64,000 bases of DNA from a virus. Under the pieces are notes generated by a model. The model saw only the letters and a list, made by a program, of their open reading frames with translations, was not told the origin of the DNA and ran no database searches. Of the stretch, positions 1 to 64,000 are shown one piece after another. The position numbers and the translations under genes are program-made. Location: the UHGV virus genome UHGV-0174779. One strand, 5' to 3'. How positions within the stretch are numbered: position 1 is the first letter of the stretch; each line of letters starts with the position of its first letter.

Positions 1-923
1 CCTTTCGTGATAGGTACAATAGATTCAGTAGCAACTAAACCTAATCCTAGATTAGTACGAGCCGATTCTGGAGTAGTTGCCCCCGTACCACCCTGACTAA
101 CCAATATTGCAGAAGTCAACCCAGACAAAGAGGTAATATCAGAGTTAGCTCCACTTTTTGCTGCCCCGGTAATCTGGTCCACAGAGTAATCACCTGCTTG
201 TGGAATAACATCACCTGTACGGCTCTTGAAGCTGGATACTGAATTAAAAGAAATATCTCCTGTTTGTTCTGGACCTCCATTGATAGAAACAGATCTAATA
301 GAGGGTACAAGATTCGCAATGTTATCCATTGAAGTGCGGTATAAACCCCCATCTGTTGAGTCAACATAGAACCCATAATCTTCCGAATCAGGAACCCCTA
401 TAGCAACAGATCCTATATCAGAAATAGTTCCGTCTGTGCCGTCTCGCCCGGGAGTCCCTTCTGGAATACCAAAAGAGAATTGACCTGTCTCATTATCATA
501 ACTACCGGTTGCTAAACTGCCCGGAGGGAGCAGAGATACCTGAACAGTCATGTTAGATATGATATCAAGCTGATCCAGCACTTTCTGTGTTGCTTCTTTT
601 GAAAGCTCTGTAGCTGCATTTGTGTTGTCAATAGCTTGTCCTGTAGACTGAATAAGTCCTAATAAGACTTGATTCTGATCTTCAAAATCTGCCTTAAGTT
701 GCTTAATATCTTCTTCAAGCAGACGGCCTTGGGCATAGAGCCGCTCTACTTCCGAGAGAATGTCTTCCACAGAGTTGTATTTAGTTTGAGACAAGAGTGC
801 CCAATATTTAGCATCAGCTGCATATTCTGCTGCTTGTTTATAGGCTCCGATAGAACCTTCAGTAGCACCAAATTGGCCTACGTTATTGATTGCATCGGGT
901 GCTGAATTATTATAACTGATCAT
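1..923 (-). CDS. Tail fibre protein, N-terminal part (partial; gene continues beyond window start)
   Basis: Uninterrupted minus-strand frame from ATG (rc of 921-923), preceded by AAGGAG, to the window edge. Translation MISYNNSAPDAINNVGQFGATEG... contains collagen-like GTPGRDGTDGT. ORF track missed it because there is no stop in the window. Confidence 0.6.
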   Translation of the reverse strand, partial: MISYNNSAPDAINNVGQFGATEGSIGAYKQAAEYAADAKYWALLSQTKYNSVEDILSEVERLYAQGRLLEEDIKQLKADFEDQNQVLLGLIQSTGQAIDNTNAATELSKEATQKVLDQLDIISNMTVQVSLLPPGSLATGSYDNETGQFSFGIPEGTPGRDGTDGTISDIGSVAIGVPDSEDYGFYVDSTDGGLYRTSMDNIANLVPSIRSVSINGGPEQTGDISFNSVSSFKSRTGDVIPQAGDYSVDQITGAAKSGANSDITSLSGLTSAILVSQGGTGATTPESARTNLGLGLVATESIVPITK

Positions 924-932
924 GGTTTCTCC

Positions 933-1685
933 TTATGGACGAGATGTACGAATGCCATAAATGTCAGGCAGGCTGCTCTGAAGTCGAGTCATGTTGTTCG
1001 GAATTGCGATAGGTGAACCTGAATACTCCTGTTTCTTATTCTGCTCTACCATTTCATCAAGGATAGCTTTTCCTAATGCTGACCATTTCTGAACACCGTT
1101 ATCATCTTGAACAAACAGACAAGCATGACGTAGGGTGAAGTACAGAAGAAGTTCTGGTGCGATAGTAAGGATAGCACTAGTGTCTGCGTCTTCATGGAAT
1201 TCCGGTGGGTCTGCATAGTAACTAAGAATTACTGAGTTTTCTGCTGGAATCAAAGGGCTTCCATCATCAGGGTAGTATGGAGTATCTGCTTCAATGCTAG
1301 GGTAGAAAATGAAACGACTCCCGAAACGAGCAAAATTAACAGGTTGGTTATTCCAGTGAGATGGGTTAATTGTTCCATGCTGCCTACGATAGCTAATCTC
1401 CTCAGGAGATGTTACTTGGAAGATTGTACCATCTTTGGCTCTCATCATCCATTGAGCTTCTAAGTAATCAGGAGGAATATAAGCCACTCCATCTTTGATA
1501 TCTAAATAGACTTCTTTTTCCAGAGGAGGAATACGTAAGTTACGATAAATCTCTTTCTCTGCAAAGTTAATAAAGTTTGGAATTTGATTAACAAATTCGT
1601 CATCATCTCGATCGGCCCACAAGGCAACAGCTTTCTTAAGCCAGCCATACGTGTTAATCGGGTTTTGTACTTCTGGCATGCTCAT
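933..1685 (-). CDS. Hypothetical virion or tail-associated protein
   Basis: ORF 933..1781; start moved to ATG 1685 (MSMPEVQ...) which has AAGGAG 8 nt upstream and avoids the overlap with the HNH gene. Sits between capsid module and tail fibre. Confidence 0.5.
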   Translation of the reverse strand: MSMPEVQNPINTYGWLKKAVALWADRDDDEFVNQIPNFINFAEKEIYRNLRIPPLEKEVYLDIKDGVAYIPPDYLEAQWMMRAKDGTIFQVTSPEEISYRRQHGTINPSHWNNQPVNFARFGSRFIFYPSIEADTPYYPDDGSPLIPAENSVILSYYADPPEFHEDADTSAILTIAPELLLYFTLRHACLFVQDDNGVQKWSALGKAILDEMVEQNKKQEYSGSPIAIPNNMTRLQSSLPDIYGIRTSRP

Positions 1686-2187
1686 ATTTAACTCCTTTCC
1701 AGTTTGTACCATTAATGATGAGAGATATTGTGCTTTTGTTAACACCAAATTTCCTAGATAAGGCTCTAGCGCCGAATTCACTATCTCTCGGTTTATAGTT
1801 CTCTATACAGAAGAGGACTTGCTCTTTAGTAAGTTTTGAATTTGGATTTTCTTCAAGACTTTTAACTTTCATAAGACCTGTATCTACAGAATGCTGGCAA
1901 TTTTCACTACCTGTGCACCATTCAAGATTCTCAAGTCTGTTGTCATCTTTAACCCCATTCTTGTGGTTAATCTGATCTTTACCTTCTATTCTAGGTATAA
2001 ACATTTCAGCTATGACTCTATGCTCTAGATATGATTTCTTCTTGAAGGTCAGTATACGATACCCCCTGCTATTAACACACCCAGCACGTTGTCCTTTCTG
2101 TTTATTGTAGATATTACTCATTGACCAGAAAAGGTGCCCAGTATTTGGATCGTATGTAAAAGCTCCTCTGAAATCTGGCATCGCCAT
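1654..2187 (-). CDS. HNH homing endonuclease
   Basis: 177 aa; HNH-type motif HKNGVKDDNRLENLEWCTGSENCQHS with C-terminal helix-turn-helix-like tail; free-standing inside the late operon. Confidence 0.7.
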   Translation of the reverse strand: MAMPDFRGAFTYDPNTGHLFWSMSNIYNKQKGQRAGCVNSRGYRILTFKKKSYLEHRVIAEMFIPRIEGKDQINHKNGVKDDNRLENLEWCTGSENCQHSVDTGLMKVKSLEENPNSKLTKEQVLFCIENYKPRDSEFGARALSRKFGVNKSTISLIINGTNWKGVKYEHARSTKPD

Positions 2188-2254
2188 AGATTGTCCTCCT
2201 TGTTATATGTAGACAAAGAATATACATTACACACTAGCTTGTATAAGTCTTAAA

Positions 2255-2285
2255 ACAAGAAAAGCCACCCGAAGGCGGCTTTATT
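2255..2285 (-). terminator. Rho-independent terminator (minus strand)
   Basis: On the minus strand AAGCCGCC-TTCG-GGTGGCTT stem-loop followed by UUCUUGUUUU, directly after the Ig-like ORF stop. Confidence 0.5.
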
Positions 2286-2316
2286 CTTATGCAATCTCTT
2301 TACTAGTTACTATACA

Positions 2317-3636
2317 TTATACTACTTTTGGAGTAGCAGGAATAGAACAAGTAGCTGTAACTGTAGTTTGAGATTTATGTGTTGCCTTGACTGTAACAGT
2401 TTCAGCACCCGGGTCATCTGCAAGAGTGAGACTACCAGAGCTGTCTACTGTACCAGCAGCAGTTGGAGTTACTACATAATTGAAGTTAGTTGCAGCATTA
2501 TTACTCGTAAACATATCAGCAAAAGGTACTACATCACCACCAACTTTAGCCTCTACAGTTTTAGCTGTGATGGTAGCTTTAGGAACTACACCACTGATTG
2601 TCCCTGTTGCAGTAACTGAGGTCTGGGTTTTATGAGTAGCTTTGATAGTAACATTACCAGTAGCGTTAGCTGCTAAAGTGACAAGACCTGTATTTGCATC
2701 AATAGAGGTTGCCATATTAGAAGGGTTGGCTACGAAAGTGTAATTGGAAGCAGAAGAGTTAGTTGCTGTGAATAAGGCAGCAAATGTAACAGTGTCTCCA
2801 CCAATTTTACCAGTTACTGTCTTAGCGGTCAAATCTGCTTTAGGAGTAACGTTGGACAATGTACAAGTTTCTGTTGCATTGGGTTGTGTTTTGTGAACAG
2901 CTTTAACAACAGTGCTTCCTGATGCATTAGCTGAAAGAACTACAGAACCACCAACGAAAGATCCATTAGCTTCAGGATTCACTGTAACTGTATAATCAGC
3001 TGCTGAGGAGTTGACAGTAGTAAACATGACATTGAAAGATACTGAATCACCACCAACAAGAGCAGTAGTTATTGGACCTTTAGTCACAATTCCAGCTTTA
3101 GCAGCAACTCCAGTAAAGGAAGTAGTAGCTGTAACTGAGGTCTGAGTCTTATGTGTAGCTTTAACTGTCACTGTTCCAGATGCATTGTCATCTAAACCAA
3201 ACACACCCGACAGATTAAAAGAACCTGCTGACGGGGGAGTGATTTCAAATTCATAATCAGAGAATGCTGAGTTAGTTGCCGTAAACATTGTGGTGAATGC
3301 TGTAGTGCTGCCACCAATCTTACCAGTAATAGGACCTTTTGATACAATGGTCGCTGGTTCATAGATAGAATTAACAGTAGCCGTTCCTTTCTTGGATGAC
3401 TTCGTTGCCGTAATAGTTGCTGGGGTTTCTTGCGACGCACTCGGTGCAGTATATAGCCCAGAAACAGAAACAGCCCCACCGCCCTCAACGGACCAACTAA
3501 ATCCGGTTGTGCTTGTGGAGCCGTCACTCATTTCTGCTGTAGCTGTAAACTGCTGAGTAGCCCCCGTCGGAAGACTTGCAACCGACGAAGGACTAACAGT
3601 TACGGAATCTACTGTTACGCCGCCGCTACCTTTCCC
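2317..3636 (-). CDS. Ig-like (BIG2-type) domain region, probably made as a C-terminal extension of the major capsid protein by -1 frameshift
   Basis: Four tandem ~90-aa repeats (VTVKATHKTQTSVTAT..., TKGPITxxxGG). The frame stays open upstream of the first ATG (3531) to 3696, overlapping the capsid gene 3' end in the -1 frame; no Shine-Dalgarno before ATG 3531. Confidence 0.55.
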   Translation of the reverse strand, partial: GKGSGGVTVDSVTVSPSSVASLPTGATQQFTATAEMSDGSTSTTGFSWSVEGGGAVSVSGLYTAPSASQETPATITATKSSKKGTATVNSIYEPATIVSKGPITGKIGGSTTAFTTMFTATNSAFSDYEFEITPPSAGSFNLSGVFGLDDNASGTVTVKATHKTQTSVTATTSFTGVAAKAGIVTKGPITTALVGGDSVSFNVMFTTVNSSAADYTVTVNPEANGSFVGGSVVLSANASGSTVVKAVHKTQPNATETCTLSNVTPKADLTAKTVTGKIGGDTVTFAALFTATNSSASNYTFVANPSNMATSIDANTGLVTLAANATGNVTIKATHKTQTSVTATGTISGVVPKATITAKTVEAKVGGDVVPFADMFTSNNAATNFNYVVTPTAAGTVDSSGSLTLADDPGAETVTVKATHKSQTTVTATCSIPATPKVV

Positions 3637-4676
3637 GCAGCAGTGAACAGCACACCGGAAGCATACGGGTTGCGGTGACGCAGACCAACTTCCATTTCAA
3701 TCATCCACTTCTCGTAAGAACCATCTTTTGCCAGTTCAGTACGTTTCGGAGCACGAAGAACCATCTGAGTCCAGTCAGCGCTACGGAAGAAGTAAACTGC
3801 ATCGGTAGGCATCCAACGGTTAACGATGATTTTGTAGCTCTGGCCCAGCGGGTCAGTGATGCTGTTAACTTCGTAGATGAACTGCTTGGTGTTCTCAAAG
3901 ATACGCTTACGTGAACCCTGAGTGTTTTCTTGCAGACCAGCGAAGATCTTAGCATGAGCCGGGTTAATCATGATGATATCTGCTTCAGAACCAGCGGTAT
4001 ACAGTTGCAGAGTCATATCAAAGATATCAGCTTCGTCAAAACCAATGTTAGTGGTCGGGTTAGAAGCATTCTGTGCAACTTTAACAGTTACTGCACCAGT
4101 GTCCGGGTCAGCAGGACCATTCTTGGTCTTGTCAACAACACCACCAGCCAGACCACCGTGAGCACACAGGAACTGGAATGCACCAGTCTTACGAGCTGCA
4201 TGGGTGTCATTCAGACCAACAACAGCAGGATCAGTTGCAGAGTTAGTCAGGTACTGGTCAGCCAGAACGTCGGTACGAGCCTGACCGGACAGAAGGATTT
4301 TCTCGAGGTCACGCTTGATCTCTTTACCTTTCTTCTCCAGCTGATACATCAGTTCACGACCACGACCATAGTTAGCGGTGGTGTTAGCAGTATCAGAAAC
4401 ACGAACAACCTTACGCAGAATCTGAGTAACGTTAGATTTGATAACAGTCGGTTTCATTTCGCCGTCTTCAGCACGAGAGCCTTCGACGTGTGCGTTATTA
4501 CCGTCAACGCTTGCCAGTGCATCGGTCTGCCAGCTAAAGATAGTCTGGTTGATAGACTCTTTACCGGTCATGGATACGAACGGGGTATCCTGAGGGGACA
4601 GAACAGAAATCCAGTTAGCAAAAGAAAGTTTTTTACCATTCTGGTCATACGATACAAATAAAGTTGGATTAGCCAT
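3615..4676 (-). CDS. Major capsid protein
   Basis: 353 aa ORF immediately downstream of scaffold and portal genes, strong codon bias, AAGGAG-like RBS; assignment by gene order and size, not by a verified motif. Confidence 0.6.
   Translation of the reverse strand: MANPTLFVSYDQNGKKLSFANWISVLSPQDTPFVSMTGKESINQTIFSWQTDALASVDGNNAHVEGSRAEDGEMKPTVIKSNVTQILRKVVRVSDTANTTANYGRGRELMYQLEKKGKEIKRDLEKILLSGQARTDVLADQYLTNSATDPAVVGLNDTHAARKTGAFQFLCAHGGLAGGVVDKTKNGPADPDTGAVTVKVAQNASNPTTNIGFDEADIFDMTLQLYTAGSEADIIMINPAHAKIFAGLQENTQGSRKRIFENTKQFIYEVNSITDPLGQSYKIIVNRWMPTDAVYFFRSADWTQMVLRAPKRTELAKDGSYEKWMIEMEVGLRHRNPYASGVLFTAAGKVAAA
3630..3636 (-). promoter_or_regulatory. Candidate -1 ribosomal frameshift slippery heptamer G_GGA_AAG
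   Basis: In capsid frame ...GCG GGA AAG GUA...; slipping to GGG AAA G enters the Ig-like frame, which continues GSGGVTVDSVTVSPSS... (start of a BIG2-like domain). Confidence 0.5.
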
Positions 4677-4716
4677 GTTATTTTAGCTCCTATACTATTA
4701 ATAATTAATTTGTCGA

Positions 4717-5793
4717 TTAATCTACGAGGAATTTGAATGCGTCTTCGTGACTAACGCGACCCTCTGCGAATGCCTTGGCAACTTTAGCGTTGTCGGGCTT
4801 ATTGGAAGTACGAGACTTTGCAGCATCAGACTTCACAACCTTGCGTGGAGCACCGGGACGTTTAATCTTAGCCATCACCTGTTGCTTACCTTTATCAAAT
4901 TGGTATGCTTTATGGAGAGCTAGGAAAATAGACGGACGGTTTTCCTTCAATACTTCTTCTTCAGTAGCACCTAAGTCAATTGCGTATTGCATTAAGTTTT
5001 GATATAAGTTTTCATCCCAATTTGGAATCTCACGTTTCAGAATATTAACACATTCAATACTCTTGGCTTGGAAAGCTTCCTGCTCTTTAGCTGCTGCTTC
5101 CTGCTTAATACGGACCTGAGCCTGTTCAAGCTGTTGACGGCGAGCTGTGTACTTCTCTAGGAAACGTTTGTTTTCAACATATGCTTGAGGATCTTCTACT
5201 GCAAGCTTGTCCCAATCAAAACCGTTATAATCTTCAATTACTCGGTCTGCTTCTAAAGACGCTAGTTCTAATACATCCTTCAAACCTACTACACGTTCCT
5301 CGAATGCTTCCATATGACGCTGAAGAGTTGATTCTCGTTCTGTCATATCAGCACCAGTAAGATAGCCATTAGAAAGTTCTTCAATAGTCATCTCACGTCC
5401 ATCAGGAAGGGTGATAACGGTTTCGTAGTCTACATCAAAGACTTCACCTTCACCGTCAGCAGAATCATCTTCATATCCTGCATCACTTGAATCTTCTTCC
5501 TCTTGCTCTTCTGCTTCAGAGGATTCATCTTCATCTTCTTCGACTTCGCCTTCCTCTTCACGATCTTCCCAACCATCTTCATCTTCGAACTTAAGCTCAT
5601 CGCTTTCACCGAGAAGGTCGGTATCAAAGTCAAAATCGTCACCGTCTTTTTCCGGGAACTCATCGTCAATGTCCACTTCTGGTTCTTGTTCAGATTCTAA
5701 TCGACCGAGTTCTTCTTTGAAAGAACCTTTCAGGTCATCCAGTTGGAGGAAAGATTTAAAATCGTTCGGGTCAATATAATTATCTTGTGGCAT
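4717..5793 (-). CDS. Scaffolding protein (putative)
   Basis: 358 aa, extremely acidic N-terminal half (D/E runs) and helical basic C-terminus; sits between portal and capsid genes. Confidence 0.5.
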   Translation of the reverse strand: MPQDNYIDPNDFKSFLQLDDLKGSFKEELGRLESEQEPEVDIDDEFPEKDGDDFDFDTDLLGESDELKFEDEDGWEDREEEGEVEEDEDESSEAEEQEEEDSSDAGYEDDSADGEGEVFDVDYETVITLPDGREMTIEELSNGYLTGADMTERESTLQRHMEAFEERVVGLKDVLELASLEADRVIEDYNGFDWDKLAVEDPQAYVENKRFLEKYTARRQQLEQAQVRIKQEAAAKEQEAFQAKSIECVNILKREIPNWDENLYQNLMQYAIDLGATEEEVLKENRPSIFLALHKAYQFDKGKQQVMAKIKRPGAPRKVVKSDAAKSRTSNKPDNAKVAKAFAEGRVSHEDAFKFLVD

Positions 5794-6029
5794 TATGAAA
5801 CATCTCCTGCACTATTGATAGCAGCTTTTATGACCTCTTTTAAGCTACCCACCATTTTATACTTTTGATAACAATCTTCGCGTTTCTTATTCTCATGAGG
5901 TTCAGTTTGAACTATCTCTGTCATGAGTCTTTCTTTCAATGCCTCTAATGCTGCGTCAAGACTGCCGTTAAGATTGAGAGCCGCCAAAGCGGCGGCGTGC
6001 TCTTTATTGAATTGATGCCTAATGTTCAT
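5793..6029 (-). CDS. Hypothetical protein
   Basis: 78 aa ORF between portal and scaffold genes, start and stop coupled to neighbours. Confidence 0.4.
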   Translation of the reverse strand: MNIRHQFNKEHAAALAALNLNGSLDAALEALKERLMTEIVQTEPHENKKREDCYQKYKMVGSLKEVIKAAINSAGDVS

Positions 6030-6038
6030 TCGACGTCC

Positions 6039-8282
6039 TTACTTTTTACTTCCAAGACGTTTGCCTGGAATCCGTGAATCTTTGAGAGAAGCTTGTTGCT
6101 CTTTCTTAGTTACATTTGCTTCTTTCTTCTGGAGTTCCAAAGTCTTATTTTGAATGCGTGATTGCTCATTAAGCTTCTCTTGGTCAACTTGATGGGACAT
6201 AACCATCTGCAATTCTTTCAGTACAGACTCATACTGACGGACCTGCTGCTGCATAAGAGCTAACTTGTGCTTAGCTTGTTCCAGAGTTGCACTGTTATCT
6301 TCTTTACGGTTTTCCAGAGTCATAGCATCTGCTGCATTTTCTTGCTTGAACTGCAACTCTTCCTGACGAAGACTTAACTCATCCGCAGCTTTCTGCTGTT
6401 CGAATGTAGTACGTTCACGCTGGTCGAATGCATCAGCAATCATCTTCTGAGAAGAGGCCTGTACGTTCTCAACCTGTGCTTTAGTCATCTCAAGCTGGAG
6501 GATTTCCATCGGAGAAGGCTGCGGAGGCTGATACTGTTCCAGAGGCAGAAGGTATTTGTGAGTGTCCTTAATACCCATCAACTCAAAGATCTGTGCAGTC
6601 ATGTAACGGTCTTGCTCCAAACCAAAGAGAGGTGCTAACTGTGCATCTGCTGCAATCAGCTGTTTCAAGCTAATCAGTTTCTGTGCACGTTCTGCTTTCT
6701 CATTAGGAGAAATAGCTACAACAACTTGAAGATTATGACGAGCTGGCAATTGTTTAGGGTTTACCTGAACCATACCACGAGGGGTTTGTACCTCAATAGG
6801 AACTTCACCATTTTCTCGGATAAGGCTGTAAATACCACGCATCAATTCAACCATACCATTGTGAGCAATGTTACGACATACCATACGGAGACGGTTCTGT
6901 GCAGCATTCATCATCAAACCTACGGTTGCATAAGCGTTATCATTCTTAAACACATCAGGGTTGATACCCATGCCAAGTTTAGTTACACCTGTACGTGTCT
7001 CTTTAAGCTCCTCAGACATGCCTAGGAGGCCGTCAATACCTTGAGGTAGGTTATGGTATGGGAACAGGTCAATAGCGTCCTGACGTTCCATTTCAACCAC
7101 TCCACCGGGGCGGTTATCAAGCAGAGAGCGACGGTCGTATGCACCAACAAGAGCTTTGTATCGACCATAGTTAGCATTGTTGACGTTATCAATATAACCA
7201 CGAACTAACGCGGTACGTAAATCCTGAATATCTTTCGTAATGTCATAGACTGATTGACCATAGAAGGAACCCGGAATCGGATACGGGCAGAAGGTTACAA
7301 ACGGAATGTGAGTTACTTCTTCAGTGTGAAGGATATGCTCACCAGCTTGAATAACCTGATAGAGTTTAGACTCTTTATTCTTATCTAGAACACCTGTACG
7401 AATGTAGTGCTCATAAACCCAAACCATAGAAGCAATATCTTCGGTATCTGTGCCAATATCAGCATCAATATCCTGACGCCAGTCAGTACGAGACCAAGCA
7501 ACTGTAGATTGAGTGGTATCCATCGTGTCTGTCCAGTCGTTGAATGCTTCAATCTCATCTTTAGGGAAGCCCATAGCAACCAGATCTTCTTTAGAACGAC
7601 GTACACGATGACAGAAGTATTGTGCATCTGCAAAAGAGGTAGCATGTTCATCAACAAAGATTTGCTCTGAAGGAACATATTCAACTTTCACACGTTTAAC
7701 AGTTTGTTCATAAGTAACTTTAACATCTACTGTACCATCTTCATTCTCTTCAGTGAAGATTTCCAGATTCTTAAGTCCACCAGCTTCTAGTCCCTGAACA
7801 TATGCAGCCAATGCTTCCGGTGGTACACCTTCAGCTTCTTCAGTTTGAGTAGAAGTGTGCTCATCCCAATAGTATTTGATAAAAGAGTTACGAGTAACCA
7901 GGCATTCTTGTGCAGCAGAAGAGATAATATTGTATCCCGGATTGTCACGCAGAAGAATTTGGTTAACTAATTTAGTTGCTACATCAGCAGCATCAGAATC
8001 CTGTTGGTTGTCAGCTACGAAAGTAACCGCTTCATCACCAGAACAGAATACGTTAATAATATCTTGCAGTGTACCGTTAACAGATTCCCAAACAGTACGA
8101 TCTACCCAACTAGAGCTGCCAGCAGTTACTGGTGCAGGTAAGTTACCATAGAAATATTCCCAAGCTTCACGAGCATAGCCCTTAACAGCCGTGTCAACGT
8201 AACCTTGAGCGTAATTAAAACGACGTTGAAGGTCAACACGTAACTCGTCCAACACCTCTTCACTATATTTTTGCTTAGCCAT
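6039..8282 (-). CDS. Portal protein (putative) with C-terminal coiled-coil extension
   Basis: 747 aa ORF directly downstream of terminase large subunit; C-terminal ~150 aa Q/E/K-rich heptad-like region; assignment by synteny and size. Confidence 0.6.
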   Translation of the reverse strand: MAKQKYSEEVLDELRVDLQRRFNYAQGYVDTAVKGYAREAWEYFYGNLPAPVTAGSSSWVDRTVWESVNGTLQDIINVFCSGDEAVTFVADNQQDSDAADVATKLVNQILLRDNPGYNIISSAAQECLVTRNSFIKYYWDEHTSTQTEEAEGVPPEALAAYVQGLEAGGLKNLEIFTEENEDGTVDVKVTYEQTVKRVKVEYVPSEQIFVDEHATSFADAQYFCHRVRRSKEDLVAMGFPKDEIEAFNDWTDTMDTTQSTVAWSRTDWRQDIDADIGTDTEDIASMVWVYEHYIRTGVLDKNKESKLYQVIQAGEHILHTEEVTHIPFVTFCPYPIPGSFYGQSVYDITKDIQDLRTALVRGYIDNVNNANYGRYKALVGAYDRRSLLDNRPGGVVEMERQDAIDLFPYHNLPQGIDGLLGMSEELKETRTGVTKLGMGINPDVFKNDNAYATVGLMMNAAQNRLRMVCRNIAHNGMVELMRGIYSLIRENGEVPIEVQTPRGMVQVNPKQLPARHNLQVVVAISPNEKAERAQKLISLKQLIAADAQLAPLFGLEQDRYMTAQIFELMGIKDTHKYLLPLEQYQPPQPSPMEILQLEMTKAQVENVQASSQKMIADAFDQRERTTFEQQKAADELSLRQEELQFKQENAADAMTLENRKEDNSATLEQAKHKLALMQQQVRQYESVLKELQMVMSHQVDQEKLNEQSRIQNKTLELQKKEANVTKKEQQASLKDSRIPGKRLGSKK

Positions 8283-8310
8283 CTATTCTCTCCCTCGGTT
8301 GATAGCTTAA

Positions 8311-8336
8311 ATAAAAGAAGGGAGGACAAACCTCCC
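8311..8336 (-). other. Intergenic stem-loop between terminase and portal genes
   Basis: GGGAGG-N5-CCTCCC hairpin followed on the minus strand by UUCUUUUAUUU; possible attenuator or processing site. Confidence 0.3.
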
Positions 8337-8342
8337 CTTACT

Positions 8343-9884
8343 TTAGTAGCTCTGATTCCATCTGCTTACGTTTGCCTCATACAAAGAAGCGCTTCCGTAG
8401 CTAACATCATGCTTAGAGCGACCACGATGTGTAACAGAGCACGCTGAATAGCGCATTGCATCCATTAAGTCATCATGTTCTTTAATAATCTTACCAACCT
8501 TACGGTGATATCTAGCTTTCTCTTCGAATAGCTTAGCGTTAGCGGCTGTGTTAAAGATTTTAAAGCGTCCACTCATCATTCTTTCACGGATATCTGTGAT
8601 TCCCGGTTCTACAAAGAAGTTCTTTTTACCATCCATTCCAATTTTGTTGTAGAAGGTATCACTCTGTACGTTAACTCCTGCATTCTTATAGAATTGAGCA
8701 ACAGATGAACCACTACCTTTCTCAATATTGTCCGCATCATGCGGTAGGATGACAGGAATCCACTGACCACGACCATTAATAGCTGGAGCATGATACACTG
8801 GAGTAAAGCCACCTTCTTTATATGAGTCGTAAACATAGATAGTATCCGTGTTTGCGTCGTAAGCTGTCCAAACAGCAGCAGTTGGGTGATCAATACCAAT
8901 ATCAATTGCACAGACACGTTTCCACGTATCAGGAATTTCGAATGGTTCACATTTAATTGTGTCATCCGATACATCGTAAATCAAACCACTTCCTAACAAT
9001 GGCATACCTTTTGAACGCATCTCTAATTGCCACGCTGGAATACCTTCAGTCATATCTTTTATATCTTGGTCAGTGATATGTCCACCTAGGTCTGCATGAG
9101 CATCCCACCAAGAAGCATTCTGGAAATATAGAGAACCTGTGTTCTCATCTCCTTCACCTTTCATAAATTTATCTACCAGTTCAGTTAAACCGTTCTCTGG
9201 TGTAGCTGTAATTGTAACTAGACCTTTAGTTGTGAGTGTACGTGTGACGCACTGTGCGAATATAGCCATAGACTCGTATGGATCTTCTTCGTCTAACCAA
9301 ATGTAATCAACTGTTGCACCCATCAATGTGTGTTCACCCTGTTGGGTTGAACGGAATTCTAATGTACTTAAACCGTCAAACTCTCCTCTCTCATTTTGAT
9401 GTTTGATTTGTACGATTTGAAGTTTGTTACCATCTCGTTCTATCGTATCAATGACGATAGCATCACGAGGAATGACACCTGTCCCTAATAAATTTGTATC
9501 CTTTCCGATAGGTGTACCAAACAATTCCTTTTGCAATACTTTCCTTGTGGAATCCCCTGTAATACCAACTGCCCATGCTAAGATAGGTCTTTTAAATTTA
9601 TATCCTGTCCACCAAGTTGGGTAGCGACCTGTGACATGACAAGCAAACTCGTATGCCTCGCTATAAGATTTACCAACACGGTTCGCTGCACACAAGAATC
9701 TAAAGCGATGCTTCAATCCTGCTGCATAAAATTTCTTTTGGAAGTCATACGCCTTGAAAGACAAAATCCTATTATACTTCCTCCATTGGTCACGCTCTTT
9801 CAACATATTCAATAGTGCTTTCTTTTCATCTACACTAAGGTTGTTACCAGTTAGAGCTTCATAAATTTGTTTATCTAATGACAT
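8343..9884 (-). CDS. Terminase large subunit
   Basis: 513 aa; ATPase Walker A-like AANRVGKS, Walker B-like DYIWLDEED, C-terminal nuclease region CAIDIGIDHPTAAV. Confidence 0.85.
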   Translation of the reverse strand: MSLDKQIYEALTGNNLSVDEKKALLNMLKERDQWRKYNRILSFKAYDFQKKFYAAGLKHRFRFLCAANRVGKSYSEAYEFACHVTGRYPTWWTGYKFKRPILAWAVGITGDSTRKVLQKELFGTPIGKDTNLLGTGVIPRDAIVIDTIERDGNKLQIVQIKHQNERGEFDGLSTLEFRSTQQGEHTLMGATVDYIWLDEEDPYESMAIFAQCVTRTLTTKGLVTITATPENGLTELVDKFMKGEGDENTGSLYFQNASWWDAHADLGGHITDQDIKDMTEGIPAWQLEMRSKGMPLLGSGLIYDVSDDTIKCEPFEIPDTWKRVCAIDIGIDHPTAAVWTAYDANTDTIYVYDSYKEGGFTPVYHAPAINGRGQWIPVILPHDADNIEKGSGSSVAQFYKNAGVNVQSDTFYNKIGMDGKKNFFVEPGITDIRERMMSGRFKIFNTAANAKLFEEKARYHRKVGKIIKEHDDLMDAMRYSACSVTHRGRSKHDVSYGSASLYEANVSRWNQSY

Positions 9885-9953
9885 ACTTCCTCCAGTTTAA
9901 AAATAGAAAAGGGAAAGTCCCTTCGTCAAAGAACCTCCCCTTCTTTCCTTTAC

Positions 9954-10427
9954 TTAACTCTCGTCCGCTTCCTCCCCCTTTTCAGCGTCCTCAGAGTTGT
10001 CTTCTTCTGGAGGCATAACGTCGATACCAAGTGCTCCAGTCAAGAAGTCCTTGATTTGTGCATTCAGTGAATCTTCGTTGATTACATTCTCTTCCTCAAT
10101 CTTAACTTCAACAGAGGCCGCCTTAGGATATACCAGATCTGCAACTTTTGATGCAGCCTTGAATCTAAGATCAGGTGGAATATTGGGATCTTCGTAAATT
10201 TGAATTAACACTTCATCAGGAGACAAATGACTTGCAGCAACACGGTCCAACATTAATTGTGTCAGCTTACCTCTACTACCTTTGGGTCGTCCGAATTTAT
10301 TTCCCTTTTGAAACTTCCCATTGCTTGGGTTCATACCACGGCCTTCAAGTTCTTCCGTTACTCCGGGTAATCTTCCTGTAATCTCAGCTACCTGTGCAGG
10401 CGTGAGTTCTCCGTTTTCTCCAAACAT
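9954..10427 (-). CDS. Terminase small subunit (putative)
   Basis: 157 aa immediately upstream of large subunit; N-terminal basic motif KFGRPKGSRGKLT, acidic C-terminus; AAGGAG RBS. Confidence 0.5.
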   Translation of the reverse strand: MFGENGELTPAQVAEITGRLPGVTEELEGRGMNPSNGKFQKGNKFGRPKGSRGKLTQLMLDRVAASHLSPDEVLIQIYEDPNIPPDLRFKAASKVADLVYPKAASVEVKIEEENVINEDSLNAQIKDFLTGALGIDVMPPEEDNSEDAEKGEEADES

Positions 10428-10453
10428 TTTATACTCCTTCTACATTATCAACA

Positions 10454-10480
10454 ACACAAAAAGCCTCCCAACGGAGGCAA
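10454..10480 (-). terminator. Terminator-like hairpin upstream of terminase genes (minus strand)
   Basis: Minus strand GCCTCC-GUUG-GGAGGC followed by UUUUUGUGUU. Confidence 0.4.
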
Positions 10481-10483
10481 ACA

Positions 10484-10885
10484 TTACTTACAATCACCAA
10501 CGGACAGATTAAACATCTTACCTAGAGCAATCGTCTCACCTTCCCACGGAAGTTCTGCACCCTTTCCTTCCTCTAAAAGAATAGAGCCGTCGACCAAAAA
10601 TTTTTCGTAGTCTCGCAGTGCGTCGTCTACTAATTCACTCTTGTGAATCCACGTAATTGTTTCTGTACCATCTTCTTCGATGCGAACATCACGATGCCAT
10701 TCATCTTTGGAGGTAATGTAATCATGGAGCATTTCATATTCAGCTTCTTCAATCATCTCAATCATTGCACGAGCATAGTCAGGGAGGTGATCATATTTAG
10801 TAGATTCGTATTCAACTACTTCCAGAGTAGATGGTTGTGTTTTAGTTTTAGAATCAGGGCGAGTAGTGTGGATTAAATCTAACAT
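10484..10885 (-). CDS. Hypothetical protein
   Basis: 133 aa ORF in the leading part of the late operon. Confidence 0.4.
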   Translation of the reverse strand: MLDLIHTTRPDSKTKTQPSTLEVVEYESTKYDHLPDYARAMIEMIEEAEYEMLHDYITSKDEWHRDVRIEEDGTETITWIHKSELVDDALRDYEKFLVDGSILLEEGKGAELPWEGETIALGKMFNLSVGDCK

Positions 10886-10888
10886 AAA

Positions 10889-11116
10889 TTAATATTCCTT
10901 ATAAGTGTGTGGTTTGATAGTGGTGAACGCTCGGAAAAATAACCATCCTAGGCTACTAACTTCCATCGTTGCATCAAATTCTTCATCGTCATCTAAGTCA
11001 ACCAGACGACCAATGCATTCTAATTCTTCAGGGGATATCTTAACAAAGGCACAAGTCTCTGTTCTGAACCGTGGAATCACCTCTGATAAAAAGTCTAATA
11101 TTAAATTCATGATCAA
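10889..11116 (-). CDS. Hypothetical protein
   Basis: 75 aa ORF, start overlaps stop of upstream gene (ATGA). Confidence 0.35.
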   Translation of the reverse strand: MIMNLILDFLSEVIPRFRTETCAFVKISPEELECIGRLVDLDDDEEFDATMEVSSLGWLFFRAFTTIKPHTYKEY

Positions 11117-11469
11117 TCTCCATAATCTAATTTAACCAACCGTCCGCCTAGGTATCCATAATTTTCTGGCTTAAGGTCTGACAGGTAAAATTCTTTAGGA
11201 AGGGAGCCTTTCAAGGTGTGAAGCTCTGCCATCCACAATCCTCTGTGCTTAACCACCTTACACCTCTTCATTATTACTAAGAAACCAAACTTATCAGAGA
11301 AGACTACAGGACAAAGGTTGGGGTCTTTCATCTCAGAGAAATGTCTCTCTTGTAGGTTAGCAAGAATCCCTTTTAAGAAAAGCTTCCAAGATTTAAAAGT
11401 AGGAATCTTGATAGCATAACCTCTGAACAATATAACTGACCTAGTACAACCTCTTAAATCCAATCTCAT
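11113..11469 (-). CDS. Small protein with protein-kinase-like catalytic motifs
   Basis: 118 aa; GYAIKIP (VAIK-like), LQERHF, FLVIMKRC (hinge-like), DLKPEN (catalytic loop), KLDYG (DFG-like) in kinase-like order and spacing. Confidence 0.4.
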   Translation of the reverse strand: MRLDLRGCTRSVILFRGYAIKIPTFKSWKLFLKGILANLQERHFSEMKDPNLCPVVFSDKFGFLVIMKRCKVVKHRGLWMAELHTLKGSLPKEFYLSDLKPENYGYLGGRLVKLDYGD

Positions 11470-11576
11470 AATTCATCTCCCTTCTTTATTCCTAATAAGT
11501 CAGCGGCTATGTAACCAAACACAACAACAATAGGAACAGTGACAAAAAGAATTAAACCCAACAGTAACCATCCCAT
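11466..11576 (-). CDS. Small membrane protein (36 aa)
   Basis: MGWLLLGLILFVTVPIVVVFGYIAADLLGIKKGDEL, GAGGA RBS, stop overlaps next start; below ORF-track size cut-off. Confidence 0.3.
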   Translation of the reverse strand: MGWLLLGLILFVTVPIVVVFGYIAADLLGIKKGDEL

Positions 11577-11624
11577 ACTTTTGTCCTCTGAGTAAAAAAA
11601 AATATAAAGGGCACATCATAAGAC

Positions 11625-12413
11625 CTACCCGTAAAGGCCACCTCACATTAACACCCGTGAGTATACCTGTATTCCTTTTCGTAGTCTTCTTCAGAGAAGC
11701 TACCATATTCATCTTCAGTCATACATCCCTCTGATAAAAGTTAAAACATAAAGGGGACGTCATGTTAAGGCACTATCACATTAAGGCCATGTCACGTTAA
11801 GGCTACTTCATGTGCAGTATCCAATCCCGTAATTAAACCCTCCATAGTTATATATAAGAGTTTAAAATCCTGATTTGACCGAGTGGGGCTAGCCGCTTCC
11901 CGCGCGTTTCCTAAAAAGGGGGAGTCCTCATTTAAAAAAGGGTTATTGGCAATGCCTTTACACCTCCTTCCACGTTCCAACCTTTCCCCGTGCCTACTCC
12001 CCGTTATTCTTTCCCCGTGTATACTACCCAATACATTACCTACCCGTTTATTTAGTTCCCCTTTAAAGAGTGGATGAGAGGCTAGTCTTCCACTGTACCA
12101 ATAGATTGAGGCGATATAATGCCCATGAGTAATAGTCACAAGCCCCCATAGTTTGAATGTAAATGATTCTAAATGTAATGATTATGAGTGCAATAATGAT
12201 GTATGTATTAATTAAGTGGATGATTGTATTTCTTTTAATAATTTCTTTTATTCCTTTCTTTTTTCAGCGTTCTGTTGGTCTTTTTCTTTTATGAGTTGAT
12301 GATTATTTAAGTGGTATATTACTACCGCACTATCTAGCTACCTTTCCCCGTGGTCTGTCCTGCGGTTGTATGTCCCCGTCCTATATAGATAGTAGAAATA
12401 GTTTACCCGTGGG
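11625..12413 (+). repeat. Cluster of eight same-strand CCCGT(G) repeats
   Basis: tacccgt/acccgtg/tttccccgtg at about 11627, 11653, 11985, 11999, 12013, 12042, 12345, 12374 and 12405, all on the plus strand in the divergent control region. Confidence 0.5.
11758..11805 (+). repeat. Three tandem 16-bp direct repeats (TCAYRTTAAGGC-N4)
   Basis: tcatGTTAAGGcacta / tcacaTTAAGGccatg / tcacGTTAAGGctact, perfect 16-nt periodicity. Confidence 0.5.
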
Positions 12414-12640
12414 CTTGCTTTCCTTATCAGGTAGTGGTAAATTGAATCTATCGATTGAGTGGTTGGAGTAGTAGAGATGATAATCTTAGTAATGATGGTA
12501 ATAGCTGTAGTGCTTCCTTTACTTGCTCTGATTGTTAGTGAAGTGGTTGAGTTGTTCACTGACAAAAGATTAGAAGTAGTTGATAAACCAAGCAAGTTTG
12601 ATGGTGCTCAGTTTAGTAGTAAGAAAGTTGAAATTAATTG

Positions 12641-12669
12641 TTGACATGTTAGGTAGTAAGAAATATATT
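12641..12669 (+). promoter_or_regulatory. Sigma70-type promoter (TTGACA-N17-TATATT)
   Basis: Consensus -35 at 12641-12646 and -10 at 12664-12669, about 40 nt upstream of gene 12711. Confidence 0.5.
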
Positions 12670-12710
12670 TATCTCATTGAAACGAAGCATACCAACTAAA
12701 GGAATCAATC

Positions 12711-13190
12711 ATGAATAAGGCAAACTTTGTAATCGGTGCTCTGGTATTAACCTTCGGTAGCATGGCTATCGCTGACAAGATTGCTAGTGCTCCAGTTGCT
12801 CAAGCTGCTGTAGTCATGAGTGATGCTGCTGACACCTTCGTTAGCAACGCCCCTAAAGGTTGGCTGGTTTGTAAAGGATTGGATTCAGATAATGTCACTA
12901 CGTTGATGAAAGTTAAATTATCTAACGTAACCAATCGTGGCATGGTATTGTCTACTCGTACACTTGACAACCAGAATAATGAGGATATTCTGCTTTCCCG
13001 TAAAGACAATGACCCAGAGTTGATTACTTTTGGCGATGTGCAGACTATTAAAGGTTCTAAAGTTGTGACTAATCTGGTAACATATGGCACAATGCAAGAA
13101 ACCATGTTAGCCACCTCTGTCTACAGTGGGGAAGATAACAGTATTTGGACTTTCCGCTTTCAGATGGGTGATTGTGTTAAAGCAAAATAA
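12711..13190 (+). CDS. Secreted early protein (signal peptide)
   Basis: 159 aa; N-terminal MNKANFVIGALVLTFGSMAIA signal-like segment; AAGGAA RBS. Confidence 0.6.
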   Translation: MNKANFVIGALVLTFGSMAIADKIASAPVAQAAVVMSDAADTFVSNAPKGWLVCKGLDSDNVTTLMKVKLSNVTNRGMVLSTRTLDNQNNEDILLSRKDNDPELITFGDVQTIKGSKVVTNLVTYGTMQETMLATSVYSGEDNSIWTFRFQMGDCVKAK

Positions 13191-13193
13191 TAG

Positions 13194-13222
13194 TTGACAC
13201 GGTTATAGATTGGCAGTATTGT
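13194..13222 (+). promoter_or_regulatory. Sigma70-type promoter (TTGACA-N17-TATTGT)
   Basis: Same architecture and shared leader (ctaaaggaatcaa) as the promoter at 12641. Confidence 0.5.
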
Positions 13223-13257
13223 TACCTCATTAAGACAACACTAAAGGAATCAAGACA

Positions 13258-13587
13258 ATGAAAACTCTGATTGCATCTGCTCTTTTATCTGTAGCTGTTC
13301 TCTCAACTGTAGGATGCTCTTCTTCTCCGCGTCCCAATGGTTGGTGTGCTCTGGAAGTTGAGGGCACTTGTGTGATGCGTTGGAAAGATGGTGTTAAGGT
13401 TCCTGCTGGTGAGATTGATATGAAGTACGAAGGTGCTAGTTGCTCTAATGGTGGATCTGTTGATGAGAAGGCCTATCGTGAGCGTGATATGAAAACACAA
13501 GCTGATTGGAAGAAGTCAGACTTTATTTCCCGAGCAACTCATTGCGGTGGCAACACTTCCACTAAGGGTAAAGAATGGGACATTTAA
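13258..13587 (+). CDS. Lipoprotein (paralog of 21232-21528)
   Basis: 109 aa; lipobox LSTVGC; RPNGWCALEVEGTCVMRWKDGVKVPAGEIDM shared almost residue-for-residue with the ORF at 21232. Confidence 0.65.
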   Translation: MKTLIASALLSVAVLSTVGCSSSPRPNGWCALEVEGTCVMRWKDGVKVPAGEIDMKYEGASCSNGGSVDEKAYRERDMKTQADWKKSDFISRATHCGGNTSTKGKEWDI

Positions 13588-13684
13588 AAAGAAGGGTTTG
13601 TAATACCAGTTCTACTTTGTTATCTTTGATTTTCACGGTGATTGCTACTGCAATTGCTTACTATTTCTTAATTGTTTTGGGAGT

Positions 13685-13957
13685 GTGATACCAATGGGTA
13701 ATGAAACTATTGCGCTGATTGATACGCATAATTACGGTGGCGTTACGCTCTCCTTTGATGAGTCAATCGACTATGCTTATTTGTCTTTTCTTACGAAAGG
13801 TGAGATAAAAACCATTAGCTTTCCTGCGGTCTATTTAGTGCAAGATTATCTCACTATTGGGAAGTATTTAGCTCAACGTGGGATTCTTCTATCGCTGGAA
13901 GAAGTGGAACAGATCAGTATAGCATTTTTTGTCGAGGGTAGTAATGAAGAAGAGTGA
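13685..13957 (+). CDS. Hypothetical protein
   Basis: 90 aa ORF, GTG or ATG (13694) start. Confidence 0.45.
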   Translation: MIPMGNETIALIDTHNYGGVTLSFDESIDYAYLSFLTKGEIKTISFPAVYLVQDYLTIGKYLAQRGILLSLEEVEQISIAFFVEGSNEEE

Positions 13958-14051
13958 TTATTTTTGGCGGTGCTTATTCGTTGTTACAGTGGCGTTATTT
14001 GTCTCTGATATGCTTTATTCTTACGTTTTATAACTATAGGTGACTATTATC

Positions 14052-14417
14052 ATGGGTGTTATCAAGTTTGTAGTGAAAGTGATTGTAGGCTTCTTTCTGG
14101 TTGTTCTTCTGTTAGGTGTCCTGCTGTCGTCTATTGGTAGTGTAAAGGCTGCAACGTTCACGCCTGATACTATCGAAGGCTTGCAATGCACCTATCTTAT
14201 AGAAGATTATGAAACTGGTAAAAAGTCACCTAAGGTTATTATTTTACATGTAGAAGATTTTGAGAGTGTCATAACCTACGACAAGTCTATCCACATGACT
14301 AACGAAACCACTGGTAAGCAAATTACGGTCGATCACTTGCTGCGCTCGTCGTTGACGCTCTTTGATGAATCTATGAACGAAATAAAATCCGGTAATGGTC
14401 AGTGTGTAAATCCATAG
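14052..14417 (+). CDS. Membrane protein (N-terminal transmembrane helix)
   Basis: ORF 14040..14417; ATG 14052 with AGGTGA 9 nt upstream; hydrophobic VIVGFFLVVLLLGVLLSSIG. Confidence 0.5.
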   Translation: MGVIKFVVKVIVGFFLVVLLLGVLLSSIGSVKAATFTPDTIEGLQCTYLIEDYETGKKSPKVIILHVEDFESVITYDKSIHMTNETTGKQITVDHLLRSSLTLFDESMNEIKSGNGQCVNP

Positions 14418-14493
14418 GCTTAATCTTTCTGCTGTATTGTGCCGTGGTCATGCCTATGGTCATAATTTATCTGATTCTCTAATCCTTCCTGTG

Positions 14494-14525
14494 AGCCTCC
14501 TAGTGAGGCTTTTCTCATTTCTAAG
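14494..14525 (+). terminator. Rho-independent terminator
   Basis: AGCCTC-ctagt-GAGGCT followed by TTTCTCATTT. Confidence 0.45.
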
Positions 14526-14776
14526 GCGATTGTATGCCTTACCCTCTTTTAGCTCGTTGTGATGCGTCTGAGAGCGTCAAATATTGCTTTACAAGCCTGT
14601 TCTAGTGTGTTATTCGCGTGCGCGTTCCTTTATATCTCTCCTCCCTGAAAATAATCAAAATAAAGGTTGCTTTCCTTCCTCACTTCCTCTATTATCTATT
14701 CATCGGTTAAGCAGTACCAAGTAGACAACCTGATAAGTCGTACGAAAAACAGGTAATCGATAAGAAATAAAAAAGA

Positions 14777-14805
14777 TTGACAAGATGCTCAAACGTAGTA
14801 AGATG
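14777..14805 (+). promoter_or_regulatory. Sigma70-type promoter (TTGACA-N16-TAAGAT) with A-rich upstream tract
   Basis: First of three tandem promoters in a 1.6 kb non-coding region. Confidence 0.5.
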
Positions 14806-14923
14806 GGTATCAGAAACAAAGCAAGGAAACTTGCAAATGCTCTTTAAAAACTTATCGTCCTGCCCTTTCGCAAAGATTCGCGCGAGATAAGGGAAAAGAA
14901 TAAAAAGAGGACGATAAAAAGAG

Positions 14924-14951
14924 TTGACAAGGTAATCTAATAAGTTATAAT
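14924..14951 (+). promoter_or_regulatory. Sigma70 consensus promoter (TTGACA-N16-TATAAT)
   Basis: Perfect -35 and -10 hexamers, preceded by aaaaagag A-tract. Confidence 0.6.
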
Positions 14952-15099
14952 GATTACCAGTTAGCAGATACACCGCTAACAAGTTCTTTAACAATATGAC
15001 CTGATTCACTAGCCGAGCCGCTTAGTAATCCTCAATCAAATATAGCTGATTGATATATCCTCCCAATAAAGGGAACGACGAAAAAGATTAAAAAGATGG

Positions 15100-15128
15100 T
15101 TGACAGGCGCTGAGAGATAGGTCATAAT
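15100..15128 (+). promoter_or_regulatory. Sigma70-type promoter (TTGACA-N17-CATAAT)
   Basis: Third tandem promoter, preceded by aaaaagatgg. Confidence 0.55.
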
Positions 15129-16051
15129 GAGCACATTAGCTAAGGGAAACATTCCGAAGCGAAGCGAGACAACGGCTAACAGTTGCATAGCGTGAGTAAA
15201 CATGCTGATAGATTTACCGCTCTTTAACAATTTAAACGTTCTTCTATATCGGTTGAACATGCTTGAAGATAATAACCATCGGAAAGTATGCCAGATAAAA
15301 CGGTGTAAGATTCTCTAAACTATCAGAGGAAACAATCTTGCAATCCCTTACTGGAAACGTCACCACTGACAAACGGATTCACTGAGTGCACGCAGAGACT
15401 TAAGCTAATCGCCCACGGTTAAGGGTAGCGGCGGTCATCGCTAACAAGGCGCTACAGTGAAAGAAGTTAATCAGGGTAGACAAGTCCGACGAATACAAGC
15501 TCAATTGCGAGCGGCGGGGAGCGGTTAAAAAGTGGCAAATTGCTATTTAACAATAAGGCTTAGTGTGAACGTTTACGATGTGAACGGCTTGAGATTCATC
15601 TTATGATGAAAGTACATAGTCGGTTTATGTAGTAAACTTGCCGAAAGATATAAAACGTCGGAACATTAGACGGTCAATGACTCTTTCGCAATAGTATCCC
15701 GTAGTGGGCGATGACTAGCGATTGAGAGTTGATACAAAAGGATAGGCGAGAGCGAAAACAAAGTAGACGATATTGCCGACGGTTACAATAAATGTAACTA
15801 ATTAGAGTCGGACGCACTGCCTTATTGTGATGATTGATCATCGCTATCAGGTCGGCTTAGTTTATAGCGACTAATTAAAGATACCAGATGAAACATCACG
15901 GATAAGGAGGCGGAAAGGTTAACTCCTGATAAGACCGCCTCACTTACCTGTAACTACTTAAAAAGTGAGTGGTTAGAGTTAAGTTAATAGTGACTTAAGC
16001 AAGCTCATAGAGAGCGGGGCATAGTGCCCTTACAATTGAAAGGTGAATATC

Positions 16052-16951
16052 ATGGCTAAAATCTTTACTCTGGTTAACGAATCTGGTTTTAACGCTCTGG
16101 CTAACAACATCCGCAGCAACAACGCAGCGATTAAGCAAGACGTATCTAACTTCCTGTTAGGGCACTTACAGCACTTCCGCAGCAACGGTAAGAAACTGGA
16201 CGTATTACAAGCGGCGGTTGATTTCCTGTTAACTGAACGCTTCCGCGATATGGATGTTATTGCTACCGCAATCACTTTCTTAACCCCTATCAAGTTTAAC
16301 ACCGATGCGGCAAATGGTCGTAAAAAGTGGATTAATCTGGAAGGTGAAGCGAAAGCTAAAGAAGATGCGAAAGAAGCGCAGATTAAAACCAAAATGGAGC
16401 AAAACCGCGCTCGCTGGTCAAACGCTTTCGAAAACTTTGCTTTAGGTCGTGCAATTGAAGTTGATAATCCTAACTTCTACAAAGGCTGTAACGACAACGT
16501 GGCGGCACACCTGCAAATCCCGGCGAAAAACAAGGAAGATTTTAACCAAGATATTTACGCTTTGGTTGAACGCTTGAACGCAATCCGCATTGAAGCCAAG
16601 TTGCTGGCTGATGAACGCAACGGCGCAACTAGTGATAACACTATTGCCTTAAGTGAAGAAGTTGGGAAGGTTAAGAAGTCTTTCGACTCACTCATCAAGA
16701 AAGTAACGGCCTCAACTGTAGCGATCTCTGATGACTATCTGATGAACGCATCAAGCAAGGAACTGGAATCACTTGATTCATATGCTGATGAAATGGAAAA
16801 GGCTGTTGCAGCTATGCAGGAGAAGTTAGAAAGTCTGCGCGGTCGTATCTCTTCAACGGTTGCTACCCGTACCGAACAAGCTGCGAAAGAAGAAGAGGAA
16901 GAAGTATTGCGTAAAGCGGCTGAAATTATGGCAGCACGTCAGGCAGCATAA
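16052..16951 (+). CDS. Early protein of unknown function
   Basis: ORF 16043..16951; ATG 16052 with AAAGGTGA RBS; 299 aa, helical, C-terminal EEEEE run; first long ORF after the promoter cluster. Confidence 0.6.
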   Translation: MAKIFTLVNESGFNALANNIRSNNAAIKQDVSNFLLGHLQHFRSNGKKLDVLQAAVDFLLTERFRDMDVIATAITFLTPIKFNTDAANGRKKWINLEGEAKAKEDAKEAQIKTKMEQNRARWSNAFENFALGRAIEVDNPNFYKGCNDNVAAHLQIPAKNKEDFNQDIYALVERLNAIRIEAKLLADERNGATSDNTIALSEEVGKVKKSFDSLIKKVTASTVAISDDYLMNASSKELESLDSYADEMEKAVAAMQEKLESLRGRISSTVATRTEQAAKEEEEEVLRKAAEIMAARQAA

Positions 16952-16973
16952 GTAAGACAATTTGAATAAACAT

Positions 16974-17010
16974 GAGGCGCTATCTTAACGGGTAGCGCCT
17001 TTTCTTTTAT
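16974..17010 (+). terminator. Rho-independent terminator
   Basis: AGGCGCTA-N10-TAGCGCCT followed by TTTCTTTTAT. Confidence 0.55.
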
Positions 17011-17062
17011 CAGTGCATTGATTCAGTGTGCTAATAAAAGAATCTAATCAAAGGTGACGATT

Positions 17063-17281
17063 ATGTTAACTACGCATACCACGATCTACAGAAACCTTCG
17101 CAACGGTCAGCATTACCGCCTATCTAAAAAGTATGGCGTTGAATGTAAATGTATACTTACTGGTGAATGGTATCCGTCTCCAATGAAGATTGAGACGTTA
17201 GAACATGAAGCGATTAGTTATACCATCACGCAAGAAACAACGTTAGGCCGTGTGCTACGTAAGTTAGGATTGAGAAAATGA
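17063..17281 (+). CDS. Hypothetical protein
   Basis: ORF 17054..17281, ATG 17063 after AAAGGTGA. Confidence 0.45.
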   Translation: MLTTHTTIYRNLRNGQHYRLSKKYGVECKCILTGEWYPSPMKIETLEHEAISYTITQETTLGRVLRKLGLRK

Positions 17282-17502
17282 TCATTAGTGAAGGCTTTGG
17301 TAAATGTCCTATTTGTAAGAAACATCGCAGCACCGGAAACCATCGCAAATGTAGTAGGATTCTCCAGAAACGCCATAACCATGAAGAAGCAAAGAAGGTT
17401 TACGAAAACCAACGCTTAGAAGAGGTTAGAGCAATGGCAATTAAAGCATCATACAAACACTCCCACCGCATTGAATATATGAAAAGGTATCAAGCATCAT
17501 GA
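17278..17502 (+). CDS. Hypothetical small basic protein (CPICKK motif)
   Basis: 74 aa, start overlaps upstream stop (ATGA). Confidence 0.45.
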   Translation: MIISEGFGKCPICKKHRSTGNHRKCSRILQKRHNHEEAKKVYENQRLEEVRAMAIKASYKHSHRIEYMKRYQAS

Positions 17503-17705
17503 TTAACATTAAACCTCTTAGCAAGACCCCTATCGCCCTTCTTGGCCGTCGTGTTTCATACCGATACTTAAATAAAGGTAAGGCAATGACAGGAGTAGTT
17601 GCAACGATTAGTACACAAGGAAAGAAATTTCTCAACATGTCCGTTAAGATGGATGATGGTACAGTTTTAACACGTAGTTGGAAGTCGTTCGGTTTACTCA
17701 ATTAA
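17499..17705 (+). CDS. Hypothetical protein
   Basis: 68 aa, translationally coupled. Confidence 0.45.
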   Translation: MINIKPLSKTPIALLGRRVSYRYLNKGKAMTGVVATISTQGKKFLNMSVKMDDGTVLTRSWKSFGLLN

Positions 17706-17774
17706 GTTGTTTGTTCAAGCCTATCGCCTTGATGGGCTTGCCCGATATAACTTATCACTGAAAGGAATAAGATT

Positions 17775-18218
17775 GTGGCTAAATCAAAAATCAGCATGAA
17801 GGGCGGTCGTTGTTTTGCTATCTCTGAATTAGAGAAAGAGAAACCAAAGGCAACCAATCACGTCAGTAAGCGTAGTTTAAAACGTCGTGCTGCAAAGGCT
17901 GAGGCTGAATCCCATACTCCTTCCAGTGTGGCAAAACGTGTAGGCCATCGTGTTCATCGTGCTGATGCGTTATTGTTAGCCGATCATAAACGTTCTTTAT
18001 TACAGAGCGGGGGAGCTAAAACAGAAGAGGAGAAGAAGTTAGAAATCTTCTGTAATGGTCGCACCCGTGGTAAGCAGAAGTTTAAGGGTAGCACGAAAGA
18101 CCCTCAAGCATTCCCTAAGACAAGCCAGTGCGCACCTGATGTTTTCTACGCAGATAGTAAACACAAGTGGGGAGTTGAAAAATACATTGACCCCATCAAA
18201 GAGGCAAGGGTTAAATAG
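17775..18218 (+). CDS. Hypothetical basic protein
   Basis: 147 aa, Lys/Arg-rich, GTG start with AAGGA upstream. Confidence 0.5.
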   Translation: MAKSKISMKGGRCFAISELEKEKPKATNHVSKRSLKRRAAKAEAESHTPSSVAKRVGHRVHRADALLLADHKRSLLQSGGAKTEEEKKLEIFCNGRTRGKQKFKGSTKDPQAFPKTSQCAPDVFYADSKHKWGVEKYIDPIKEARVK

Positions 18219-18298
18219 TAGGACTATAGCCCCCTCTTTTAGTACTATGACGCTCTCTCTGTCGCGTAGTGCCCTCTCCCCATTTGAAGCTTCCGCAT

Positions 18299-18322
18299 AG
18301 CCGCCTTTGAGCGGCTTTTTGC
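18299..18322 (+). terminator. Rho-independent terminator
   Basis: AGCCGC-ctttga-GCGGCT followed by TTTTTG. Confidence 0.5.
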
Positions 18323-18383
18323 GTTGCTGTAAGTGCATTTGCGAGTGTATTTATAGCAACGGTCATGTGTTGCTTTCAGGTTT

Positions 18384-18410
18384 GCCCCGGCTACGGCTGG
18401 GGCTTTTTTG
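18384..18410 (+). terminator. Rho-independent terminator
   Basis: GCCCCGGC-tacg-GCTGGGGC followed by TTTTTTG. Confidence 0.55.
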
Positions 18411-18458
18411 TACCCGTAGAATAGGAGGTAGCAAGTTCTGATAACAACGGCCCAGCTA

Positions 18459-18848
18459 ATGTTGACATTGACTATTTATTATGAGGCAGGGAATCAGCCA
18501 ACCGCATGTAAAGCTATGGTTGCGGATACCGTGATAAATAGAATGGCCCAACGAAAACTGACCGCTGAACAGGTGATAAGACAAAAGAACCAGTTTGAGT
18601 GGATTCCGGTACTATTAAAACAGGAGAAACCTTATAAACGTTATGTAAAGCTGATTCGTGATAAAAATCCGATGACTAAGCAAGCCATTGGAGAAAGCGA
18701 GCGGCTAGCTAAACGTGCCCTTAAGAAGAATTATGTTCCGCTGTACAGTGGGACTTACTTTCAGAGTAAGAGCGAAGGGGTGCCAAAATGGTATGCCAAT
18801 CCTATGTATTGTGGTGATTTAGTGTTCGATAACAGCTCTAGGGAATAA
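18459..18848 (+). CDS. SleB-like cell-wall hydrolase (candidate endolysin)
   Basis: 129 aa; YYEAGNQ...CKAMVADTVINRMA...QKNQFEWIP resembles the SleB/Hydrolase_2 core. Confidence 0.55.
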   Translation: MLTLTIYYEAGNQPTACKAMVADTVINRMAQRKLTAEQVIRQKNQFEWIPVLLKQEKPYKRYVKLIRDKNPMTKQAIGESERLAKRALKKNYVPLYSGTYFQSKSEGVPKWYANPMYCGDLVFDNSSRE

Positions 18849-19046
18849 TCACTGGTGCCAGATTTGACAAACTAAATTCCTTTATAAACCAACCACTTAG
18901 TAAATTTATTGAAAAAGATGGTAGTATTCTGGGACTATGGTAATGCTCTGTATATAGACCCTTTGAAAATTTCTTAGAAAATAAGTTTACTAAATATAAC
19001 TTACTTAAATAATATTACTTTTAATCTCTGATAAAGGGTAAATAAT

Positions 19047-19349
19047 ATGACTTTAGAGATATATAAATTCCTTTTTGTAAGCTGTTTAACTATCAGCGTT
19101 ATAGGATTTATTGTTCTAAGAAACAAAGCAGCAAGCTGGGAGAGAAAGTATAAATCTTTGATTCAAGTAGATGAGATGTATAATGAGAAAGTTAAAGTAA
19201 CACTCAACGATCTTATTATGCAAGTAGAGGACAGAAACAAGCGTCTTCAGAATCTTAACCATGAAGTATTACGCCTTGCTCGTGCTAATGAAGACTTGCG
19301 AGTAGCTATTGCTAAGCAGCAGGAGCTCTCTGACGAGCTTAAAGTATAA
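19047..19349 (+). CDS. Membrane protein with coiled-coil (N-terminal transmembrane helix)
   Basis: 100 aa; FLFVSCLTISVIGFIVL then heptad-rich region. Confidence 0.5.
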   Translation: MTLEIYKFLFVSCLTISVIGFIVLRNKAASWERKYKSLIQVDEMYNEKVKVTLNDLIMQVEDRNKRLQNLNHEVLRLARANEDLRVAIAKQQELSDELKV

Positions 19350-19360
19350 AAAACTAAGTA

Positions 19361-19500
19361 ACATCAACCTATAGCCCTTGTGTTTATCAGAGGGCTATGT
19401 GAGGGTGTTCCTCATTAACTTATTAATTCAGGCATATGCCACACCGCTAGGGAGAGCTTGCTCAAACATCCGGTGCTAGACTAAAACCTGTTAATTTTCG
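19361..19500 (+). repeat. Conserved intergenic module, family 1, copy A
   Basis: ctatagccc-loop-gggctatgtgag hairpin then gctagggagag...ctcaaacatccg; homologous to 23276-23410. Confidence 0.5.
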
Positions 19501-19660
19501 ATATACTTTCTGATATGTAGGGGTACATATTGGTTTGGGATTTAGGAGACTCTCTAGGGGTAGGGAGTCTTCACTAGTTTGTAGAGTAATTGGCTCTATA
19601 GTGAGAGTCATCCGCTATATCAACTGGCAATAATGCCTCCACTAATAGAGAGAGATAGGT

Positions 19661-19801
19661 ATGAAAGTATCAACCAAACGTATGAACCGCCCTGAACGTA
19701 TGGATGCAGTAGCTAATGGTGCTCTGAAACTGGAAGGCTTCTGGCTTCATGCAATGTCAGCCATCCGTAACAAGCAAGGCAATTGGACCTATAACAGTTA
19801 A
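19661..19801 (+). CDS. Small hypothetical protein (46 aa)
   Basis: MKVSTKRMNRPERMDAVANGALKLEGFWLHAMSAIRNKQGNWTYNS; followed directly by a strong terminator. Confidence 0.4.
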   Translation: MKVSTKRMNRPERMDAVANGALKLEGFWLHAMSAIRNKQGNWTYNS

Positions 19802-19806
19802 TAAAT

Positions 19807-19840
19807 AAAAGGCTGCCTTCGGGTGGCCTTTGTTGTTTTA
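19807..19840 (+). terminator. Rho-independent terminator
   Basis: AAAGGCTGCC-TTCG-GGTGGCCTTT followed by GTTGTTTT. Confidence 0.6.
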
Positions 19841-19883
19841 ATTAAGGGACAGCTCTTACTTAAACTAACAAGAGGAAGCTAAA

Positions 19884-20060
19884 ATGTCTAAGCAAACAAT
19901 CAAGAATACGCAAGCTGGTTACTCTTATGTTAACTCTCCTTGCTGTGGTGCTCGTGTTAATCTGGTTAAGGAAGAGGTTCATATCATTCAGCGTGGCGCT
20001 ACTGTTGTTCGTTCATGCTGTGTCTGTGGTAATGACATTTTTATCAAAGGTAAAGTATGA
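19884..20060 (+). CDS. Small zinc-ribbon protein (58 aa)
   Basis: CCGARVN...CCVCGND Cys pairs; AGAGGAAG RBS; stop overlaps next start. Confidence 0.45.
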   Translation: MSKQTIKNTQAGYSYVNSPCCGARVNLVKEEVHIIQRGATVVRSCCVCGNDIFIKGKV

Positions 20061-20329
20061 AAAAGCTTATAATCCTAGTGTGTCTTATCTCTGCATTTGG
20101 CTGTAAGGAAAGGGAGAGTATCTACAAAAGTGACTATGAAAGTTCTGGGTTTTGGTACGGAGGTTTCAGGTCAGAGCCACATACAGCAGATAATATGCTA
20201 TTCTCCGTAAAAAGAAGCTCACAAGAACTTTCTTACTATGCATGTGCCTCTTTAGCTGAAGCTCATACCAAAACATATCCGGACGGTGGTAGAATATATT
20301 GTCTATATCTAGGAAAATGGGAAAACTAA
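20057..20329 (+). CDS. Lipoprotein
   Basis: 90 aa; MKKLIILVCLISAFGC lipobox. Confidence 0.55.
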   Translation: MKKLIILVCLISAFGCKERESIYKSDYESSGFWYGGFRSEPHTADNMLFSVKRSSQELSYYACASLAEAHTKTYPDGGRIYCLYLGKWEN

Positions 20330-20331
20330 TC

Positions 20332-20583
20332 ATGAAAAACTTCCAAGCTGCACCAATAACTAAAGTGATCGCAGTTAATGATGTGATGATGACTGTTCCT
20401 CTGAACACTCGTCACATTGCGATTGATAAGATGGGCTATGTGTGGGCTTGGAAGATTAAGCCCTCGTACAATGAACTCTTTGATGAGTTTGTTTGTACTG
20501 GCACATATAGCCCTACGTTCTTGGGTTTGTTTGGAGAGTTTGAAGGTCAGTATAAAATCATCACTCTCCCTGCTTGTGCTTGA
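20332..20583 (+). CDS. Hypothetical protein
   Basis: ORF 20299..20583; ATG 20332 immediately after upstream stop. Confidence 0.45.
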   Translation: MKNFQAAPITKVIAVNDVMMTVPLNTRHIAIDKMGYVWAWKIKPSYNELFDEFVCTGTYSPTFLGLFGEFEGQYKIITLPACA

Positions 20584-20590
20584 GGATTAA

Positions 20591-20696
20591 CGAGAGCTCT
20601 TAGTGAGGGTGTATCTTCCCCGCCTTCTAAGCGGTCGTTAAAGAAGTAAATGGAGTATGCAGGTTCGAGTCCTGTCACCCTCGCTAAGAGCTCTTG
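20591..20696 (+). other. Long inverted repeat forming a 21-bp stem that encloses a tRNA-like T-arm (candidate RNase III site or structured RNA)
   Basis: cgagagctcttagtgagggtg (20591-20611) pairs with caccctcgctaagagctcttg (20676-20696) with two G-U pairs; enclosed GGTTCGAGTCC matches the tRNA T-loop consensus. Confidence 0.4.
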
Positions 20697-20703
20697 AGGT
20701 ATT

Positions 20704-21219
20704 ATGAAGCTAGATCTAAGTAAAGCAGTTGTTGATAAAGGTGTTGGTTATTTGTATGTGTACCAACCAACACACCCTATGGCCAATAAAGCTGGAAAGG
20801 TGTATGTTCATAGATATGTTGCTCAAAATTTCTACGGTGTCGAACTGAACTCTGACCTAGTGGTTCATCACAAGGATGAGAATAAGTTAAACAACGAACC
20901 ATCTAATTTAGAAATCATGACTTATGAGGAGCATAGCAGGCACCATCATGGGGCTGTCATGGAAGAAAGGTTATGTTCTTTTTGTGGAGAGATTTACCTT
21001 GTTTCAGAGAATAGCAACCAAAGGTTTTGCTCACAGCTTTGTGCCAAATTAGATAGCAGACGGTTTGAAATAACAAAAGAATCTCTTCAGTCTTTAATAG
21101 ACATTTACCCCGTGTATGTAGTAGGGAGGTTACTGAGTGTTAGTGATTCGGCTGTCCATAAGAGATGTAGGATTCTTGGTGTTGTTAAAAAGCCGAAAGG
21201 TTTTTGGTTAACTAAATAG
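20704..21219 (+). CDS. HNH homing endonuclease
   Basis: 171 aa; VHHKDENKLNNEPSNLEIMTYEEHSRHH HNH motif, C-terminal helix-turn-helix-like region. Confidence 0.7.
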   Translation: MKLDLSKAVVDKGVGYLYVYQPTHPMANKAGKVYVHRYVAQNFYGVELNSDLVVHHKDENKLNNEPSNLEIMTYEEHSRHHHGAVMEERLCSFCGEIYLVSENSNQRFCSQLCAKLDSRRFEITKESLQSLIDIYPVYVVGRLLSVSDSAVHKRCRILGVVKKPKGFWLTK

Positions 21220-21231
21220 AATGAGGTAGTT

Positions 21232-21528
21232 ATGAGTTGGGGTGGTGTAATATCCTTAATCTGTATCTTCCTTGTCTGTGTGGTCCTTACAGGCTGCGTA
21301 CAGAGCCGTCCTGATGGATGGTGTGCAGTAGCAGTGGAAGGTGTTTGTGTTTCTCGCTGGCATAAGGGTGAGAAGGTTCCTTCTGGTGAAATTGATATGC
21401 GCTGGAACGGAGCAACCTGCTCTAATGCTAACCCGTCTATCAACGAAGAGAAATCTACGCCAGACAATGTTGTGATTGACACAGCGTTGTGGTGTGGTGG
21501 CTCAGTAAAAACAACCGGTAAGGAGTGA
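21232..21528 (+). CDS. Lipoprotein (paralog of 13258-13587)
   Basis: 98 aa; lipobox LTGC; RPDGWCAVAVEGVCVSRWHKGEKVPSGEIDM. Confidence 0.65.
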   Translation: MSWGGVISLICIFLVCVVLTGCVQSRPDGWCAVAVEGVCVSRWHKGEKVPSGEIDMRWNGATCSNANPSINEEKSTPDNVVIDTALWCGGSVKTTGKE

Positions 21529-21532
21529 TAAT

Positions 21533-21775
21533 ATGACAGCTCATTATTGGAACACAAAGAAGCTTCTTGAAGAGATGGCTGGAAGTAGCAGAGTACAGCT
21601 AATATCTATGCTTCGAAGGGATGCTCGCTCTTTACGCTTCCAAGTAAAGATTGGTAACTTCAGTGATGGTCTTTATTACACATTGAAGGAAAGGATTAAG
21701 AAGACATACTTCATTATATATGGTTGCCCTAAGGGCGATTTTACTTATGACTTTTGGAATACTGACTACGATTAA
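21533..21775 (+). CDS. Hypothetical protein
   Basis: 80 aa ORF, tight spacing. Confidence 0.45.
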   Translation: MTAHYWNTKKLLEEMAGSSRVQLISMLRRDARSLRFQVKIGNFSDGLYYTLKERIKKTYFIIYGCPKGDFTYDFWNTDYD

Positions 21776-21784
21776 GGAGTTATT

Positions 21785-22006
21785 ATGTTGTTAGAAGCTG
21801 AGCAATCATTGCCAGTAGTCCCTCTGTCCTCACTTCCTATCGGAAGTGCTTTTAGACATGGGGAGGTTTTTTGGATTAAGGGTAATCAAGTGGTTGGAGG
21901 GTATATCACCTGCATCAACATTGGCAACGGTGTTGTTGATGGTTTTCGTCCAGCCGCTGAAGTCACTCCTCAAGCTGATGCAAAGGTTGTAGGTTTAGTT
22001 TATTAG
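21785..22006 (+). CDS. Hypothetical protein
   Basis: 73 aa ORF with GGAG RBS. Confidence 0.45.
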   Translation: MLLEAEQSLPVVPLSSLPIGSAFRHGEVFWIKGNQVVGGYITCINIGNGVVDGFRPAAEVTPQADAKVVGLVY

Positions 22007-22323
22007 AGAGTTACCATGATCAAATCGTGACTATCGTGAAGGATTCTTACGAGAGTCCTTTGAGATAGGACTTCAGATCTCCTATCAAACTAACATTCAC
22101 GTAACTAGCCCATAAGGGGCGTTACCCTTTAATAACCCAGCCCACTAAGGGGGGCGGGAGTTTAGTGCTGGATTAGCATAACGCTTATTCCTACAAAGGC
22201 AACCGATTGTTAGATCTTACATGCAAACTTAATTAATAGGATATGGGAGGATTCGTCCCCTCCCCCTATTTTATTGAATCTTTATCTAAGCAAGTCTTAT
22301 ATAAATGTTTAATAGGAGGTTAT

Positions 22324-22635
22324 ATGAAACCCGCACAAATCCAATGGACTCCTTGGCAGATTGATTTGCTGAAGAAGCTTATCAGTGAACATTCTGTTGA
22401 AGAAACGGCTGTCATGATGGGAACAACAGCACAGATTATTAATGCTGCGTGTTCTCGTTTTAAAATCTCTCGTGCTAAAGCTCGATTGAAGTGGTCTGAA
22501 GAAGAAGATCAGTTTGTTATCCGTAATGCCGGGTTCATGTCTATTCAGAGAATGGCTGACATGCTCGGTAGAAGTTATGCTGCTGTACAGAACAGGGCAT
22601 GTATGCACCTTAATATTAGCCTCAAACTTAAATAG
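22324..22635 (+). CDS. Myb/SANT-like DNA-binding protein (putative regulator)
   Basis: ORF 22243..22635; ATG 22324 after AGGAGG; two W-x-EE/W-x-P...A-x-Q helix-turn-helix-like repeats. Confidence 0.5.
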   Translation: MKPAQIQWTPWQIDLLKKLISEHSVEETAVMMGTTAQIINAACSRFKISRAKARLKWSEEEDQFVIRNAGFMSIQRMADMLGRSYAAVQNRACMHLNISLKLK

Positions 22636-22643
22636 GAATCAAT

Positions 22644-22889
22644 GTGAAGATCATTCCCAAGATTAAAGATAATACTGTTTCCTTGTCTACTATCATTCCC
22701 GGAAACCCATTCGTAATTCAACGTGGCTCAGCATCTCCTCAATATTACATGAGAGTTGAAAACACTTCTAGCAATATTAGTGTAGTTAACGGTTGGATTA
22801 CTGTGGTAAATCTTCTCACAGGGGTCTTATGTGCTAAAGGTGCTGATACTCAGGTGGAAATGATTCGCATGTCAGTGGTTCAGGAGTAG
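22644..22889 (+). CDS. Hypothetical protein
   Basis: 81 aa, GTG start. Confidence 0.4.
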   Translation: MKIIPKIKDNTVSLSTIIPGNPFVIQRGSASPQYYMRVENTSSNISVVNGWITVVNLLTGVLCAKGADTQVEMIRMSVVQE

Positions 22890-23040
22890 CGTAATTATTC
22901 GGTTCGTAAACGGACAGAAAAAGGTAGCTAAATAAGCCCTCTTCTCTCCTCCTTTTAGTACTATGACGCCTCTTTTTAGGCGGCCCAATTTGCGTAGGGA
23001 ATTCCCTCTACGCAGCCATAATTTTTAAGGAATTTCCCCT

Positions 23041-23274
23041 ATGTCTAAAGTAAGTGCAATTGATGCAATCCGTCAACCGTTCCAGTTCCAATCCAAATCA
23101 ACCCAAACCTTCAGCGAATCTAAGCAAATTCGCTTGGGTGGCACAGAGAAAACTGTGTTCGATCTGGCTAAAAACAAGAGCGTTACCGTAGTTGATGGTG
23201 GCACTCTGGTTAACGTTTCTCATCGCATCCGCACTGGCAAAACTGCCAAAGACCGTACCAAGAAAGGTGAGTAA
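23041..23274 (+). CDS. Hypothetical protein
   Basis: 77 aa ORF. Confidence 0.45.
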   Translation: MSKVSAIDAIRQPFQFQSKSTQTFSESKQIRLGGTEKTVFDLAKNKSVTVVDGGTLVNVSHRIRTGKTAKDRTKKGE

Positions 23275-23275
23275 C

Positions 23276-23410
23276 ACCTATAGCCTTCTTCGGAGGGCTA
23301 TGTGAGTTATTCTGACTCAACTAACCTAATCTTAATATATTTCCCGTATGGGGCCGATGCTAGGGCGAGGAGTATTCCTCAAACATCCGTCGGATAGATA
23401 TTTTAAGAGC
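23276..23410 (+). repeat. Conserved intergenic module, family 1, copy B
   Basis: ctatagcc-loop-gggctatgtgag hairpin then gctagggcgag...ctcaaacatccg; homologous to 19361-19500. Confidence 0.5.
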
Positions 23411-23456
23411 AGGTTATCCACAGATATTGGGTAATATCTTTTTGTGTTTAAAGCTT

Positions 23457-23482
23457 GACTCTTTTCGGAGAGTCCTTTTTTA
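23457..23482 (+). terminator. Terminator-like hairpin
   Basis: GACTCT-tttcgg-AGAGTC followed by CTTTTTT. Confidence 0.4.
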
Positions 23483-23500
23483 AATTCAAAGAGAGGAAAT

Positions 23501-23653
23501 ATGTCTAAATTAGATTTAAAACTGCTAGCAGCAGCGGTAGTGATTTGTGCACTAGCACTGGTAACGCAGAGAACATCTGGATTTATTCAGTGTTTCTTTT
23601 CTGGGCAATCCACTTATCAGTGGATTATTGACGAGTGTAAACAACAGGAGTAA
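23501..23653 (+). CDS. Small membrane protein (50 aa)
   Basis: MSKLDLKLLAAAVVICALALV...; GAGAGGAAA RBS. Confidence 0.35.
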   Translation: MSKLDLKLLAAAVVICALALVTQRTSGFIQCFFSGQSTYQWIIDECKQQE

Positions 23654-23655
23654 GC

Positions 23656-24018
23656 ATGAATACACGTCCCATTAAGGGCAACGTTAATATTGAAACTCTG
23701 AACAAGGTTGCATCAAACCTCGGTGGTATGTCCAACGAAGAACTTGAGCAAGAGCTTGCTTGGATTGCAAATGGTATTACGGTAGCGAAAAGTAAGATTG
23801 CTCGTGAGCAAAGTAATATGAAAGCTCACAAGTATGTTATACGTCGCGCAAACACGTTACCAGAGCGGGTTGTACATCTTGCCCGCCAGAACTACGAAAG
23901 TGCTAAAGAAGCTCTGCTTGAAGCTGAGTTTCAGAAGCACCAATTTATGAACAACTACAGAAACTTCCGAGATATTCTTTATATCCGTAAGTCAATTGAG
24001 TTGATTAAAAACCAATAG
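23656..24018 (+). CDS. Hypothetical protein
   Basis: 120 aa, leads the enzyme block. Confidence 0.5.
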   Translation: MNTRPIKGNVNIETLNKVASNLGGMSNEELEQELAWIANGITVAKSKIAREQSNMKAHKYVIRRANTLPERVVHLARQNYESAKEALLEAEFQKHQFMNNYRNFRDILYIRKSIELIKNQ

Positions 24019-24029
24019 AGGTTGGTACA

Positions 24030-25229
24030 ATGTTTCCAGTAACATTAGAAGATACTGAAGGTAATGTTTTAACGGTTTATCCTCCTTGCTATGGATTCCT
24101 TCAGCTCCGCAACTATAACGGTGGTGCTGATGAAGGTGATGATGGCAAATACGATGAATATTTTGAACCTAACACCTATGAGGCAACTCGTGGGTGGAAT
24201 ATGCACGTTAAGGTTTGGAGCGAAGCATCTAATATTCGTAGTGCAGATGGGCAAGACTGCCTGTTAAGTGACGAGATGGATATGTGCGATATTAAACATA
24301 TCTGGAACTCTGGAACCCACTTAGATATGTTAGGTTTTCTGAGTTATCGTGACAAAAAGCCTGTAACCAAAGGGTTGGGTTGGGGTAATATTGATCAGGA
24401 AGGTGAGCTTAAAAATAACATTGAACGTTGGAATGACAAAAACCCTGAGTATCAAACCACACCTCGTGCTGTACTGGAAGCTATGGAAGCATTTGTGGAC
24501 AAAGACCGTCCCTCCTGTTTACGCTGGCACGAAAAAGGTTTTATGGGTGTAGCAACTGAGAATGTCCATGCTGACCGTTGTCTGTTCTATTTGATGTTAG
24601 ACCGAACCTTCTATTGTGAAGATGAAGAGAGTCAGGTTGAAACCTTCCTTCATAAATGGTTGGTTGAAGGCTGGACAATCCTTCAGGCCTATGTTTACTC
24701 ACGAATGGTTAGCACTTACACTAACCTCTTAGGAGAAACAAAAACAACTCTGGTTGGTAATGATTGGGATGCTTGTATCTTCCCAGCATCACTGTTTACA
24801 GTTGGTATGGCTGATAAGTATACTGAAGCATTTAAAGTGCCTTGGCGTCAGCAGTCGTACAATCATGGTTGTGGTCACTTCCGTGATGAAGATTTTAAAT
24901 GGATTAGTTATGAAAATAACGAAACATCAGATTTACGAGTTAATAACTCAATGTTCTTGCCGGTGATGCACCCCGATTTAGTAAAGAGTGGATCAGAAAC
25001 ACTTGAATGTGACAACCTTCTGGTTAACTTTGTTCGTCGGGTATCTAAAGGTGAAAGAACAGCTGACAAATTACTCTACGGTAATCGTATCGAGACTAAG
25101 GATATGTTCAACATCTATAACATTATTCAGCGATTTAGTAGTGGAACTCTGGACCAAAGTTCGGAGTATTCAGTGGTTCCATCCTCTGAATGGGATGGTA
25201 TTATGAGCGGATTATTTTTAGGAAAATAA
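24030..25229 (+). CDS. Hypothetical protein (member of ligase/amidotransferase block)
   Basis: 399 aa, no motif recognised by eye; tightly packed with downstream enzymes. Confidence 0.55.
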   Translation: MFPVTLEDTEGNVLTVYPPCYGFLQLRNYNGGADEGDDGKYDEYFEPNTYEATRGWNMHVKVWSEASNIRSADGQDCLLSDEMDMCDIKHIWNSGTHLDMLGFLSYRDKKPVTKGLGWGNIDQEGELKNNIERWNDKNPEYQTTPRAVLEAMEAFVDKDRPSCLRWHEKGFMGVATENVHADRCLFYLMLDRTFYCEDEESQVETFLHKWLVEGWTILQAYVYSRMVSTYTNLLGETKTTLVGNDWDACIFPASLFTVGMADKYTEAFKVPWRQQSYNHGCGHFRDEDFKWISYENNETSDLRVNNSMFLPVMHPDLVKSGSETLECDNLLVNFVRRVSKGERTADKLLYGNRIETKDMFNIYNIIQRFSSGTLDQSSEYSVVPSSEWDGIMSGLFLGK

Positions 25230-25239
25230 AAGGTTAGTT

Positions 25240-26211
25240 ATGTCAATCTCCACAACGATCGTACCTCTGAATCTTCAACAAGATTTAGGGGAACAGAAGT
25301 TCTTAGGTCGTGGGTGCTTCGGTATTCACAACTACATGCAAGGCCAAGTCATAAATGACATTAATGGCGACTCTGTAATGGAAGAAGGGATTCATAAACG
25401 CTTCAACCGTGATATCAACTTGCAATTGGAGATGTTGAATTACTGGACTCACTCTTTTCATGGTCTCGCTGCATCTGACATTGAAAAGAACTTGGTTGAA
25501 ACAGCAGACATTATGAACTCTATGTCTTGCTATCGTGATGTATTTACGATCACTTCAGCGAATAGTGTTGCTGTCAACCTCCGTGAGCATCCAGCAGATC
25601 AAATCTTCACAGGACTTATGCTCTTCCGTAGTATTCTGGAAGGGCAGTATCGTGGAATGGATTTCCTATCAGAAGGAATTGAAGACAGGGAAGAGTGGCT
25701 GAAGCGTAAACGCATCGGAATTGCTCTAGTGTTAGCTGGGTTAGGTCGAGACTTCTTCGGTGGATGGTCTCAACGAGGAACCTCCAATGGGAGTGGAGAG
25801 AACACATCCATTGTTATTAACAACAATATGTCAGCAGCAGCATTCCTTCCTTTGGTTGTAGACTCTGATGAATACACGAAACAAGTGTGGGTTCAAAACC
25901 CCTTCGGTGTTGGTGACAACAAGGACGGTTATGTTCGCAACCATAACCAAGATGCCTTACGAAGATTTGCTCGTGCTAAAGATCAAGACCCGGACGAGTA
26001 TGAAACAATGTCAGAGTGGTTAAGACTCTGGTCCAGCTGTCATGGTCACAAACGTGAAACAATAGACAATAAGTTGGAAAACATTACAGTACAAAACTTT
26101 ACAGCCCGATTGATTCAGCGTACTGGTCCAACTTCTGGCCTTACGACTGAAGAAGTTGGTAACACAATCTCATCTCTCTTTTCTGAACTAGTGGAGTATT
26201 ACAATGACTAA
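25240..26211 (+). CDS. Hypothetical protein (member of ligase/amidotransferase block)
   Basis: 323 aa, 10-nt gap from upstream gene, overlaps downstream start. Confidence 0.55.
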   Translation: MSISTTIVPLNLQQDLGEQKFLGRGCFGIHNYMQGQVINDINGDSVMEEGIHKRFNRDINLQLEMLNYWTHSFHGLAASDIEKNLVETADIMNSMSCYRDVFTITSANSVAVNLREHPADQIFTGLMLFRSILEGQYRGMDFLSEGIEDREEWLKRKRIGIALVLAGLGRDFFGGWSQRGTSNGSGENTSIVINNNMSAAAFLPLVVDSDEYTKQVWVQNPFGVGDNKDGYVRNHNQDALRRFARAKDQDPDEYETMSEWLRLWSSCHGHKRETIDNKLENITVQNFTARLIQRTGPTSGLTTEEVGNTISSLFSELVEYYND

Positions 26212-27010
26212 GCGCAAATTCTTAATAGGCAGCGACCCTGAGCTCTTCGTTCGTACTAGCAACGGAATCATCACCTCTGTAGCCGGTCTTCTAGGCTGCT
26301 CTAAGGACGATAAGATCGCTCTGGCTAAGGATGTTCGTCTTCAAGAGGACAACGTATTGGCTGAGTTTGATATTGACCCACAGAGCGGTTTTGAAGCGTT
26401 TAATGATAACATGCAACGTGGTATTGATCTCACCAATAGAGTCCTGAACAAACTGGACATGGAAACAGCTCCGGGTGTTAGCTCTCACATCTTCACTGAA
26501 GAGGAGATGAAGACTTTCAATGAATCAGCGTTCATCTTCGGATGTACTCCTGATTTCAACGCTTTCACTGGTCAGAAGAATCCATCCCCGACTTCTCAGA
26601 ACAAGGGGCTTCGTACTGCCGGTGGTCACGTACATCTTGGCGTAGTTGGTTCTTTGGATATCACTCTGCAAACTCAGATGATGCTGGGTGTGCTGTGTGA
26701 CTACTTCCTATCACTCCCAGCAGTTATCATGGATAAAGATACTCGCCGTAAAGAACTTTATGGCAAAGCATCTGCAATCCGTTATAAGGACTACGGTATT
26801 GAATACCGTTCACTGTCCAACTTCTGGATTAACGATCGTGAAAATCGTAAGTTTGTTTACGATCAGGTTGACAAGGTTGTTCAGCAGTGTGATATGTCCA
26901 CTCTGATGGCATTGCACTCTCGTCTTCCGATTGAGAAGCTTCACGAAATTATTAACGGTAATAACGTTAAAGAAGCGGACCAGCAGATCAAACTCCTTCA
27001 GGTAGCATAA
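26204..27010 (+). CDS. Possible carboxylate-amine ligase (amidoligase-like, weak)
   Basis: 268 aa; N-terminal GSDPELFV and central GGHVHLG loosely resemble the G-x-E-x-E and H-x-H elements of the neighbouring amidoligase. Confidence 0.4.
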   Translation: MTKRKFLIGSDPELFVRTSNGIITSVAGLLGCSKDDKIALAKDVRLQEDNVLAEFDIDPQSGFEAFNDNMQRGIDLTNRVLNKLDMETAPGVSSHIFTEEEMKTFNESAFIFGCTPDFNAFTGQKNPSPTSQNKGLRTAGGHVHLGVVGSLDITLQTQMMLGVLCDYFLSLPAVIMDKDTRRKELYGKASAIRYKDYGIEYRSLSNFWINDRENRKFVYDQVDKVVQQCDMSTLMALHSRLPIEKLHEIINGNNVKEADQQIKLLQVA

Positions 27011-27019
27011 GAGGTTATC

Positions 27020-27637
27020 GTGAGCTTAGTAGCTGATTTTTCTCATTACTATAGTGGCACATGGATTGCTAAACGAGCAGGCAACATCAACCTTCCCTGT
27101 TTTGTGATTGGTGTTGAGCAGAGAGGTAACTTCCGCAGCGACGACTTCTCACATGAAGCAGAACAAGCTCTGTACTTTGTTGTAGAGCAATGGTACAAGA
27201 ATGAGAACGGGATTCTCCGAAACACTACGATGAATATTCCAGTGTTTGACCCAACCTTGATTCTTGAATCACCTGATGTTGGCTATCTGTTCCATAATGG
27301 TAACACTGTAAGCTGGACTCATATCAACCCTGTTCGTCAGAGAGCGAAGGGTTTGGTGGGTAACAAGATTCGAAATGCTCCGGGGGTTGGTCGTTCTATC
27401 TCTGGGGAAATGGTTTACAGTCTATTCAATCCTGAATTTGATGGATTGGTTACTCGTTACATTTACATCAACCCTACAGATGGTAAAGTGCATTATAAAG
27501 GTGCACGGGTAGGTCAGGTAGATCTGGAAGCACCTCGTGACTCTTACGGTCAGCAACCGATGCGACTTCTGGAACATTTTCATCACATCTCTGAAAACCT
27601 TAGCAATTATAATATTACGTTGGTGGATTCGTTATGA
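27020..27637 (+). CDS. Hypothetical protein (member of ligase/amidotransferase block)
   Basis: 205 aa, GTG start, stop overlaps next start. Confidence 0.5.
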   Translation: MSLVADFSHYYSGTWIAKRAGNINLPCFVIGVEQRGNFRSDDFSHEAEQALYFVVEQWYKNENGILRNTTMNIPVFDPTLILESPDVGYLFHNGNTVSWTHINPVRQRAKGLVGNKIRNAPGVGRSISGEMVYSLFNPEFDGLVTRYIYINPTDGKVHYKGARVGQVDLEAPRDSYGQQPMRLLEHFHHISENLSNYNITLVDSL

Positions 27638-28737
27638 CAACTGTAGCGCAAACTTTTGGATATCGAGAAGGTCGTTTAACTGAGGCGCATAGTTCAATTG
27701 CACTTCAGTGCGGTGTCGGTATTGAACTTGAACTCGAAGGTTCTGAACATATCGAAGCAGATATGTGGGATTGCACAGAGGATGGTTCCCTGCGTAACGG
27801 TTGTGAAATGGTATGTTCACGACCTTACAACGGACAGGAGTTGTTAGACGCTATCAACAACCTGAGTGAAGCAGTAGCTGAATCGCACGCCGAGGGGACT
27901 TGGCGTTGCTCTACTCACGTTCATATGGATATGAGGGATGCTGATAGTAATATCCTCAAGAAGACCATTCTAGCTTGGACCTTCTATGAAAAGATGTTGT
28001 TCAAGTGTTCAGGCTACCATCGTTACCGTAGCAACTTCTGCCCTGCTTTCGCAGTGGTACAAGCACAGGTAATGAATGCCTCTGACGCATTTAACTACGA
28101 CGATGAAGAGTTCTTCAACCGTCTGGTTCGTTCATGGGATAAATATACATCTCTGAACCTTCTGCCACTTGCCCAATATGGTTCGATCGAGTTCCGTATC
28201 AGTGAGCCTAAGTGGAAACGTGGTCAACTTCTCAATCTGGTTAACCGCTTCTTAATGTTGAAGAAGCTGGCTTTAGATAACGCAGAGATGAGCAATGATC
28301 AGTTTATCGAGCATTTAAATACTGTACGATTTGCCCCAATGCTTCCTTATCTTCCACTAGATTACAGTCTGGATGAATTGGATTTGCATTCAGGGTATTG
28401 TATGGCCCGTGATGTTTTGTACTGCCGTTCTCATGAAGTAGAGCAGTCTGGTCGTATTCGTTTACGTCGAACCAACCCAAGTGGAGAAGTTCTTGTTGAC
28501 TTACGTCTTATCTCAGACTTCTATGGATACCTTGGATATGTCCGAGGGAATGCTAACAACTTGTACCAAGAGATTTTGGTCATGCTTAATACAACAGATC
28601 TATCTACTGTACGATCTGCACCAGAGCAATGTATCCGTGAGATCTTTGACTTACTTCGTGAGTCAGGCCATATTGATAATAATATCACAGGGTACATTCC
28701 AGATCATCTGGAGTATCAGTTAGAGCAAGCGCTGTAA
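27634..28737 (+). CDS. Amidoligase (glutamine-synthetase-like carboxylate-amine ligase family)
   Basis: 367 aa; GVGIELELEG, EDGSL, CSTHVHMD, FRISEPKWKRG motifs typical of phage-type amidoligases. Confidence 0.6.
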   Translation: MTTVAQTFGYREGRLTEAHSSIALQCGVGIELELEGSEHIEADMWDCTEDGSLRNGCEMVCSRPYNGQELLDAINNLSEAVAESHAEGTWRCSTHVHMDMRDADSNILKKTILAWTFYEKMLFKCSGYHRYRSNFCPAFAVVQAQVMNASDAFNYDDEEFFNRLVRSWDKYTSLNLLPLAQYGSIEFRISEPKWKRGQLLNLVNRFLMLKKLALDNAEMSNDQFIEHLNTVRFAPMLPYLPLDYSLDELDLHSGYCMARDVLYCRSHEVEQSGRIRLRRTNPSGEVLVDLRLISDFYGYLGYVRGNANNLYQEILVMLNTTDLSTVRSAPEQCIREIFDLLRESGHIDNNITGYIPDHLEYQLEQAL

Positions 28738-28816
28738 TCAATGGGTGCCTCTGATAAAGGGGCACAATTTAAAGGTTAATTAGATGAAAGGGTTTACCCT
28801 TCAGGTGGATTAGAAA

Positions 28817-30847
28817 ATTTGCGGCATCGTATTAGCTGGCGGTAATCTGTCAAGCACCGATTTAGACGTATTCAACCAACTCTTTTATGCTGGGGTATTC
28901 CGAGGACAACATTCCTCTGGTATCTTTGGTCAGCGTAAAAGTACTAAGGAAGTCTTCACTTATAAGGAAGCTCTTCCCTCTTTCGCATTCATCCTACAAG
29001 ATGAGTATAAGAAGCACACCACTGGTGAAACATCTTATACTGTAGCACCTTCATGGATTGTTGGTCACAGTCGTCATGCAACGAAAGGTGCAGTTAACGC
29101 CAAGAACGCCCATCCTTTCCAACACGGTAACATCACTCTGGTTCATAACGGAACCTTGATGGACCAAGATCTGTTACCTGACAGTAAAAACTTCGAGGTA
29201 GACAGTGAGAACATCTGCTACTCTATTAACACTATTGGTGCAGCAGAGACTATTCAAAAGCTGGATGGTGCTTTCACCTTAATCTGGCATGATGCTTCTG
29301 ATAACCGTCTTCATATTATTCGTAACGAAGAGCGTCCTTTCCATCTCGCACGTTGTAATAGAGATTGGTTTGGTGCTTCTGAAGAAGATATGCTGATGTG
29401 GATTCTGAAGCGTTCTAAGTCTCACAAAAACCGAATTGATGAGCACTTTGAATGTAAAGTTGGTACAGAATATATCTTTGATATGTCAAACAACAGCATG
29501 ACTCTGGTTGAAGAGGTCGCCCATGAGCTTCCGGTTTTTACGGTAGTCAATCGTTGGGCCAGTTACTACTCGAACAACTACAGCCAAAGCAATTATCAAA
29601 GCTCCTCAAAAAGCAGTACAAGCAATCCTTACGACACGAAGCCGGGAGTGACAGCGGCAGACGTTCGTCGAAGAAACGCAGTGGTAAGTCAAAACAAAAT
29701 CGCAAGCGATCGAAACATTGATATTCGCCGCGACATGACTGTGGAAATCACACCACATGAATTTGTTCCCTATGCAACTGCTGGTGCTGTTCCTTCTCGT
29801 GGTAAGATGATTGGTTATATCTACGATGAGAAATCTCAAGAGTACATTGAAGGTGATGTTCATAACGTAGACATTAAGGCTTATCAGGATGCCCTGAAAG
29901 ACCCTAAAATTGTTTACCGTGGGACAGTATCCTGCATCTCCGAAGTCGATGCTATGGTTCGTTTAGTAATCACAGCAGGTCGTTTTGTTGACCCATCTCT
30001 GGAGAAAAAGGAGCCTGAGTCAACTACTGCTGACTTCGATGATGATATCCCTTTTGACATGAATGATAGTTTCGTCAACAAGAATGGCGTTACTATCACT
30101 CGTAAATTCTGGGAAGCACACTCTCATGGTGATTGTGGTGGTTGTGACAAGCACATTGATTGGAAGGATGCACCTAAAGCAGTCTTCGCATATCAGTGCT
30201 ACTGGCATCCCGAGTGTCTGGAAAGGTTGACTAAACCTAAAGAGGAAGAAGAGGAGGAGACTCCTATCGGTGTTTGTGAAATCTGTGGTGAGGTTAAAAC
30301 AGAGAATGAGTTCGATGAAGAACTTAGCCGCCTCCGTGGTGAAGATATCTGTAAAGACTGTGCTGTAGAAGTAAAGAAGAAAGTGTCTAATGCTACGATC
30401 AAAGATGGTTATGTCTGGATTAAAGCAACAGATACAACAAACACCCGTCGTCCTGAAATTGCTGTACGTGTAACTGAGGAAATGATTGGTCGTATGACCG
30501 TATTACCCTCCTCAGCGAAACAAACAGGTATCACTCTGGAAGATGTTGTTGATGCTTATGTTGAGAAACGTGGCAACAGTATTTTTGCAATCTCGACTAA
30601 GCCAAAAAAGGAGGAACCTGCTGAGAAAGCAGGTGTGTTTCCTGAATCACGAACAGCTCTCCGCAAAACTGTTGTCAGCTTCGACGGAAATCGAAGCACT
30701 GACTTCACCAAAGCCATGTGGTCAACCCTCGGATACTGCTCAGAGTGTTTTAAGCAGATTCCGTGGCGCGATGCTGAAAGTTGTACGCTTGGTTCTATGA
30801 ATCAAGTTTATTGTAATTCTCCTAAATGTTCATTGAATAGAGGTTAA
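28817..30847 (+). CDS. Class-II glutamine amidotransferase (Ntn-hydrolase) fused to Cys-cluster C-terminal domain; probable AUU start
   Basis: ORF track starts at 29156, but the same frame upstream encodes (I)CGIVLAGG...FRGQHSSGIFG...NAHPF...LVHNGTL, the N-terminal Cys and HPF/HNG signature of class-II GATases. No ATG/GTG/TTG precedes the Cys; AGGTGGA lies 8 nt before ATT 28817. C-terminal part has three Cys4-like clusters. Confidence 0.55.
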   Translation: MCGIVLAGGNLSSTDLDVFNQLFYAGVFRGQHSSGIFGQRKSTKEVFTYKEALPSFAFILQDEYKKHTTGETSYTVAPSWIVGHSRHATKGAVNAKNAHPFQHGNITLVHNGTLMDQDLLPDSKNFEVDSENICYSINTIGAAETIQKLDGAFTLIWHDASDNRLHIIRNEERPFHLARCNRDWFGASEEDMLMWILKRSKSHKNRIDEHFECKVGTEYIFDMSNNSMTLVEEVAHELPVFTVVNRWASYYSNNYSQSNYQSSSKSSTSNPYDTKPGVTAADVRRRNAVVSQNKIASDRNIDIRRDMTVEITPHEFVPYATAGAVPSRGKMIGYIYDEKSQEYIEGDVHNVDIKAYQDALKDPKIVYRGTVSCISEVDAMVRLVITAGRFVDPSLEKKEPESTTADFDDDIPFDMNDSFVNKNGVTITRKFWEAHSHGDCGGCDKHIDWKDAPKAVFAYQCYWHPECLERLTKPKEEEEEETPIGVCEICGEVKTENEFDEELSRLRGEDICKDCAVEVKKKVSNATIKDGYVWIKATDTTNTRRPEIAVRVTEEMIGRMTVLPSSAKQTGITLEDVVDAYVEKRGNSIFAISTKPKKEEPAEKAGVFPESRTALRKTVVSFDGNRSTDFTKAMWSTLGYCSECFKQIPWRDAESCTLGSMNQVYCNSPKCSLNRG

Positions 30848-30852
30848 ATCAG

Positions 30853-31086
30853 ATGGAAATTCGTAAGATGATGTTGGATAATGTTGTAACTACTCGACGT
30901 ATCCCGATGACGAGCACAGGATGTGACAACCTTCGTGCAATCCAGAAGTGGATGCAAGCTGGTATTGGTCAAGTACTTGAGACACAGGTTGAGGTTCCGT
31001 TCCCAACGGTGATCAATAACGTACTTGCTGATTATGTAAAAATCAAAGGCATTAAGGTAGAACCTCATGTCAAATCTGGTTCCTAA
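30853..31086 (+). CDS. Hypothetical protein
   Basis: 77 aa ORF inside the enzyme block. Confidence 0.4.
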   Translation: MEIRKMMLDNVVTTRRIPMTSTGCDNLRAIQKWMQAGIGQVLETQVEVPFPTVINNVLADYVKIKGIKVEPHVKSGS

Positions 31087-31291
31087 GAAACCGAAGATTA
31101 CTCTCCTACAGTATTACATAGGAGTTCATATCGAATTAGTAACGGAGCAGCGAAAGCTGTATCCGTTCGCTTTCGGTCTGATTGATGCACCATCCGATGA
31201 AGTAGAGAACGATGCGTTCAATGACTACTTCGAAATTGAAGCTCAGATTCAAAAAACTCGTAACGAAATTCTTAAACTTAAAGGTATCTAA
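31067..31291 (+). CDS. Hypothetical protein
   Basis: 74 aa ORF overlapping upstream gene end. Confidence 0.4.
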   Translation: MSNLVPKKPKITLLQYYIGVHIELVTEQRKLYPFAFGLIDAPSDEVENDAFNDYFEIEAQIQKTRNEILKLKGI

Positions 31292-31293
31292 CA

Positions 31294-32490
31294 ATGACTA
31301 CTCGTATCCGTGTTCTCCCTTATGGCCCTTCTGATTCAGTTCGTGAACTTACTTCTGCTATTAATGCTAAGATTCAGGAACTTCGACTGAATGCTAACGT
31401 AATGTCTCTGGTATCAGAAAACTCTCGTTATCGTTCTCGAGCCGGTGATATTGTTGTAAACTATGGCAACCGTCGTTATGATGCTTCTTTCTTTGGTGGT
31501 GCAACCGTACTGAACCCTGTTGAAGCCCTGAACCGAGCAGCTAATAAAGTTGCAGCATTTAACGCATTACGGTTGGCTGGAGTTAAGACTGTTGAATATA
31601 CCGTTGATCGTGAAGTAGCTCAGAGCTGGAACCAAAACGAAATCGTTTATGAGCGTGCAACCTTAACTGGACATTCTGGTGAAGGCATCACCGTACGTCT
31701 TCCGGGAGAAGGTACTGCAAGTGCTCCTCTGTATACGAAAGGTATTCAAGGTCCGCGTCGTGAATGGCGTGTTCATGTGTTCGAAGGTGTTATCACTTAC
31801 GTTCAGAAGAAGATTCGTCGTAATGGATATCGTGAACTGGAAAGCTATCGTGAAAATATTCGCAACCATCACACTGGCTGGGTTTACTCTAACTCTTTCA
31901 CTGAAGCTCCTCCTGATCAAGTTCTGATTCAAGCCCACAAAGCTGTGTCTGCTCTGGGTTTAAACTTCGGCGCTGTTGACCTGATTAGTAAAGGCTCTAA
32001 CGCTTGGGTTCTGGAAGTAAACACTGCTCCGGGTCTGACTGGTACAACTCTGGAAACTTACACTCACAACATTGTTGAGTTTGTTAAGAGCTTCTCTGGT
32101 GTTGAGCCTGACTACCGCGTTGCTTACGAACTGCCTGTTGAAGAGTCGGAAGTTGAGTTTGCTGACTCAGCGGATGATGAGAACTTTGCATTGACAGCTG
32201 AGCCAGTTGCTGAAGAGTCATCTGAACCTGTTCCTGAAACAATGCAAGTGGAAGAACAAGGGTTAGAGATCAACCCAATCACCCGTCGTACCCTGCGTCG
32301 TGGTTATTATATCGCGAACATCAAGCATCCTGAAAACGGCTCAACTGTAGCAAGTAATGTAATTGTTTTCTTCTGCGGTCGTAACTTCTACCGCTCTGGT
32401 TGGAACGCACCAATTAGTGATCGTCAGCTTGGTCGTGTGTTGCAGATTAATAGCCTTACCCTGAATGATGGCACTGTTGTAAACTACTAA
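31294..32490 (+). CDS. ATP-grasp family ligase (RimK-like)
   Basis: 398 aa; EWRVHVFEG, GWVYSNS, LGLNFGAVDLISKGSNAWVLEVNTAPGL are characteristic ATP-grasp C-terminal motifs. Confidence 0.75.
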   Translation: MTTRIRVLPYGPSDSVRELTSAINAKIQELRLNANVMSLVSENSRYRSRAGDIVVNYGNRRYDASFFGGATVLNPVEALNRAANKVAAFNALRLAGVKTVEYTVDREVAQSWNQNEIVYERATLTGHSGEGITVRLPGEGTASAPLYTKGIQGPRREWRVHVFEGVITYVQKKIRRNGYRELESYRENIRNHHTGWVYSNSFTEAPPDQVLIQAHKAVSALGLNFGAVDLISKGSNAWVLEVNTAPGLTGTTLETYTHNIVEFVKSFSGVEPDYRVAYELPVEESEVEFADSADDENFALTAEPVAEESSEPVPETMQVEEQGLEINPITRRTLRRGYYIANIKHPENGSTVASNVIVFFCGRNFYRSGWNAPISDRQLGRVLQINSLTLNDGTVVNY

Positions 32491-32496
32491 GGATAT

Positions 32497-32745
32497 ATGG
32501 ATATGTTTTCATTGGAAGATCTAGTACAAAATGGAATGATGGAACAAAAAGAGCCTCTGATTGTAGGCTCTCGTAAAGAGTTGCGTAAGTTGTGTGAGGA
32601 ATGGGGTATTACTAATCAGCGAATGATTGGTAATCAATTCTCTGCAATTGTAACTTTCCTGAAACGTGGTGATAAGTATTCTATGGAATGTGTAGAACGT
32701 ATCATCGCTGAAGCACAACAAGACAAAGGAGTGACCTATCTGTGA
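32497..32745 (+). CDS. Hypothetical protein
   Basis: 82 aa ORF. Confidence 0.4.
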   Translation: MDMFSLEDLVQNGMMEQKEPLIVGSRKELRKLCEEWGITNQRMIGNQFSAIVTFLKRGDKYSMECVERIIAEAQQDKGVTYL

Positions 32746-32927
32746 ATAAGTATAAAGTTCTGTTTAAAGATACCAATGCCGCTGGTGAAATGCGAGCTAT
32801 GGACCTAGATGCTGATATGTTTAACTTCTCTGATGGCAAAGTGACCTTCTTTCAGGGAAGTGAAGCTGTTGCAATGTTTGAGAGTGCAGCAATCTGTGGT
32901 GTAATCAAAATCTTTATTACAGAGTAA
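32742..32927 (+). CDS. Hypothetical protein
   Basis: 61 aa ORF, GTG start overlapping upstream stop. Confidence 0.35.
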   Translation: MNKYKVLFKDTNAAGEMRAMDLDADMFNFSDGKVTFFQGSEAVAMFESAAICGVIKIFITE

Positions 32928-32996
32928 TCTGCTTTAGCCTCTTCGAAAGAGGGGGCTAGTTCGGATAAACTAAACAAACCAACAAAGGTATAGATA

Positions 32997-33416
32997 ATGT
33001 CAGAAGTAATTTACGTAGCAACTTATGGAAGTTTGAGAAGCGGTCAAGCTAACTATTTAATTAATGACCGAGCTGGTGCTAAATCTATTGGTGAAGGTTG
33101 GACTGAAGATAACTTCGATCTGTTCCGTTACGGTGGTTCCTACTTCCCGAGCATCTCTCTCGCACACAGCAATAACAATAAGCCTGTTCGTGTAGAAGTG
33201 TTTGCTACTGACAAAGCAGGTCTGGAAGGTCCATATGACCGTCTGGAAGGCTACAACAAACATAGCCCTGAAGATAGCTTCTATCAGCGTACCCAGATTG
33301 CTGTTAAGATGGACTCAGGTGAAACTGTTATCGCTTGGATTTATCATATCGACGAAGAACAAGATGTTCTGGTTGAGTCAGGAGACTGGTCAGAGTATCT
33401 AAAAAACGAGGGTTAA
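32997..33416 (+). CDS. Gamma-glutamyl cyclotransferase-like (AIG2/GGCT fold) protein
   Basis: 139 aa; N-terminal YVATYGSLRSGQANY and downstream acidic residues match the GGCT-like signature. Confidence 0.55.
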   Translation: MSEVIYVATYGSLRSGQANYLINDRAGAKSIGEGWTEDNFDLFRYGGSYFPSISLAHSNNNKPVRVEVFATDKAGLEGPYDRLEGYNKHSPEDSFYQRTQIAVKMDSGETVIAWIYHIDEEQDVLVESGDWSEYLKNEG

Positions 33417-33417
33417 T

Positions 33418-33651
33418 ATGGAGTTCGAAAAGATAAAATGTGTATCCGCATTCTATGATGAGGATACTGATATTGTTTTTTATAACTTCTCCACAATCCC
33501 CCAGATAGAGAATGGAGATTGGGCCATCTCTGAGGGAGGTGATGTAGCCTATAATACAAGAACTGACCGTATCACTCAAGATGATTTCCCGCCTGAGCTC
33601 CTAGAGCTTCTACCCTATATTGACTATGATATAGAAGTAGAGTATGACTAA
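33418..33651 (+). CDS. Hypothetical protein
   Basis: 77 aa ORF. Confidence 0.4.
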   Translation: MEFEKIKCVSAFYDEDTDIVFYNFSTIPQIENGDWAISEGGDVAYNTRTDRITQDDFPPELLELLPYIDYDIEVEYD

Positions 33652-33856
33652 AATGAATTTTGAGAAAAGGCAGGCTCTTCGGAGGCTTGAAGCCAAGTAT
33701 TTAATGTTACGGTGCAAAATCAACCGACACGAGCGTTTCGTTGAAGCTGCACAAACCAAAAACTTTGAATCATCAGTGGAGATGTTCAAGACCCAACTTT
33801 CTTTTTATAGGAAAGAACAGGAACAAGTGTGGGATGAAATCCGTTCGTTCTACTAA
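33644..33856 (+). CDS. Hypothetical protein
   Basis: 70 aa ORF. Confidence 0.4.
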   Translation: MTKMNFEKRQALRRLEAKYLMLRCKINRHERFVEAAQTKNFESSVEMFKTQLSFYRKEQEQVWDEIRSFY

Positions 33857-33882
33857 GCTCAAGGATTCCAAGGAGGAAGAGC

Positions 33883-35428
33883 ATGTCAAAGATCATTTTG
33901 GGAGACACAGGCTGTAAGGAATGTATCTCTCATGGTCGTGATAAAACCCACAACCACATGATTCTCTTCCGTAACGAAGAGACCGGTGAGGAGTGGGGAA
34001 GTTGTAACCGTTGTGGGAATTACGAAGTGTTCGAAAAGGGCACTACACCTACTCCAAACGAGAAGAAAGAGTTATCCCCTGAAGAGTTGAGAGAAGTCTT
34101 AGATGATTGCTTAGAGCTTCCTCAGGGTGAACTTACTCGACGTTTAATCCCTAAAGCCGTATCAGAGCGTTTTGAGTGTCGCATTGGCCTCAGCCAAACT
34201 GATGGTCAGACACCAGACAGTTACTTCTTTCCTCGTGAACGTGATGGAAACATCGTTGGTTACGAGGTTAAACTGCTAGATAGTAAGAAGTTTTATTACG
34301 TTGGCAGTGTGAAAGAAGCAGATTTATTTGGTATGGCACAGGCTCAGCGTGGTGATGTGTACAACAAGAAGCTATTCATTTTTGAAGACCCGCTATCTTG
34401 TATGTCTGGTTTCCATGTCCTTACAGCTTTTACAAATGCAACAAACATTAAGCCAGCATGTGTTTCTTTACCGTTCGGTGCAGGTTCAATCTCTTCTGTG
34501 TTGTCTCGTAATCGAGACTTCGTAAATGGTTTTGAGGAGGTTGTGCTCTGCATGGACAACGATGATGCAGGTGAGATAGCTTTAACAAAAGGTCGTTCTT
34601 TATTCCCTCATGTCAAGTTTGCTCGTATTCCTAAAGGAACTTTCCCATACAACGGTGTGGAGAAAGAGATTAAGGATGCGAATGACATGCTTCTGTCTGG
34701 TCGTGGTCAAGAGTTATTCAACATTCTCAAGTATTCAGCAAAGCGGGAATCTCCTGCTGGTGCTGTAACAATCTTTGATTGTCTTGATGATGCTCTGAAG
34801 AAAGCAGAATGGGGTATCCCCTATCCGTGGAAGACTCTGAATGAAATGACCTTCGGTATTCGATGGGGAGAGGTGGTAGCAATTGGTGGTGGAGTAGGGA
34901 GTGGTAAAACACTCATTGCTCACGAGCTGGTTGCTCATCTGTGCTTAGAGCATGGTTTTAATGGAGGTGGCTTCTTCTTGGAAGAGAAGGTAGGCATGTC
35001 TGTTAAGAACATTGCTGGTAAGTCAGCATCTATTCCTTTCCACCGACCAGATGTTGAATATGATGAGGAGGATTTGCGTAATGAAGCACTTCGTTATGCA
35101 GACAAATTCTTCTTGTATGACAACTTCGGACAGAACGAATGGGAAGACATTAAACAGTGTATCCGTTTCTGGGTAGTTGAAAACCAGTGTAAGTTTATCA
35201 TCCTTGATAACATTACCGCTCTGGTATCTCATTTAACACCTTCAGAGATTAACACTGAAATCAGTAAGATTGCTTCCGAGCTTGCTGGTATGTGTAAAGA
35301 ATTAGACTTTACCGCTTTCGTTCTATCTCACCTCAATGCTCCGGCAGGTGGTGCTCCTCACGAAGAAGGTGGACAGGTACGTGAAGTGCAGTTCACTGGT
35401 TCTCGTTCCCTTATGCGTAAACAAACCT
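33883..35428 (+). CDS. DNA primase-helicase (T7 gp4-like), 5' exon or N-terminal part
   Basis: N-terminal zinc ribbon CKEC...CNRC, helicase Walker A GGGVGSGKT, Walker B FIILDNITAL; reading frame breaks after ...EVQFTGSRSLMRKQT within helicase motif H4. Confidence 0.8.
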
Positions 35429-36047
35429 GCGCATGTAAAACCTATTGAACTCAGGGAAAGCTAAGTCGAAAGATATGCCAATCCTGAGCTAAGCTAGACA
35501 GTCTTCCAAGAGCAAGGAGGCTTTATGGAAGAGAAACAAATAGAAGGTGCATCTAATTATTGGGTGCGGCCTGATGGTACGATTTATAATAGTAAAACAG
35601 GCAATGTTATCTTAGGGGCCAGACATGGCAACGGATATTTAACTGTTTACTTAAGAATGGATACGGGACAAAGAAAGAAATTCTACATGCACCGACTAGT
35701 AGCTATTGCCTTTGTTCCTAACCCTCACAATTATCCATTTATTGATCACTTGGACCATACAAGAGATAATAACGTGGCAACTAATTTGGAGTGGGTAACC
35801 AACGCTGAGAATGTTCAGAGAGGTTACAATTTCTTTAATTATAAACGGAAGACTGTTTAGAAAGTGCAGAGACTAGGGTGGTCATAAGACCGAAGTACAG
35901 CCAAGTGGTGTCATTAACATTGACTTAAATGGAAGCAGTAGGCACACTTTTGTGTGGTGAGATAGTCCGATCTTGCAGGAAACTGTAAGCAGCATGTAGT
36001 GGTGCGGGGTATGAGTAGCGATCATATCTGAACTTTTGTGGTGTCAG
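35429..36047 (+). mobile_element. Probable group I intron (or HNH-mediated gene split) interrupting the primase-helicase gene
   Basis: About 620-nt insert between helicase segments; contains a free-standing HNH ORF with its own AAGGAGG RBS. Exon boundaries inferred by alignment logic, uncertain by a few nt. Confidence 0.55.
35525..35860 (+). CDS. HNH homing endonuclease (intron-encoded)
   Basis: 111 aa; HRLVAIAFVPNPHNYPFIDHLDHTRDNNVATNLEWVTNAEN HNH-type motif. Confidence 0.7.
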   Translation: MEEKQIEGASNYWVRPDGTIYNSKTGNVILGARHGNGYLTVYLRMDTGQRKKFYMHRLVAIAFVPNPHNYPFIDHLDHTRDNNVATNLEWVTNAENVQRGYNFFNYKRKTV

Positions 36048-36293
36048 TGTATCATTGGCTTTGAGCGTGACAAGCAAGCTGATGGCTTAGCTAAGAACCT
36101 CTCAGTCATTCGATTACTGAAAGAACGTAACTACGGTCAGACAGGTGTCTGTTATACTAAGTATATCAGTGAGACCGGCAGACTTGTAGAAAGGGAAGAC
36201 TTTGAAGTTGACGAAGATAATCCATTCGTTTTAACTAACGGAGAGGATGCAGCTTCTCTCGTCAGTCAAGCAGATGGAGCTTCACCGTGGTAA
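36048..36293 (+). CDS. DNA primase-helicase, 3' exon or C-terminal part
   Basis: Translation [33 protein letters not shown] continues helicase motif H4 and C-terminal acidic tail in T7 gp4 order. Confidence 0.7.
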
Positions 36294-36844
36294 AGAAAAA
36301 GAAGAAAGTGTTTGCATTCGATATCGAGAGTAATGCACTATACGATGATATAACCAAAGTGTGGTGTATTTATATTTTCGATGTTGAAACTGATGAAAGG
36401 TGGGGCTATCGGCCTCACCAAATTGAAGATGGGATTCGTAAGCTTACAGAAGCTGATGTGATCTTAGGTCATAACATTATTGACTTCGACCTTTGTGCTC
36501 TGAAGAAAATGTATCCCAATCTGATCGACTATCGTTTTAACGTCTTCGACACTTTATGTCTTAGTCGATATCTTAAACCTGACCGTATTGGTGACAGTCC
36601 TGAGTATCCGAAAGGCGACCCTAGACATGGCCCAAGAGGTCATGGCTTGAAGCAATGGGGTGAGTTCTTAGGGGAACTTAAAGGTGATTACGGTGAGCAA
36701 GAGGAAGCATGGGATGCTTTCACTGAGGATATGTTTACTTATTGTGAACAGGACGTTAACTTAACTGTTAAGGTTTATAAATACTTGTGTGAACTCACAG
36801 GATTTGACCCTTACGACCCACCTTCATTATATTGGAAAATGTAA
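36287..36844 (+). CDS. DNA polymerase, 3'-5' exonuclease subunit (T7 gp5 N-terminal domain as a separate gene)
   Basis: FDIESNAL (Exo I), [13 protein letters not shown] (Exo II), FTYCEQDV (Exo III); ORF stops where the T7 polymerase domain would begin. Alternative GTG start at 36308. Confidence 0.8.
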
Positions 36845-36845
36845 A

Positions 36846-38132
36846 ATGATTGTTATCCCGATTAACCGAATTGCAGATAAGGTTGCTCAACAACCTGATA
36901 TCACTGTTGGTCGTCACTTCATTGAACAGTTGATTAACAACAACTTGATTCCAGACTGTATTTGTCCCATCATCACTGGTGGGGCTGTTCGTGATGCTGT
37001 TCTTAATAACAGAGCACCTCATGACATTGATATCTTTATTGTCAGAGGACAGGCCCCAAGAACTCGAAATACCTTTATCCACCATGACCAGTGGCAAGAT
37101 CTCGGACGAGAGGTTGAAAGTAATGTGAAGGAATGGCTAGAATCACAAGATATTGAATATGCATCCCTTCTTGCTGAATCTACAGATGAGCCGTATACTG
37201 GGACTTCTCAACTAACATTCACTGATATTATTGAGTTTCAGTGGAATGGGGTTCGTATCCAATTCATGTTTAATTATCCTACTTCTATTGAAGAGGTATT
37301 GGATAATTTTCCTATGATGTGCCGTGGTGCGATGACTCTTGACAAGCTGTTCATGACCCCCCAGGGATATTTGGCTATGACCTCTCCTTGTCCAGTGGTT
37401 GTCTCTAGTCGTGAAATCAAGTATGTTCACAAGAAGTGGCCTAATTCACAGGTATTAAGATTCTCCGATCCATCTGTTGCATATCAATATATGGCACAAA
37501 CTCGATACCTTCCTACACCTCAACCAGTTAGTCATCTGGTCAACGAACGAGGTCAGGTTGCTCTTATTGAGGATACAACAAGTGCTCATTATTGTGTTAA
37601 TCGTGACATGAGTCGATTCTTTGGGATCCCTTATGAAGAGATTCAGTTAATGTCAAGCATTCATAGCTCTAGCCAGATTCATGCGTATTGGTCTGAAGGG
37701 TTGACAAATTTAACAACTAACACGGGTGGTGATCTGCTTGGTCGAGAAGAAGACTCTAACCGACACAATGCAATTGAAGGGGTTTTTGTATCCCCTACAA
37801 TGCGTCGAGCACAAGAGTCACGAAGAGTAAGCCCTACTCGTAGAATATCTTTTGAAGATCTTGGTATTACAAGCGATTCTATGGAGCAATGGATGGCTAG
37901 ACCTTCTCGTGGTCGATCAAATGGCTTTACTGTCGGCGCACGTCAGTTCTCTGGTCAGGGTTTTGCTGTTGGTGATATCAACGCACCTGTTAGGGCTGTG
38001 TGGACTGATGAAGATATGGTAGAGAGTCGCGCTGATCAATTTGTTTCAAATAATCCTGAAGTATTAGAACCTCAAACCCGTACAGTTCGGTTTGCCGATG
38101 AATCGGGTCGCGGTTTCTCTTTTGAAATGTGA
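36846..38132 (+). CDS. Nucleotidyltransferase of the CCA-adding / poly(A)-polymerase head type
   Basis: ORF 36789..38132; ATG 36846 directly after the exonuclease gene stop. Motif ITGGAVRDAVLNNRAPHDIDIFIV matches the GGxVRD...DxD signature of class-II tRNA nucleotidyltransferases; C-terminal 300 aa unrecognised. Confidence 0.55.
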   Translation: MIVIPINRIADKVAQQPDITVGRHFIEQLINNNLIPDCICPIITGGAVRDAVLNNRAPHDIDIFIVRGQAPRTRNTFIHHDQWQDLGREVESNVKEWLESQDIEYASLLAESTDEPYTGTSQLTFTDIIEFQWNGVRIQFMFNYPTSIEEVLDNFPMMCRGAMTLDKLFMTPQGYLAMTSPCPVVVSSREIKYVHKKWPNSQVLRFSDPSVAYQYMAQTRYLPTPQPVSHLVNERGQVALIEDTTSAHYCVNRDMSRFFGIPYEEIQLMSSIHSSSQIHAYWSEGLTNLTTNTGGDLLGREEDSNRHNAIEGVFVSPTMRRAQESRRVSPTRRISFEDLGITSDSMEQWMARPSRGRSNGFTVGARQFSGQGFAVGDINAPVRAVWTDEDMVESRADQFVSNNPEVLEPQTRTVRFADESGRGFSFEM

Positions 38133-38153
38133 ACAAATAACTAAGGAATAAGA

Positions 38154-38708
38154 ATGAGTTTACTAGGAAGCCCAGAGTTACATAAATTAATTGACGATGG
38201 TGTTATTGATGCACCACACTCAGCTGTTAATTCCTCCAGCATTGATGTTCGTATTGGAGATCGCGTTCTGATGGAAGGTGCAGCTAATGGGGTTGTTGAT
38301 ATCTCTGCTAAAGAGTCCCCTAACTTCAATGAGGTTATGATTCCAGAGGAGGGGTTGGTGATCAAACCGGGTGAGTGTTTCTTAGCTCATACAGTGGAGA
38401 CATTCAACCTTCCAGACAACATTAGCTGTGACTTCATGCTACGGTCTACTGTCGGTCGTTGCTTCTTAGAGCACATGCACGCTGGTCATGCTGATGGCGG
38501 TTGGCATGGCAGTCAGTTAACTATGGAATTCAAGAATGTCCTACAGCACCACTCTTTGCTAATTAAACCGGGGATGCGTATAGGTCAAATGGAGTTCTTT
38601 AAACATTCCTCCTCGGAAGAGGATAGCTACGCAACGAAAGGTTCCTATAATAATCAACAAGGGCCAACAAAAGCTTTTGGTGGAACAAATCATGCTGATA
38701 TGGTATGA
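38154..38708 (+). CDS. dCTP deaminase / dUTPase-family protein
   Basis: 184 aa; SSIDVRIGDRV, GxxxxGHADGGWHG, LIKPGMRIGQMEF, YNNQQG in Dcd-like order. Confidence 0.65.
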   Translation: MSLLGSPELHKLIDDGVIDAPHSAVNSSSIDVRIGDRVLMEGAANGVVDISAKESPNFNEVMIPEEGLVIKPGECFLAHTVETFNLPDNISCDFMLRSTVGRCFLEHMHAGHADGGWHGSQLTMEFKNVLQHHSLLIKPGMRIGQMEFFKHSSSEEDSYATKGSYNNQQGPTKAFGGTNHADMV

Positions 38709-38750
38709 TGAAGTCTACTTCATCTCTCTTTTAATGTGGATGAAAGATAA

Positions 38751-38945
38751 ATGAAAAAATTCTGGTTAGCAAAGATTAAGTGGGCATCAGGAAGTATGAC
38801 TATGACCGCATTACCTACTCGTCAACAGGCTCGAGATTTTAAAAAGTCTATGTTCCATGGGGACTTAACTAAGAGCGTTAGTATTCATAAGGCCAAGGAG
38901 TACTCCTCTGGTCGTGTTTATATCAGTGGAAAAGTGCACTACTAA
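38751..38945 (+). CDS. Hypothetical protein
   Basis: 64 aa ORF. Confidence 0.4.
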   Translation: MKKFWLAKIKWASGSMTMTALPTRQQARDFKKSMFHGDLTKSVSIHKAKEYSSGRVYISGKVHY

Positions 38946-39017
38946 TTGGTAGTAGATATGATAACTCTCAAATGTATATAGAGTACAATAAGAATTTGTA
39001 TTTTACAGGAGAGAGTT

Positions 39018-39347
39018 ATGTTAGATTTGAGTAAAGTGGCCCCGCCCACTGAAGAGATTACAAAATCCAAGGTGATGCAACAGTTTTATCATCGTGATAT
39101 GCTTGGTCGCTTTATCAAGAATCGTGATGTTGTTGCTTGGTCTATCGGTAATCAGGGATATCTGTTGAAGGTTCTTCAGGTTACAGGTTCAACTGCTAAG
39201 CGAGTTAAGGTGTATGACCCTGAAATGGGGCGTTCTAAGTCAGTAGACCCACAGAACTGCATCGTAATTACCCAGCAGGTAATGGATAATATTGCACGTA
39301 ACGTTGCTAACTCAGTTGAACTTGATGGAGAAAACCCAAATGCATAA
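39018..39347 (+). CDS. Hypothetical protein
   Basis: 109 aa ORF, GAGAG RBS; preceded by an AATGTATATAG element. Confidence 0.45.
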   Translation: MLDLSKVAPPTEEITKSKVMQQFYHRDMLGRFIKNRDVVAWSIGNQGYLLKVLQVTGSTAKRVKVYDPEMGRSKSVDPQNCIVITQQVMDNIARNVANSVELDGENPNA

Positions 39348-39903
39348 GAATGTCTTTGATTTACCTGAGATTGGTCGTGACAGCTATAGTGTGTTAGACC
39401 GGTCTGAGCTTTCAATCTCTCGCCTTGAAACAATGCAGGGTATGATTAGTGGAAACAGCCTAGAACACATCCTGAGCTGCTTACAAGCTAACATGGAACT
39501 CTTGCATATCAAAGCTAAAAACTACCACTGGAACGTCTCTGGTGCAGGATTTCAGGGTGTTCATGGTATGTTTGATGAGCTGGAAGATTACGCACGACAA
39601 GTAGGAGATCGTATTGCTGAACGTATGCGATACCACTGTGTTAAGGTGGATGCTACAGCAGCTAATTATCTTTCTCACGCTTGGTTCTCAGAGGGTAATG
39701 CTGACCTAGATATGGACGGTATGCTCTCTGATATGTGCATGACCTTGATGTGTATTATCGAGAAGATGGATGAGTTTGATGGCGATTTAGCCTCCTATCC
39801 TGTCGACCAGAGTATGCTTCAAGAAATTAATGAAGGTCTTGGCAAGTATTGTTACTTCGTCAAGAGTAACATGTCCCATTCCAGTGGTGATGTGTCTTAC
39901 TAA
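39340..39903 (+). CDS. Dps-like ferritin-fold protein
   Basis: ORF 39292..39903; ATG 39340 overlapping upstream stop; HIKAKNYHWNVSGAGFQGVHGMFDELEDYARQVGDRIAERM matches the Dps signature. Confidence 0.6.
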   Translation: MHKNVFDLPEIGRDSYSVLDRSELSISRLETMQGMISGNSLEHILSCLQANMELLHIKAKNYHWNVSGAGFQGVHGMFDELEDYARQVGDRIAERMRYHCVKVDATAANYLSHAWFSEGNADLDMDGMLSDMCMTLMCIIEKMDEFDGDLASYPVDQSMLQEINEGLGKYCYFVKSNMSHSSGDVSY

Positions 39904-39963
39904 AACTCAAGCCCTGCCTCCTAACCCGAGGTGGGGCGAACTTATTTATAAGGATATAGATAT

Positions 39964-40143
39964 ATGTTATCAGCAATCGTATGGGGTATTTGGGCTATCT
40001 TTATCGGTGGTGGTATTTATTGGGCTTCTGGTAAGCTTATTGAAGAAACTCCTGATAAGAAAGGTGAGATTCAAACAGCATCAACCATCATGGTTATCGT
40101 AGCTGTTGTTATCCCGTTCCTGCTTCACCTCCTGACTGCATAA
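39964..40143 (+). CDS. Small membrane protein (59 aa, two hydrophobic segments)
   Basis: MLSAIVWGIWAIFIGGGIYWASG...MVIVAVVIPFLLHLLTA; not in ORF track because it is under 60 aa. Confidence 0.4.
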   Translation: MLSAIVWGIWAIFIGGGIYWASGKLIEETPDKKGEIQTASTIMVIVAVVIPFLLHLLTA

Positions 40144-40151
40144 GGATTTAC

Positions 40152-40430
40152 ATGTCTAAAGTAATTAAGTTTTATAGTGATCAGTGTGCTCCATGTAAAG
40201 CAATGGCTCCTACCTTTGAGAAGGTTGTTAAGGAGTTTGATGTAGAAGTGGAAGAGATTAACATCCTTGAAGGTGATGGTCGTGAACAAGCTGTTAAGTA
40301 TGGTGTACGAAGTATCCCTGCTTTCGTTGTGCCTGACCGTAACAGTGGTGCACACTACAGCCTCTCTGGTATGCAGACTGAAGCAAACCTGAAAGCATTT
40401 TTGGATACAGCTCTGAATGGTAATCGATGA
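40152..40430 (+). CDS. Thioredoxin-like protein
   Basis: 92 aa; CAPC active-site motif in thioredoxin-fold context (KFYSDQCAPCKAMAP...IPAFVV). Confidence 0.7.
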   Translation: MSKVIKFYSDQCAPCKAMAPTFEKVVKEFDVEVEEINILEGDGREQAVKYGVRSIPAFVVPDRNSGAHYSLSGMQTEANLKAFLDTALNGNR

Positions 40431-40887
40431 TTTAGAGTATATCCCTGAAACTGGAGAGTTCTTTCGAAAAGGTAAGAAATTAGGAGGAACTCGAAGTAAG
40501 TACATAACCCTGCGGTTTAAAGGGAAAGTACACAAAGCTCATAAAGTGGCATGGTTCTTTTACTATGGAGAATGGCCTTCTTCTCAGATAGACCATATCG
40601 ATAGAAATAAGAAGAACAACTCAATACAGAACTTGAGGTTGGTGGACACCTCGACAAACTGCCACAACCAGTTCGGGGCTAGAGTATCAAACAAGGAAAC
40701 AGGGCTTCAAGGTGTTAAGGTTGTCAAATACAGATCAGGCACTATCAGATATAGGGCTGTTATTTGTATTGATAAAGTAGATATACATCTAGGTATGTAT
40801 GGAACTGCCGAAGAAGCTCATCAAGTTTACATGAATCGAAAAAAGGAACTTTTAATTGAACGAACAACTACAAGCAACACTGATTGA
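40417..40887 (+). CDS. HNH homing endonuclease
   Basis: 156 aa; HKVAWFFYYGEWPSSQIDHIDRNKKNNSIQNLRLVDTSTNCHNQ. Confidence 0.7.
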   Translation: MVIDDLEYIPETGEFFRKGKKLGGTRSKYITLRFKGKVHKAHKVAWFFYYGEWPSSQIDHIDRNKKNNSIQNLRLVDTSTNCHNQFGARVSNKETGLQGVKVVKYRSGTIRYRAVICIDKVDIHLGMYGTAEEAHQVYMNRKKELLIERTTTSNTD

Positions 40888-41512
40888 AGCAATGGGAAGT
40901 GACAAATCTGTAGTCAATGCAGCTAGAGTATCTTTCGGTGTTGTTCGAGAAGGTGACTTAAATGAGAGAGACACAAAACTTATCAACTTCCTTGCACGGG
41001 AAAAACACTGTACTCCATTCCGACACCCGCAAGTCAGTTTCCGATGCAAAGCACCTATCGCAATTGCGAGACAGTTGGGCAAGCATCAGGTTGGATTCTC
41101 GTGGAACGAAATGTCCCGGCGGTATAAAGATGGAGCAGTTGAAGTCTTCATCCCTAAAGAGATTTTTGCGAGACCTTCGGACCTCCATGCAGGTTCAGGG
41201 ATTCAACTCCTCAACGGAGAACGAGCTGAAGCATTAATGCTGATTAACGATGCATATGAAGCTTCTCTAGCAGCATATGACAAGTTGATTGAATTCGTTG
41301 CACCAGAGCAAGCCCGATTTGTTCTTCCTCAGGGGATGATCACTGAGTGGGTGTGGACTGGTTCTTTATATGGCTGGTTTGAGTTGTGTCGTCAGCGACT
41401 CTCCTCTCATGCTCAGTATGAAGTTCGAGTGTTTGCCCAATCTCTAGATGAAGAAATGGCTAAGCTCTACCCAGTCTCATGGGCAGCTTTGAAGAAAACT
41501 TTGGAGAATTAA
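40856..41512 (+). CDS. thyX: Flavin-dependent thymidylate synthase ThyX-like protein
   Basis: VVNAARVSF, LINFLAREKHCTPFRHPQVSF and KHQVGFSWNEMSRRY align with ThyX core motifs, but the RHR signature reads KHQ. Alternative ATG start at 40892. Confidence 0.6.
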   Translation: MNEQLQATLIEAMGSDKSVVNAARVSFGVVREGDLNERDTKLINFLAREKHCTPFRHPQVSFRCKAPIAIARQLGKHQVGFSWNEMSRRYKDGAVEVFIPKEIFARPSDLHAGSGIQLLNGERAEALMLINDAYEASLAAYDKLIEFVAPEQARFVLPQGMITEWVWTGSLYGWFELCRQRLSSHAQYEVRVFAQSLDEEMAKLYPVSWAALKKTLEN

Positions 41513-41513
41513 A

Positions 41514-41756
41514 ATGGTTAGGAAGAATATTTGGATTCTGAGTCGTGTTGAGGATACAGACAGAGGAGAGGATACAGAAATTCTTTGCTCTTTCACTGAC
41601 TATCCTACAAAGCAGCAGCTTGAGGATGTTGGAGTAGAAGAGGATGTTTCTCAATCTCTTTTTGATAAAAGGGTTTCCAACTTAACAGCCAAACCCTTTG
41701 GTTACTCCTACTACATGCTTGACAGTGTGGAATTATTCTCACCCAACAACATTTAA
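41514..41756 (+). CDS. Hypothetical protein
   Basis: 80 aa ORF. Confidence 0.4.
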   Translation: MVRKNIWILSRVEDTDRGEDTEILCSFTDYPTKQQLEDVGVEEDVSQSLFDKRVSNLTAKPFGYSYYMLDSVELFSPNNI

Positions 41757-41771
41757 ATTTAAGGTTGTGAA

Positions 41772-41975
41772 ATGAAAACATTGTGGACTTTTGACTGCCA
41801 AGATGATGATGGAGAACGTTGGACTTGGAAATATTTCCTAGGGAAACCAACACCTGATACTCCTGCTTTGGATTGTGTTTCATACAAAGATGCTAAGAAA
41901 TTAGTAAATGGAGAAAAGGTTTGGTCTCCGGATAATGAAGTTCAGTACTTTTTAACAGAACGGAAATTTTCATAA
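41772..41975 (+). CDS. Hypothetical protein
   Basis: 67 aa ORF. Confidence 0.4.
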   Translation: MKTLWTFDCQDDDGERWTWKYFLGKPTPDTPALDCVSYKDAKKLVNGEKVWSPDNEVQYFLTERKFS

Positions 41976-42304
41976 TGATTGACAGTAATACATTTAAGAC
42001 TTCAAATGGAAGTGAGATAAGTCCCGCTGAAGTAATCAATCGGCACAGAAGGCAATTGATCATCCATTCCTATTTGTATTACTGGTTGGATGACCCTATC
42101 TGGTCTGATGATAAATGGCAACAAGTTGCTAATGATTTGGTTGAGTTGCAAGCTTTGTATCCAGATCCTACCGGAGTCTTTGACAATGAGTTCAGGGATT
42201 GGGATGGTTCTACAGGGATGCACCTCCCACATAATGAGGCTGTTGCTTGTATGGCTACAGCTGTTTACAGGATTCATAAAGATATGAACCATGAAGTGCT
42301 CTAA
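41975..42304 (+). CDS. Hypothetical protein
   Basis: 109 aa ORF. Confidence 0.45.
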   Translation: MIDSNTFKTSNGSEISPAEVINRHRRQLIIHSYLYYWLDDPIWSDDKWQQVANDLVELQALYPDPTGVFDNEFRDWDGSTGMHLPHNEAVACMATAVYRIHKDMNHEVL

Positions 42305-42476
42305 ATGCGAAGGAACAAACCTTCATTTAAGTAACAAGGTTATCAGAGAGCTTGCCAAAGGCTCTCCAACCAAAGGGAAGAACAAACGATTTACTAACGT
42401 CAGGGTTTATACAGCAATCTGTAAAGACTGTTTAACCACTGAGTGTCATTACGAAGAAATTGGAGAGCGTAAATGA
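42291..42476 (+). CDS. Small zinc-ribbon protein
   Basis: 61 aa; CSKCEG...CKDC. Confidence 0.4.
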   Translation: MKCSKCEGTNLHLSNKVIRELAKGSPTKGKNKRFTNVRVYTAICKDCLTTECHYEEIGERK

Positions 42477-43210
42477 GTCGTCGTCAATCACGGAAAGAAT
42501 CACGGAAAGATCTTCGTCGGGAAGCACTTGTTACTCGTAAGGGTAAGCGAGAGTATGAAGAGGTGGTTTTAGCAAAGCCTGTAGTCCCTCAGAACCAGTT
42601 TCAGTCTGAGCTACTCAATGCTATTAAGACTAAACAAGTTGTGTTCACAGACGCTCCTGCGGGCTGTGGTAAGACCTTTGTAATCACTTCCACGGTTATT
42701 GATGCACTGAAGAGTGGTAAGATTCAGAAGATCATCCTAAGTCGACCTTCAGTTGGCATGGGTAACTCTCTTGGGTTACTTCCTGGAGGGATGCGTGAGA
42801 AGTTTGAACCGTACCTGATGCCTATTATTGATGTTATTACTCAGCGATATGGTAAGGGATTCTATGAATGCCAAATCGGAAATGGTAACATTGAATTTGT
42901 ACCTCTGGAATATCTCCGTGGTCGTTCTTTCAATGATGCTATTGTTATCGTAGACGAGTTCCAGAACACAACTAAGGATGAAGCCTTCTCCATCATGACT
43001 CGATTGGGAGAAACCTCTCAACTGTTCTGCATGGGTGATACAAACCAGCATGATATGCGTGGTCGTGAGAGTGGCCTAACTTGGGCTACTAATTTTATTG
43101 ATGAACACGATCTGTATGAGTATGCTGAGATTGTAGATGGTGAATCGGATGACATTGTTCGTTCTGGTTTCTGTAAGGCGATTGTTAAAGCAATGGAAAA
43201 GAAAGCTTAA
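42473..43210 (+). CDS. phoH: PhoH-like ATPase
   Basis: 245 aa; Walker A APAGCGKTF, ILSRPSVGMGNSLGLLPG, Walker B IVIVDEFQN, MGDTNQHD. Confidence 0.8.
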   Translation: MSRRQSRKESRKDLRREALVTRKGKREYEEVVLAKPVVPQNQFQSELLNAIKTKQVVFTDAPAGCGKTFVITSTVIDALKSGKIQKIILSRPSVGMGNSLGLLPGGMREKFEPYLMPIIDVITQRYGKGFYECQIGNGNIEFVPLEYLRGRSFNDAIVIVDEFQNTTKDEAFSIMTRLGETSQLFCMGDTNQHDMRGRESGLTWATNFIDEHDLYEYAEIVDGESDDIVRSGFCKAIVKAMEKKA

Positions 43211-43266
43211 ATAGTAACTTATAATGTATACTCCTTAGTGTACACTGATATATTAAGGAGTTCTAA

Positions 43267-43584
43267 ATGGCAGACCATGTAGGAAAGAGAGATTATGCAC
43301 AAGAAAGACGTACCGCAATTGCCCGTGGTGAAACAGGCGTTGGGAGCAAGAGCGGAGATGCTCAGCGCCACCGTGCACGTCGCATCGTTGAAAAGCGCGA
43401 TGGAAAAGCTGCTGTCAGAGGTAAAGACGTTGGACACAAACGAGCTGTCAAGTCTGGAGGCTCTAATGCGTCAAGCAACTTACGTGTTGAATCAGTCAGC
43501 TCAAACCGTTCAAACGGCGGCAAAAGTGGTGATCGAGCTGGAAAAGCAGCTGGATCTCGCAAAGGAGCTTTAAGCTCATCATAA
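43267..43584 (+). CDS. Hypothetical basic protein
   Basis: 105 aa with AAGGAG RBS 7 nt upstream; a 92-aa ORF in another frame (43295-43573) overlaps it completely. Confidence 0.4.
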   Translation: MADHVGKRDYAQERRTAIARGETGVGSKSGDAQRHRARRIVEKRDGKAAVRGKDVGHKRAVKSGGSNASSNLRVESVSSNRSNGGKSGDRAGKAAGSRKGALSSS

Positions 43585-43587
43585 TAT

Positions 43588-43620
43588 GAGGCTACCCAAT
43601 CGGGTGGCCTTTTCTTTTAT
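43588..43620 (+). terminator. Rho-independent terminator
   Basis: GGCTACCC-aatc-GGGTGGCC followed by TTTTCTTTTAT. Confidence 0.55.
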
Positions 43621-43655
43621 ATAAACTAAAATTAATCTTATTAGGTAAATAAAAT

Positions 43656-43904
43656 ATGTCTATTGTAAAAACTGTAACCATTACTGATAACACTAAATTT
43701 GGCTCCATTACAACTACCTTTTACGCTGCAACCAAATTGACTTCCCAGCAATGTGTATCAGCTATCAAGCAGGTCCCTTCTACAGCTCGTACTAATGTAA
43801 TCCTTCGTGGAGCTGACGGGAAGTTTATCTCTTATAAGAATAAAAAAGTAAACAAAGGAATTCGCGTTGCAGTAGAAAACCTGATCCCATTCCCAAAAGG
43901 TTGA
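43656..43904 (+). CDS. Hypothetical protein
   Basis: 82 aa ORF. Confidence 0.45.
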   Translation: MSIVKTVTITDNTKFGSITTTFYAATKLTSQQCVSAIKQVPSTARTNVILRGADGKFISYKNKKVNKGIRVAVENLIPFPKG

Positions 43905-43907
43905 GTT

Positions 43908-44312
43908 ATGTCATTACCAACTAGACATCAAAACAGATTCTTAGTCCTCAAGTGGGATGATATCGAAATGAATCTCACTGAACATGAACTAGATTTGTTT
44001 CATGAATTATTATCAGAGATTCGCTCTGGTATACCTGAACGTCAGTATGTAGTTATCAGTGATAAGCACCCTCAAGAGTTTGAAGAAGCTTGGGGTATGA
44101 AGCTGGCTTACATCCAAAGAGCTATTCGAGAAAGAGAAGAAGTTGCTAATCAGAGGGTCATGGCCCATCTAGTCAGAGAGCAGCCTCTTGAAGTTAGGTC
44201 TTCACCTACGTCATCTCCGTGGAGAGTTGAAGGTAACATTATCCGAGTATCCCCTAATGACCTAGATGCAATAGCTGACAATCAAGCATTTACAGATTTA
44301 CTTTACCAATAA
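43908..44312 (+). CDS. Hypothetical protein
   Basis: 134 aa ORF. Confidence 0.45.
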   Translation: MSLPTRHQNRFLVLKWDDIEMNLTEHELDLFHELLSEIRSGIPERQYVVISDKHPQEFEEAWGMKLAYIQRAIREREEVANQRVMAHLVREQPLEVRSSPTSSPWRVEGNIIRVSPNDLDAIADNQAFTDLLYQ

Positions 44313-44328
44313 TTTAAAGGAGTATAAA

Positions 44329-46173
44329 GTGAGCAACCCGGACGCTCTTCCATTTTTGACAGAGATGACTGTCGCTGATATAATCTCTAAGCAAGCAAAG
44401 CACGGAGTGAGTTTCAACCGAAGAAATGCTCGGTGGTATGTTCACCTCCTTAAAGAGATTATTGTTAATATTGATAAAGAACTAATTCCTCTCTTACCTA
44501 AGATGAGATTAGACGGCTCTACTTATATGAAGCCGTTTAAGAAGTCTGGAGCTTTGCAGAAGTGGCCTCAAGCCTATTGTGATAGGGTTGGGCTGAAGAG
44601 GGAGGACATTGGTGGAGCTTTCACCTGTGTCGAATACGTAGACTTTGACCCATCGAAGGATGCACGAGTTAAAGAAGCTCTTATGGATGAGGGCTTTCTT
44701 CCTCCAGAGTTTAACGTATCTAAAAAGCCTTGGAATACTTTCGAAATTAAGAAAGATATGAGAAAGTATGGAACATACCAAGCATGGTATACTGCTTGGA
44801 TGCGAGGCAATGCTAAGCAAAAGCAGACAGCCGAGATGGTTGACGCTGATATAAAGAAATTCTTAGAAAAGCATTTTAGATTTAAGACTAAGAATTACAT
44901 GAAGGCTTACGTATTTGGTTTGGGATTAAACCCGAATCGCCGTAATCCTGTAACGTTTGATGAGATTAAGAAAGCACTAGCCACATCAAACAAGTGGCCT
45001 ACAGCTCCTACAAACCTCGAGGAGACTCTTGAAGAAGGGCTAGGGGGTGAGCTAGGGAGTGTTGGGAGTTTGCTTAAGAGACGCGTTGTAGCGGCTCACA
45101 GGCTAGGTCTTATCAGTGGACTTATAGCAAAGGAACGCGAAGATGGTAAACTTTCAGCAGAAGCTAACAGCTGCGCTACGCCGACTTTTCGATTCAAACA
45201 TCGTATCGTGGTTAATATTCCCTCCCGTGGTCTGTTTGGTCACGAGTGTCGCAGTTTGTTTGAGTCTGACTATAACTCAGACAGTGATCACTCTCGTCCT
45301 TTCGTTATTACTAACGTTGTTCCTGATGGTTGTTATATACGAAAAGGTACTAACGTAATTTACGAGAAAGGTAAGCCGGGGAAGAAAGACAAACCTGTAG
45401 GTGCTTACAAATATTACATACCCGCTGGTAAAGAAGTATTCTTAGGGTATGATGGTTCTGGGTTAGAGTTGCGTATGTTAGTGCACTATCTTGTGAAAGA
45501 GTGCCTTGACATGATGGAAGAAGCCAAAGCAGAGAACGATAAAATTAAGTATCTTAGGGCTGAGAAAGGCTTAGAGGCTGCTTATACTTATCGAGAGGTT
45601 CTTCTCTCAGGTGATATCCATTCCCACAATCAGAAACTAGCTGGCCTACCAACTAGAGATAATGCAAAAACTTTTATCTATGGATTTCTATATGGGGCAG
45701 GCGCAGCTAAGATTGGAGAGATTGTTGGAGGAGGTGCTCAAGAGGGTGAAATTCTCAGAGAACGTTTCTTAGCAGAATGCCCTTGTATCCCAATTGTCTT
45801 GGAGAGAGTACAAGCTCGTGCAGAAACAGGTACTCTTGAAGGTGTGGATGGTCGTAAGTTGACCATGAGACGGGATGCTACTGGTAAGGTTATGGTGCAT
45901 AAAGCCCTGAATACCCTACTCCAGAGTGCAGGTGCCATTGTCATGAAATACTCCATTTTGTTCACAAATAAATGGGTAGAGCAGCAGGGTATTAGAGGAA
46001 ATAAGGTGATTGACTATCATGATGAAGCACAGTGGTCTGTCAACCGTAACGACATTGATAAAATGAAAGAGATAGCTGAGACTTGTGTTAAAAAAGCAGG
46101 AGAATATCTAAACATGCACTGTGAATTAGCATCTGATTGTCAGATTGGATTAAATTGGATGCACACCCATTGA
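44329..46173 (+). CDS. DNA polymerase, polymerase subunit (family A, T7 gp5-like thumb/palm/fingers)
   Basis: 614 aa; motif A YDGSGLELRML, motif B RDNAKTFIYGFLYGAG, motif C DYHDEAQ; begins where T7 gp5 resumes after the exonuclease domain. Confidence 0.85.
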   Translation: MSNPDALPFLTEMTVADIISKQAKHGVSFNRRNARWYVHLLKEIIVNIDKELIPLLPKMRLDGSTYMKPFKKSGALQKWPQAYCDRVGLKREDIGGAFTCVEYVDFDPSKDARVKEALMDEGFLPPEFNVSKKPWNTFEIKKDMRKYGTYQAWYTAWMRGNAKQKQTAEMVDADIKKFLEKHFRFKTKNYMKAYVFGLGLNPNRRNPVTFDEIKKALATSNKWPTAPTNLEETLEEGLGGELGSVGSLLKRRVVAAHRLGLISGLIAKEREDGKLSAEANSCATPTFRFKHRIVVNIPSRGLFGHECRSLFESDYNSDSDHSRPFVITNVVPDGCYIRKGTNVIYEKGKPGKKDKPVGAYKYYIPAGKEVFLGYDGSGLELRMLVHYLVKECLDMMEEAKAENDKIKYLRAEKGLEAAYTYREVLLSGDIHSHNQKLAGLPTRDNAKTFIYGFLYGAGAAKIGEIVGGGAQEGEILRERFLAECPCIPIVLERVQARAETGTLEGVDGRKLTMRRDATGKVMVHKALNTLLQSAGAIVMKYSILFTNKWVEQQGIRGNKVIDYHDEAQWSVNRNDIDKMKEIAETCVKKAGEYLNMHCELASDCQIGLNWMHTH

Positions 46174-46365
46174 TTCAGAACTGAAAAACTGGAACACTAA
46201 TGAACTAGTCTTATTGATTGGTTCATAACAAGGAGATTGAAGTGGAAGAGATGCCATCGGATTGGTGCTATCGTCAAAGCACCATCTGTAATGAACAAGG
46301 ACGTGCTGATGAAGCGCAATACTATTTGGAATTAGCTGAATTATGGAAAGAGAGAGAGGAAAAGA

Positions 46366-46542
46366 ATGACTGCAACTGAACTGAAAGAAACCCTATCCAC
46401 TGAAGAAGGTAAAGCTTTCTTCTTATCTCAAGTACACTCCATGGGTAAAGATGCCCTTCGCCAAGCAGTTGTTGAGCTTACTGGTGTAGTGATTGATTTG
46501 AGCATTGAAAATGAAACACTTGAAGCTAAAGTGAACAGTTAA
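46366..46542 (+). CDS. Small hypothetical protein (58 aa)
   Basis: ATG with GAGGAAAAG RBS; followed by terminator. Confidence 0.35.
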   Translation: MTATELKETLSTEEGKAFFLSQVHSMGKDALRQAVVELTGVVIDLSIENETLEAKVNS

Positions 46543-46546
46543 ATAA

Positions 46547-46576
46547 AAAGCTGCCTTAGGGCGGCTTTTCTTGTCT
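46547..46576 (+). terminator. Rho-independent terminator
   Basis: AGCTGCC-ttag-GGCGGCTT followed by TTCTTGTCT. Confidence 0.5.
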
Positions 46577-46589
46577 AAAGGATTTGGAT

Positions 46590-46982
46590 ATGAATATTGG
46601 TTTAGATTATGACGACACTTACACAGCAGATAGACGTCTGTGGAGAGATGTAATAGGCTTGATGAAAGAGTATGGACATGATGTAAGATTCGTGACTTTC
46701 CGTTTCTCAGAGCCTAATGGTTATGATAACGTGGATATCCTGTACGATGCAGAGACCCTGCAAATCCCTGTCATCTTTTGTAATGGTGTGCAGAAGGATG
46801 AGGTATGTCGACAGTTAGGTTTCTTTGTAGATATCTGGATTGACGACTTCCCTGTTGGAATCCCCAAAAAGGACCACCTAGACGGTATGCTGAAGGGCGT
46901 AAGACTTAATGACCTTAGGGCAGCACCTCCTGTAGAAATAGCCGCTCCTGTGTACTCTGAAGAGCCTCTGGTTATACGTTAA
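46590..46982 (+). CDS. Hypothetical protein
   Basis: ORF 46584..46982, ATG 46590. Confidence 0.5.
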   Translation: MNIGLDYDDTYTADRRLWRDVIGLMKEYGHDVRFVTFRFSEPNGYDNVDILYDAETLQIPVIFCNGVQKDEVCRQLGFFVDIWIDDFPVGIPKKDHLDGMLKGVRLNDLRAAPPVEIAAPVYSEEPLVIR

Positions 46983-47131
46983 TAAGGAAATTAAATGATT
47001 TGGATTCACACCTATAAGATTGGAAAGAAAGAGATCACCGTTGTGCATCACTCTGAAGAAAGTGCTAATGCTTCCAAAGAAGTTCTTAAAGGAGAAGTTA
47101 AAGTATACGCTGAAGTAAAAGGAAATGAAGA

Positions 47132-47320
47132 ATGATTAATAAAATTAAAGATAATGAATATTTACTTAACTCTTCTATTTTAGATAATGGAAATACTATT
47201 GATTTCATTACTCTTTCAGAGTTAAAAGAGTTAGTAGATTCTTTATATTCAGAGGAACAAAATCGTTTGTTACAAGAGTCTCTTAGTGGAGATTATGTTT
47301 GTGATGGATGCTTGATTTAA
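47132..47320 (+). CDS. Hypothetical protein
   Basis: 62 aa ORF. Confidence 0.35.
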   Translation: MINKIKDNEYLLNSSILDNGNTIDFITLSELKELVDSLYSEEQNRLLQESLSGDYVCDGCLI

Positions 47321-47339
47321 CTTTCTTTATAATAGGTAA

Positions 47340-47745
47340 TAAGTAATGGGTGTTTATGAGAAGTTTCTTGTTTTTGTATCAATTTGTTTAGTGTTAGATG
47401 TAATAATTATCTATTCTTTTAAATAGAGAATCAAAGTCCCTAGGAGTCCCTACAACCTAAATCAAGGATTCCTTAATTCTCTATTTTTATCACGCAGGTG
47501 GCTCCTGCCCTTCCGGTAGTCTCTCAATTTCTTACAAACTTATGAGAGATTGTCGTCTGCGCCTTATCGTCGTCAGTCCCGTGCAATAACTTTATCAGCT
47601 ATACAATATATACATTACTGGTATGTTATATCTACTACCAAAGATACTTATACTATATAGTACTCTTATCGGTATAAGCGTAATGTATACTATACATAAC
47701 CGCTCAAAGAGAGCAACAATCTTTCAAACTAAATAAGGAAATTTA
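47340..47745 (+). repeat. AT-rich structured non-coding region with inverted and TATAC-type repeats (candidate origin or middle promoter region)
   Basis: aatagagaat ... attctctatt inverted repeat enclosing gtccctaggagtccct, then tatacaatatatac / tatactatatag / taatgtatactatac repeats, immediately upstream of the SSB gene. Confidence 0.35.
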
Positions 47746-47748
47746 ATA

Positions 47749-48495
47749 ATGAGCATGATTCCAACTATCGCAACTTCTTCCCGTAAATCCAACTACGATG
47801 TAATCCCTGATGGTGAATACGAAGCACGTATTGTTCGTGTAGTAGGTTTGGGTGTTCACAATCGTGACCCTTGGATTGACCCGAAGACCAAAGCAGTAAC
47901 TCCTAAGAATCCAGCATTCCGTATGGATTTAGCTTTCGAGCTGATTGGCGTTGATGCTACTGGTAAAGATTCCGATGGTAAGGCATTAGAACCACGTCCG
48001 GCTTGCCAGTTCAAGAGCTATGATGTAAACCCACGAGCTAAGAACTCTGGTATTCTTGATCTTTGCAAGATGATTGACCCAAGCATTCAAGCACTGAAAG
48101 GTGATCTATCTTGGTTCAAGGATGTTCTGTTAGGTCAGCCTGTTAACATTCTGGTTAACTCTTACACTAATAAAGCTGGTGAAGTTAAAAACTCCATCAA
48201 GACCATTTCTCCAATCCCAACCAAATACCGTGCAGCAGTTGGTGAAGCTCGTAGTCCTCTGGTATTCTTCGAACCATATGCTGAAACCGATGAGAACGTA
48301 GCATCCTATCAACTGATGTTCCCGTTCCAGCGCAACCTGCTTACTCAAGCTAATGACGCTAAGAACATGCCTCTGGCTGGTCGTGAAATTACTCGTGCTT
48401 CTGAAACAGAACAGAAAGAAGCTACTCCTTCAATCCCTACGATTGATAAAGAGCCTGCTTCTACTTATGAAGATGATAACGATTCGCCTTTCTGA
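47749..48495 (+). CDS. Single-stranded DNA-binding protein (putative)
   Basis: 248 aa; acidic C-terminal tail ending ...STYEDDNDSPF (SSB-like D-D-x-P-F terminus); position in replication module. Confidence 0.6.
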   Translation: MSMIPTIATSSRKSNYDVIPDGEYEARIVRVVGLGVHNRDPWIDPKTKAVTPKNPAFRMDLAFELIGVDATGKDSDGKALEPRPACQFKSYDVNPRAKNSGILDLCKMIDPSIQALKGDLSWFKDVLLGQPVNILVNSYTNKAGEVKNSIKTISPIPTKYRAAVGEARSPLVFFEPYAETDENVASYQLMFPFQRNLLTQANDAKNMPLAGREITRASETEQKEATPSIPTIDKEPASTYEDDNDSPF

Positions 48496-48509
48496 TAACT
48501 CTCCTTGTT

Positions 48510-48545
48510 ATAGCTTAGCCACCTTCGGGTGGCTTTTTTCGTTGG
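48510..48545 (+). terminator. Rho-independent terminator
   Basis: GCCACC-ttcg-GGTGGC followed by TTTTTTCG. Confidence 0.6.
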
Positions 48546-48787
48546 AGACAATATGAAAAGTACATTAAGTGATAATGTAGGTTTTATCATCTTCTCTGCT
48601 CTCGTGTTCTTTGGAGGTATGAAGTTCAATGAATACCGAACAGACAGTAACAATCTTGATAAAGAGAAGCATCAACAAGAGTTAGAGATTGAAAGAAGTA
48701 AGGCAGCTGATGAAGTTGCTCAGAGGGTTCTTACTGGTTTATCCGACTGGAAGAAGAACACGGAAACTGTTTATAAAGAGATGCATT

Positions 48788-49958
<1,171 letters not shown>

Positions 49959-49959
49959 C

Positions 49960-50781
49960 ATGGAAGAAGTTAAGCTCCCTGAAGTAGCAATTGTGGACGC
50001 GGATGTTCTTCGATATGAGGTGGGTGCCCTTACTCAGGAGCATCCATTCCTTGACACAGGACGTGTTCCAGTCGATTACAATTTCATGATTGAACGACTT
50101 CAGTACAAGATTGATACAATTATAGCTCGCTCGGGTTGTAGTAAGGTTGTATTCTACTTCAGCGAAGGTGGTAACTTCCGTTTCGATATCGCTAAGCAAC
50201 AGGATTATAAAGGTAATCGAGCAATATCTGAGAAACCCTTCCACTGGAAAGCGGTCGGAGATTATATCAAAGAGCACTATGAGTATATTGACGTCTTTGG
50301 TAGAGAAGCAGATGACGCTTTAGCTGAAAGGCAGCGTAGAGACAAGAACACTATCATCTGTACTAGAGACAAAGATTTATTAATAACCCCCGGATGGCAT
50401 TATCGCTGGGCTTGTGGAGAAAGGCAGAAAGAGGTTCCCCCTCACTACGTATCCGATTTAGTTTCATGGCAAAACTTCTTCTATCAAATGTTGATTGGAG
50501 ATGGTACGGATAATATCCCCGGATGTGGGGAACGCAAAGAAGTTATGTGGGGTGGTAAGCTTCAGCTTCGACGTCAAGGAATAGGGAAGAAGGCAGCAGC
50601 TAAATTACTAGCTGGTGTTACAGACAAATGGACCATGTATCATATAGTGCGAATGGAATATTATAAGAAGTTCGATACTGAAGATGAAGAGAAAATGCTT
50701 GAGAATGCTCGGCTTCTCTTTGTTGGTCAGACTCCAGAAGACCTATTTGATTGGTCATGGTTAAACAAATCTTGGGAATAA
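49960..50781 (+). CDS. 5'-3' exonuclease (T7 gp6-like)
   Basis: 273 aa; YKGNR, EADDALA, ICTRDKDLL, LIGDGTDNIPG in the order of T7 gene 6 exonuclease. Confidence 0.7.
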   Translation: MEEVKLPEVAIVDADVLRYEVGALTQEHPFLDTGRVPVDYNFMIERLQYKIDTIIARSGCSKVVFYFSEGGNFRFDIAKQQDYKGNRAISEKPFHWKAVGDYIKEHYEYIDVFGREADDALAERQRRDKNTIICTRDKDLLITPGWHYRWACGERQKEVPPHYVSDLVSWQNFFYQMLIGDGTDNIPGCGERKEVMWGGKLQLRRQGIGKKAAAKLLAGVTDKWTMYHIVRMEYYKKFDTEDEEKMLENARLLFVGQTPEDLFDWSWLNKSWE

Positions 50782-50791
50782 GGATGTTATA

Positions 50792-50971
50792 ATGGGTAAA
50801 TTTGATTATCGTTCATATGATGAAAACTCCTCCAATCGTGAATCTCGTAAAGACCAAAAGATTAAGCATCAACTGTTTGATCAGCGGACTGGACGTATTC
50901 CTCGTGAAGGCAAAGTAAGTCATCGTGTAAACAAACGAGTTTGGGAAGAAGCTGATTATGGCGAAGTCTGA
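50792..50971 (+). CDS. Small hypothetical protein (59 aa)
   Basis: ATG after AAGGA; basic; overlaps next start. Confidence 0.3.
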   Translation: MGKFDYRSYDENSSNRESRKDQKIKHQLFDQRTGRIPREGKVSHRVNKRVWEEADYGEV

Positions 50972-51359
50972 GAAGACACGCTGTAGCGGAACGTGGACTG
51001 AAGCTCGTTACAACTCTTTCATCAAGTCAGGGATTCGTTCTCTGACTAGAAAGTGGAAGCCCATGTTCGATGCACTAGCAGACGCCAAGACAGAGCAGAA
51101 GATTAACCCGAAGACAGGTAGACTGGCAATGCACTTTAAGTGTGCCATGTGTGGTTCTGACCACCCTGTAAAGGATATGGCTTTAGATCATATAAATCCT
51201 ATCGTTCCTCTAGACCATGAGGCTAGCTGGGATGAAATTATCTCTCGTGCTCTGTGTGAGAAAGAAGGTTTTCAGGTTCTGTGTAAAGACCCTTGTCATA
51301 AACTAAAAACAAAGATGGAAAACGATGCAAGAAAACAATTCAAGAAAGGAAACGAGTGA
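50958..51359 (+). CDS. HNH-type nuclease-like protein
   Basis: 133 aa; CAMCGS...DHINP...CKDPCHKLKT. Confidence 0.5.
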   Translation: MAKSEKTRCSGTWTEARYNSFIKSGIRSLTRKWKPMFDALADAKTEQKINPKTGRLAMHFKCAMCGSDHPVKDMALDHINPIVPLDHEASWDEIISRALCEKEGFQVLCKDPCHKLKTKMENDARKQFKKGNE

Positions 51360-51580
51360 TGATCAAAAAATCTACGCAACAAGTGCTTCGCTTTCGCTAT
51401 CGCAACTGGAGAGGCGAGGTTGCTGACCGGTCCGTTATTCCACTCCGAACCTCCGTTGCTAGCTCCCGTTTTCATAACGGTGGCAAACCTTGTTGGATTA
51501 TGACAGCGATAGATATAGAGAAAGATGAGATTCGAGAGTTCAAGCTCTCTGATATTATTCAATATTATGATTTGATCTAG
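51356..51580 (+). CDS. Hypothetical protein
   Basis: 74 aa ORF. Confidence 0.4.
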   Translation: MMIKKSTQQVLRFRYRNWRGEVADRSVIPLRTSVASSRFHNGGKPCWIMTAIDIEKDEIREFKLSDIIQYYDLI

Positions 51581-51588
51581 GAGAAAAT

Positions 51589-51714
51589 ATGATCTATAGT
51601 CAAGATATTCTGGATGAATTGCTTAAAATGACAAATCGCCTTACAGAGATTATTGAAGAAATAAAAGCCAGAGAAGAGTCTTACTTAGCATCCGAGGAAA
51701 ATTGGGATGTATGA
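51589..51714 (+). CDS. Small hypothetical protein (41 aa)
   Basis: ATG after GGAGAAAA; last plus-strand ORF before the convergent terminator. Confidence 0.3.
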   Translation: MIYSQDILDELLKMTNRLTEIIEEIKAREESYLASEENWDV

Positions 51715-51746
51715 TGAATTTGACGGTTTTTAAAACTTAGAAACAA

Positions 51747-51790
51747 ATAAAGCCCTCTTGGATTTCTCCTTGAGGGCTTTTCTTTTATCA
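51747..51790. terminator. Bidirectional rho-independent terminator between convergent operons
   Basis: AAAGCCCTC-N14-GAGGGCTTT with T-runs on both sides. Confidence 0.6.
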
Positions 51791-54700
51791 CTCCTTAGGT
51801 CGAACTCTTACACGGAGTCTCGATTGACGCTTACTGCGTTCAAGCTTCTCTGACAATGAGCCACGTTTAATCTTCGGCTTCCCTTCGTCATTAAACTTCT
51901 CCAAGAACTGTAAGTACTCAGTACGATTCGTTGTCTTGTAAGAAGGAATCTTAATATCAGGGTTCTCTTCAATCACGCGTCTCATCTTCGCTACATCATC
52001 CCTGCCAAGCAACTTACTCTTAGCCTGTTCAGCTGTAGAACCAAAGATCTTCTCCAGTGCTCTGGATTTGTTACCACCTGCGGAAGAAGCACCAAGTTTA
52101 GCAATGGCAGAATAATCATCAGCACTAAACCAAGCTACTGGATTATCACCATACTTCTTCTTGTTTTCAGCAGCAGTCTGCAATGCACGTACAAAGCGAC
52201 GGTTGTTACCAGCCTTGTCAGCACCATGAACCCTGTCTAAAACTTCAGCCACACTGACTAACTCATCTAAGCTCTTCCCATTTAAGAAAGCTTTCTCTGC
52301 TTTATCAGCAAAGGCTTCTTCCTGTTGTTTGATACTTTCCAAGATATCGGAACTTGCTTGAGATCTTTCATCGTCAGGCAGAGCAGAACGAACCTTCTCC
52401 ATCTCCAACTCTTCCTCTTGCAGTTTCTTAATATCAGAGTCAACCTTCTGAGCCTCCTCAACAGCCTTCCTAGTATCCGCATCCAAGTTATCAAGCTTAC
52501 CTTCAGTATCTCCAGTAACCTTAACAATCTCTTTCTCGATAGGAGTCATTGATTCGTACTTCTTAGCAAACTTCTCAACATCAGCCTCGATACGAGAACG
52601 AGCATTCTGATGCTCAGTCGGAGTCATAGGCTTCTCAAGAAGTGCATAACGGTTATCCATATAGGAACCAGCAAATGCTTCAGCATCCTCTCTAGATATG
52701 CCCTTATCTTCCATAGTACGCATCAGGCGGCGATGAATATCATCACGTTGACGTTGTACTGCCATAAGATCATTCTCACGCTCTTGGGCCGCTTTAAGCT
52801 CTTCACTGCGCTTAACTCTCTTGTCCACATCAAACTTACGGTTCATTTCTTCCGCTTGCTCATACATCCTGTTCCACTTAGCCTGACGAGCATCTTCCTC
52901 TGCATCAGTTAAACGACGCTGACGATCAAGGTAATCTGACTCGGCGTTATGGATACGTTCAATGTAACTACGGAACTTCTCTGGAGGAACTGGAGAGTTC
53001 TTATCGTGGTGAGCAGCCAACTGTTTCAATGTACGAGATTCCTGAGCCTCACGAACAGGTTTAGGTAAACCTTCCATCATCTTCTCAATCTCACTCTTCT
53101 GAGCTGCAATAGCCTCTAGAGTTTTACGTTCATTCTCAACAGCAGCCTTAGCATCTGAACGAGCCTGAGCTTTGTTTTTCAGAGTAGCAAGACGTTCTTC
53201 ACGAGCTTGTATGTGTTTAGCAAAAGCTTCGTACTGAGAGTTTTTGTTAGCTTTATTGAAGGCATTCACTTCTCTGTTATAGGTGTTAATAAACCCATCC
53301 CAAATATCCTTCATCTGACCAACTTCCAAAGCCTCCTCCCTACCAGCCTTCTCTGAAGATTTAAACTTCCCATCTACAAAGTCATTCATCAACTTACGCA
53401 TAGCATCTTTCTGAGCAGGACGTAAAGGTTCTGAATCAATCAAAGCATCAATCTCAGACTGAAGCTCTTTCTTCTGGTCAACCAGTTTAGGAGCATCTTT
53501 CCTATCAAAAGCTTTGTTCTCTTCTAGAGCTTGTTGATACAACCTATCAAACTCATCCTCACGCTGCTTCTGATACAATCTTTCAGCACGACGTTTCAGA
53601 CTATCCAAGTTAGTCACGTTCCCACCTAAACCTTTCTCCTCAGCACGTAATGCCTTAGTAGCAATGTCTTCTGGTAGACCACGTTCCTTAACCCATTCAG
53701 CAAAATTAGTTCGTACAGTGTTGTTCTTAGCAGTAGCAATACCTTGCTGAGAAGCTAGCTGGTTACGAGCCATTTCTTCATGACGTTCAGTGTTGATAGC
53801 ATTATCTTCCTGACGAATGCGACGCATCAATTCCTTAGGGTCACCTTTATAAGCCAAGAAGTTTTCAGCAGTAGCTTTAGCCTTAGCAGCTTTAGAGTAC
53901 AGAGAACGAGCAAAACGTTCTGCACGATCTTTAGTAGCCTGACGAGCAGCACTAGACATAGCAGCTAAACGTTCTACACCACTTGCCGGTTTAACGTCCT
54001 GTACAGCTTCCTTAGGAGCTTTAGGAGCACGGGCAGGTAATGGCTCAGCTTTGACTGTTGGTTCCTCTACAGTTGGTTCTGGAGCCTGTGCGGCCTCTTC
54101 TTGAGCACGACGTTGTTCTGCCTGTTTAACTGCGCGTCTTTGAGCAACTAAATCACGAGCCGTAAGAGGGGTTTCTTGAGGAGCAGAGGAAGGAAGATTT
54201 TCTTCCGTCACAGTACTAGAAGAAGGCTCCCGAACCGGTTCGGTTTCCACATCATTTTGAGTCTTAAATTTAATGTCATCAACAACTGGTTCTTCTTCCA
54301 TCTTAGCCCGAGCTTCATCAGCAGTAGATTTAGCACGAGCAACTTCCAAATCACCACGAGCTAAAGAGCGGATAGCTTCACTGTTAGATTCTTGTTGCTT
54401 AACACGTTGAGAGCGAGCACGCTGAGAAGAGAAGCGATTCAGAGCATATTTAGCAGCACCGAGAGTATTCATTACCAGACTAGGAGAAGAAGCCTCACGG
54501 AAGCCATCATCAGTCAGGGAAGTCCAGCCACGATCTTGGTTGCTCATGAACTTAGCCGTATTGTTCAGAGTGTAAGCATCTTGGATAGGATTAAAACCTT
54601 CAGGCATACCTTTCAGTTTCTTCAACCCACCGATAGCTTTCTTCATCTCTGGAGAAACATTATCAGCCATCTTCTGTAGTTCAGTAGCTTTCTCTACAAA

Positions 54701-56095
54701 GTTATTAAAATCTTCACCTTCACGAGCTTTGAATCGATTTGCTTCATTGTAGAAAGTCTTGTAAGCATCAATGAAATCACGGTCAGCTTGTGTACGATTC
54801 TTAATATCAATCGGACTACCAGTAAAATCACCAGAAGCTCGGAGAGAAGTTAATTCACGGTCTAGGTTATCTAGAACATCTGTAAGAGCTTTCGTGTTGT
54901 CTTTGGTGTAGTCAGCCATCGCATCCTTCATAGCAACAGCCTGTTTCTGGTTGTGCTCATTATCAGCGAAAGCTTTACCACGAGTCTTAGCAGGAGAAGC
55001 TAAAGGATTAAGGCCAGGAATATTGGAATGTTCTTTCTGAACAGAAGCAGCTTTCTCAGCACGAGCTTGGTCAGTATTAAGAATACGCTGAGCAGCAGGA
55101 GAATCTACAGCAACAGCATCTGTAATACGGAATCCATTCTCATCCAGAAGATTCAGAGCAGAAGCAGCGTTAGCAGTTTCAGCTTTAGAGTAAGCTTCTT
55201 TCAATTCATCAATATTTTTAGCACTACGAATCAGTTCGTCATCAGCAGCAATATCAGTCTTCGCATACTCTGGAGTGTTCTTGAAGACAGCAGAATCCGG
55301 ACGGCTAATCAAACCATGAACTCCACCAACTGCGCCACCAAATGCAGCACCCATAGCCCCTTCTTCTATAACACCTTCCAATGTCTTAGCTAGATCATTG
55401 TCATCACCATATTTGTTCTGAACCTCAGCAGCACCAACAAGAGCACCACCTTTAGCACCAGCCACTGCGTTACTAGCAACGTTCTGACCGATACGACCAA
55501 GAGCTGATTCAGCTGTCCCAACAGCACCCGGAAGGATTCTTTGAGCTGCATAGTTAGCACCACCAACTAGGGCTGCATCTAGAACAGACTTATCTTCCCC
55601 CTCTTTAGGGGTTTGGTCTGCATATGCACGACCGGTCTCACGACCTGCAATGATAGCAGCGGCAGCTAATGGGTTAGCAACTGTCAGACCAATGTCGGCA
55701 ACCACCCCAGCATACTGACCAGCAGACTTACCAATCCCATCCTCAATCTTATCCATACGTTCTTTCAAGAGGTTTTGAGCGTTCTCTTGCATACGCTTCC
55801 CGTAACCAGTTTGTGCTCCAGTTAGATCTTCACCAATCTCAACTAAGCCTCCAATACCTCTAGCAAGATTAGCAGAGATATTTGCACCACCAGATTGAAG
55901 AGCATTTGACACACCTTGAGCAAACTCACCTATAGCACCACGTTCTTCTTGTTGTGGTTGTGCTACTGGTTGTTCCTCAGGAATAGAGCCACCTGCTGCC
56001 TTATATTGTTCTCTCATTTGAGCTTGACGCTCCGGAGAGGCATTCAGATACGCAGGAGCTTTGGAAGCTTCTTCCCACGGTTTAATGTTAGCCAT
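51788..56095 (-). CDS. Large virion protein (about 1435 aa; internal or ejection / tape-measure-like)
   Basis: ORF 51788..56140; start moved to ATG 56095 (MANIKPWEE...) with AAGGAG RBS; Ala/Gly-rich N-terminal region then very long charged helical regions. Confidence 0.55.
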   Translation of the reverse strand: MANIKPWEEASKAPAYLNASPERQAQMREQYKAAGGSIPEEQPVAQPQQEERGAIGEFAQGVSNALQSGGANISANLARGIGGLVEIGEDLTGAQTGYGKRMQENAQNLLKERMDKIEDGIGKSAGQYAGVVADIGLTVANPLAAAAIIAGRETGRAYADQTPKEGEDKSVLDAALVGGANYAAQRILPGAVGTAESALGRIGQNVASNAVAGAKGGALVGAAEVQNKYGDDNDLAKTLEGVIEEGAMGAAFGGAVGGVHGLISRPDSAVFKNTPEYAKTDIAADDELIRSAKNIDELKEAYSKAETANAASALNLLDENGFRITDAVAVDSPAAQRILNTDQARAEKAASVQKEHSNIPGLNPLASPAKTRGKAFADNEHNQKQAVAMKDAMADYTKDNTKALTDVLDNLDRELTSLRASGDFTGSPIDIKNRTQADRDFIDAYKTFYNEANRFKAREGEDFNNFVEKATELQKMADNVSPEMKKAIGGLKKLKGMPEGFNPIQDAYTLNNTAKFMSNQDRGWTSLTDDGFREASSPSLVMNTLGAAKYALNRFSSQRARSQRVKQQESNSEAIRSLARGDLEVARAKSTADEARAKMEEEPVVDDIKFKTQNDVETEPVREPSSSTVTEENLPSSAPQETPLTARDLVAQRRAVKQAEQRRAQEEAAQAPEPTVEEPTVKAEPLPARAPKAPKEAVQDVKPASGVERLAAMSSAARQATKDRAERFARSLYSKAAKAKATAENFLAYKGDPKELMRRIRQEDNAINTERHEEMARNQLASQQGIATAKNNTVRTNFAEWVKERGLPEDIATKALRAEEKGLGGNVTNLDSLKRRAERLYQKQREDEFDRLYQQALEENKAFDRKDAPKLVDQKKELQSEIDALIDSEPLRPAQKDAMRKLMNDFVDGKFKSSEKAGREEALEVGQMKDIWDGFINTYNREVNAFNKANKNSQYEAFAKHIQAREERLATLKNKAQARSDAKAAVENERKTLEAIAAQKSEIEKMMEGLPKPVREAQESRTLKQLAAHHDKNSPVPPEKFRSYIERIHNAESDYLDRQRRLTDAEEDARQAKWNRMYEQAEEMNRKFDVDKRVKRSEELKAAQERENDLMAVQRQRDDIHRRLMRTMEDKGISREDAEAFAGSYMDNRYALLEKPMTPTEHQNARSRIEADVEKFAKKYESMTPIEKEIVKVTGDTEGKLDNLDADTRKAVEEAQKVDSDIKKLQEEELEMEKVRSALPDDERSQASSDILESIKQQEEAFADKAEKAFLNGKSLDELVSVAEVLDRVHGADKAGNNRRFVRALQTAAENKKKYGDNPVAWFSADDYSAIAKLGASSAGGNKSRALEKIFGSTAEQAKSKLLGRDDVAKMRRVIEENPDIKIPSYKTTNRTEYLQFLEKFNDEGKPKIKRGSLSEKLERSKRQSRLRVRVRPKE

Positions 56096-56162
56096 AACGT
56101 CTCCTTTTATAAATAAAAATGTCCTACCCCCTATATACATTATAGAAGGCAGGACTTAGGTC

Positions 56163-57812
56163 TTATTGCGTGAACCAGCTAGTGTCTTCGACAGCTGATA
56201 AAGCACCATTAAGCTTAGGGTTGGTTGCTGCACCCCCAACAGATTCTTCCGCTTGCTCAGAGAAAACACCTAGAGGGTCATAGAAACCACCAGAAGGAAT
56301 TGCACGGTTAACCAATGCAGTAGCTCTCTTCTTATCCATACCAGAACCGATGTAAGCTTCAATTGTCGCTTTCTTAGCATCAGCAACACCTTTCATTGCA
56401 GAGGTGTGACCAACGTTAGCTTGCTTACGAGCATAAGAAAGAGCAGCATCAGTAGGACGCCATCCAGACTTCAGTGCAAACTTGTTGCCAACACGAATGA
56501 AGATTGATGGGTCTTCTGCAAAGTGCCCCAAGTCTTCTTCGGTAAGAGAACGAGTAGCACCAATTTCAGCCCTTGCGGAGTTCATGATAGCCTGCATGTA
56601 AGCAGAACGAGCTGTCTGATAGTCTTTATCCTTAACAGCCTTGTCAGCCAAATCCAAGTCTTTGTTGGACTGGTTAAACAGACCACCTTTCTCTGCCCAC
56701 TGCTTAGCAACTGTACCCTCAGCTGTGTTCTGAGCAAGACGAACTTCTTTCGGGTTAAAGTTAAAACTCTGAGCAGCTTGTTCAGCACGTTCAGCCTTAA
56801 CCTTATCACGGAAGCCAATCAACTCTTTCTGACGTTCAAAGTTCATGTTAGCTCTTTCTTCAGCGGCACGACGAGTCTCATCAGCACGCTCACGCATAGT
56901 CTGCTCTTGAATCTGTTGACGTCTATCCCATTCAGCATTCTGACGTTCTTCACGAGCAGCATACAATGCTTCTTTCTGAGCAGGGTCTACAGCTTTCATC
57001 TTCAGCAGTGATGGGTCTCCGTTAGCAATAGCAGCTGCGATTGAGTCTTGAGAGAAGCCTTGTTCAATCAAAGCATCACGGTTAGCTTCCAGTTGCTTCT
57101 TAGTCTCGTCTTGGTTAGCCATACCTTGACCAATCTGGAAAGCTTCGATAGGAGACTTACCTGACATGATTGAAAGACCAACACCCATCAAACCTGTATA
57201 GAAACTAGAGTTCTGATAGAATGGCTCTTTCTGTAGCTTGTTCCAAGCTTCTGAAGGGTCTTTAGCTTTCGCAACTTGCAAGATATCATTGTTAACACGC
57301 TCTTGATCTTTAGCACGAGTAGCAGCAGCCATTCCATCACCAGTGTCTTGTCCTTGAGCAAGAGTGTTAATCACACCTTGTGCCTGTTCCACCTGAGAAG
57401 GAGTAAACTCCATAGGACCAGCTTCTAGCGGTTTAGTAGGAGGCGTTACCGGAAGAGGTTCTGATTCTTGAGGAATAGAAGAAGGAGAAAGTCCAGCAGC
57501 TTGCATGGTTTCTTGGTTCTCAAACTCAGGAAGAGTTACAGCCTGTTGTGCTTGAGGTTGTACATCATTCGGAATATCAGAAGGAAGCCCGTTACTCTGA
57601 ACAGGATTCAACATATTCTGATAGTCGACTGAAGTCTGACCTACAAGAGAAGAAAGTCCAGCAGGTATAGCAGGTCGTTGATACATAGAAATATCTGCTG
57701 TCTGAGTAGGTCTCGCCATATAAGGAGAGGCCGAAGCCGCTCCCGGATTAACACCATAGAAAGTATTTCTCGGGTCACGACTTCTGACCTGAGCGTAAGT
57801 TGTCTGTTGCAT
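56163..57812 (-). CDS. Virion protein (putative internal or tail protein)
   Basis: 549 aa ORF in structural block; P/Q-rich N-terminus, helical C-terminal half. Confidence 0.5.
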   Translation of the reverse strand: MQQTTYAQVRSRDPRNTFYGVNPGAASASPYMARPTQTADISMYQRPAIPAGLSSLVGQTSVDYQNMLNPVQSNGLPSDIPNDVQPQAQQAVTLPEFENQETMQAAGLSPSSIPQESEPLPVTPPTKPLEAGPMEFTPSQVEQAQGVINTLAQGQDTGDGMAAATRAKDQERVNNDILQVAKAKDPSEAWNKLQKEPFYQNSSFYTGLMGVGLSIMSGKSPIEAFQIGQGMANQDETKKQLEANRDALIEQGFSQDSIAAAIANGDPSLLKMKAVDPAQKEALYAAREERQNAEWDRRQQIQEQTMRERADETRRAAEERANMNFERQKELIGFRDKVKAERAEQAAQSFNFNPKEVRLAQNTAEGTVAKQWAEKGGLFNQSNKDLDLADKAVKDKDYQTARSAYMQAIMNSARAEIGATRSLTEEDLGHFAEDPSIFIRVGNKFALKSGWRPTDAALSYARKQANVGHTSAMKGVADAKKATIEAYIGSGMDKKRATALVNRAIPSGGFYDPLGVFSEQAEESVGGAATNPKLNGALSAVEDTSWFTQ

Positions 57813-57825
57813 ATTTGTCTCCTAA

Positions 57826-58794
57826 TTAAGTACTAGCCAACCCACCGATCACGCCCCCAGCTAATGCACCCCAAGGTCCAAAGGAAGAACCTGCTGCTGC
57901 ACCACTCATAGCTCCACCAAGGAAACCACCTTTGCCACCAGATGTTTTAGTAGTTGTAGTTTGTCCGAGAGCACCGTTAAGTACACCTGCTGCACCGAGT
58001 TGGTTGTTGATATCTTGCCATCCCCAATTAGCTGCGTTCTGAGCATTCTGGTAGGCATTATCATATTCATTCTGTTGTTGCTGTTGTTGCTGCAACCCTG
58101 CATTCCATTGATTCATCATTTGCTGTTGAGACAAATTAGCACCTTGCTGACCTAAGTTAGAAAGATTAGAACCGATAGTAGAAAGACCTGAGAGAGCAGC
58201 TGCCTGATTCTGTCTGTTACCAGAGAGGATACTTTCAGCCTGATTGATAGCAGAGTTATAGGCACTGTTGGTAATATCTGTTGCTTGCCCTTGCATCTGA
58301 TTCAGAGCATCACCTTGGGCAAAAGATTTAGCCATACGAGCACCTGAGCCTTGCTGACCAGCATACTGTTGAGCTAACTGAGGAAGAGCATTACGTGCTA
58401 GATTCTGTTGAACCTGTTCATTATTAGCTGTAATGGCTGCTTGCACAGCGTCATCATCATACAGTTGACCAGCGAGAGCACCAATCTGTTCTCCAGTAAT
58501 CCCACCTTGTCCAGAGAGGCTCTGATAACCTTTATAGGCATTATCTAGGTATCCTAACCCTTGACCTGCTGCATCCATATATTGCTGTGAGAGAGTTCCT
58601 AGAGCGCCAGATTGTGCCAAGTTATTAAGAGCTTCTGTCTGGTTGTTATTAAACCCTACATTGTCACGATAAACATAATCCCCTGAACTAGTATTACCAA
58701 TCTGTTGGTTAAGCTGGTCAATATACTGTTGAATGTATTCAGGGCGAATCATTTGGGAAGTAGTTTTACTACCCCCGCCTCCGAAAAGTCCCAT
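57826..58794 (-). CDS. Gln/Asn/Gly-rich virion protein (paralog of 58807-59859)
   Basis: 322 aa; N-terminus MGLFGGGGSKTT, Q/N-rich middle, C-terminal GALAGGVIGGLAST. Confidence 0.5.
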   Translation of the reverse strand: MGLFGGGGSKTTSQMIRPEYIQQYIDQLNQQIGNTSSGDYVYRDNVGFNNNQTEALNNLAQSGALGTLSQQYMDAAGQGLGYLDNAYKGYQSLSGQGGITGEQIGALAGQLYDDDAVQAAITANNEQVQQNLARNALPQLAQQYAGQQGSGARMAKSFAQGDALNQMQGQATDITNSAYNSAINQAESILSGNRQNQAAALSGLSTIGSNLSNLGQQGANLSQQQMMNQWNAGLQQQQQQQNEYDNAYQNAQNAANWGWQDINNQLGAAGVLNGALGQTTTTKTSGGKGGFLGGAMSGAAAGSSFGPWGALAGGVIGGLAST

Positions 58795-58806
58795 ATCAAA
58801 TCTCCT

Positions 58807-59859
58807 TTAGTTTGCTCCGAATGCCCCTAAGACACCACCTAAGATATTACTACCTGCTGTGGATAACCAGTTAGACTGACCTCTCTGTTGAGAAAGATTA
58901 GAACCTCCAATCATAGGACCAGCCATTCCAGATTGCCCACCTGAGTTGTTATAGGAACTCCAAGCATTCTGAGTCTGTTGATTAGGAGAGAAAGCACCCA
59001 TACGCCCTGCAATACCTAATCCAGTGATACCAGCACCTAGGAGCTGTTGTCCAGTGTTAACCCCCGGAGCAGCATTCTTAATCGTGTACCCAGCCATTGG
59101 GCTTACACTGTTTAATACATTAAGCTGGTTGTTAAGCTGATTCCACCCATACTGCTGAGAACCAATAGCGTTCTGCCAATTAATATCAGCTTGAGCTTGG
59201 GCTTGTTGCTGTTGTAGATTACCAGCCATGAGTTGATTCTGAATAGCCTGTTGAGTTGCCTGAACACCTTGGGCACCAAGATTGAGGTTCTGTCCAGCTA
59301 AACCAGACTGAGCACCAAGCAAACCTCTCTGGAAGTTCTGATCTTGTTGAAGAGCACTTACACCCATGTTCTTGCCACTGATAGTACGAGACAGGTTAGT
59401 GTTAGCACCATTCAAAGCAGCCCCTTGAGCCGCAGCCCTACGGAGGGAGCCGGAGTCAGAGCCATTGCCAAGAGAGACATTAGAAGCTGCTTTGCTAGTA
59501 GCTTGTGCAAGAGCCGAATTATTCAAACCTTTACTAAAGTTATTAACCCCTTCAGCCGTTACTCCACCACCATTAACAATATTCTGATACTGTTGAGCAA
59601 GAGCGTTTAATTGGTCCAACCCTTGCTGTGTACGAGGTGTGTACATATCAGCCAATTGCTTCTGAGTAGTAGAAGCTGCTAAGTTGTTCAGAGCACCCTG
59701 TTGGTTGCCATTAAACCCAGCCAGCTGTTGGGAGATGAATCCCGGATCGTTGTTCTGCATATTCTGAGCATTAGCAACAATCTGCTTCAGCAGGGCATCA
59801 ACCTGAGAGGAAGGGGCTACTGTGGTTTTGCTAGAAGCTGATTTTCCAAATAAAGACAT
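58807..59859 (-). CDS. Gln/Asn/Gly-rich virion protein (paralog of 57826-58794)
   Basis: 350 aa; N-terminus MSLFGKSASSKTT, C-terminal ILGGVLGAFGAN. Confidence 0.5.
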   Translation of the reverse strand: MSLFGKSASSKTTVAPSSQVDALLKQIVANAQNMQNNDPGFISQQLAGFNGNQQGALNNLAASTTQKQLADMYTPRTQQGLDQLNALAQQYQNIVNGGGVTAEGVNNFSKGLNNSALAQATSKAASNVSLGNGSDSGSLRRAAAQGAALNGANTNLSRTISGKNMGVSALQQDQNFQRGLLGAQSGLAGQNLNLGAQGVQATQQAIQNQLMAGNLQQQQAQAQADINWQNAIGSQQYGWNQLNNQLNVLNSVSPMAGYTIKNAAPGVNTGQQLLGAGITGLGIAGRMGAFSPNQQTQNAWSSYNNSGGQSGMAGPMIGGSNLSQQRGQSNWLSTAGSNILGGVLGAFGAN

Positions 59860-59878
59860 AAGTCCTCCTTAAAGATTA

Positions 59879-60661
59879 TTACTTTACACCAATGCTAGCC
59901 AAACGTCTGAGCACTGCCTGTGTTTGTGGACTGTACTGAGAACCTGCTGCATGTGGTGCACTTGCCCTCTGAACTGTTTGAGAAGTAGGAGGTTTACCTG
60001 CAAGCATAGCAGCTACTCCTAATACTGCATTACCAAAGTTCTGTTGAGGCTTCTGATCTTCTCCATCTTGCACTTCATCAGAGTAAAACTCTACCGGATT
60101 GCCACCTAAAACACCAGTCTTAGAAGCAGCAATTTCTGCCTGAGTCGGAGCTTGTGCGGCCTTCTCTCTATCTAACAAGTCAGGACTAAACTGATTAACT
60201 GGTTGAACAGCTTGCAAAGCTCCAACAGGGTTAGCAATCTGAGAAGCTGCATCACCATAGAAAGGAAGAAAGTGTTTATTGTTCATAGAGTCAAGAGCTT
60301 GTGGAGTAAACCCTCTTTTACCAGCGAACATTTGCTTAGCACCACCGATACCTTCCGAGTAACCAACCATTGCTTTCTTAACATCGCCATTAAAAGCTTT
60401 TAAGTTATCTCTGATATAACGAGCACCCATGTCAATATTCTTTGCTGGGTCCAGTCTATCTTCCAGTTTGTATCCATAGTCTTTAGCCAACCCCTTACTA
60501 ATCTGCATTAAACCTACAGGACCAGTTCCAGAAGCCACCGTAGGACGACCACTAGACTCTCTTTGGATTACAGCATGAATCAAAGCAGCAGGAATCCCAT
60601 ACTTCTTTGAAGCCTGTTGAACCATTGGGTCTAGTTCTTCAATACCCATCTTAATTGCCAT
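59879..60661 (-). CDS. Lytic transglycosylase (SLT domain), virion-associated
   Basis: 260 aa; ALIHAVIQRESSGRP...GPVGLMQI...MGARYI is the SLT-domain signature. Confidence 0.75.
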   Translation of the reverse strand: MAIKMGIEELDPMVQQASKKYGIPAALIHAVIQRESSGRPTVASGTGPVGLMQISKGLAKDYGYKLEDRLDPAKNIDMGARYIRDNLKAFNGDVKKAMVGYSEGIGGAKQMFAGKRGFTPQALDSMNNKHFLPFYGDAASQIANPVGALQAVQPVNQFSPDLLDREKAAQAPTQAEIAASKTGVLGGNPVEFYSDEVQDGEDQKPQQNFGNAVLGVAAMLAGKPPTSQTVQRASAPHAAGSQYSPQTQAVLRRLASIGVK

Positions 60662-60673
60662 AATATCTCCTTG

Positions 60674-61705
60674 TTATAGTCCAGCAAAAACCTTAGCTGC
60701 ATTTATTACAGGAACCGATAAATTAACTACAGTGTCAGCTCCTAGGTCGTAATTTTGATCCCACTGAAACAGATACCTTCCATAGCCAGTTCCTATCGCA
60801 GAACCACTCATGGTGTGAGATCTCATTTGCTGATATCTCCATCCACTGCCTTGGCCTTTTATTGCACCTATTCCAGAGGTAAGAGGTATCATGGGGTATG
60901 ACATTCCAGTGTTACCACCTCCTGAGCCTATAAAAGTATCCACAGTGAAAGGTGTTCTGTTAGTAGAGAAGACACATTGTGTGGTACCCGGAGAGTAGAT
61001 ATTCAAACCTCCATTATGTTCCGGAACCCCTGCCCCATTGCAGAATACTGCAACTCTAGCAAACACTGAACCACCCTCATTAGTGTTGCCGTTTACGTAA
61101 GGTCTGTTCTGGTAGACACGAATAACTCTGTCATCAGATGTGTAAGACAGGCCAAGACCTCCATCAGACCAGTTAGCGAACACAACAGCGTTTGCCATAT
61201 TGAACCCACCGATATTTGGTATCTGAAGGGCATTGTTTATGACCCCCTGCCAAGCCCAAATACATTGACCAACAACTCCAGCATCTGATATGGAAAAATA
61301 GTCTGCTGTATTTGAGAAAGTGATTCCGTAATTCCTATCAGCTCTAGGCCAAATTTGATAAACGTTGAACCCACAATCAAACAGGGGGTTACTGCCAGGA
61401 TTCTGGTTCAGAGTAACCCTAAAAGATGAGGCATTTTCTACATAGATGTTATTTACACAATAAACATCAGGGACTAAGTTAGGAGGGACTTCCCATTGCC
61501 AGCACAGAGAACCAGTGGGGACAATAATTATCTGACCACTACCATCCCATCCACTAATAGGGAAAGATCTCCCAGCTCCATTAAAGTTAAAACTCCCTCT
61601 TATACTATTCTTGAACTGAGGGAAAGTACTTCCGCTATCAATAAATAAGGGAGCAGGGGTTGCTGGCCCCGGCCCTACTGGTTGTGCCCATATTCCATAT
61701 GCCAT
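60674..61705 (-). CDS. Tail protein (putative)
   Basis: 343 aa, Gly/Asn/Ser-rich, in tail block. Confidence 0.45.
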   Translation of the reverse strand: MAYGIWAQPVGPGPATPAPLFIDSGSTFPQFKNSIRGSFNFNGAGRSFPISGWDGSGQIIIVPTGSLCWQWEVPPNLVPDVYCVNNIYVENASSFRVTLNQNPGSNPLFDCGFNVYQIWPRADRNYGITFSNTADYFSISDAGVVGQCIWAWQGVINNALQIPNIGGFNMANAVVFANWSDGGLGLSYTSDDRVIRVYQNRPYVNGNTNEGGSVFARVAVFCNGAGVPEHNGGLNIYSPGTTQCVFSTNRTPFTVDTFIGSGGGNTGMSYPMIPLTSGIGAIKGQGSGWRYQQMRSHTMSGSAIGTGYGRYLFQWDQNYDLGADTVVNLSVPVINAAKVFAGL

Positions 61706-61706
61706 A

Positions 61707-62675
61707 TTACCAACTCCCTATTCTAATTCTCAGAGCACCACTTCCATCGTAGAAGTCTATTCTGTTTCCATTCATCCACAACTGTGCCCCACCTGTACCA
61801 CCCATAACAAAATCACCACCAACGGTGAATCTCCAGTTAGTCCCTGACATTGTACCGGCTGTTATTTTATCCGCTGATAGACTTTGGATCTGAGCGTTGG
61901 TTATTGATACATTAGTAATCTGTCCCCACTCAATAGTCGCAGTTGCAATTTGAGCAGAGGTGATAACTACGTTAGTAATGTCAGCAAACTCCATAACAGC
62001 CCTACCGTTCTCAACCTTGAATGGTGTACTTCCTGATGTGCCATCAGATACCACAAACTTATCAGCTGTTACTTGGAATTGGCTTATAGATCCATTGTTT
62101 GTTAACTTTACCCCTGCTGTCTTACCATTTACTGTGGAATTAACACCCCAAGTAGCTTCATACTCAGTTAGTTTCATATACTGAGAAGCACTACCTGTCC
62201 CATTCGTTAAATCAGATTGAATAAGGGCAATCTCTTGTCCTTGATCATTGACGATACCTTCAACAGTTTGAATAGATGCCGTATTGCCTTCTATTGAAGT
62301 CTTAATACCAGACATAGTTGAATCCAATTTGACAGGAGGGCTAACCGAATTATCCCAAATATCATCGGTGGATAGATTACCCATTTGTGTTATGATATCT
62401 GCAATGGCAGTCTCAATCTCTGTCGTAACACGGTTCTCTAGTTCATCGAATTGCAAATTCATAGCATGAAGGGCTTTAATACGAACATCAATCTCCTCAT
62501 GGATTTCATCTATAGCTTGGAACATTTGATTAGTTGCAGTACTAATATTCTGGAGTTCATCATATATTGCAACGTTATTAGTTTCTACACTCTCAGAGGT
62601 GTTTAGAAAGCCCACACTATAAGGTTGTGTTGTGTTGTTTCTTCCGGTATTCTTACGAAAGCCACCAGCACCCAT
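61707..62675 (-). CDS. Tail fibre or tail-associated protein (putative)
   Basis: 322 aa; N-terminal coiled-coil then Thr/Ser/Gly-rich beta-like region. Confidence 0.45.
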   Translation of the reverse strand: MGAGGFRKNTGRNNTTQPYSVGFLNTSESVETNNVAIYDELQNISTATNQMFQAIDEIHEEIDVRIKALHAMNLQFDELENRVTTEIETAIADIITQMGNLSTDDIWDNSVSPPVKLDSTMSGIKTSIEGNTASIQTVEGIVNDQGQEIALIQSDLTNGTGSASQYMKLTEYEATWGVNSTVNGKTAGVKLTNNGSISQFQVTADKFVVSDGTSGSTPFKVENGRAVMEFADITNVVITSAQIATATIEWGQITNVSITNAQIQSLSADKITAGTMSGTNWRFTVGGDFVMGGTGGAQLWMNGNRIDFYDGSGALRIRIGSW

Positions 62676-62725
62676 AGAACCTCCTTACAATAAACAAGAA
62701 AAGGGAGCACGAAGCTCCCTTGTTA

Positions 62726-64000
62726 TTATCTTCGCCCGCCAACAGCAAACTCAATAGTTAACCCATTGATAGCTGCATTACTGTTAACATCATTATCTAT
62801 AACATTATAGAATAGATACGGATGGTTCAGTCGGACGCTTACATGCCTGTCCACACCAATTATATAAGGCTTTTCACTGTGGATATGCCTATCCTCCTGG
62901 TCCGAATACTGACTACCGCCAGCTTGGAATATGTAGGTACCCGACCCTGTTACTTGTGGACGGAATCGATTTATGTGCTTCTGATTCCATTCATTAGTTA
63001 CATTGTCAAAATCAATACCAGTTCTTTCCAGTCTCATCTCTAAAGGCTTTTTGACAACAATGTCATTCAGCCTATCATAAGAATAGTCATAAGGGCCTAT
63101 GTCTACTTGGTAAAAACCTTTCATCCAAGAACCTACTACAGTTACTCTCTGACGGAAGTTAGTAGAATCCTTTCTCCACACAAGCTCACTAATTGATGGA
63201 TCATCCCAAGTATACTCTTGGAAATCAACCCAAGTAGGACCTTTCTCTAAAGTCGGAGGATCCACTAAACCAATACAATGAGAGAATGGAATTGTACGAA
63301 AAGACCATGTATCAAACTCATAATTCCATACAGCAGCTTTTGTACAAGCAAAACTCCCAGCAGGTTCTCCGGGACCAACATAGAGGATCCACACTTCCTT
63401 CTTATCCTGATGCAGATGAACCTTAGTGGCTAAAGGGTTTACTAAACACACCTCATTGATAAGCATATTCTTGACCCTGTTGGATGCAATAGACTTCTTG
63501 GTTGCACCATTGTGTAGAATAACATCATTCTGAGTAACAACAAAGTGACCACTTTCAACTTCAACTACACACTCAGGTGCTAAGATTCCAGAATCATTGA
63601 ATAGTTTCTTGAACATCAGTGGCTGATATGTGTTGTTAGTTGGAGATCCAATGTAAGTCTCAAACTCTGTATAGATAAACAGGTAATCTTTAAGAGGAAG
63701 AATCTCAACTAAACTACCATTTGAGTCAGCTAGATCTATATACCCGGCATACCCATTTTCCAGAGCCTCAGTCTGTCCTACAACATTTGCTGCTAAGTCT
63801 GAAGTCACATATCTATCATAAGCAAAATCATCCCATAGAGTAGGTGCCTTATTCTCATTAGCATAGTTAGACCAGCGAAGGCGAAGAGGGTAATGAGTAG
63901 TAACCCCTGATGCATTAGACTCTCGCATATTAAGAGCAAATAGGCGATTATTAAATGCACGAATCCTCTCGCACTTCCAGTTATATTTCACAACAGATGG
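62726..64000 (-). CDS. Virion or tail protein (partial; 5' end beyond window)
   Basis: Frame remains open upstream of the first start codon (GTG 63991) to the window edge. Confidence 0.5.
   Translation of the reverse strand, partial: PSVVKYNWKCERIRAFNNRLFALNMRESNASGVTTHYPLRLRWSNYANENKAPTLWDDFAYDRYVTSDLAANVVGQTEALENGYAGYIDLADSNGSLVEILPLKDYLFIYTEFETYIGSPTNNTYQPLMFKKLFNDSGILAPECVVEVESGHFVVTQNDVILHNGATKKSIASNRVKNMLINEVCLVNPLATKVHLHQDKKEVWILYVGPGEPAGSFACTKAAVWNYEFDTWSFRTIPFSHCIGLVDPPTLEKGPTWVDFQEYTWDDPSISELVWRKDSTNFRQRVTVVGSWMKGFYQVDIGPYDYSYDRLNDIVVKKPLEMRLERTGIDFDNVTNEWNQKHINRFRPQVTGSGTYIFQAGGSQYSDQEDRHIHSEKPYIIGVDRHVSVRLNHPYLFYNVIDNDVNSNAAINGLTIEFAVGGRR

Follow-up and report, generated by a model that had tools for sequence, protein, structure and literature searches.

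Class-II (Ntn) amidotransferases require cysteine as residue 1. Where, then, does translation begin in a phage amidotransferase gene whose Cys codon is preceded by no canonical start codon? Such a gene lies in a 64-kb stretch of DNA (64,000 nucleotides, hereafter "the window") from a Kuravirus (phiEco32-like) coliphage. In the enzyme frame, TAG (28811-13) is followed by AAA, ATT (28817-19), and the Cys codon TGC (28820-22). The initial annotation of this DNA had stated that no ATG, GTG, or TTG lies in frame between the TAG and the Cys codon, and direct reading, translation, and the ORF listing all confirm this. The upstream in-frame reading is ATG(28784-86) AAA GGG TTT ACC CTT CAG GTG GAT TAG(28811-13) AAA ATT TGC GGC ATC GTA TTA GCT GGC GGT, which translates across the junction as MKGFTLQVD* K I CGIVLAGG; the first ATG, GTG, or TTG after the TAG is TTG 29156, where the listed ORF (29156..30847, 563 aa) begins. 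The reported 9-codon mini-ORF in the same frame is also present, with 9 sense codons and its stop two codons (AAA ATT) before the Cys. The features of the locus are collected in Table 1.

Table 1. Features of the amidotransferase locus, with positions in the window
Feature	Position	Strand	Details
Stable hairpin GUGCCUCU-GAUAA-AGGGGCAC	28745..28765	+	Just 3' of the amidoligase stop codon (28735-37); -13.9 kcal/mol, z = -5.1
Invariant 52-nt leader	28770..28821	+	Holds the mini-ORF, small hairpin, SD, stop, and ATT
Weak SD-like AAAGG for the mini-ORF	28771..28775	+	8 nt upstream of the ATG; duplex with the 16S tail only -3.8 kcal/mol
Mini-ORF ATG...TAG, MKGFTLQVD*	28784..28813	+	Putative; shares the enzyme frame
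Small hairpin UG(A)AAGGG-UUUA-CCCUUCA	28785..28803	+	Inside the mini-ORF; abuts the SD
Shine-Dalgarno (SD) AGGTGGA for the enzyme gene	28803..28809	+	7-nt spacer to ATT; duplex with the 16S 3' tail -7.2 kcal/mol
TAG stop of the mini-ORF	28811..28813	+	In frame with the enzyme, 3 nt 5' of the start codon
Probable ATT initiation codon of the amidotransferase gene	28817..28819	+	Orthologue ATG/GTG/TTG at the same codon; CDS starts in phiEco32, Bas92, and Bas89; PHROG 4736 alignment
Full-length amidotransferase gene	28817..30847	+	676 codons plus stop (30845-47); N-terminal class-II (Ntn) GATase domain, C-terminal Cys-rich region
Catalytic N-terminal Cys codon	28820..28822	+	Predicted residue 1 once the initiator Met is removed
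False start TTG of many deposited annotations	29156..29158	+	563-aa product from which the catalytic Cys and another 112 residues are missing; e.g., Paul, NJ01

The class-II GATase signature that had been noticed at the Cys codon was recovered by profile search, as the window protein matches Pfam GATase_6 with 54.1 bits (cut-off 27), and profile comparison matched the glutaminase domains of GlmS (1xff, E = 2.6e-6), PurF, and AsnB. The phage enzyme resembles these three proteins in its N-terminal M-C-G-I-V, in a Cys nucleophile predicted to be exposed by loss of Met, and in the motifs H-x-R-x-A-T, V-H-N-G, and D-S/T-E, which align with theirs and whose residues do not vary among 10 phage sequences. 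The N-terminal CG(I/L)V is likewise invariant in the phage enzyme family. Unlike GlmS, PurF, and AsnB, the phage enzyme has no sugar-isomerase, PRTase, or synthetase domain, and the label "L-glutamine-D-fructose-6-phosphate aminotransferase" carried by many records is therefore not justified. Its C-terminal two-thirds is instead phage specific and contains CxxC pairs.

We compared the ATT codon with the starts of related genes. At exactly this codon, the orthologues of Privateer, A24, PKM.Hi.22.6, SeKF_80, and LAh_9 have ATG-TGT, that of APT65 has GTG-TGT, and the lineage L142 has TTG; this codon is likewise a canonical start in dozens of metagenomic relatives. The start codon of orthologues from other phage groups is followed by CG(I/L)V, and the Cys aligns to position 2 of the PHROG 4736 profile. 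The gene that begins at ATT is 2,031 nt long, the same length as phi32_83 in EU330206, and the records of phiEco32 (EU330206, 2008), Bas92, and Bas89 annotate the CDS from ATT. In addition, the 112 codons from the Cys to TTG 29156 (28820-29155) evolve as coding sequence: differences from SU7 fall 21/13/64 by codon position, amounting to 44 synonymous and 25 nonsynonymous codon changes with no stops, and three other genus-level comparisons gave similar figures.

These observations bear directly on whether the region before TTG 29156 could be a decayed N-terminal remnant or a sequencing artifact, with the 563-aa protein as the true product. Many GenBank and RefSeq records annotate the gene in this way, and SU10 proteomics lists a mass of 63.8 kDa, though this is the mass of the database entry. 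However, differences among relatives in the 112 upstream codons are strongly biased toward third positions and never create a stop, and the domain could not work without the catalytic Cys, Arg, and HNG oxyanion motif that these codons specify; in addition, the sequence at the start is identical in ~100 independent genomes. We consider a product starting at TTG 29156 highly improbable. The proposal that an error at the start could come to light on resequencing is refuted for the window, because every sampled relative among ~100 GenBank records of independent genomes has the same bases. In the relative SU10, shotgun proteomics detected the enzyme with 9 peptides; the truncated database entry was searched, so this detection is silent on the N terminus. 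The out-of-frame UUG (28819-21) and GUG (28821-23) that overlap the ATT-Cys junction were considered as alternative starts and rejected; the frame opened by the UUG is only 8 codons long, and this UUG is absent from the ATC lineages described below.

Three mechanisms had been put forward for the missing start, namely, initiation at AUU, termination-reinitiation, and stop codon readthrough with autoprocessing. Comparative evidence supports the first, as the orthologue starts, the coding selection, and the SD all point to AUU initiation, with reinitiation as a possible contributor; readthrough found no support. In a readthrough scheme, translation would start at ATG 28784, UAG 28811 would be read through, and a 12-residue propeptide would be cut autocatalytically to expose the Cys, as in Bacillus subtilis PurF. 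Propeptide processing occurs in some Ntn amidotransferases, and the mini-ORF and the enzyme do share a frame. However, a search for a suppressor tRNA was negative: the window contains no tRNA according to ARAGORN, the sole tRNA-like element (20605-20683, a marginal Rfam match when the whole window was scanned at gathering thresholds) has the anticodon UCU, and SU7 encodes only tRNA-Arg. Orthologues begin directly with M-C, other ATT/ATC lineages have nothing in frame upstream that could supply a propeptide, and the SD of the mini-ORF is weak. Readthrough thus appears to be a very poor explanation of this locus.

Taking together the observed extent of the gene, its coding constraint, the homology of its start position, its SD, and its conservation, we conclude from these sequence comparisons that ATT 28817 is very probably the start codon of a 676-codon amidotransferase gene at which an SD would position the ribosome; Met removal is predicted to expose Cys as residue 1, expression would be low or conditional, and the leader is constrained. 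The AGGTGGA motif is present as first described but lies at 28803-28809 with a 7-nt spacer, rather than at 28802-28808 with a spacer of 8 nt. In the proposed mechanism, the SD AGGUGGA would position the ribosome at AUU, where initiator fMet-tRNA would pair despite the third-position mismatch. Deformylase and then methionine aminopeptidase would take off the Met, and the predicted N-terminal peptide of the 676-aa protein without Met is CGIVLAGGNLSSTDLDVFNQLFYAGVFR. Expression of the enzyme would be low or conditional because AUU is a weak start that is discriminated against by IF3.

To our knowledge, only a handful of bacterial genes start at AUU, and the phage enzyme gene would be a further member of this group, of the infC/pcnB type. 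In E. coli, infC and pcnB are known to initiate at AUU. One reporter study put the efficiency of AUU at ~1 to 2% of that of AUG, and another put it 6 to 8 times below AUG; the AUU of infC is weak and IF3 sensitive. In E. coli pcnB and Enterococcus faecalis ebpA, the rare ATT start holds expression down, and both genes were misannotated at a downstream canonical codon until experiments corrected them. The phage gene resembles pcnB and ebpA in its probable ATT start and in its misannotation at a downstream canonical codon. It differs in that pcnB and ebpA are single cellular genes, whereas the phage ATT or ATC recurs over many lineages of one family and, in the coliphage group, is accompanied by an invariant 52-nt leader.

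We examined this recurrence in a de-duplicated survey of 66 clusters, which contained 44 ATG, 3 GTG, 5 TTG, and 13 ATT/ATC starts. Thus, ATT or ATC occupies the start position in ~20% of family lineages; these lineages are interleaved with ATG lineages, and switches occur between closely related phages. An ATT or ATC before the Cys, a good SD, and no in-frame canonical start are found in the independent lineages L048, L050, L059, L060, L092, L099, L110, L111, L118, and L125, of which L048 (ATC) and L099 (ATT) have near-identical upstream sequences. In ATT/ATC lineages other than that of the window, an in-frame stop lies 1 to 19 codons upstream with no in-frame start, and in L059 a TAA directly precedes the ATT. 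Because about one in five lineages uses AUU or AUC and the codon switches among close phages, the family is naturally suited to asking why weak starts are selected.

In public annotations, the start lies outside any CDS in 34 of 39 sampled annotated relatives, and the protein is typically 10 to 113 residues short and lacks the catalytic Cys. Gene callers limited to ATG, GTG, and TTG will repeat this truncation for the whole family. Our literature search, exclusive of the 2008 phiEco32 paper, found no comment on the ATT start of the amidotransferase.

The segment that precedes the Cys codon is exceptionally conserved. Among ~100 coliphage genomes, no sampled record shows a change at positions 28770-28821; the genomes belong to three genera, with representatives in Kuravirus, Suseptimavirus, and Nieuwekanaalvirus, and the flanks are ~78% identical. 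Over 28770-28825, the window departs from its relatives only by a synonymous change in the Cys codon (TGC in the window, TGT elsewhere), and a 60-nt leader query differed by one base from all sampled records of the ~100. The invariance of the 50-nt segment 28775-28824 is 0.98, compared with 0.26 to 0.92 for other segments of this kind, and the exact run shared with SU7 is 55 nt, which ranks 11th in length among such runs over 46 kb of alignment at 78% identity. In the Aeromonas phage BUCT695, the leader is 87 to 90% identical, whereas the enzyme domain is only 54% and its catalytic core 64 to 79% identical; the enzyme SD of BUCT695 is AGGCGGA, with a duplex of -5.8 kcal/mol. An SD plus a start codon do not by themselves account for total invariance of the leader. 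Its RNA folds no better than shuffles (z about 0), so a stable riboswitch-like fold is not supported, and a permissive covariance-model scan of the leader against Rfam 15 returned only chance hits (E of at least 0.39, far below gathering scores). We also considered the Cys-rich C terminus of the enzyme as a leader-specific RNA-binding domain but rejected it as a correlate, since ATG lineages share this Cys-rich C terminus.

We consider it most likely that the 52-nt leader tunes the weak AUU start. One way in which it could do so is as an operator, to which a factor from the phage or the host would bind and so gate AUU. Such a factor could repress or activate translation through the hairpin and SD, or it could bind DNA at an AAGGGTT(T/A)ACCCTT palindrome. 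All 52 nt are invariant although divergence at neighboring synonymous sites exceeds 50%, RNA stability does not explain this invariance, and the leader matches no Rfam family. In BUCT695, the leader (87%) is better conserved than the catalytic core, and the stem of the small hairpin is kept while the loop changes (UUUA to UUAA only), leaving a perfect 14-bp palindrome. However, the analysis yielded no candidate binding factor and just one divergent leader copy, and some of the invariance could stem from constraints that overlap in the leader, namely, those of the SD, stop, start, hairpin, and mini-ORF. Nor does the motif have a second copy in the 64-kb window, and nothing similar occurs in 5,426 E. 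coli genomes. Two IMG/VR pattern scans, a scan of metagenomes, and BLAST with the BUCT695 leader as query all returned only the same two versions of the leader, and a scan of genome contigs yielded three fragments only. We regard an operator as unlikely. Promoter searches were negative for a sigma-70 promoter on the + strand of the leader and for the phiEco32 gp36 consensus tAATGTAtA (PMC8948821) in the leader. A minus-strand candidate, TTGACA-16-TACGAT (28853..28826), was rejected, as it is not conserved in other genera and the number of such matches equals the shuffle expectation.

A second way to tune the AUU start would be reinitiation, in which AUU is fed mostly by ribosomes that finish the mini-ORF at UAG 28811-13 and restart 3 nt downstream with the aid of the SD, the leader acting as a natural "bicistronic coupler" that melts the small hairpin. 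The moderate SD (-7.2 kcal/mol) in combination with AUU predicts very low de novo initiation, and thus ribosomes might mostly reach AUU by another route, e.g., reinitiation. The enzyme SD sits within the mini-ORF, the start, stop, and frame of which are kept in all ~100 coliphage relatives and in BUCT695, and another ATT lineage (L050) has a 5-codon mini-ORF ending 4 nt before its ATT. The layout is comparable to a synthetic bicistronic design, in which a short upstream cistron likewise holds the downstream SD and ends beside the downstream start; the phage leader differs in being a putative coupler with a weak upstream SD. Natural stop-start translational coupling is documented for E. coli thrS-infC, where the thrS stop lies 3 nt before the AUU of infC (UAA GGU AUU) and upstream translation roughly doubles AUU use (PMC3592434). 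The UAG AAA AUU of the phage matches this geometry, and both genes combine an AUU start and an upstream SD with a preceding-frame stop exactly 3 nt before AUU. They differ in that the upstream frame of infC is a full gene, thrS, and its AUU serves IF3 autoregulation, whereas the phage has a putative 9-codon mini-ORF before a metabolic enzyme.

Several observations weigh against reinitiation as the main route. The mini-ORF SD is weak and is missing in BUCT695 (AAATG, +0.8 kcal/mol), the mini-ORF AUG lies partly within the hairpin stem, and both mini-ORF substitutions in BUCT695 are nonsynonymous (F to L, V to A). Moreover, TAGATGAAAGG also occurs in A24, where its AAAGGA is simply the SD of an ATG start; the mini-ORF AUG may therefore be a relic. 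Reinitiation does not appear to be required, because most other ATT/ATC lineages lack the mini-ORF and the mini-ORF SD is weak. On balance, we find reinitiation as the main source of initiation at AUU doubtful, though somewhat less so than an operator.

More broadly, it is conceivable that the leader is a dedicated translational control device that licenses AUU, whether as a mini-cistron coupler, as an operator for some factor, or as both. The output of such a device could be tied to the host IF3 state or to the stage of infection, and the recurrence of AUU and AUC in the family could reflect selection for gated, very low expression. This proposal is tentative, and we would not currently favor it. 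If it is true, the amidotransferases would join infC as the second family whose noncanonical start is a trait selected in its own right. With its infC-like layout and a conservation exceeding that of the catalytic core, the leader is a candidate regulatory element of early gene expression in the phage that lends itself readily to testing.

Among the folds of the leader region, only the upstream hairpin at 28745-65 is significantly stable; the small hairpin is weak, and the 31-nt segment 28780-28810 around it reaches -6.5 kcal/mol, which shuffled sequences match. The loop of the upstream hairpin varies, and in SU7 its stem has changed in a compensatory manner (GCGCUCU...AGGGCGC). This upstream hairpin resembles a terminator or an RNA-stabilizing hairpin, though no U-run follows the stem, and in the record of one relative a "terminator" is annotated under an 801-base match that covers it. 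Similar hairpins lie 5' of the gene in distant orthologues.

The amidotransferase frame runs from the stop codon TAG (28811-13) through AAA, ATT (28817-19) and the catalytic Cys codon TGC (28820-22) into GGC ATC GTA, reading stop-K-I-CGIVLAGG, and closes at 30845-47. As the initial annotation claimed, no canonical start codon lies between this TAG and the Cys; the first in-frame ATG, GTG or TTG is TTG 29156. The 9-codon mini-ORF it described (ATG 28784 to TAG 28811) does share the amidotransferase frame, and the AGGTGGA that it noted upstream of ATT is present as an SD sequence, but at 28803-28809 with a 7-nt spacer, so that coordinates and spacer had each been off by one. The class-II glutamine amidotransferase signature was recovered by Pfam GATase_6 above threshold, and the phage-family profile also matches GlmS, PurF and AsnB in their glutaminase domains, where the Arg, His-Asn-Gly and Asp-Ser/Thr-Glu motifs line up. 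The 112 codons ahead of TTG 29156 begin with the catalytic Cys and also encode the conserved Arg and the oxyanion motif HNG. In this segment, differences from the phiEco32-group phage SU7 number 21, 13 and 64 at the three codon positions (44 synonymous versus 25 nonsynonymous codon changes), third positions carry most differences in four genus-level relatives, and no stop codon occurs in any relative compared. Judged by these patterns, the segment upstream of TTG 29156 is truly coding, and a product begun at that TTG would be a dead enzyme.

Orthologous genes indicate where translation begins. At the homologous position, ATG-TGT-GG is found in Proteus phage Privateer, Cronobacter phage A24, Salmonella phages PKM.Hi.22.6 and SeKF_80, and Aeromonas phage LAh_9, with GTG-TGT in Aeromonas phage APT65 and TTG-TGT in one fragment from a bacterial assembly. 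The Cys also aligns to position 2 of the PHROG 4736 family profile. Because orthologues place canonical starts there and the profile places Cys second, ATT occupies the initiator position, and ATT 28817 is very probably the start codon. Thus, AUU initiation, the first mechanism offered by the initial annotation, is the best supported. Its proposal of stop codon readthrough with autoprocessing fared poorly: reading through the mini-ORF UAG requires a suppressor tRNA and none was found (ARAGORN detects no tRNA genes in the window), and the other ATT lineages have no in-frame upstream sequence able to supply a propeptide. A sequencing error was excluded since about 100 independent genomes share the identical sequence. 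The overlapping UUG (28819-21) was also rejected as a start; it opens an 8-codon dead-end frame and is missing in ATC lineages.

We then considered the enzyme family as a whole, collecting relatives of the N-terminal domain from IMG/VR and metagenome contigs, reading the codon before the Cys, and clustering at 90% protein identity. The 66 resulting clusters comprise 44 with ATG, 11 with ATT, 1 with ATC, 1 mixed ATT/ATC, 5 with TTG, 3 with GTG and 1 other; therefore, about 20% of lineages have ATT or ATC, in contrast to only two confirmed AUU starts in all of E. coli. Noncanonical starts are dispersed among ATG lineages in a rough tree, and start codons switch within clusters of at least 70% identity (L048 ATC, L099 ATT and L101 ATG; L060, L111, L118 and L121 ATT versus L056 and L107 ATG; L092 ATT versus L082 ATG). 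Each noncanonical lineage has an in-frame upstream stop with no canonical start after it. SD sequences in ATT/ATC lineages are usually strong (GGAGGA or AAGGAG), with median duplex energies of -9.35 (ATT) and -8.15 (ATC) versus -6.2 kcal/mol (ATG) (one-sided Mann-Whitney p = 0.019, lineages taken without phylogenetic correction). These sequence comparisons support AUU and AUC as genuine starts that would have been repeatedly selected or tolerated, for which selection for low glutaminase output may be the most economical reason. In one lineage (L047/L088), ATG-TGC-TGT-GGA encodes M-C-C-G-I-V, with two Cys before the conserved Gly; use of the second as nucleophile would require the removal of one more residue, and otherwise the N-terminal register is shifted.

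The leader preceding the amidotransferase is unusually conserved. In an alignment of representatives, 28770-28821 is identical at every base in three coliphage genera, with flanks 77-79% identical, and across a 5.3-kb locus alignment the 50-nt interval 28775-28824 is 0.98 invariant, all others ranging from 0.26 to 0.92. Of 119 exact runs of at least 25 nt shared with SU7 over 46 kb aligned at 78% identity, the one at 28767-28821 (55 nt) is the 11th longest. A 60-mer from the window is one base off from all sampled relatives, and in every relative aligned the difference is a synonymous one (TGC/TGT) in the Cys codon; TGC (28822) is unique to the window among genomes sampled. Other stretches of 57-156 nt are also identical to SU7 (15396-15489, 42038-42693, 43340-43416, 47412-47470 and 22032-22088), some longer than the leader and several clustering at 42-43.4 kb, possibly owing to recent exchange or to further elements under strong constraint.

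The leader, mini-ORF, hairpin, stop and ATT are all kept in Aeromonas phage BUCT695 (Grimontviridae), at 87% over 79 nt versus 64-79% in the best coding segments, even though protein identity in its amidotransferase domain is only 54% and the domain groups with that of ATG-starting A24. Its two leader substitutions, one at the loop of the hairpin (UUUA to UUAA) and one at the SD (GGUGGA to GGCGGA), both alter the mini-ORF peptide. By contrast, the leader is missing and the start is ATG in the lineages whose proteins are nearest to those of the coliphage group (L026-28 and L067, 60-66% identical). Thus, ATT and leader travel together as a module that is either ancestral with losses or moved by recombination. 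Immediately upstream of the module in BUCT695, the amidoligase-leader spacer holds a decayed HNH homing-endonuclease gene (2806-3000) that reads MDKVLKKITHQGDCWLWTGCINSDGYPKE to a stop, then an out-of-frame helix-turn-helix-like tail. An intact HNH gene occupies the same junction in Pseudomonas phage UFV-P2, and HNH genes flank the cluster in SU7 and Bas89; such genes could explain lateral movement of the module.

No Rfam family matches the leader, its folding is on a par with that of shuffled sequence (z ~0), and neither a conserved sigma-70-like promoter nor the phiEco32 gp36 promoter motif occurs in it; it is present once in the window and lacks a counterpart in E. coli genomes. The only significantly stable fold is an upstream hairpin (28745-65, z = -5.1), in which SU7 carries compensatory changes. 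On the minus strand, a sigma-70 promoter close to consensus (28853-28826; TTGACA, 16 nt, TACGAT) would fire antisense into the leader, and was rejected: the other genera do not conserve its -35 element, and shuffled sequence is expected to give just as many hits. The leader is laid out as weak SD, AUG, short hairpin, a second SD within the mini-ORF, UAG, 3 nt and AUU, and its last part has the arrangement of the thrS-infC junction (UAA GGU AUU), where upstream-frame translation doubles AUU initiation, still 4 times below AUG (PMC3592434). Given this match, mini-ORF translation coupled to AUU by reinitiation would be a reasonable contributor, albeit a doubtful one: the mini-ORF SD is weak (-3.8 kcal/mol) and missing in BUCT695, and the motif TAGATGAAAGG is present in A24 merely as the SD region of its ATG start. 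It is unlikely that the leader is an operator bound by a factor. Neither reading displaces AUU as the start codon. Another ATT lineage (L050, 1440-1500) has its own 5-codon mini-ORF (ATG TCG TCT AGG AGA TGA) with an SD inside, ending 4 nt before ATT, its AUG in a hairpin (ACGACA-AAA-UGUCGU); the arrangement is reminiscent of the coliphage leader, although the sequence is unrelated.

The ATT start is already in reference annotation, as the original phiEco32 GenBank record (EU330206; phi32_83, 2031 nt) and the BASEL phages Bas92 and Bas89 have CDS features beginning there, and hence is not strictly a discovery. Most deposited genomes of the group instead have the gene begin at a later TTG or ATG, or show a ~420-nt gap, and lose the catalytic Cys. 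The Paul and NJ01 records begin at TTG (563 aa), those of SU7, EP335, KBNP1711 and BUCT695 at least 10 codons late, and among the 39 annotated relatives sampled with a 60-nt query across the start, 34 have no feature over it. We observed this misannotation on 28817-29155 and in six relatives (L001, L002, L005, L007, L008 and L015). Its extent, the invariant leader with infC-like geometry and the recurrent AUU/AUC starts are unmentioned in the literature searched. The "L-glutamine-D-fructose-6-phosphate aminotransferase" commonly given as product name is also unfounded, because a GlmS-type isomerase domain is absent. The C-terminal third (residues ~439-675, 30134-30844) carries CxxC motifs typical of zinc ribbons (CGGC, CEIC, CKDC, CSEC) together with an acidic linker of poly-Glu; the number of CxxC motifs in relatives is 4-6, independent of start codon.

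Genes of the amidotransferase neighborhood
Feature	Coordinates	Place in local gene order
COOH-NH2 ligase gene	26204-27010	First
Conserved unknown gene	27020-27637	Between COOH-NH2 ligase and amidoligase
Amidoligase gene	27634-28737	Directly before amidotransferase
Amidotransferase gene	28817-30847 (+)	
Two small ORFs		Between amidotransferase and ATP-grasp genes
ATP-grasp enzyme gene	31294-32490	Last

By BLAST, 28600-29400 matches 97 phage records, nearly all Escherichia/Shigella phages of the phiEco32 group (Gordonclarkvirinae), at 93-96% identity in Kuravirus and 77-79% in Suseptimavirus and Nieuwekanaalvirus. In phiEco32-type phages, the block holding the amidotransferase comprises early genes, and SU10 proteomics lists the enzyme with early products. 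Elsewhere in the window, a marginal tRNA-like element not called by ARAGORN (20605-20683, plus strand; 30.2 bits versus an Rfam threshold of 29) has the anticodon loop CUUCUAA (UCU, Arg), virtually no D-arm and a ~20-nt variable-region insert. The sole tRNA encoded by SU7 is a normal tRNA-Arg whose T-arm resembles that of this element.

Follow-up and report, generated by a model that had tools for sequence, protein, structure and literature searches.

An insert encoding an HNH endonuclease in a Kuravirus primase/helicase gene is very probably a mobile group I intron

The primase/helicase gene of a Kuravirus is interrupted at positions 35419-36038 of the window by what, judging from its sequence, is very probably a mobile IA-type group I intron. 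The window is the whole stretch of DNA that was analysed, 64,000 nucleotides of the virus genome UHGV-0174779, and all features described here lie on its plus strand. Group I introns that carry HNH genes are well-known selfish elements of phages, and this element reveals no new mechanism. The gene and the site that it occupies are not described in the literature searched, in which nothing relevant was found on introns of Kuravirus or phiEco32 or on introns of primase/helicase genes. In the annotation of Kuravirus genomes a 'primase/helicase' appears truncated, with an orphan HNH gene and a small 'hypothetical protein' beside it; together these would be one essential 596-aa gene and a mobile intron. 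The T7 gp4-type primase/helicase, at its motif 4, would join the genes that group I introns target in phages. Several Kuravirus genomes are studied as therapeutic coliphages.

Nucleotide alignment with the uninterrupted gene of phage ES17 gives an insert of exactly 620 nt with junctions at 35418|35419 and 36038|36039. The last base of the 5' exon is U and the last base of the insert is G; the insert starts AAACAAACCU... and finishes ...GAACUUUUG. Exon 1 (33883..35418, 512 codons) encodes a T7 gp4-type primase/helicase with Pfam DnaB_C and Toprim_2 matches and similarity to T7 gp4 structures (E 1.5e-32), and its 3' end reads ...CUU AUG CGU, the final codon being that of Arg512. Exon 2 (36039..36293) has 84 codons and a stop and starts UGG UGU CAG UGU (WCQC...). 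When the insert is excised in silico, a conserved, uninterrupted reading frame is regained, and its 596-aa product is identical to the ES17 primase/helicase at 595 of 596 residues. The insertion point lies in helicase motif 4, inside the LRGSGALRQLSDTIIALER segment, between the equivalents of R493 and Q494 of T7 gp4 in a phmmer alignment to T7 gp4 structures.

An earlier, sequence-only reading of this region had described a primase-helicase split within motif H4 by an HNH-carrying, intron-like element of about 620 nt whose removal restores the gene. The location in motif 4 and the length agree with the alignments above, and the intron-like character is supported by the restored gene, the predicted group I fold, its covariation and the I-HmuI-like HNH protein. 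The same reading joined RKQT to CIIGF, and this join was rejected: the ES17 gene reads ...SLMR|WCQCIIGF... at the insertion point, so the proposed join is off by 9 nt (3 codons) at both ends, with the true junctions upstream. The spacing had looked exact because a 9-nt shift at both ends leaves the length unchanged. The shared 'cctg / cagtg' sequence proposed for the junctions was rejected with it, as it is not found at the real junctions, where there is no direct repeat.

The break in the helicase gene is genuine and is neither chance nor artefact. Nothing except the abnormal ORF structure suggests a chimera or an artefact of assembly or sequencing, and the identical architecture is present in 24 independently assembled contigs inspected, which come from 53 collection blocks and many samples, and again in IMG/VR. 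An artefact is thereby effectively refuted and is exceedingly improbable.

Gene callers divide the locus into ORFs of 521, 111 and 85-89 aa. Such a division would be expected if the helicase gene had been invaded by a free-standing HNH gene and its product were made, with no RNA splicing, as two polypeptides that assemble; nrdA of Aeh1, split by mobE, is the comparison case. We consider such a split gene very unlikely, given the position of the break in the middle of motif 4, an exon junction that is kept to the nucleotide, and 284 non-ORF bases that make up a complete group I core kept by compensatory changes. The called T7 gp4-like ORF (33883-35448) ends ...FTGSRSLMRKQTCACKTY-stop at 35448, an end that the sequence-only reading had already recognised as abnormal, and the exon 1 product of a split gene would bear a 9-residue non-homologous tail. 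The closing codon is an in-frame UGA (35446..35448) ten codons inside the insert, and it overlaps the 5' strand of the P3 helix. The helicase C-terminus is found in a separate downstream ORF, as had been noted, which starts at 36036 and has a TTG as its only start. No Shine-Dalgarno motif or other ribosome-binding site was found in the sequence upstream of exon 2, and because exon 2 has none of its own, splicing would be needed for the helicase C-terminus. A promoter and terminator scan around the element gave counts at chance level and therefore no evidence of an internal promoter.

The same reading frames bear on protein splicing. Inteins are classically found in replicative helicases, and fractured genes are known in which a homing endonuclease gene separates the halves of a split intein (PMC2677866). 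An intein, or a split-intein gene of this kind with an embedded endonuclease, is refuted here by the frames, and its probability is close to nil: the insert is out of frame with a stop after 10 codons, and no intein-like protein is encoded, the exon ORFs exceeding the homology to ES17 by just 9 and 1 residues. A Pfam search of the exon ORFs gives no additional domain, and so no Hint-type protein-splicing domain, and the sequence on either side of the HNH gene is structured RNA.

The RNA of the group I intron proposed here is predicted to form a complete group I catalytic fold. A search for P1-P9 elements, which the sequence-only reading had put forward as a check, yielded a hand-built structure in which 79 of 79 modelled pairs are canonical. 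Helices P3-P8 are all placed, including the P3/P7 pseudoknot and the P4-P6 domain, in the order of the RF00028 consensus; there is no P2 in the fold. P1 (35413..35434) pairs the exon sequence AUGCGU (35413-18) with an internal guide GCGCAU (35429-34) and supplies the 5' splice-site wobble U35418.G35429. It is also present in the divergent intron of L024, and related introns show compensatory P1 variation. The P10 half of the guide, ACC (35425..35427), forms three canonical pairs with GGU of exon 2 (36040-36042); P10 is unchanged in seven copies and, at 3 bp, is so short that it is weak evidence alone.

The 5' half of the core (35441..35489), placed from the Rfam alignment and the pair list, comprises the 5' strand of P3 (35441-47), P4 (35451-56 with 35482-87), P5/P5a with a GAAA loop (35460-78) and the 5' strand of P6 (35488-89). 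P6a (35494..35860), from the same two sources, is a 12-bp stem of 35494-35505 with 35849-35860; the endonuclease gene is contained in its loop, and the stop codon of that ORF (35858-60) lies within the 3' strand of the stem. The 3' half of the core (35864..35968) comprises the 3' strand of P6 (35864-65); the 5' strand of P7, with G35869, a bulged A35870 and GACUA (35871-75); P7.1 (35880-91); P7.2 (35910-24); the 3' strand of P3 (35936-42); P8 (35943-56); J8/7; and the 3' strand of P7, UAGUCC (35963-68). At the sequence level, the predicted guanosine-binding site in P7 consists of G35869-C35968, the bulged A35870 and G35871-C35967. The 3' periphery (35972..36038), from RNAfold of the segment, has P9 with a GAAA loop (35972-89), P9.1 (35992-36005), P9.2 (36007-29) and the tail GAACUUUUG, which ends at G36038, a terminal G that was set independently by the ES17 alignment. 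Two extra helices of the modelled structure, P7.1 and P7.2, separate P7 from the 3' strand of P3 and assign the intron to subgroup IA; with P2 missing, the assignment stops short of IA1, IA2 or IA3.

On a 901-nt region, Rfam RF00028 scores 32.2 bits (E 3e-6), below a gathering score of 50 that is a database cut-off and not a biological criterion, and the score is lowered by penalties for the 343 nt of the ORF and for P7.1/P7.2, both of them insertions relative to the model. The alignment spans the model from end to end (positions 1-253) and accommodates the ORF as 343 nt inserted in P6. Across the whole window RF00028 gives two partial matches, with E-values of 0.0024 and 0.037. A default Rfam scan of the whole window missed the intron, which surfaced with E-value thresholds, and gave a marginal tRNA match only; this match is doubtful because ARAGORN finds no tRNA.

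Base changes among copies of the intron support the modelled helices. When seven distinct close copies are aligned, pairing holds in 99.8% of cells (26-42% in slid controls), and three pairs have double compensatory changes. P9.2 has two double compensatory and two one-sided changes and P9.1 has one one-sided change, with pairing kept throughout. In P6a an A-U pair becomes G.U, with pairing kept, in three of 11 close copies (L006, L008 and L012, which form one distinct row of alignment A2). A U-A pair of P7.1 becomes G-C in close copies, and P8 changes in them only in its loop. In the alignment of distant introns, 92.9% of cells are paired (31-42% in slid controls) and both partners vary in 55 of 70 pairs, a value reached in 0 of 500 shuffles, with the qualification that the alignment was fitted to the model and the pair counts are somewhat inflated. 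P3, P7.1, P7.2 and P8 covary in the distant introns, the 3' peripheral helices covary strongly in them, and P3, P5 and P5a have compensatory variants in related introns.

In unrelated phages, a model made from the intron structure picks out related introns where genes for DNA polymerase, terminase and the major head protein are split; intron-less loci give no match. [quoted passage not shown] These introns have core sequence blocks in common with the window intron, and the same helices with compensatory changes. The genes that they split are all essential, and an HNH ORF is present in several. They differ from the window intron in insertion site, host gene, peripheral elements and ORF, some having no ORF. 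GenBank annotates them as separate CDSs only, and the introns are unannotated.

The gene in the P6a loop (35525..35860) encodes a short, I-HmuI-like HNH homing endonuclease of 111 aa. As the sequence-only reading had it, the gene has a strong ribosome-binding site, a Shine-Dalgarno AAGGAGG (35514..35520) 4 nt before its ATG. The product matches Pfam HNH_3 (PF13392) at 34.2 bits (cut-off 24.8; E 2e-8). It also aligns with residues 1-99 of the 174-residue I-HmuI (PDB 1U3E; E 1e-12), and the motif DH..(R/K)DNN..TNL.WVT is conserved between the two. A counterpart of the last ~75 residues of I-HmuI, which we take to be its DNA-binding domain, is absent from the 111-aa protein in the 1U3E alignment. 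Many database relatives are 109-125 aa long, which makes the short form a recurrent one and not an obvious truncation. The exact protein was found in 53 blocks of the assembly collection, but loci retrieved by exact protein identity are biased for dN/dS, and alleles with 97% and 66% identity were used. Comparison with the 97%-identical allele gives a dN/dS of 0.02, and comparison with the L024 homologue gives 0.06; in both, dN is biased somewhat downward since these alleles were also chosen by protein similarity. The ORF thus appears to be under strong purifying selection.

The selection on the ORF also bears on whether the intron still works. Its Rfam score is sub-threshold, P2 is missing, P10 is short and the endonuclease is short, as might be seen in a decayed, splicing-defective or protein-dependent intron whose ribozyme no longer self-splices and which the phage tolerates or splices with a maturase or host factor. 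We regard this as highly improbable, because the core helices and boundary nucleotides are all intact and the ribozyme parts are only ~1% diverged where synonymous sites of the ORF are heavily diverged. Moreover, purifying selection on the ORF is strong, and the presence of the element in many near-complete phage genomes (~75 kb) implies that these phages, with their essential helicase gene, are viable.

Splicing, endonuclease activity and homing of the group I intron are inferred by analogy with known elements. By group I chemistry, the intron would fold within the pre-mRNA, and free guanosine bound in P7 would attack the phosphate after U35418. The freed 3'-OH of exon 1 would then attack after G36038 and join ...AUGCGU to UGGUGU..., giving the expected spliced junction ...CUUAUGCGU|UGGUGUCAGUGU. 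The HNH endonuclease would be translated separately from the P6a loop. In a mixed infection it may nick intron-less helicase alleles near the insertion site, as I-HmuI, I-BasI, I-TwoI and I-PfoP3I suggest, and recombinational repair would copy the intron into the nicked alleles, which is homing. The behaviour of intron-encoded HNH nickases on which this scheme draws is known from PMC3428280.

The I-PfoP3I intron, like that of the window, is an IA-type group I intron with an HNH homing endonuclease in a podophage replication gene, and Pf-WMP4, a close relative of the phage that carries it, is without the intron, which parallels the polymorphism of occupied and empty sites here. Its host gene is a DNA polymerase rather than a primase/helicase, its HNH motif is C-terminal whereas that of the window protein is in an I-HmuI-like N-terminal arrangement, and its splicing and nicking were demonstrated experimentally whereas both are predicted from sequence for the window intron. 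I-HmuI, the sequence homologue of the window endonuclease, has 174 aa against 111 aa. Introns of the I-HmuI type sit at a single conserved position across phages that have diverged widely, as does the site common to the window phage and L024, but they occur in the polymerase gene of Bacillus myophages and not in a primase/helicase gene. The td, nrdB and nrdD (sunY) introns of T4 are group IA2 introns, and the Staphylococcus phage Twort also has introns. One of these, the I-TwoI intron, sits in nrdE (PMC3428280). By description, the T4 and Twort introns share with the window intron an IA-type structure with P7.1 and P7.2, ORFs looped out of peripheral helices, and positions in conserved regions of genes for nucleotide metabolism or replication. 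They are self-splicing, whereas splicing of the window intron is predicted; they also have other host genes, the T4 endonucleases are mostly GIY-YIG, and the window intron has no P2.

The intron is common among metagenomic Kuravirus contigs. It is absent from ES17 and from 99 of 99 related GenBank phage records, in which only short core blocks match other introns. The insertion site is either occupied or empty among related phages: junction scans of IMG/VR gave one occupied and three empty Kuravirus contigs, too few for an estimate of frequency. L024, whose helicase exon 1 is only 58% identical, carries an intron at this site as well, and the guide sequence is shared; other introns lie at other sites within the same helicase gene. 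This pattern of occupancy is a signature of mobility, and the occupied and empty sites, the site shared with L024 and the low dN/dS of the ORF lend indirect support to homing. With occupied and empty sites, at least four sites per gene and recombinant alleles, Kuravirus offers a natural system for homing, for intron and endonuclease modularity and for phage competition.

The element may be a modular mosaic in which ORF and ribozyme move and recombine independently, and the helicase gene a hotspot with at least four intron sites and competing 111-aa HNH nickases, without a DNA-binding domain of their own, that possibly mediate exclusion between co-infecting phages; we offer this tentatively and hold it to be rather doubtful as a whole. 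Allele L025 has a ribozyme like that of the window and a diverged ORF interior, and alleles L004-L013 have an ORF like that of the window and a diverged 3' ribozyme.

The window region derives from a Kuravirus-type coliphage (Gordonclarkvirinae), with SU10, ES17 and O18-011 among its relatives. When 33883-36300 was compared by megablast, 99 phage records matched, most at 95-99% identity. Most of these align as two pieces over a span of 1798 bp versus 2418 bp in the query, so that about 620 nt are missing from them, and query coverage of at least 80% is reached in none of the 99. The ORF list of the window contains a 521-aa ORF (33883-35448; Pfam DnaB_C/Toprim_2) ending in ...FTGSRSLMRKQTCACKTY*, a 111-aa ORF (35525-35860; Pfam HNH_3, 34.2 bits against a cut-off of 24.8) and an 85-aa ORF with a TTG start at 36036. 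An AAGGAGG motif ends 4 nt 5' of the HNH start codon. The abnormal end of the helicase frame at 35448, the free-standing HNH gene with a strong ribosome binding site and the separate ORF for the C-terminus, all described in an earlier sequence-only reading, are therefore present.

The primase/helicase gene of ES17 is uninterrupted (1791 nt). Because the nucleotide match to ES17 stops at ...CTTATGCGT (35418) and restarts at TGGTGTCAGTG (36039), the insert is exactly 35419-36038, or 620 nt, the approximate length that had been estimated. Joining these exons yields a 596-aa protein identical to that of ES17 at 595 of 596 residues. The join RKQT|CIIGF proposed earlier lies 9 nt too far downstream at both ends; its T7-like spacing looked right because the two ends are equally shifted, leaving the insert length unchanged. 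By the same alignment, the shared motifs cctg and cagtg are away from the real junctions. The T7 gp4 structures 5IKN and 6N7I align with the helicase at E ~1e-32, pairing FTGSRSLMR|... with T7 LRGSGALR|QLSDTIIALER. On T7 numbering, the counterparts of R493 and Q494 flank the break, which is in helicase motif 4, the segment to which the classical mutants of R487, G488 and S496 have been mapped; its placement inside this motif had been recognized correctly. An assembly artefact is excluded by independent assemblies, and an intein or split intein by the reading frames.

The insert has the boundaries of a group I intron, with U as the final exon base and G as the final intron base. The Rfam group I model spans all of it (32.2 bits, E 3e-6, 901-nt region searched), with a 343-nt insertion in P6 that corresponds to the HNH ORF and a second insertion between P7 and the P3 3' strand. 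Since this score falls short of the Rfam gathering score (50) and a default scan did not detect the intron, an explicit structure was built. P1 pairs AUGCGU (35413-18) with GCGCAU (35429-34) and includes a U.G wobble. P3 pairs CCUAUUG with CAGUAGG, P4 pairs UCAGGG with UCCUGA, and P5/P5a has a GAAA loop. P6 is followed by P6a, a 12-bp stem holding the ORF in its loop. P7 (G, a bulged A and GACUA with UAGUCC) crosses P3 in the usual pseudoknot, and P7.1 and P7.2 are the signature of subgroup IA. P8, P9 (GAAA loop), P9.1, P9.2 and a 3-bp P10 are present, the terminal G is at 36038, and P2 is absent from the structure. The sequence-only reading had called for a search for group I elements P1-P9; P1 and P3-P9 are all placed, and 79 of 79 pairs are canonical in the window.

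The assembly collection has the exact HNH protein in 53 blocks. Each of the 24 contigs read, many being phage genomes of ~75 kb, has ORFs of 521, 111 and 85-89 aa in this order, and one contig (L009) carries an element identical to that of the window. Among seven distinct copies of the intron, 99.8% of cells are paired, compared with 26-42% when partners are slid. These copies show a U-A to G-C change in P7.1, U-A to C-G and G-C to A-U changes in P9.2, and one-sided changes that preserve pairing in P6a, P9.1 and P9.2; variation in P8 is confined to the loop. Such variation is as would be expected of a structured RNA.

A covariance model built from the close copies finds related introns in Kuraviruses O18-011 (with the primase/helicase gene on one side and a shortened DNA polymerase exonuclease ORF on the other) and VTCCBPA_211 (primase/helicase), in split DNA polymerase genes of Vequintavirus SophiaRose and Aeromonas phage 4L372D, in the split major head protein gene of phage C72C1, and in Proteus phage YP1 and Pseudoalteromonas phage H101; intron-less loci gave zero matches. 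In the alignment of these distant introns, which is fitted to the model, 92.9% of cells are paired, 55 of 70 pairs are changed on both sides, none of 500 shuffles equals the pairing, and slid controls give 31-42%. Compensatory replacements occur in P1, P3, P5, P5a, P7.1, P7.2, P8, P9, P9.1 and P9.2. The split terminase gene of Vibrio phage 1.187.O has three separate matches and may thus hold as many as three group I introns without ORFs; in its locus (325-1742) the terminase is annotated as three 'terminase-like' fragments.

By sequence analysis, the element has exact boundaries, a complete and selectively maintained fold, a restored ORF and an endonuclease gene under selection. On established group I chemistry, a guanosine bound in P7 would attack after U35418, the 3'-OH of exon 1 would attack after G36038, and the exons would be ligated as ...AUGCGU-UGGUGU.... 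Exon 1 read into unspliced RNA continues for 10 codons to a UGA overlapping P3, no Shine-Dalgarno motif was found for exon 2, and TTG is its only start; a functional helicase is therefore predicted to require splicing. A split gene, whose two parts would be expressed without splicing, is disfavoured by these missing translation signals of exon 2 and by the intact, covarying ribozyme.

The HNH protein aligns with residues 1-99 of its nearest characterised homologue, I-HmuI, the SPO1 intron nickase (PDB 1U3E; E 1e-12), and the HNH motif is conserved. The last ~75 of the 174 residues of I-HmuI, which presumably bind DNA, have no counterpart. Many database relatives are 109-125 aa long, with NUMOD4 and HNH_3 domains, so the protein is a recurrent short form. 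Comparison with a 97%-identical allele gives 32-37 synonymous and 4 non-synonymous differences (dN/dS ~0.02), and with a 66%-identical homologue ~0.06 with dS saturated. As these alleles were identified through their protein similarity, dN is biased somewhat downward. Selection on the ORF is strong, and the gene is therefore kept functional. A decayed intron is disfavoured, as the ribozyme segments are ~1% diverged while synonymous sites of the ORF are heavily diverged, and the element occurs in many apparently complete phage genomes. I-HmuI, I-HmuII, I-BasI, I-TwoI and I-PfoP3I make strand-specific nicks near the intron insertion site (PMC3428280), and by analogy homing of the window intron would involve such a nick.

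The insertion site is empty in 99 of 99 related GenBank records and in three IMG/VR contigs; an occupied site is found in many contigs of metagenomic or SRA origin. A 30.8-kb contig (L024, Logan SRR25394057) comes from a much more divergent phage, its helicase exon 1 having only 58% protein identity to that of the window. It carries a related intron at 3890-4499, where the contig stops within the intron and the 3' splice site lies beyond its end, at exactly the same codon boundary and with the same P1 guide sequence; its HNH protein (124 aa) is the 66%-identical homologue. Other Kuravirus primase/helicase genes have inserts after residue 311, at ~residue 340 (inside Walker A, GVGS|GKT) and after residue 416. 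These inserts and the one in O18-011 lie at 1511-2235 in L008 and ~82-867 in L026 (both Kuravirus contigs), 2751-3485 in the VTCCBPA_211 locus and 3291-4140 in that of O18-011. Each has a group I model match and an HNH or otherwise unannotated ORF, and some contigs have two introns within the helicase gene. In GenBank records of related phages, separate CDSs are the only annotation that such inserts have. From these sequences, the genus appears to be an intron hotspot. Homing introns classically sit in those parts of an essential gene whose coding sequence is most conserved, and show presence/absence polymorphism, a pattern that the window insert appears to fit.

Divergence from one allele (L025) is ~14% in the ORF interior (intron nt 130-403), against identity over the 5' 129 nt and just 3 differences in the 3' ribozyme. 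Other copies (L004-L013) show the opposite: they nearly match the window ORF but have 11-14 differences in the 3' ribozyme. The alleles are mosaic, which suggests recombination between them or an ORF module moving independently.

The mode of action is probably like that of known phage group I introns with HNH endonucleases, and the element is mechanistically unsurprising. New are the host gene and site (motif 4 of a gp4-type primase/helicase) and the phage group; no report was found in the literature of introns in Kuravirus, in phiEco32-like phages or in any primase/helicase gene. Its value lies in annotation and in providing a natural system in which to study homing.

Elsewhere in the window, 20605-20683 (+) scores marginally as a tRNA in Rfam (30.2 bits; the gathering score is 29), with almost no D-arm and 20 inserted nt following the anticodon arm. 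ARAGORN predicts no tRNA in the entire window; the Rfam match may be a false positive, or else a tRNA-like element that is degenerate or unusual. Downstream of exon 2, a DNA polymerase 3'-5' exonuclease domain forms a separate 185-aa ORF (36287-36844, +) overlapping the helicase stop codon. The next ORF (447 aa; region 36287-38132, +) has a weak nucleotidyltransferase (PolyA_pol head) match, not a polymerase domain. The layout in ES17 is similar: its 558-nt ORF, annotated 'DNA polymerase', is likewise separate, with a hypothetical protein encoded after it, and the O18-011 ORF at the position of the 447-aa ORF is annotated as having a CCA-adding nucleotidyltransferase domain; the arrangement therefore looks like a feature of the genus rather than a further interruption.

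Follow-up and report, generated by a model that had tools for sequence, protein, structure and literature searches.

The gene at positions 36846..38132 of the DNA analysed here (64,000 nucleotides of the virus genome UHGV-0174779, referred to throughout as the window) encodes a nucleotidyltransferase (NTase) with a head domain of the class II type known from CCA-adding enzymes and poly(A) polymerases (PAPs), while no other part of a CCA enzyme is present. From its sequence the protein is predicted, with high confidence, to be an active nucleotidyltransferase, and it is very probably not a bona fide CCA-adding enzyme. We consider it reasonably likely that the NTase is specifically related to two other groups of phage proteins: Gad2, an antagonist of the Gabija defence system, and the small podophage proteins of the family phrog_1614.

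The window derives from a Kuravirus (Gordonclarkvirinae), an E. coli podophage similar to phiEco32, SU10 and ES17; its closest DNA match is phage SR02 (93%), and metagenomic contigs of ~69 kb encode an identical NTase protein. The coding part of the gene (36846-38129, + strand, 428 aa) and its stop codon (38130-38132) lie within the mechanical open reading frame 36789-38132. The gene that an earlier note on this DNA had placed at 36846-38132 is a real open reading frame on the + strand, with a start shared by its relatives: the ATG at 36846 is found 1 nt downstream of the TAA of an exonuclease gene, and the motif M-I-x-I-P opens all 47 aligned relatives. The primary family of the window protein is PHROG 12715 'nucleotidyltransferase', matched over the full length with E = 7e-230, and the RefSeq orthologues in ES17, phiEco32 and SU10 carry the name 'nucleotidyltransferase'; the SU10 orthologue, so named, was detected by mass spectrometry in an unpurified phage preparation (PMC4281155). 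Since a RefSeq annotation and mentions in two papers already exist, the gene itself is not new; no functional study of the family was found in the literature searched, and nothing was found in NCBIfam and PADLOC searches of the protein.

Profile evidence for a class II-type head is centred on motif A (aa 43-66, ITGGAVRDAVLNNRAPHDIDIFIV; 36972..37043, + strand), which contains the GG, the RD and the DxD metal-binding pair, and in which GGAVRD...DID (aa 45-62) aligns to the GGxVRD...DxD of class II enzymes from human, E. coli and phage. Comparison by hhalign of the family with an alignment of class II enzymes (E. coli Cca, PcnB and six CCA enzymes from phages) yields E = 3.7e-6 over 65 columns (aa 42-112), versus 0.98 for the reversed control; together with the match to PHROG 12715, this result bears out the near-canonical class II head signature noticed previously, and profile searches and structure prediction agree on the wider assignment, made at the same time, to a class II-type NTase of the Pol-beta superfamily. 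The window protein also matches Pfam PolyA_pol (PF01743) over profile positions 3-85 of 126 with E = 2.3e-4 and 21.9 bits, below the gathering score of 23; this sub-threshold match is the best of those obtained at E <= 1 for 15 of 26 family members. When PDB sequences were searched with a profile, aa 43-94 alone aligned (E ~0.75); phmmer against them recovered motif A only (E ~0.7). Comparison by hhalign with one sequence at a time (Cca, PcnB, LKD16 ORF16 or one Gad2) reached little past motif A, so that family alignments were required.

The structure predicted by AlphaFold2 from Kuravirus sequences alone had a pLDDT of 33.6; in the final model, for which distant relatives were added to give a diverse alignment, aa 1-300 are confidently predicted (pLDDT 86.5, pTM 0.84). 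The conserved folded core (aa 1-290; 36846..37715, + strand) consists of a class II-type head and a reduced helical neck, and the solved structures closest to the model are all tRNA nucleotidyltransferases or PAP. Structure comparison scores were 10.5 for E. coli PAP I, 9.8 for the B. stearothermophilus CCA enzyme, 9.6 for the A. aeolicus A-adding enzyme (143 residues, 3.5 Å), 9.3 for the T. maritima CCA enzyme, 8.9 for the human CCA enzyme and 8.0 for the Arabidopsis CCA enzyme. It can be seen from these comparisons that the head-domain fold of class II enzymes is present in the NTase, with 143-164 residues of the model aligned to class II structures. A lower score than for the full class II enzymes was obtained with PDB 2la3 (S. 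pneumoniae NP_344798.1), an orphan 'CCA-adding enzyme head domain' protein of bacterial origin and 191 aa.

In the class II alignment, R90, R91, D92 and N96 of motif B and D131, P132 and R134 of motif D are invariant. The RRDxxxN of motif B is absent from the NTase, and the corresponding stretch is occupied by LDNFPMMCRG (aa 153-162; 37302..37331, + strand), a degenerate motif B region placed by alignment via Gad2, in which P156 is invariant and position 155 is F or M, the rest being unconserved among 47 sequences. Absent as well are the templating residues EDxxR of motif D: the stretch reads C-P183-V-V-V, with the proline retained, and the E-D and R gone. The placement of both motifs is transitive, from NTase to Gad2 and from Gad2 to class II (both by hhalign): FDFTxCMG of Gad2 aligns to the class II RRDFTINA, and FPIVSLLRVQKY of Gad2 to EDPLRxLRxxRF, and it is to those same Gad2 stretches that FPMMCRG and P183-VVVSS-R189-EIK-Y193 of the NTase align. 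Because of this transitive alignment we read aa 183-199 (PVVVSSREIKYVHKKWP; 37392..37442, + strand), which align to the Gad2 stretch in the family-versus-family comparison and in which Y193 and K197 are invariant and R189 occurs in 37 of 47 sequences, as the motif D helix, retained as a scaffold and, as judged from the sequence, deprived of the templating E-D and R. The alternative of equating [D/E]190-x-x-Y193 with the EDxxR of motif D was rejected, as the alignment through Gad2 puts the proline of EDP at P183. No body or tail domain was recognized by Pfam, PDB-sequence, NCBIfam or structure comparisons. Class II enzymes and PAP I (PDB 1miv, 3aql, 4wby, 1ou5) thus possess RRD, E-D..R, body and tail, whereas the NTase is without all of these; it has instead an acidic folded core (pI 5.1), an additional strand and helix at the N-terminus, and a C-terminal tail that is probably disordered. 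For this family the label 'CCA-adding enzyme' is misleading and should not be propagated.

The NTase family is small and confined to phages. Word-indexed homologue searches found nothing outside Gordonclarkvirinae, and the 98 phage records in which tblastn located the gene all belong to Escherichia/Shigella Gordonclarkvirinae; every one of the 98 Gordonclarkvirinae records carries the gene, as do distant metagenomic relatives, and tblastn with two of these distant relatives reached no cultured phage beyond Gordonclarkvirinae. Identity to the window protein in tblastn is 75-89% within Kuravirus, 38% in Nieuwekanaalvirus (aa 1-261 only) and 33% in Suseptimavirus (aa 1-264 only). An exhaustive HMMER search of 1.84 billion cluster representatives returned 31 at E <= 1e-3, many of just 276-340 aa, and there are no canonical CCA enzymes or PAPs among these 31. 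Conservation was counted in an alignment of 47 sequences extending down to ~22% identity, in which no variation is seen at G45, G46, R49, D50, D60, D62, F64, Y117, I128, Q139, P156, Y193 and K197, D or E stands at positions 127 and 190 throughout, and the conserved region stops near aa 290. Part of this conservation falls in a beta-hairpin (aa 125-143; 37218..37274, + strand; strands at aa 125-133 and 136-143 in the AlphaFold2 model) that bears the acidic residue 127, I128, Q139 and M141, as defined from column counts and model strands; its IQxM aligns to LQMI of Gad2. With D in 33 and E in 14 of the 47 sequences, position 127 is a candidate for the third carboxylate. Values of dN/dS relative to ES17 are 0.11-0.18 for the core and 0.52 for the tail.

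The C-terminal tail (aa 301-428; 37746..38129, + strand) is rich in indels and hydrophilic (gravy -0.75), and is probably disordered. Its first half is basic and its end acidic, with a conserved ...RTVRFADExGRGxSF; indels among Kuravirus orthologues occur in multiples of three and are in frame. The tail is unalignable in the other two genera and absent from the relatives of 276-340 aa. The suggestion, made in the earlier note, that the C-terminal 300 aa are unlike a standard body or tail domain holds as regards their non-standard character, but the folded core extends to about aa 290 and the tail comprises only aa ~301-428. Aromatic residues are found close to many C-termini among the relatives; beta-clamp-type and T7-type C-terminal docking motifs were considered for the tail.

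Gad2 is an anti-defence protein of SPbeta-like phages directed against Gabija, and that of phage SPbetaL7 has 400 aa: its knockout renders the phage Gabija-sensitive, Gabija is blocked in trans by a homologue from Brevibacillus, the SPbetaL7 protein itself is toxic, and an NTase domain has been predicted in it by AlphaFold (bioRxiv 10.1101/2023.05.01.538930). A precomputed Pfam match to PF26128 'Gad2', graded weak, exists for the window protein, and the majority of the Kuravirus orthologues also have PF26128 recorded for them. When the NTase family was compared by hhalign with nine Gad2 homologues taken from Supplementary Table 10 of the same preprint (bioRxiv 10.1101/2023.05.01.538930), the alignment, which spans aa 22-197 of the NTase and 15-161 of Gad2, had E = 3.1e-5 and a probability of 73% over 136 columns, against 0.024 for the reversed control. 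Motifs common to both families are GG, DxD-F, [IL]QxM, F[PD]xxCxG and R...Y. As the alignment ends at Gad2 161 / NTase 197, the C-terminal half of Gad2 (aa ~230-400) has no counterpart, and the kinship, as it appears from the sequences, is remote and limited to the NTase half. The NTase is like Gad2 in being found only in phages, in its length of about 400 aa, and in having a minimal NTase at the N-terminus; it differs from Gad2 in having the RD of the GGxxRD motif, which Gad2 lacks, and in that the folded C-terminal half of Gad2 cannot be aligned with it. The genetic settings also differ: in temperate Bacillus phages the gene for Gad2 lies in an anti-defence locus that is variable, whereas virulent E. 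coli podophages keep the NTase gene as a fixed part of their core, inside the replication module.

The second connection is to phrog_1614, a family of small 'nucleotidyltransferases' from Autographiviridae and other podophages, which the window protein matches with E = 7.7e-8 over aa 42-157, and which is also matched by the Gad2 homologues (~1e-8) and by two of the distant relatives (L004 and L003). Structure matches in BFVD are mostly to 'poly A polymerase head domain' proteins of 170-250 aa from Autographiviridae. The phrog_1614 protein of phage LKD16 (ORF16, 199 aa) resembles the NTase in being a stand-alone class II-like head with GGAxRD...DxD (GGAARD...DID in ORF16), and its gene, between those for a helicase and a ligase, lies within a T7-like replication module, as does the NTase gene. 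On the other side, phrog_1614 proteins are about half the size of the NTase and tail-less, and the match covers aa 42-157 only.

In the window, an intron-split primase/helicase gene (33883-36293) is followed by a gene for a stand-alone PolA-type 3'-5' exonuclease (36287..36844, + strand; PHROG 403/38876), the NTase gene and a dCTP deaminase gene (38154..38708, + strand; Pfam DCD, E = 1.3e-31); the latter is followed in order by genes for a ferritin/Dps-like protein, thioredoxin, an HNH endonuclease, ThyX (40856-41512), PhoH and the PolA polymerase domain (44329-46173). That a polymerase exonuclease gene adjoins the NTase gene, as had been pointed out, is confirmed by its match to Pfam DNA_pol_A_exo1 (E = 4e-8). 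The order helicase-exonuclease-NTase is kept in all three genera of Gordonclarkvirinae; it is the same in ES17, EP335, EK010 and six metagenomic loci with NTases of only 22-31% identity, and the exonuclease-NTase gap measures 1-18 nt across these loci. A dCTP deaminase gene lies 3' of the NTase gene in 9 of 10 related loci, the other (L009) ending in a cut, unidentified ORF. Between these genes no promoter or terminator signals rose above chance. The NTase gene is probably co-transcribed with the T7-like replication genes and translationally coupled; since the whole region is collinear in the lineage, its adjacency to the exonuclease gene may reflect inherited order and not functional coupling.

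These results can be interpreted in terms of a minimal enzyme derived from class II ancestors. The core (aa ~17-200) would descend from a class II head domain plus the first neck helix, with loss of the parts that confer specificity for tRNA and for C/A (the RRD of motif B, the templating residues of motif D, the body and the tail), and the NTase, Gad2 and the ~200-aa phiKMV-like podophage NTases (phrog_1614) would form one phage-only group of minimal NTases. During replication the NTase may move an NMP or dNMP from a nucleoside triphosphate to a 3'-OH acceptor, the most plausible acceptor being a nucleic-acid end from the fork or the termini of the linear genome, and the purpose of this transfer might be to disturb a host nuclease or a Gabija-type defence that senses DNA ends. 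The probably disordered C-terminal tail could act as a docking part, and the rebuilding of tRNA CCA ends would have no place in the process. Taken in full, the reading that the NTase works in the replication phase and, acting on a 3'-OH acceptor, disturbs the host or a defence is put forward tentatively, as a possibility. Anti-defence genes are usually accessory and mobile, while the NTase is a fixed core gene here, and enzymes that bind nucleic acid by themselves do not usually have a core as acidic as this one; both points speak against the full reading. Gabija itself is described as acting at DNA ends free of RecBCD activity, and a 2026 review lists the mechanism of Gad2 as unknown (PMC12904381); the analogy with Gad2 therefore supplies a purpose and not a chemistry. 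There is no mention of Gabija in the paper on the BASEL collection (PMC11990801).

A possible role in adding nucleotides to DNA ends during replication, one of three that had been proposed for the gene, fits both the gene context and the kinship with Gad2. A bolder form of the idea is that Gad2-type minimal NTases are more than accessory anti-defence genes and are built-in parts of the T7-type replication of phiEco32-like and phiKMV-like podophages, where they would add untemplated 3' nucleotides to the linear genome or to replication intermediates and so hide the ends from Gabija, Shedu and RecBCD-linked defences. We regard this as rather unlikely; if true, it would also expose the mechanism of Gad2. 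The whole lineage of virulent E. coli phages in which the NTase is a fixed core gene serves in therapy studies and withstands restriction to a striking degree. Its BASEL members Bas86-94 are genetically tractable and carry a Gad2-like enzyme; with them, the mechanism of Gad2 would become directly testable, and so would the part that the small NTases, of which there are many, play in T7-like replication modules.

The window also contains a tRNA-like element (20605-20683; Rfam tRNA score of 30.2 bits versus a gathering score of 29, no tRNA being found there by ARAGORN). Its existence had been suggested on the basis of a T-arm structure, and is upheld by the Rfam score. One tRNA-Arg(TCT) is the normal complement of a Kuravirus (PMC9965538), and that of phiEco32 is in a syntenic position and has its own CCA encoded. 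The window and Bas93 have a variant at the same spot as the Kuravirus tRNA-Arg(UCU), in which the D arm is missing, the anticodon loop is CUUCUAA, a variable region of ~20 nt is followed by a canonical T arm, and the extended acceptor stem ends in GCTA with no encoded CCA; the element is a D-arm-less variant of this tRNA. By megablast it is confined to one small-genome clade. Since the NTase is universal in the subfamily and the variant is found in a single clade, the two are not coupled; their phyletic distributions differ, and the proposal that the element is a substrate of the NTase fails on the comparison of one clade with all 98 Gordonclarkvirinae records.

Among other explanations, one is that the NTase repairs tRNA 3' ends by CCA addition, acting on host or phage tRNAs damaged by defence nucleases or maturing the CCA-less tRNA-like RNA of the phage. 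The closest solved structures are indeed all tRNA nucleotidyltransferases or PAP, the element in the window does end in GCTA instead of CCA, and full-length CCA enzymes are encoded by many large phages. We nevertheless consider this role, which the earlier note had offered, quite improbable: the RRD of motif B and the E-D..R of motif D are missing, nothing comparable to a body or tail is present to hold the elbow of a tRNA (143-164 residues being all that align to class II structures), the core has a pI of 5.1, and canonical CCA enzymes are missing among the HMMER relatives. Phages whose tRNA-Arg encodes its CCA, such as phiEco32, also have the NTase, the gene sits among genes for DNA replication and not for RNA repair, and the host possesses its own Cca. 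Thus, because the tRNA-specific parts are all absent and the likeness to Gad2 is closer, the NTase is probably not a tRNA repair enzyme. A PAP-like tailing of RNA, which would alter the stability or use of transcripts of the host or phage, or of the short primers that the T7-like primase makes from RNA, is unlikely too: the score for PAP barely exceeds those for CCA enzymes, the neck, body and RNA-binding domains of PAP are absent, the core is acidic, and with motif B, the ribose-recognition motif, lost, a specificity for RNA-building NTPs is not to be assumed. Finally, the decay of several class II motifs and the long disordered tail might suggest that only a remnant of an NTase is left, inactive or with a purely structural part such as that of a replisome scaffold, but the invariance of the DxD, GG/RD and the acidic character of position 127 over deep divergence, and the strong purifying selection on the core, make this extremely improbable.

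A different possibility is that the NTase works with dCTP deaminase in a pathway of DNA modification or of the nucleotide pool that would explain the resistance of Gordonclarkvirinae to restriction-modification (RM) systems. In its favour, the order NTase-dCTP deaminase recurs in 9 of 10 related loci (L009 ending in a cut ORF), and an acidic core would be in keeping with a small-molecule substrate; furthermore, the window retains 31 EcoRV, 9 EcoKI and 94 EcoP1 sites, and with so many sites remaining, avoidance of sites alone is no explanation of the resistance to those enzymes. Against it, we know of no DNA hypermodification pathway with a class II-type NTase, dCTP deaminase and ThyX together are an ordinary source of dTTP for an AT-richer genome, and no chemical link connects the NTase with a base. 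We thus assign it little probability. The BASEL paper, in which strong RM resistance is described, points speculatively to the pair of dCTP deaminase and NTase, and no modification of DNA in Gordonclarkvirinae is reported there (PMC11990801). As a separate observation, CCWGG, GATC and PstI sites are depleted in the window.

In the window the family A DNA polymerase is represented by two genes approximately 7.5 kb apart, one encoding the 3'-5' exonuclease (36287-36844, 185 aa) and the other the polymerase (44329-46173, 614 aa). The genes located between them include, among others, those for the Gad2-like nucleotidyltransferase, a dCTP deaminase, a ferritin/Dps-like protein, thioredoxin, ThyX and PhoH. 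The end of the thioredoxin gene (40152-40430) is overlapped by an HNH endonuclease gene (40417-40887), which is followed directly by ThyX. The polymerase of T7 uses the thioredoxin of its host as a processivity factor; since T7 employs the host protein in this way, the thioredoxin encoded by the phage itself may, by analogy, act as a polymerase processivity factor.

The primase/helicase gene (33883-36293) is also split, in this case by a 620-bp insertion at 35419-36038 that is not present in the Kuravirus phage ES17; the last base of exon 1 is 35418, while exon 2 opens at 36039 and is read in a different frame. The insertion contains an ORF for an HNH endonuclease (35525-35860), and in a local search it matched the Rfam group I intron family RF00028 with a score of 32.2 bits (E = 2.6e-6), which does not reach the gathering score of 50. 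Immediately upstream of the replication genes, enzymes acting on peptide or amide bonds are clustered at 26204-33416; these are a phiEco32-type COOH-NH2 ligase (26204-27010), an Amidoligase_2 (27634-28737), a glutamine amidotransferase (29156-30847), an ATP-grasp-like protein (31294-32490) and a GGACT protein (32997-33416). The cluster is also kept in two distant relatives (L004 and L005).

Restriction-site counts are uneven across the whole window. CCWGG, GATC, PstI and EcoRI sites are all depleted (respectively 7, 132, 0 and 7 observed vs 95, 284, 21 and 24 expected), while over the same 64,000 nt there is no depletion of EcoRV (31), EcoKI (9) or EcoP1 (94) sites. Because the sites of these last three systems are undepleted, site avoidance alone does not explain the resistance to restriction-modification that has been reported for the Gordonclarkvirinae phages (PMC11990801).

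At the position syntenic with the tRNA-Arg(TCT) gene of Kuraviruses we find a tRNA-like element (20605-20683, with a stem reaching about 20594-20694) that lacks the D arm and does not encode CCA; ARAGORN called no tRNA at 20605-20683. The element has CUUCUAA as its anticodon loop, a variable region of approximately 20 nt, a canonical T arm and an extended acceptor stem. It may be a functional tRNA, a signal for processing or a gene in decay. The same element is found in Bas93, a phage of the BASEL collection, with an acceptor stem that differs by a single compensatory change (G:C to A:T).

Follow-up and report, generated by a model that had tools for sequence, protein, structure and literature searches.

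The closest described system is that of phage phiEco32, in which the sigma70 holoenzyme reads the early genes and the core polymerase carrying gp36 reads the middle and late genes, according to three reports (PMC8948821, PMC4331800, PMC4281155). These reports give a gp36 promoter consensus of tAATGTAtA, with the start site located 6–8 nt downstream (PMC8948821, PMC4331800, PMC4281155). Six gp36 promoters are placed there upstream of genes 6, 13, 26, 40, 58 and 68, and sigma70 promoters upstream of early genes (PMC8948821). The published supplement lists the cores as TAATGTAgA for P6, TAATGTATA for P13, P26, P40 and P58, and aAATGTATA for P68, together with counterparts in five relatives. A cryo-EM structure of the open complex on P68, published in 2025, located AATGTA at positions -14 to -9, centred at -11.5, with gp36 reading -14A, -13A, -12T and -11G (PMC12276001). 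On this middle promoter the C-terminal domain of gp36 touches -37G and -34A, and the phage protein gp79, an inhibitor of the sigma70 holoenzyme and an activator of the gp36 holoenzyme, displaces region 4 of sigma70 and stabilises the gp36 open complex (PMC12276001). Promoter mutations abolished transcription in the purified system, and P26 of phiEco32 was used in the 2025 transcription assays (PMC12276001). The authors of the SU10 paper proposed that sigma70 may also use some of the middle promoters (PMC4281155). Correct initiation by the purified core with gp36, without any other phage protein, has been reported for phiEco32.

Late promoters of T4 offer a more distant comparison. They carry TATAAATA at -10, which is read by gp55 together with gp33, and they require the sliding clamp as an activator. 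The two systems are alike in having a short dominant element in the -10 region, no canonical -35 hexamer, and a divergent phage sigma factor with a small co-activator. The sequences and the proteins are unrelated, however, and gp36 retains a sigma4-like domain that touches the -35 region. Salmonella phage 7-11, a related podovirus with an elongated head, shares with the phiEco32 type a phage-encoded sigma factor acting on the host core and similar genome positions (PMC8948821). In contrast to the phiEco32-type consensus, its gp47-dependent late promoters (GTAAtg-N16-aCTA) are clearly bipartite; its sigma factor is only about 15% identical, and it has neither a gp79 homologue nor a middle class (PMC8948821).

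The DNA analysed here is a stretch of 64,000 nucleotides (UHGV virus genome UHGV-0174779), referred to below as the window. It is a phiEco32-like coliphage (Gordonclarkvirinae, Kuravirus group). Its likeness to phiEco32 extends to the core consensus, the cores of the individual promoters, their positions relative to orthologous genes, the sigma factor (98% identity) and gp79, and in the P68 region it is base-for-base. The window is nonetheless a separate isolate, with an overall identity to phiEco32 of ∼92% and matching gene order. Between 36 and 50 kb it shows 90–93% identity to a large group of Escherichia podophages including ES17, EcoN5, LAMP and Bas91-94. We had considered these relatives as N4-like phages, and this was ruled out by the annotation of Bas91 and phiEco32, which holds the phiEco32-type set of an amidoligase/glutamine-amidotransferase cluster, primase-helicase, DNA polymerase, PhoH, ThyX and an 'RNA polymerase sigma factor'. 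Neither an N4-type virion RNA polymerase nor the gp15/gp16 RNAPII was found in the annotation of the close relatives and phiEco32, which argues against middle promoters of the N4 RNAPII type.

Late genes occupy the minus strand from 1 to 11.7 kb and again from 51.8 to 64 kb, and early and middle genes lie on the plus strand from 12 to 51.6 kb. A genome-end repeat is located at about 12.0–12.1 kb: the segment 11980–12100 matches both ends (the terminal repeat) of the linear phiEco32 genome, and the window therefore spans the genome-end junction, as a circularly joined assembly would. Strong sigma70-type promoters were observed on the plus strand at 12641–12669 (TTGACA-17-TATATT), 14924–14951 (TTGACA-16-TATAAT) and 15100–15128 (TTGACA-17-CATAAT); the cluster includes a stretch, at about 14.7–16.0 kb, without a long plus-strand open reading frame. 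These are probably the early promoters. A tRNA was called by Rfam at 20605–20683 (plus strand) with 30.2 bits, barely more than the gathering score of 29, and ARAGORN detected no tRNA anywhere in the window; a tRNA-Arg is present in the early regions of phiEco32 and Bas91.

The repeated element considered in this work has the core AATGTATA. The initial annotation had described it as ATGTATAY, and in that form the enrichment was weak, with 9 copies found and 4.3 expected, a number reached in 3 of 100 shuffled sequences. When the frame was moved one base further upstream, to AATGTATA, 8 copies were found against 2.6 expected, and none of 100 shuffles reached 8. Six of the eight copies are intergenic, in a window of which 10.8% is intergenic (P = 4e-5), and five are followed, 20–80 nt further on, by a co-oriented start codon (P = 1e-5), both values being based on a simple map of open reading frames. 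An intergenic motif search, as called for in the initial annotation, in which all 8-mers of the gene-sense intergenic DNA were screened de novo, ranked AATGTATA at the top, with 5 occurrences observed versus 0.09 expected (P = 5e-8, or ∼0.003 when corrected for 65,536 words). Matches to TAATGTATA with a single mismatch occurred at chance level. Three of the five sites originally listed belong to the class and two do not. The 'related copy' at about 18945 reads TAATGCTCTGTATATAG / GGTAATGCTCTGTATATAG and lacks the AATGTA core, as does the one on the minus strand at 11714–11731, which reads GGATGTATGA and whose ATG is the start codon of the open reading frame 11500–11712.

The element had been proposed to be a phage-specific promoter read by the sigma-like protein of the phage, and this proposal agrees with the published gp36 promoters of phiEco32, with the presence of a 98%-identical gp36 and with positional orthology. 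The repeated AATGTATA element is the already characterised gp36 promoter class of phiEco32-type coliphages, the sequences being identical, and the finding is therefore a rediscovery of a known system. The gain in biological knowledge is small, since motif, sigma factor, co-activator and promoter-bound structure have all been published. Its value is that of a correct annotation: the phage can be typed as phiEco32-like and its genes can be assigned to sigma70-early or gp36-middle/late units whose starts are predicted. It also means that a true promoter class was recovered by a reader that used no tools.

All six known promoters are present in the window: P68, P58 and P40 precede middle genes on the plus strand, and the minus strand carries P26, P13 and P6 ahead of late structural genes. 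In an alignment of 12 sequences, the six promoters of the window and the six of phiEco32, each window site paired with its phiEco32 counterpart with an identical core, and each was co-oriented and upstream of the orthologue of gene 6, 13, 26, 40, 58 or 68. AATGTA occurs in all six; five sites read (T/A)AATGTATA and P6 reads TAATGTAGA, as in the published table. By orthology, the six promoters would be expected to be active in this phage. The start sites given below are predictions, with +1 placed 14 nt beyond the first A of AATGTA.

The three main sites of the initial annotation correspond to P68, P58 and P40. All three were confirmed on the plus strand, at most 1 nt from where they had been placed, and the distances of 33, 32 and 53 nt between the end of the element and the ATG (at 39018, 43267 and 47749, respectively) were correct. 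The genes that start there are homologues of gp68, gp58 and gp40, as judged from size, order and alignment. The P68 orthologue (38946–38985) consists of the block TTGGTAGTAGATAT at 38946–38959, which contains the -37 G and the -34 A, the core aAATGTATA at 38970–38978 and a predicted +1 A at 38985, and it precedes the gp68 homologue (39018–39347). Between the upstream stop codon and the ATG, this intergenic region is 100% identical to that of phiEco32, despite a different upstream gene. Setting AATGTA at -14 to -9 brings a G to -37 and an A to -34, as in the cryo-EM paper, which confirms the register. The P58 orthologue (43199–43237), with the core TAATGTATA at 43222–43230, AAGAA at -38 to -34 and a predicted +1 A at 43237, lies ahead of the gp58 homologue (43267–43584). 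From -16 to the ATG it is the same as in phiEco32, and the DNA further upstream differs. Upstream of both P58 and P68 the DNA is unlike that of phiEco32 because the neighbouring genes differ. The P40 orthologue (47658–47696) has the core TAATGTATA at 47681–47689, TAGTA at -38 to -34 and a predicted +1 A at 47696; it is nearly identical to phiEco32 throughout, with a core that is invariant in eight genomes. Its target, the gp40 homologue (47749–48495, plus strand), had been labelled as an SSB gene, a label that found no backing, since the product had no Pfam match and matched only PHROGs of unknown function. The acidic C-terminal tail of this protein, ...YEDDNDSPF, recalls SSB tails.

The cores of the three late promoters, at 56134–56142, 2221–2229 and 10439–10447 on the minus strand, are true copies of the element that were absent from the first list. 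The P26 orthologue (56127–56165), which has the core TAATGTATA at 56142–56134 and TAAGA at -38 to -34, is identical in its region to phiEco32 P26. It would drive a large virion gene whose true start is the ATG at 56096–56094, behind AAGGAG; the ATG chosen by the ORF finder, at 56140, falls within the motif. The P13 orthologue (2214–2252; core TAATGTATA at 2229–2221, TAAGA at -38 to -34) follows directly after a terminator hairpin at about 2282–2250. Downstream of it come first an open reading frame for an HNH endonuclease (2187–1654, minus strand) and then the adaptor gene. The HNH frame (Pfam HNH_3, E = 6e-13) overlaps the start of the adaptor gene (933–1781, SU10_adaptor) by ∼128 nt; phiEco32 has no gene at this position, and the frame is probably a homing-endonuclease insertion. 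The P6 orthologue (10432–10470) also lies after a terminator hairpin and has TGGGA at -38 to -34 and the core TAATGTAgA at 10447–10439. The core agrees with the supplement entry for P6, as that of P68 does with its own. The predicted P6 start is odd: it leaves the target gene (10427–9954, minus strand) a leader of only about 5 nt and places the Shine-Dalgarno sequence ahead of +1. The identical sequence is nevertheless listed among the experimental promoters of phiEco32.

Anchored on AATGTA, the six promoters of the window are invariant from -14 to -9 and at -7, and carry T in five of six cases at -15 and at -8. Further upstream, and with the six sites being few, -34 is always A, -37 and -36 are always purines, and -38 is T in five, so that -38 to -34 fits T/A-R-R-N-A throughout. 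At -37 the base is G in two promoters (P68 and P6) and A in the remaining four, and the G/A contacts at -37/-34 were shown experimentally for one promoter only. At P58 the purine-purine-N-A pattern is kept at -37 to -34 (AGAA in the window, AGCA in phiEco32), and phiEco32 reads TAGCA at -38 to -34 despite its different upstream DNA. The A at -34 is likewise retained in P40 of SU7 and rybdy8. The initial annotation had noted the lack of a -35 element. This holds for TTGACA and does not hold for upstream recognition in general, given the gp36 contacts at -37 and -34 and the A at -34 in all six sites. The -34 A and the -37/-36 purines fit the 2025 structure and not the older 'single element' description, and their presence across six promoters is a modest addition from this comparison.

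Both cognate factors are encoded in the window. The gene for the phage sigma factor, a gp36 homologue of 214 aa, lies at 49048–49692 on the plus strand and matches PDB 9M7Y chain F (E = 3e-142, 98% identity), with five residue differences over 212 aligned positions; its match to Pfam Sigma70_r2 is weak. The residues reported to contact the promoter are all conserved (E79, H80, Y83, R84, W90, S91, S94, N95, Y186 and R187), and so are those reported for the clamp helices (D44, E47, E49, D50 and E54). The gp79 homologue (82 aa, 32497–32745, plus strand) is identical to PDB 9M7Y chain G in 81 of 82 residues. The mechanism that we propose is taken over from the phiEco32 experiments. Host sigma70 polymerase would read the early genes from the TTGACA/TATAAT promoters near 12.6–15.1 kb, after which gp36 would replace sigma70 on the host core polymerase. 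The N-terminal domain of gp36 would read AATGTA at -14 to -9, with -14A, -13A and -12T recognised as duplex and -11G as the first flipped base, and its C-terminal domain would contact a loose upstream element around -37 to -34. The role of gp79 would be to displace sigma70 and to stabilise the gp36 open complex.

We are highly confident that the AATGTATA elements serve for recognition in the -10 region of phiEco32-like middle and late promoters. An alternative is that they are extended -10 promoters of host sigma70 (TG followed by TATACT or TATATA), which need no -35 element and would be served by host polymerase alone. The sequences TGTATACT and TGTATATA do resemble TG-n-TATAAT, and the suggestion of the SU10 authors that both holoenzymes may read middle genes (PMC4281155) is in line with this reading. 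However, in TGTATAC/TGTATAT no base separates the TG from the TATA-like hexamer, where an extended -10 element would have a one-base spacer, and the conserved bases reach upstream (AA), the AATG that precedes any TATA-like hexamer being the very bases contacted by gp36 (PMC12276001). A scan with the sigma70 consensus detected no site at P68 or P58 and none coincident with P40, and clear sigma70 promoters were found in the early region of the window only. In phiEco32 the counterparts are assigned to gp36, with sigma70 promoters upstream of early genes (PMC8948821), and gp79 shuts off the sigma70 holoenzyme (PMC12276001). Taken with these observations, the use of the elements by host polymerase alone is very improbable.

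Even smaller is the probability that the element is a site for some other DNA-binding regulator of the phage, for example one that represses or activates middle genes, and not a sigma recognition element. Such a regulator could account for TTGGTAGTAGATAT, which is common to P68 and a minus-strand copy beside P40 (described below) and is conserved far past the two bases contacted by gp36, but the cryo-EM structure shows gp36 reading AATG directly, and the promoter mutations that abolish transcription did so in a purified system (PMC12276001). Recurrence as a functionless by-product, either of the AT-rich composition between genes or of a common descent of duplicated intergenic DNA, would agree with the marginal enrichment of ATGTATAY and with the chance-level frequency of single-mismatch matches to TAATGTATA. 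Against it stand the enrichment of the exact 8-mer, its position upstream of co-oriented genes and its rank as the top intergenic 8-mer, and the flanks of the six sites are mutually unrelated, yet the cores are invariant across the compared genomes. We regard this explanation as close to negligible and retain recognition by gp36.

Several other copies were examined and not counted. The AATGTAT copies at 17148 (plus strand) and 12037 (minus strand) are not conserved, and phiEco32 reads AATGTGTT and TAATGAATA there. A perfect TAATGTATA at 2311–2319 (minus strand, listed at 2318) lacks the upstream features, among them the A at -34, and only phages that share this variant of an Ig-like gene possess it; it overlaps the stop codon of this gene (2317–3531), before the terminator hairpin and at 90 nt upstream of P13. 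The copies at 59121 and 61913 (both minus strand) lie within late genes, read AATGTATT and AATGTATC, and were not taken as promoters. At 18917–18945 (plus strand) the sequence GGTAGTA-N15-AATGCT followed by TGTATATAG is a degenerate likeness of P68. The region around 18945 is 98% identical to the spacer between genes 117 and 116 of phiEco32, where the spacing is N16. It was not counted as a gp36 promoter, the core being wrong and the site not being in the published set; a gp36 site that has decayed or is weak could explain it. The sequences CGGGTGGC and TCGGGTGG repeat in three intergenic segments (for example at 2262–2279 on the minus strand and 19808–19831 on the plus strand), where they belong to terminator stems of the form GCC(G/T)CCTTCGGGTGGC, which suggests a common hairpin design.

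One further copy on the minus strand, at 47616, lies back to back with P40 at a distance of 66 bp. This candidate seventh promoter of the gp36 type (47641–47602, leftward) consists of TTGGTAGTAGATAT at 47641–47628 and the core TAATGTATA at 47617–47609, with a predicted +1 at about 47602. Here TTGGTAGTAGATAT spans -39 to -26, the same 14 nt and the same spacing as in P68. The pattern can be written as TTGGTAGTAGATAT-N11-AATGTATATA, or as a block of the P68 type, a 12-nt spacer and TAATGTATA. Eight genomes were aligned over the region, namely phiEco32 (Kuravirus), SU7 and EK010 (Suseptimavirus), KBNP1711 (Nieuwekanaalvirus), Bas88, Bas93, rybdy8 and the window, representing at least three named genera. 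The blocks TGGTAGTAGATA and GTAATGTATATA were invariant in all eight, and the 10 nt between them varied freely at constant length, as is expected for a promoter with two parts. When IMG/VR was scanned with TGGTAGTAGATA-N12-AATGTA, exactly two matches were obtained per complete phiEco32-like genome, P68 and the leftward copy; a scan in which the gap was allowed to vary gave more than 120 matches, mostly due to chance, and was uninformative. A composite filter built on the features of the six known sites (an A at both -7 and -34, purines at -37/-36) passed 7 of the 48 AATGTA sites in the window, the six known promoters and the leftward copy, although alone it is a weak test because about one extra pass is expected by chance. 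The leftward copy is not among the six gp36 promoters given in the later reports consulted (PMC8948821, PMC4331800) and in the supplement, which restate the primary results on phiEco32, and a literature search on antisense transcription in phiEco32 returned nothing relevant.

On the minus strand, this copy is followed by a conserved structured non-coding region (47601–47408) composed of a 5' hairpin, a middle hairpin that varies and a block that is nearly invariant. No conserved open reading frame was found downstream of the copy on this strand, and Rfam gave no match in the 47.3–47.8 kb region. The 5' hairpin, at +2 to +18, keeps its pairing through compensatory changes across five sequence variants (AUAGCU/AGUUAU, AUAGCU/AGCUAU, AUAGUU/AACUAU, AUAGA/UCUAU and AGAGUU/AACUCU), and the middle hairpin differs in sequence between lineages. 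The nearly invariant block of ∼100 nt contains a 16-bp stem with two G-U pairs on the minus strand, which would be A-C mismatches on the plus strand. Read on the plus strand, the stem is followed by TTTTTAT and looks like a terminator, and it could serve the termination of the upstream operon. Folding energies were significant on both strands (z = -2.9 and -3.3) and therefore do not discriminate between them.

From conservation and layout, the segment 47641–47602 may be a functional seventh gp36 promoter, firing away from gene 40 into the intergenic region between genes 41 and 40 and giving either a conserved structured non-coding RNA of ∼170–195 nt or a transcript that activates or primes a replication origin. 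We hold this reading tentatively, as possible rather than probable. The conserved divergent copy beside P40 could be a sign that the phage sigma factor controls a non-coding RNA of the phage or an origin element, and it is the sole part of this analysis that might repay experiment. Inside the invariant block, at 47440–47465 on the minus strand, we also observed a direct repeat, AGGGACU-CCU-AGGGACU, which reads AGGACU-CCU-AGGACU in Bas88 and EK010. The joint loss of a G in both copies suggests a repeated protein-binding site or a concerted change.
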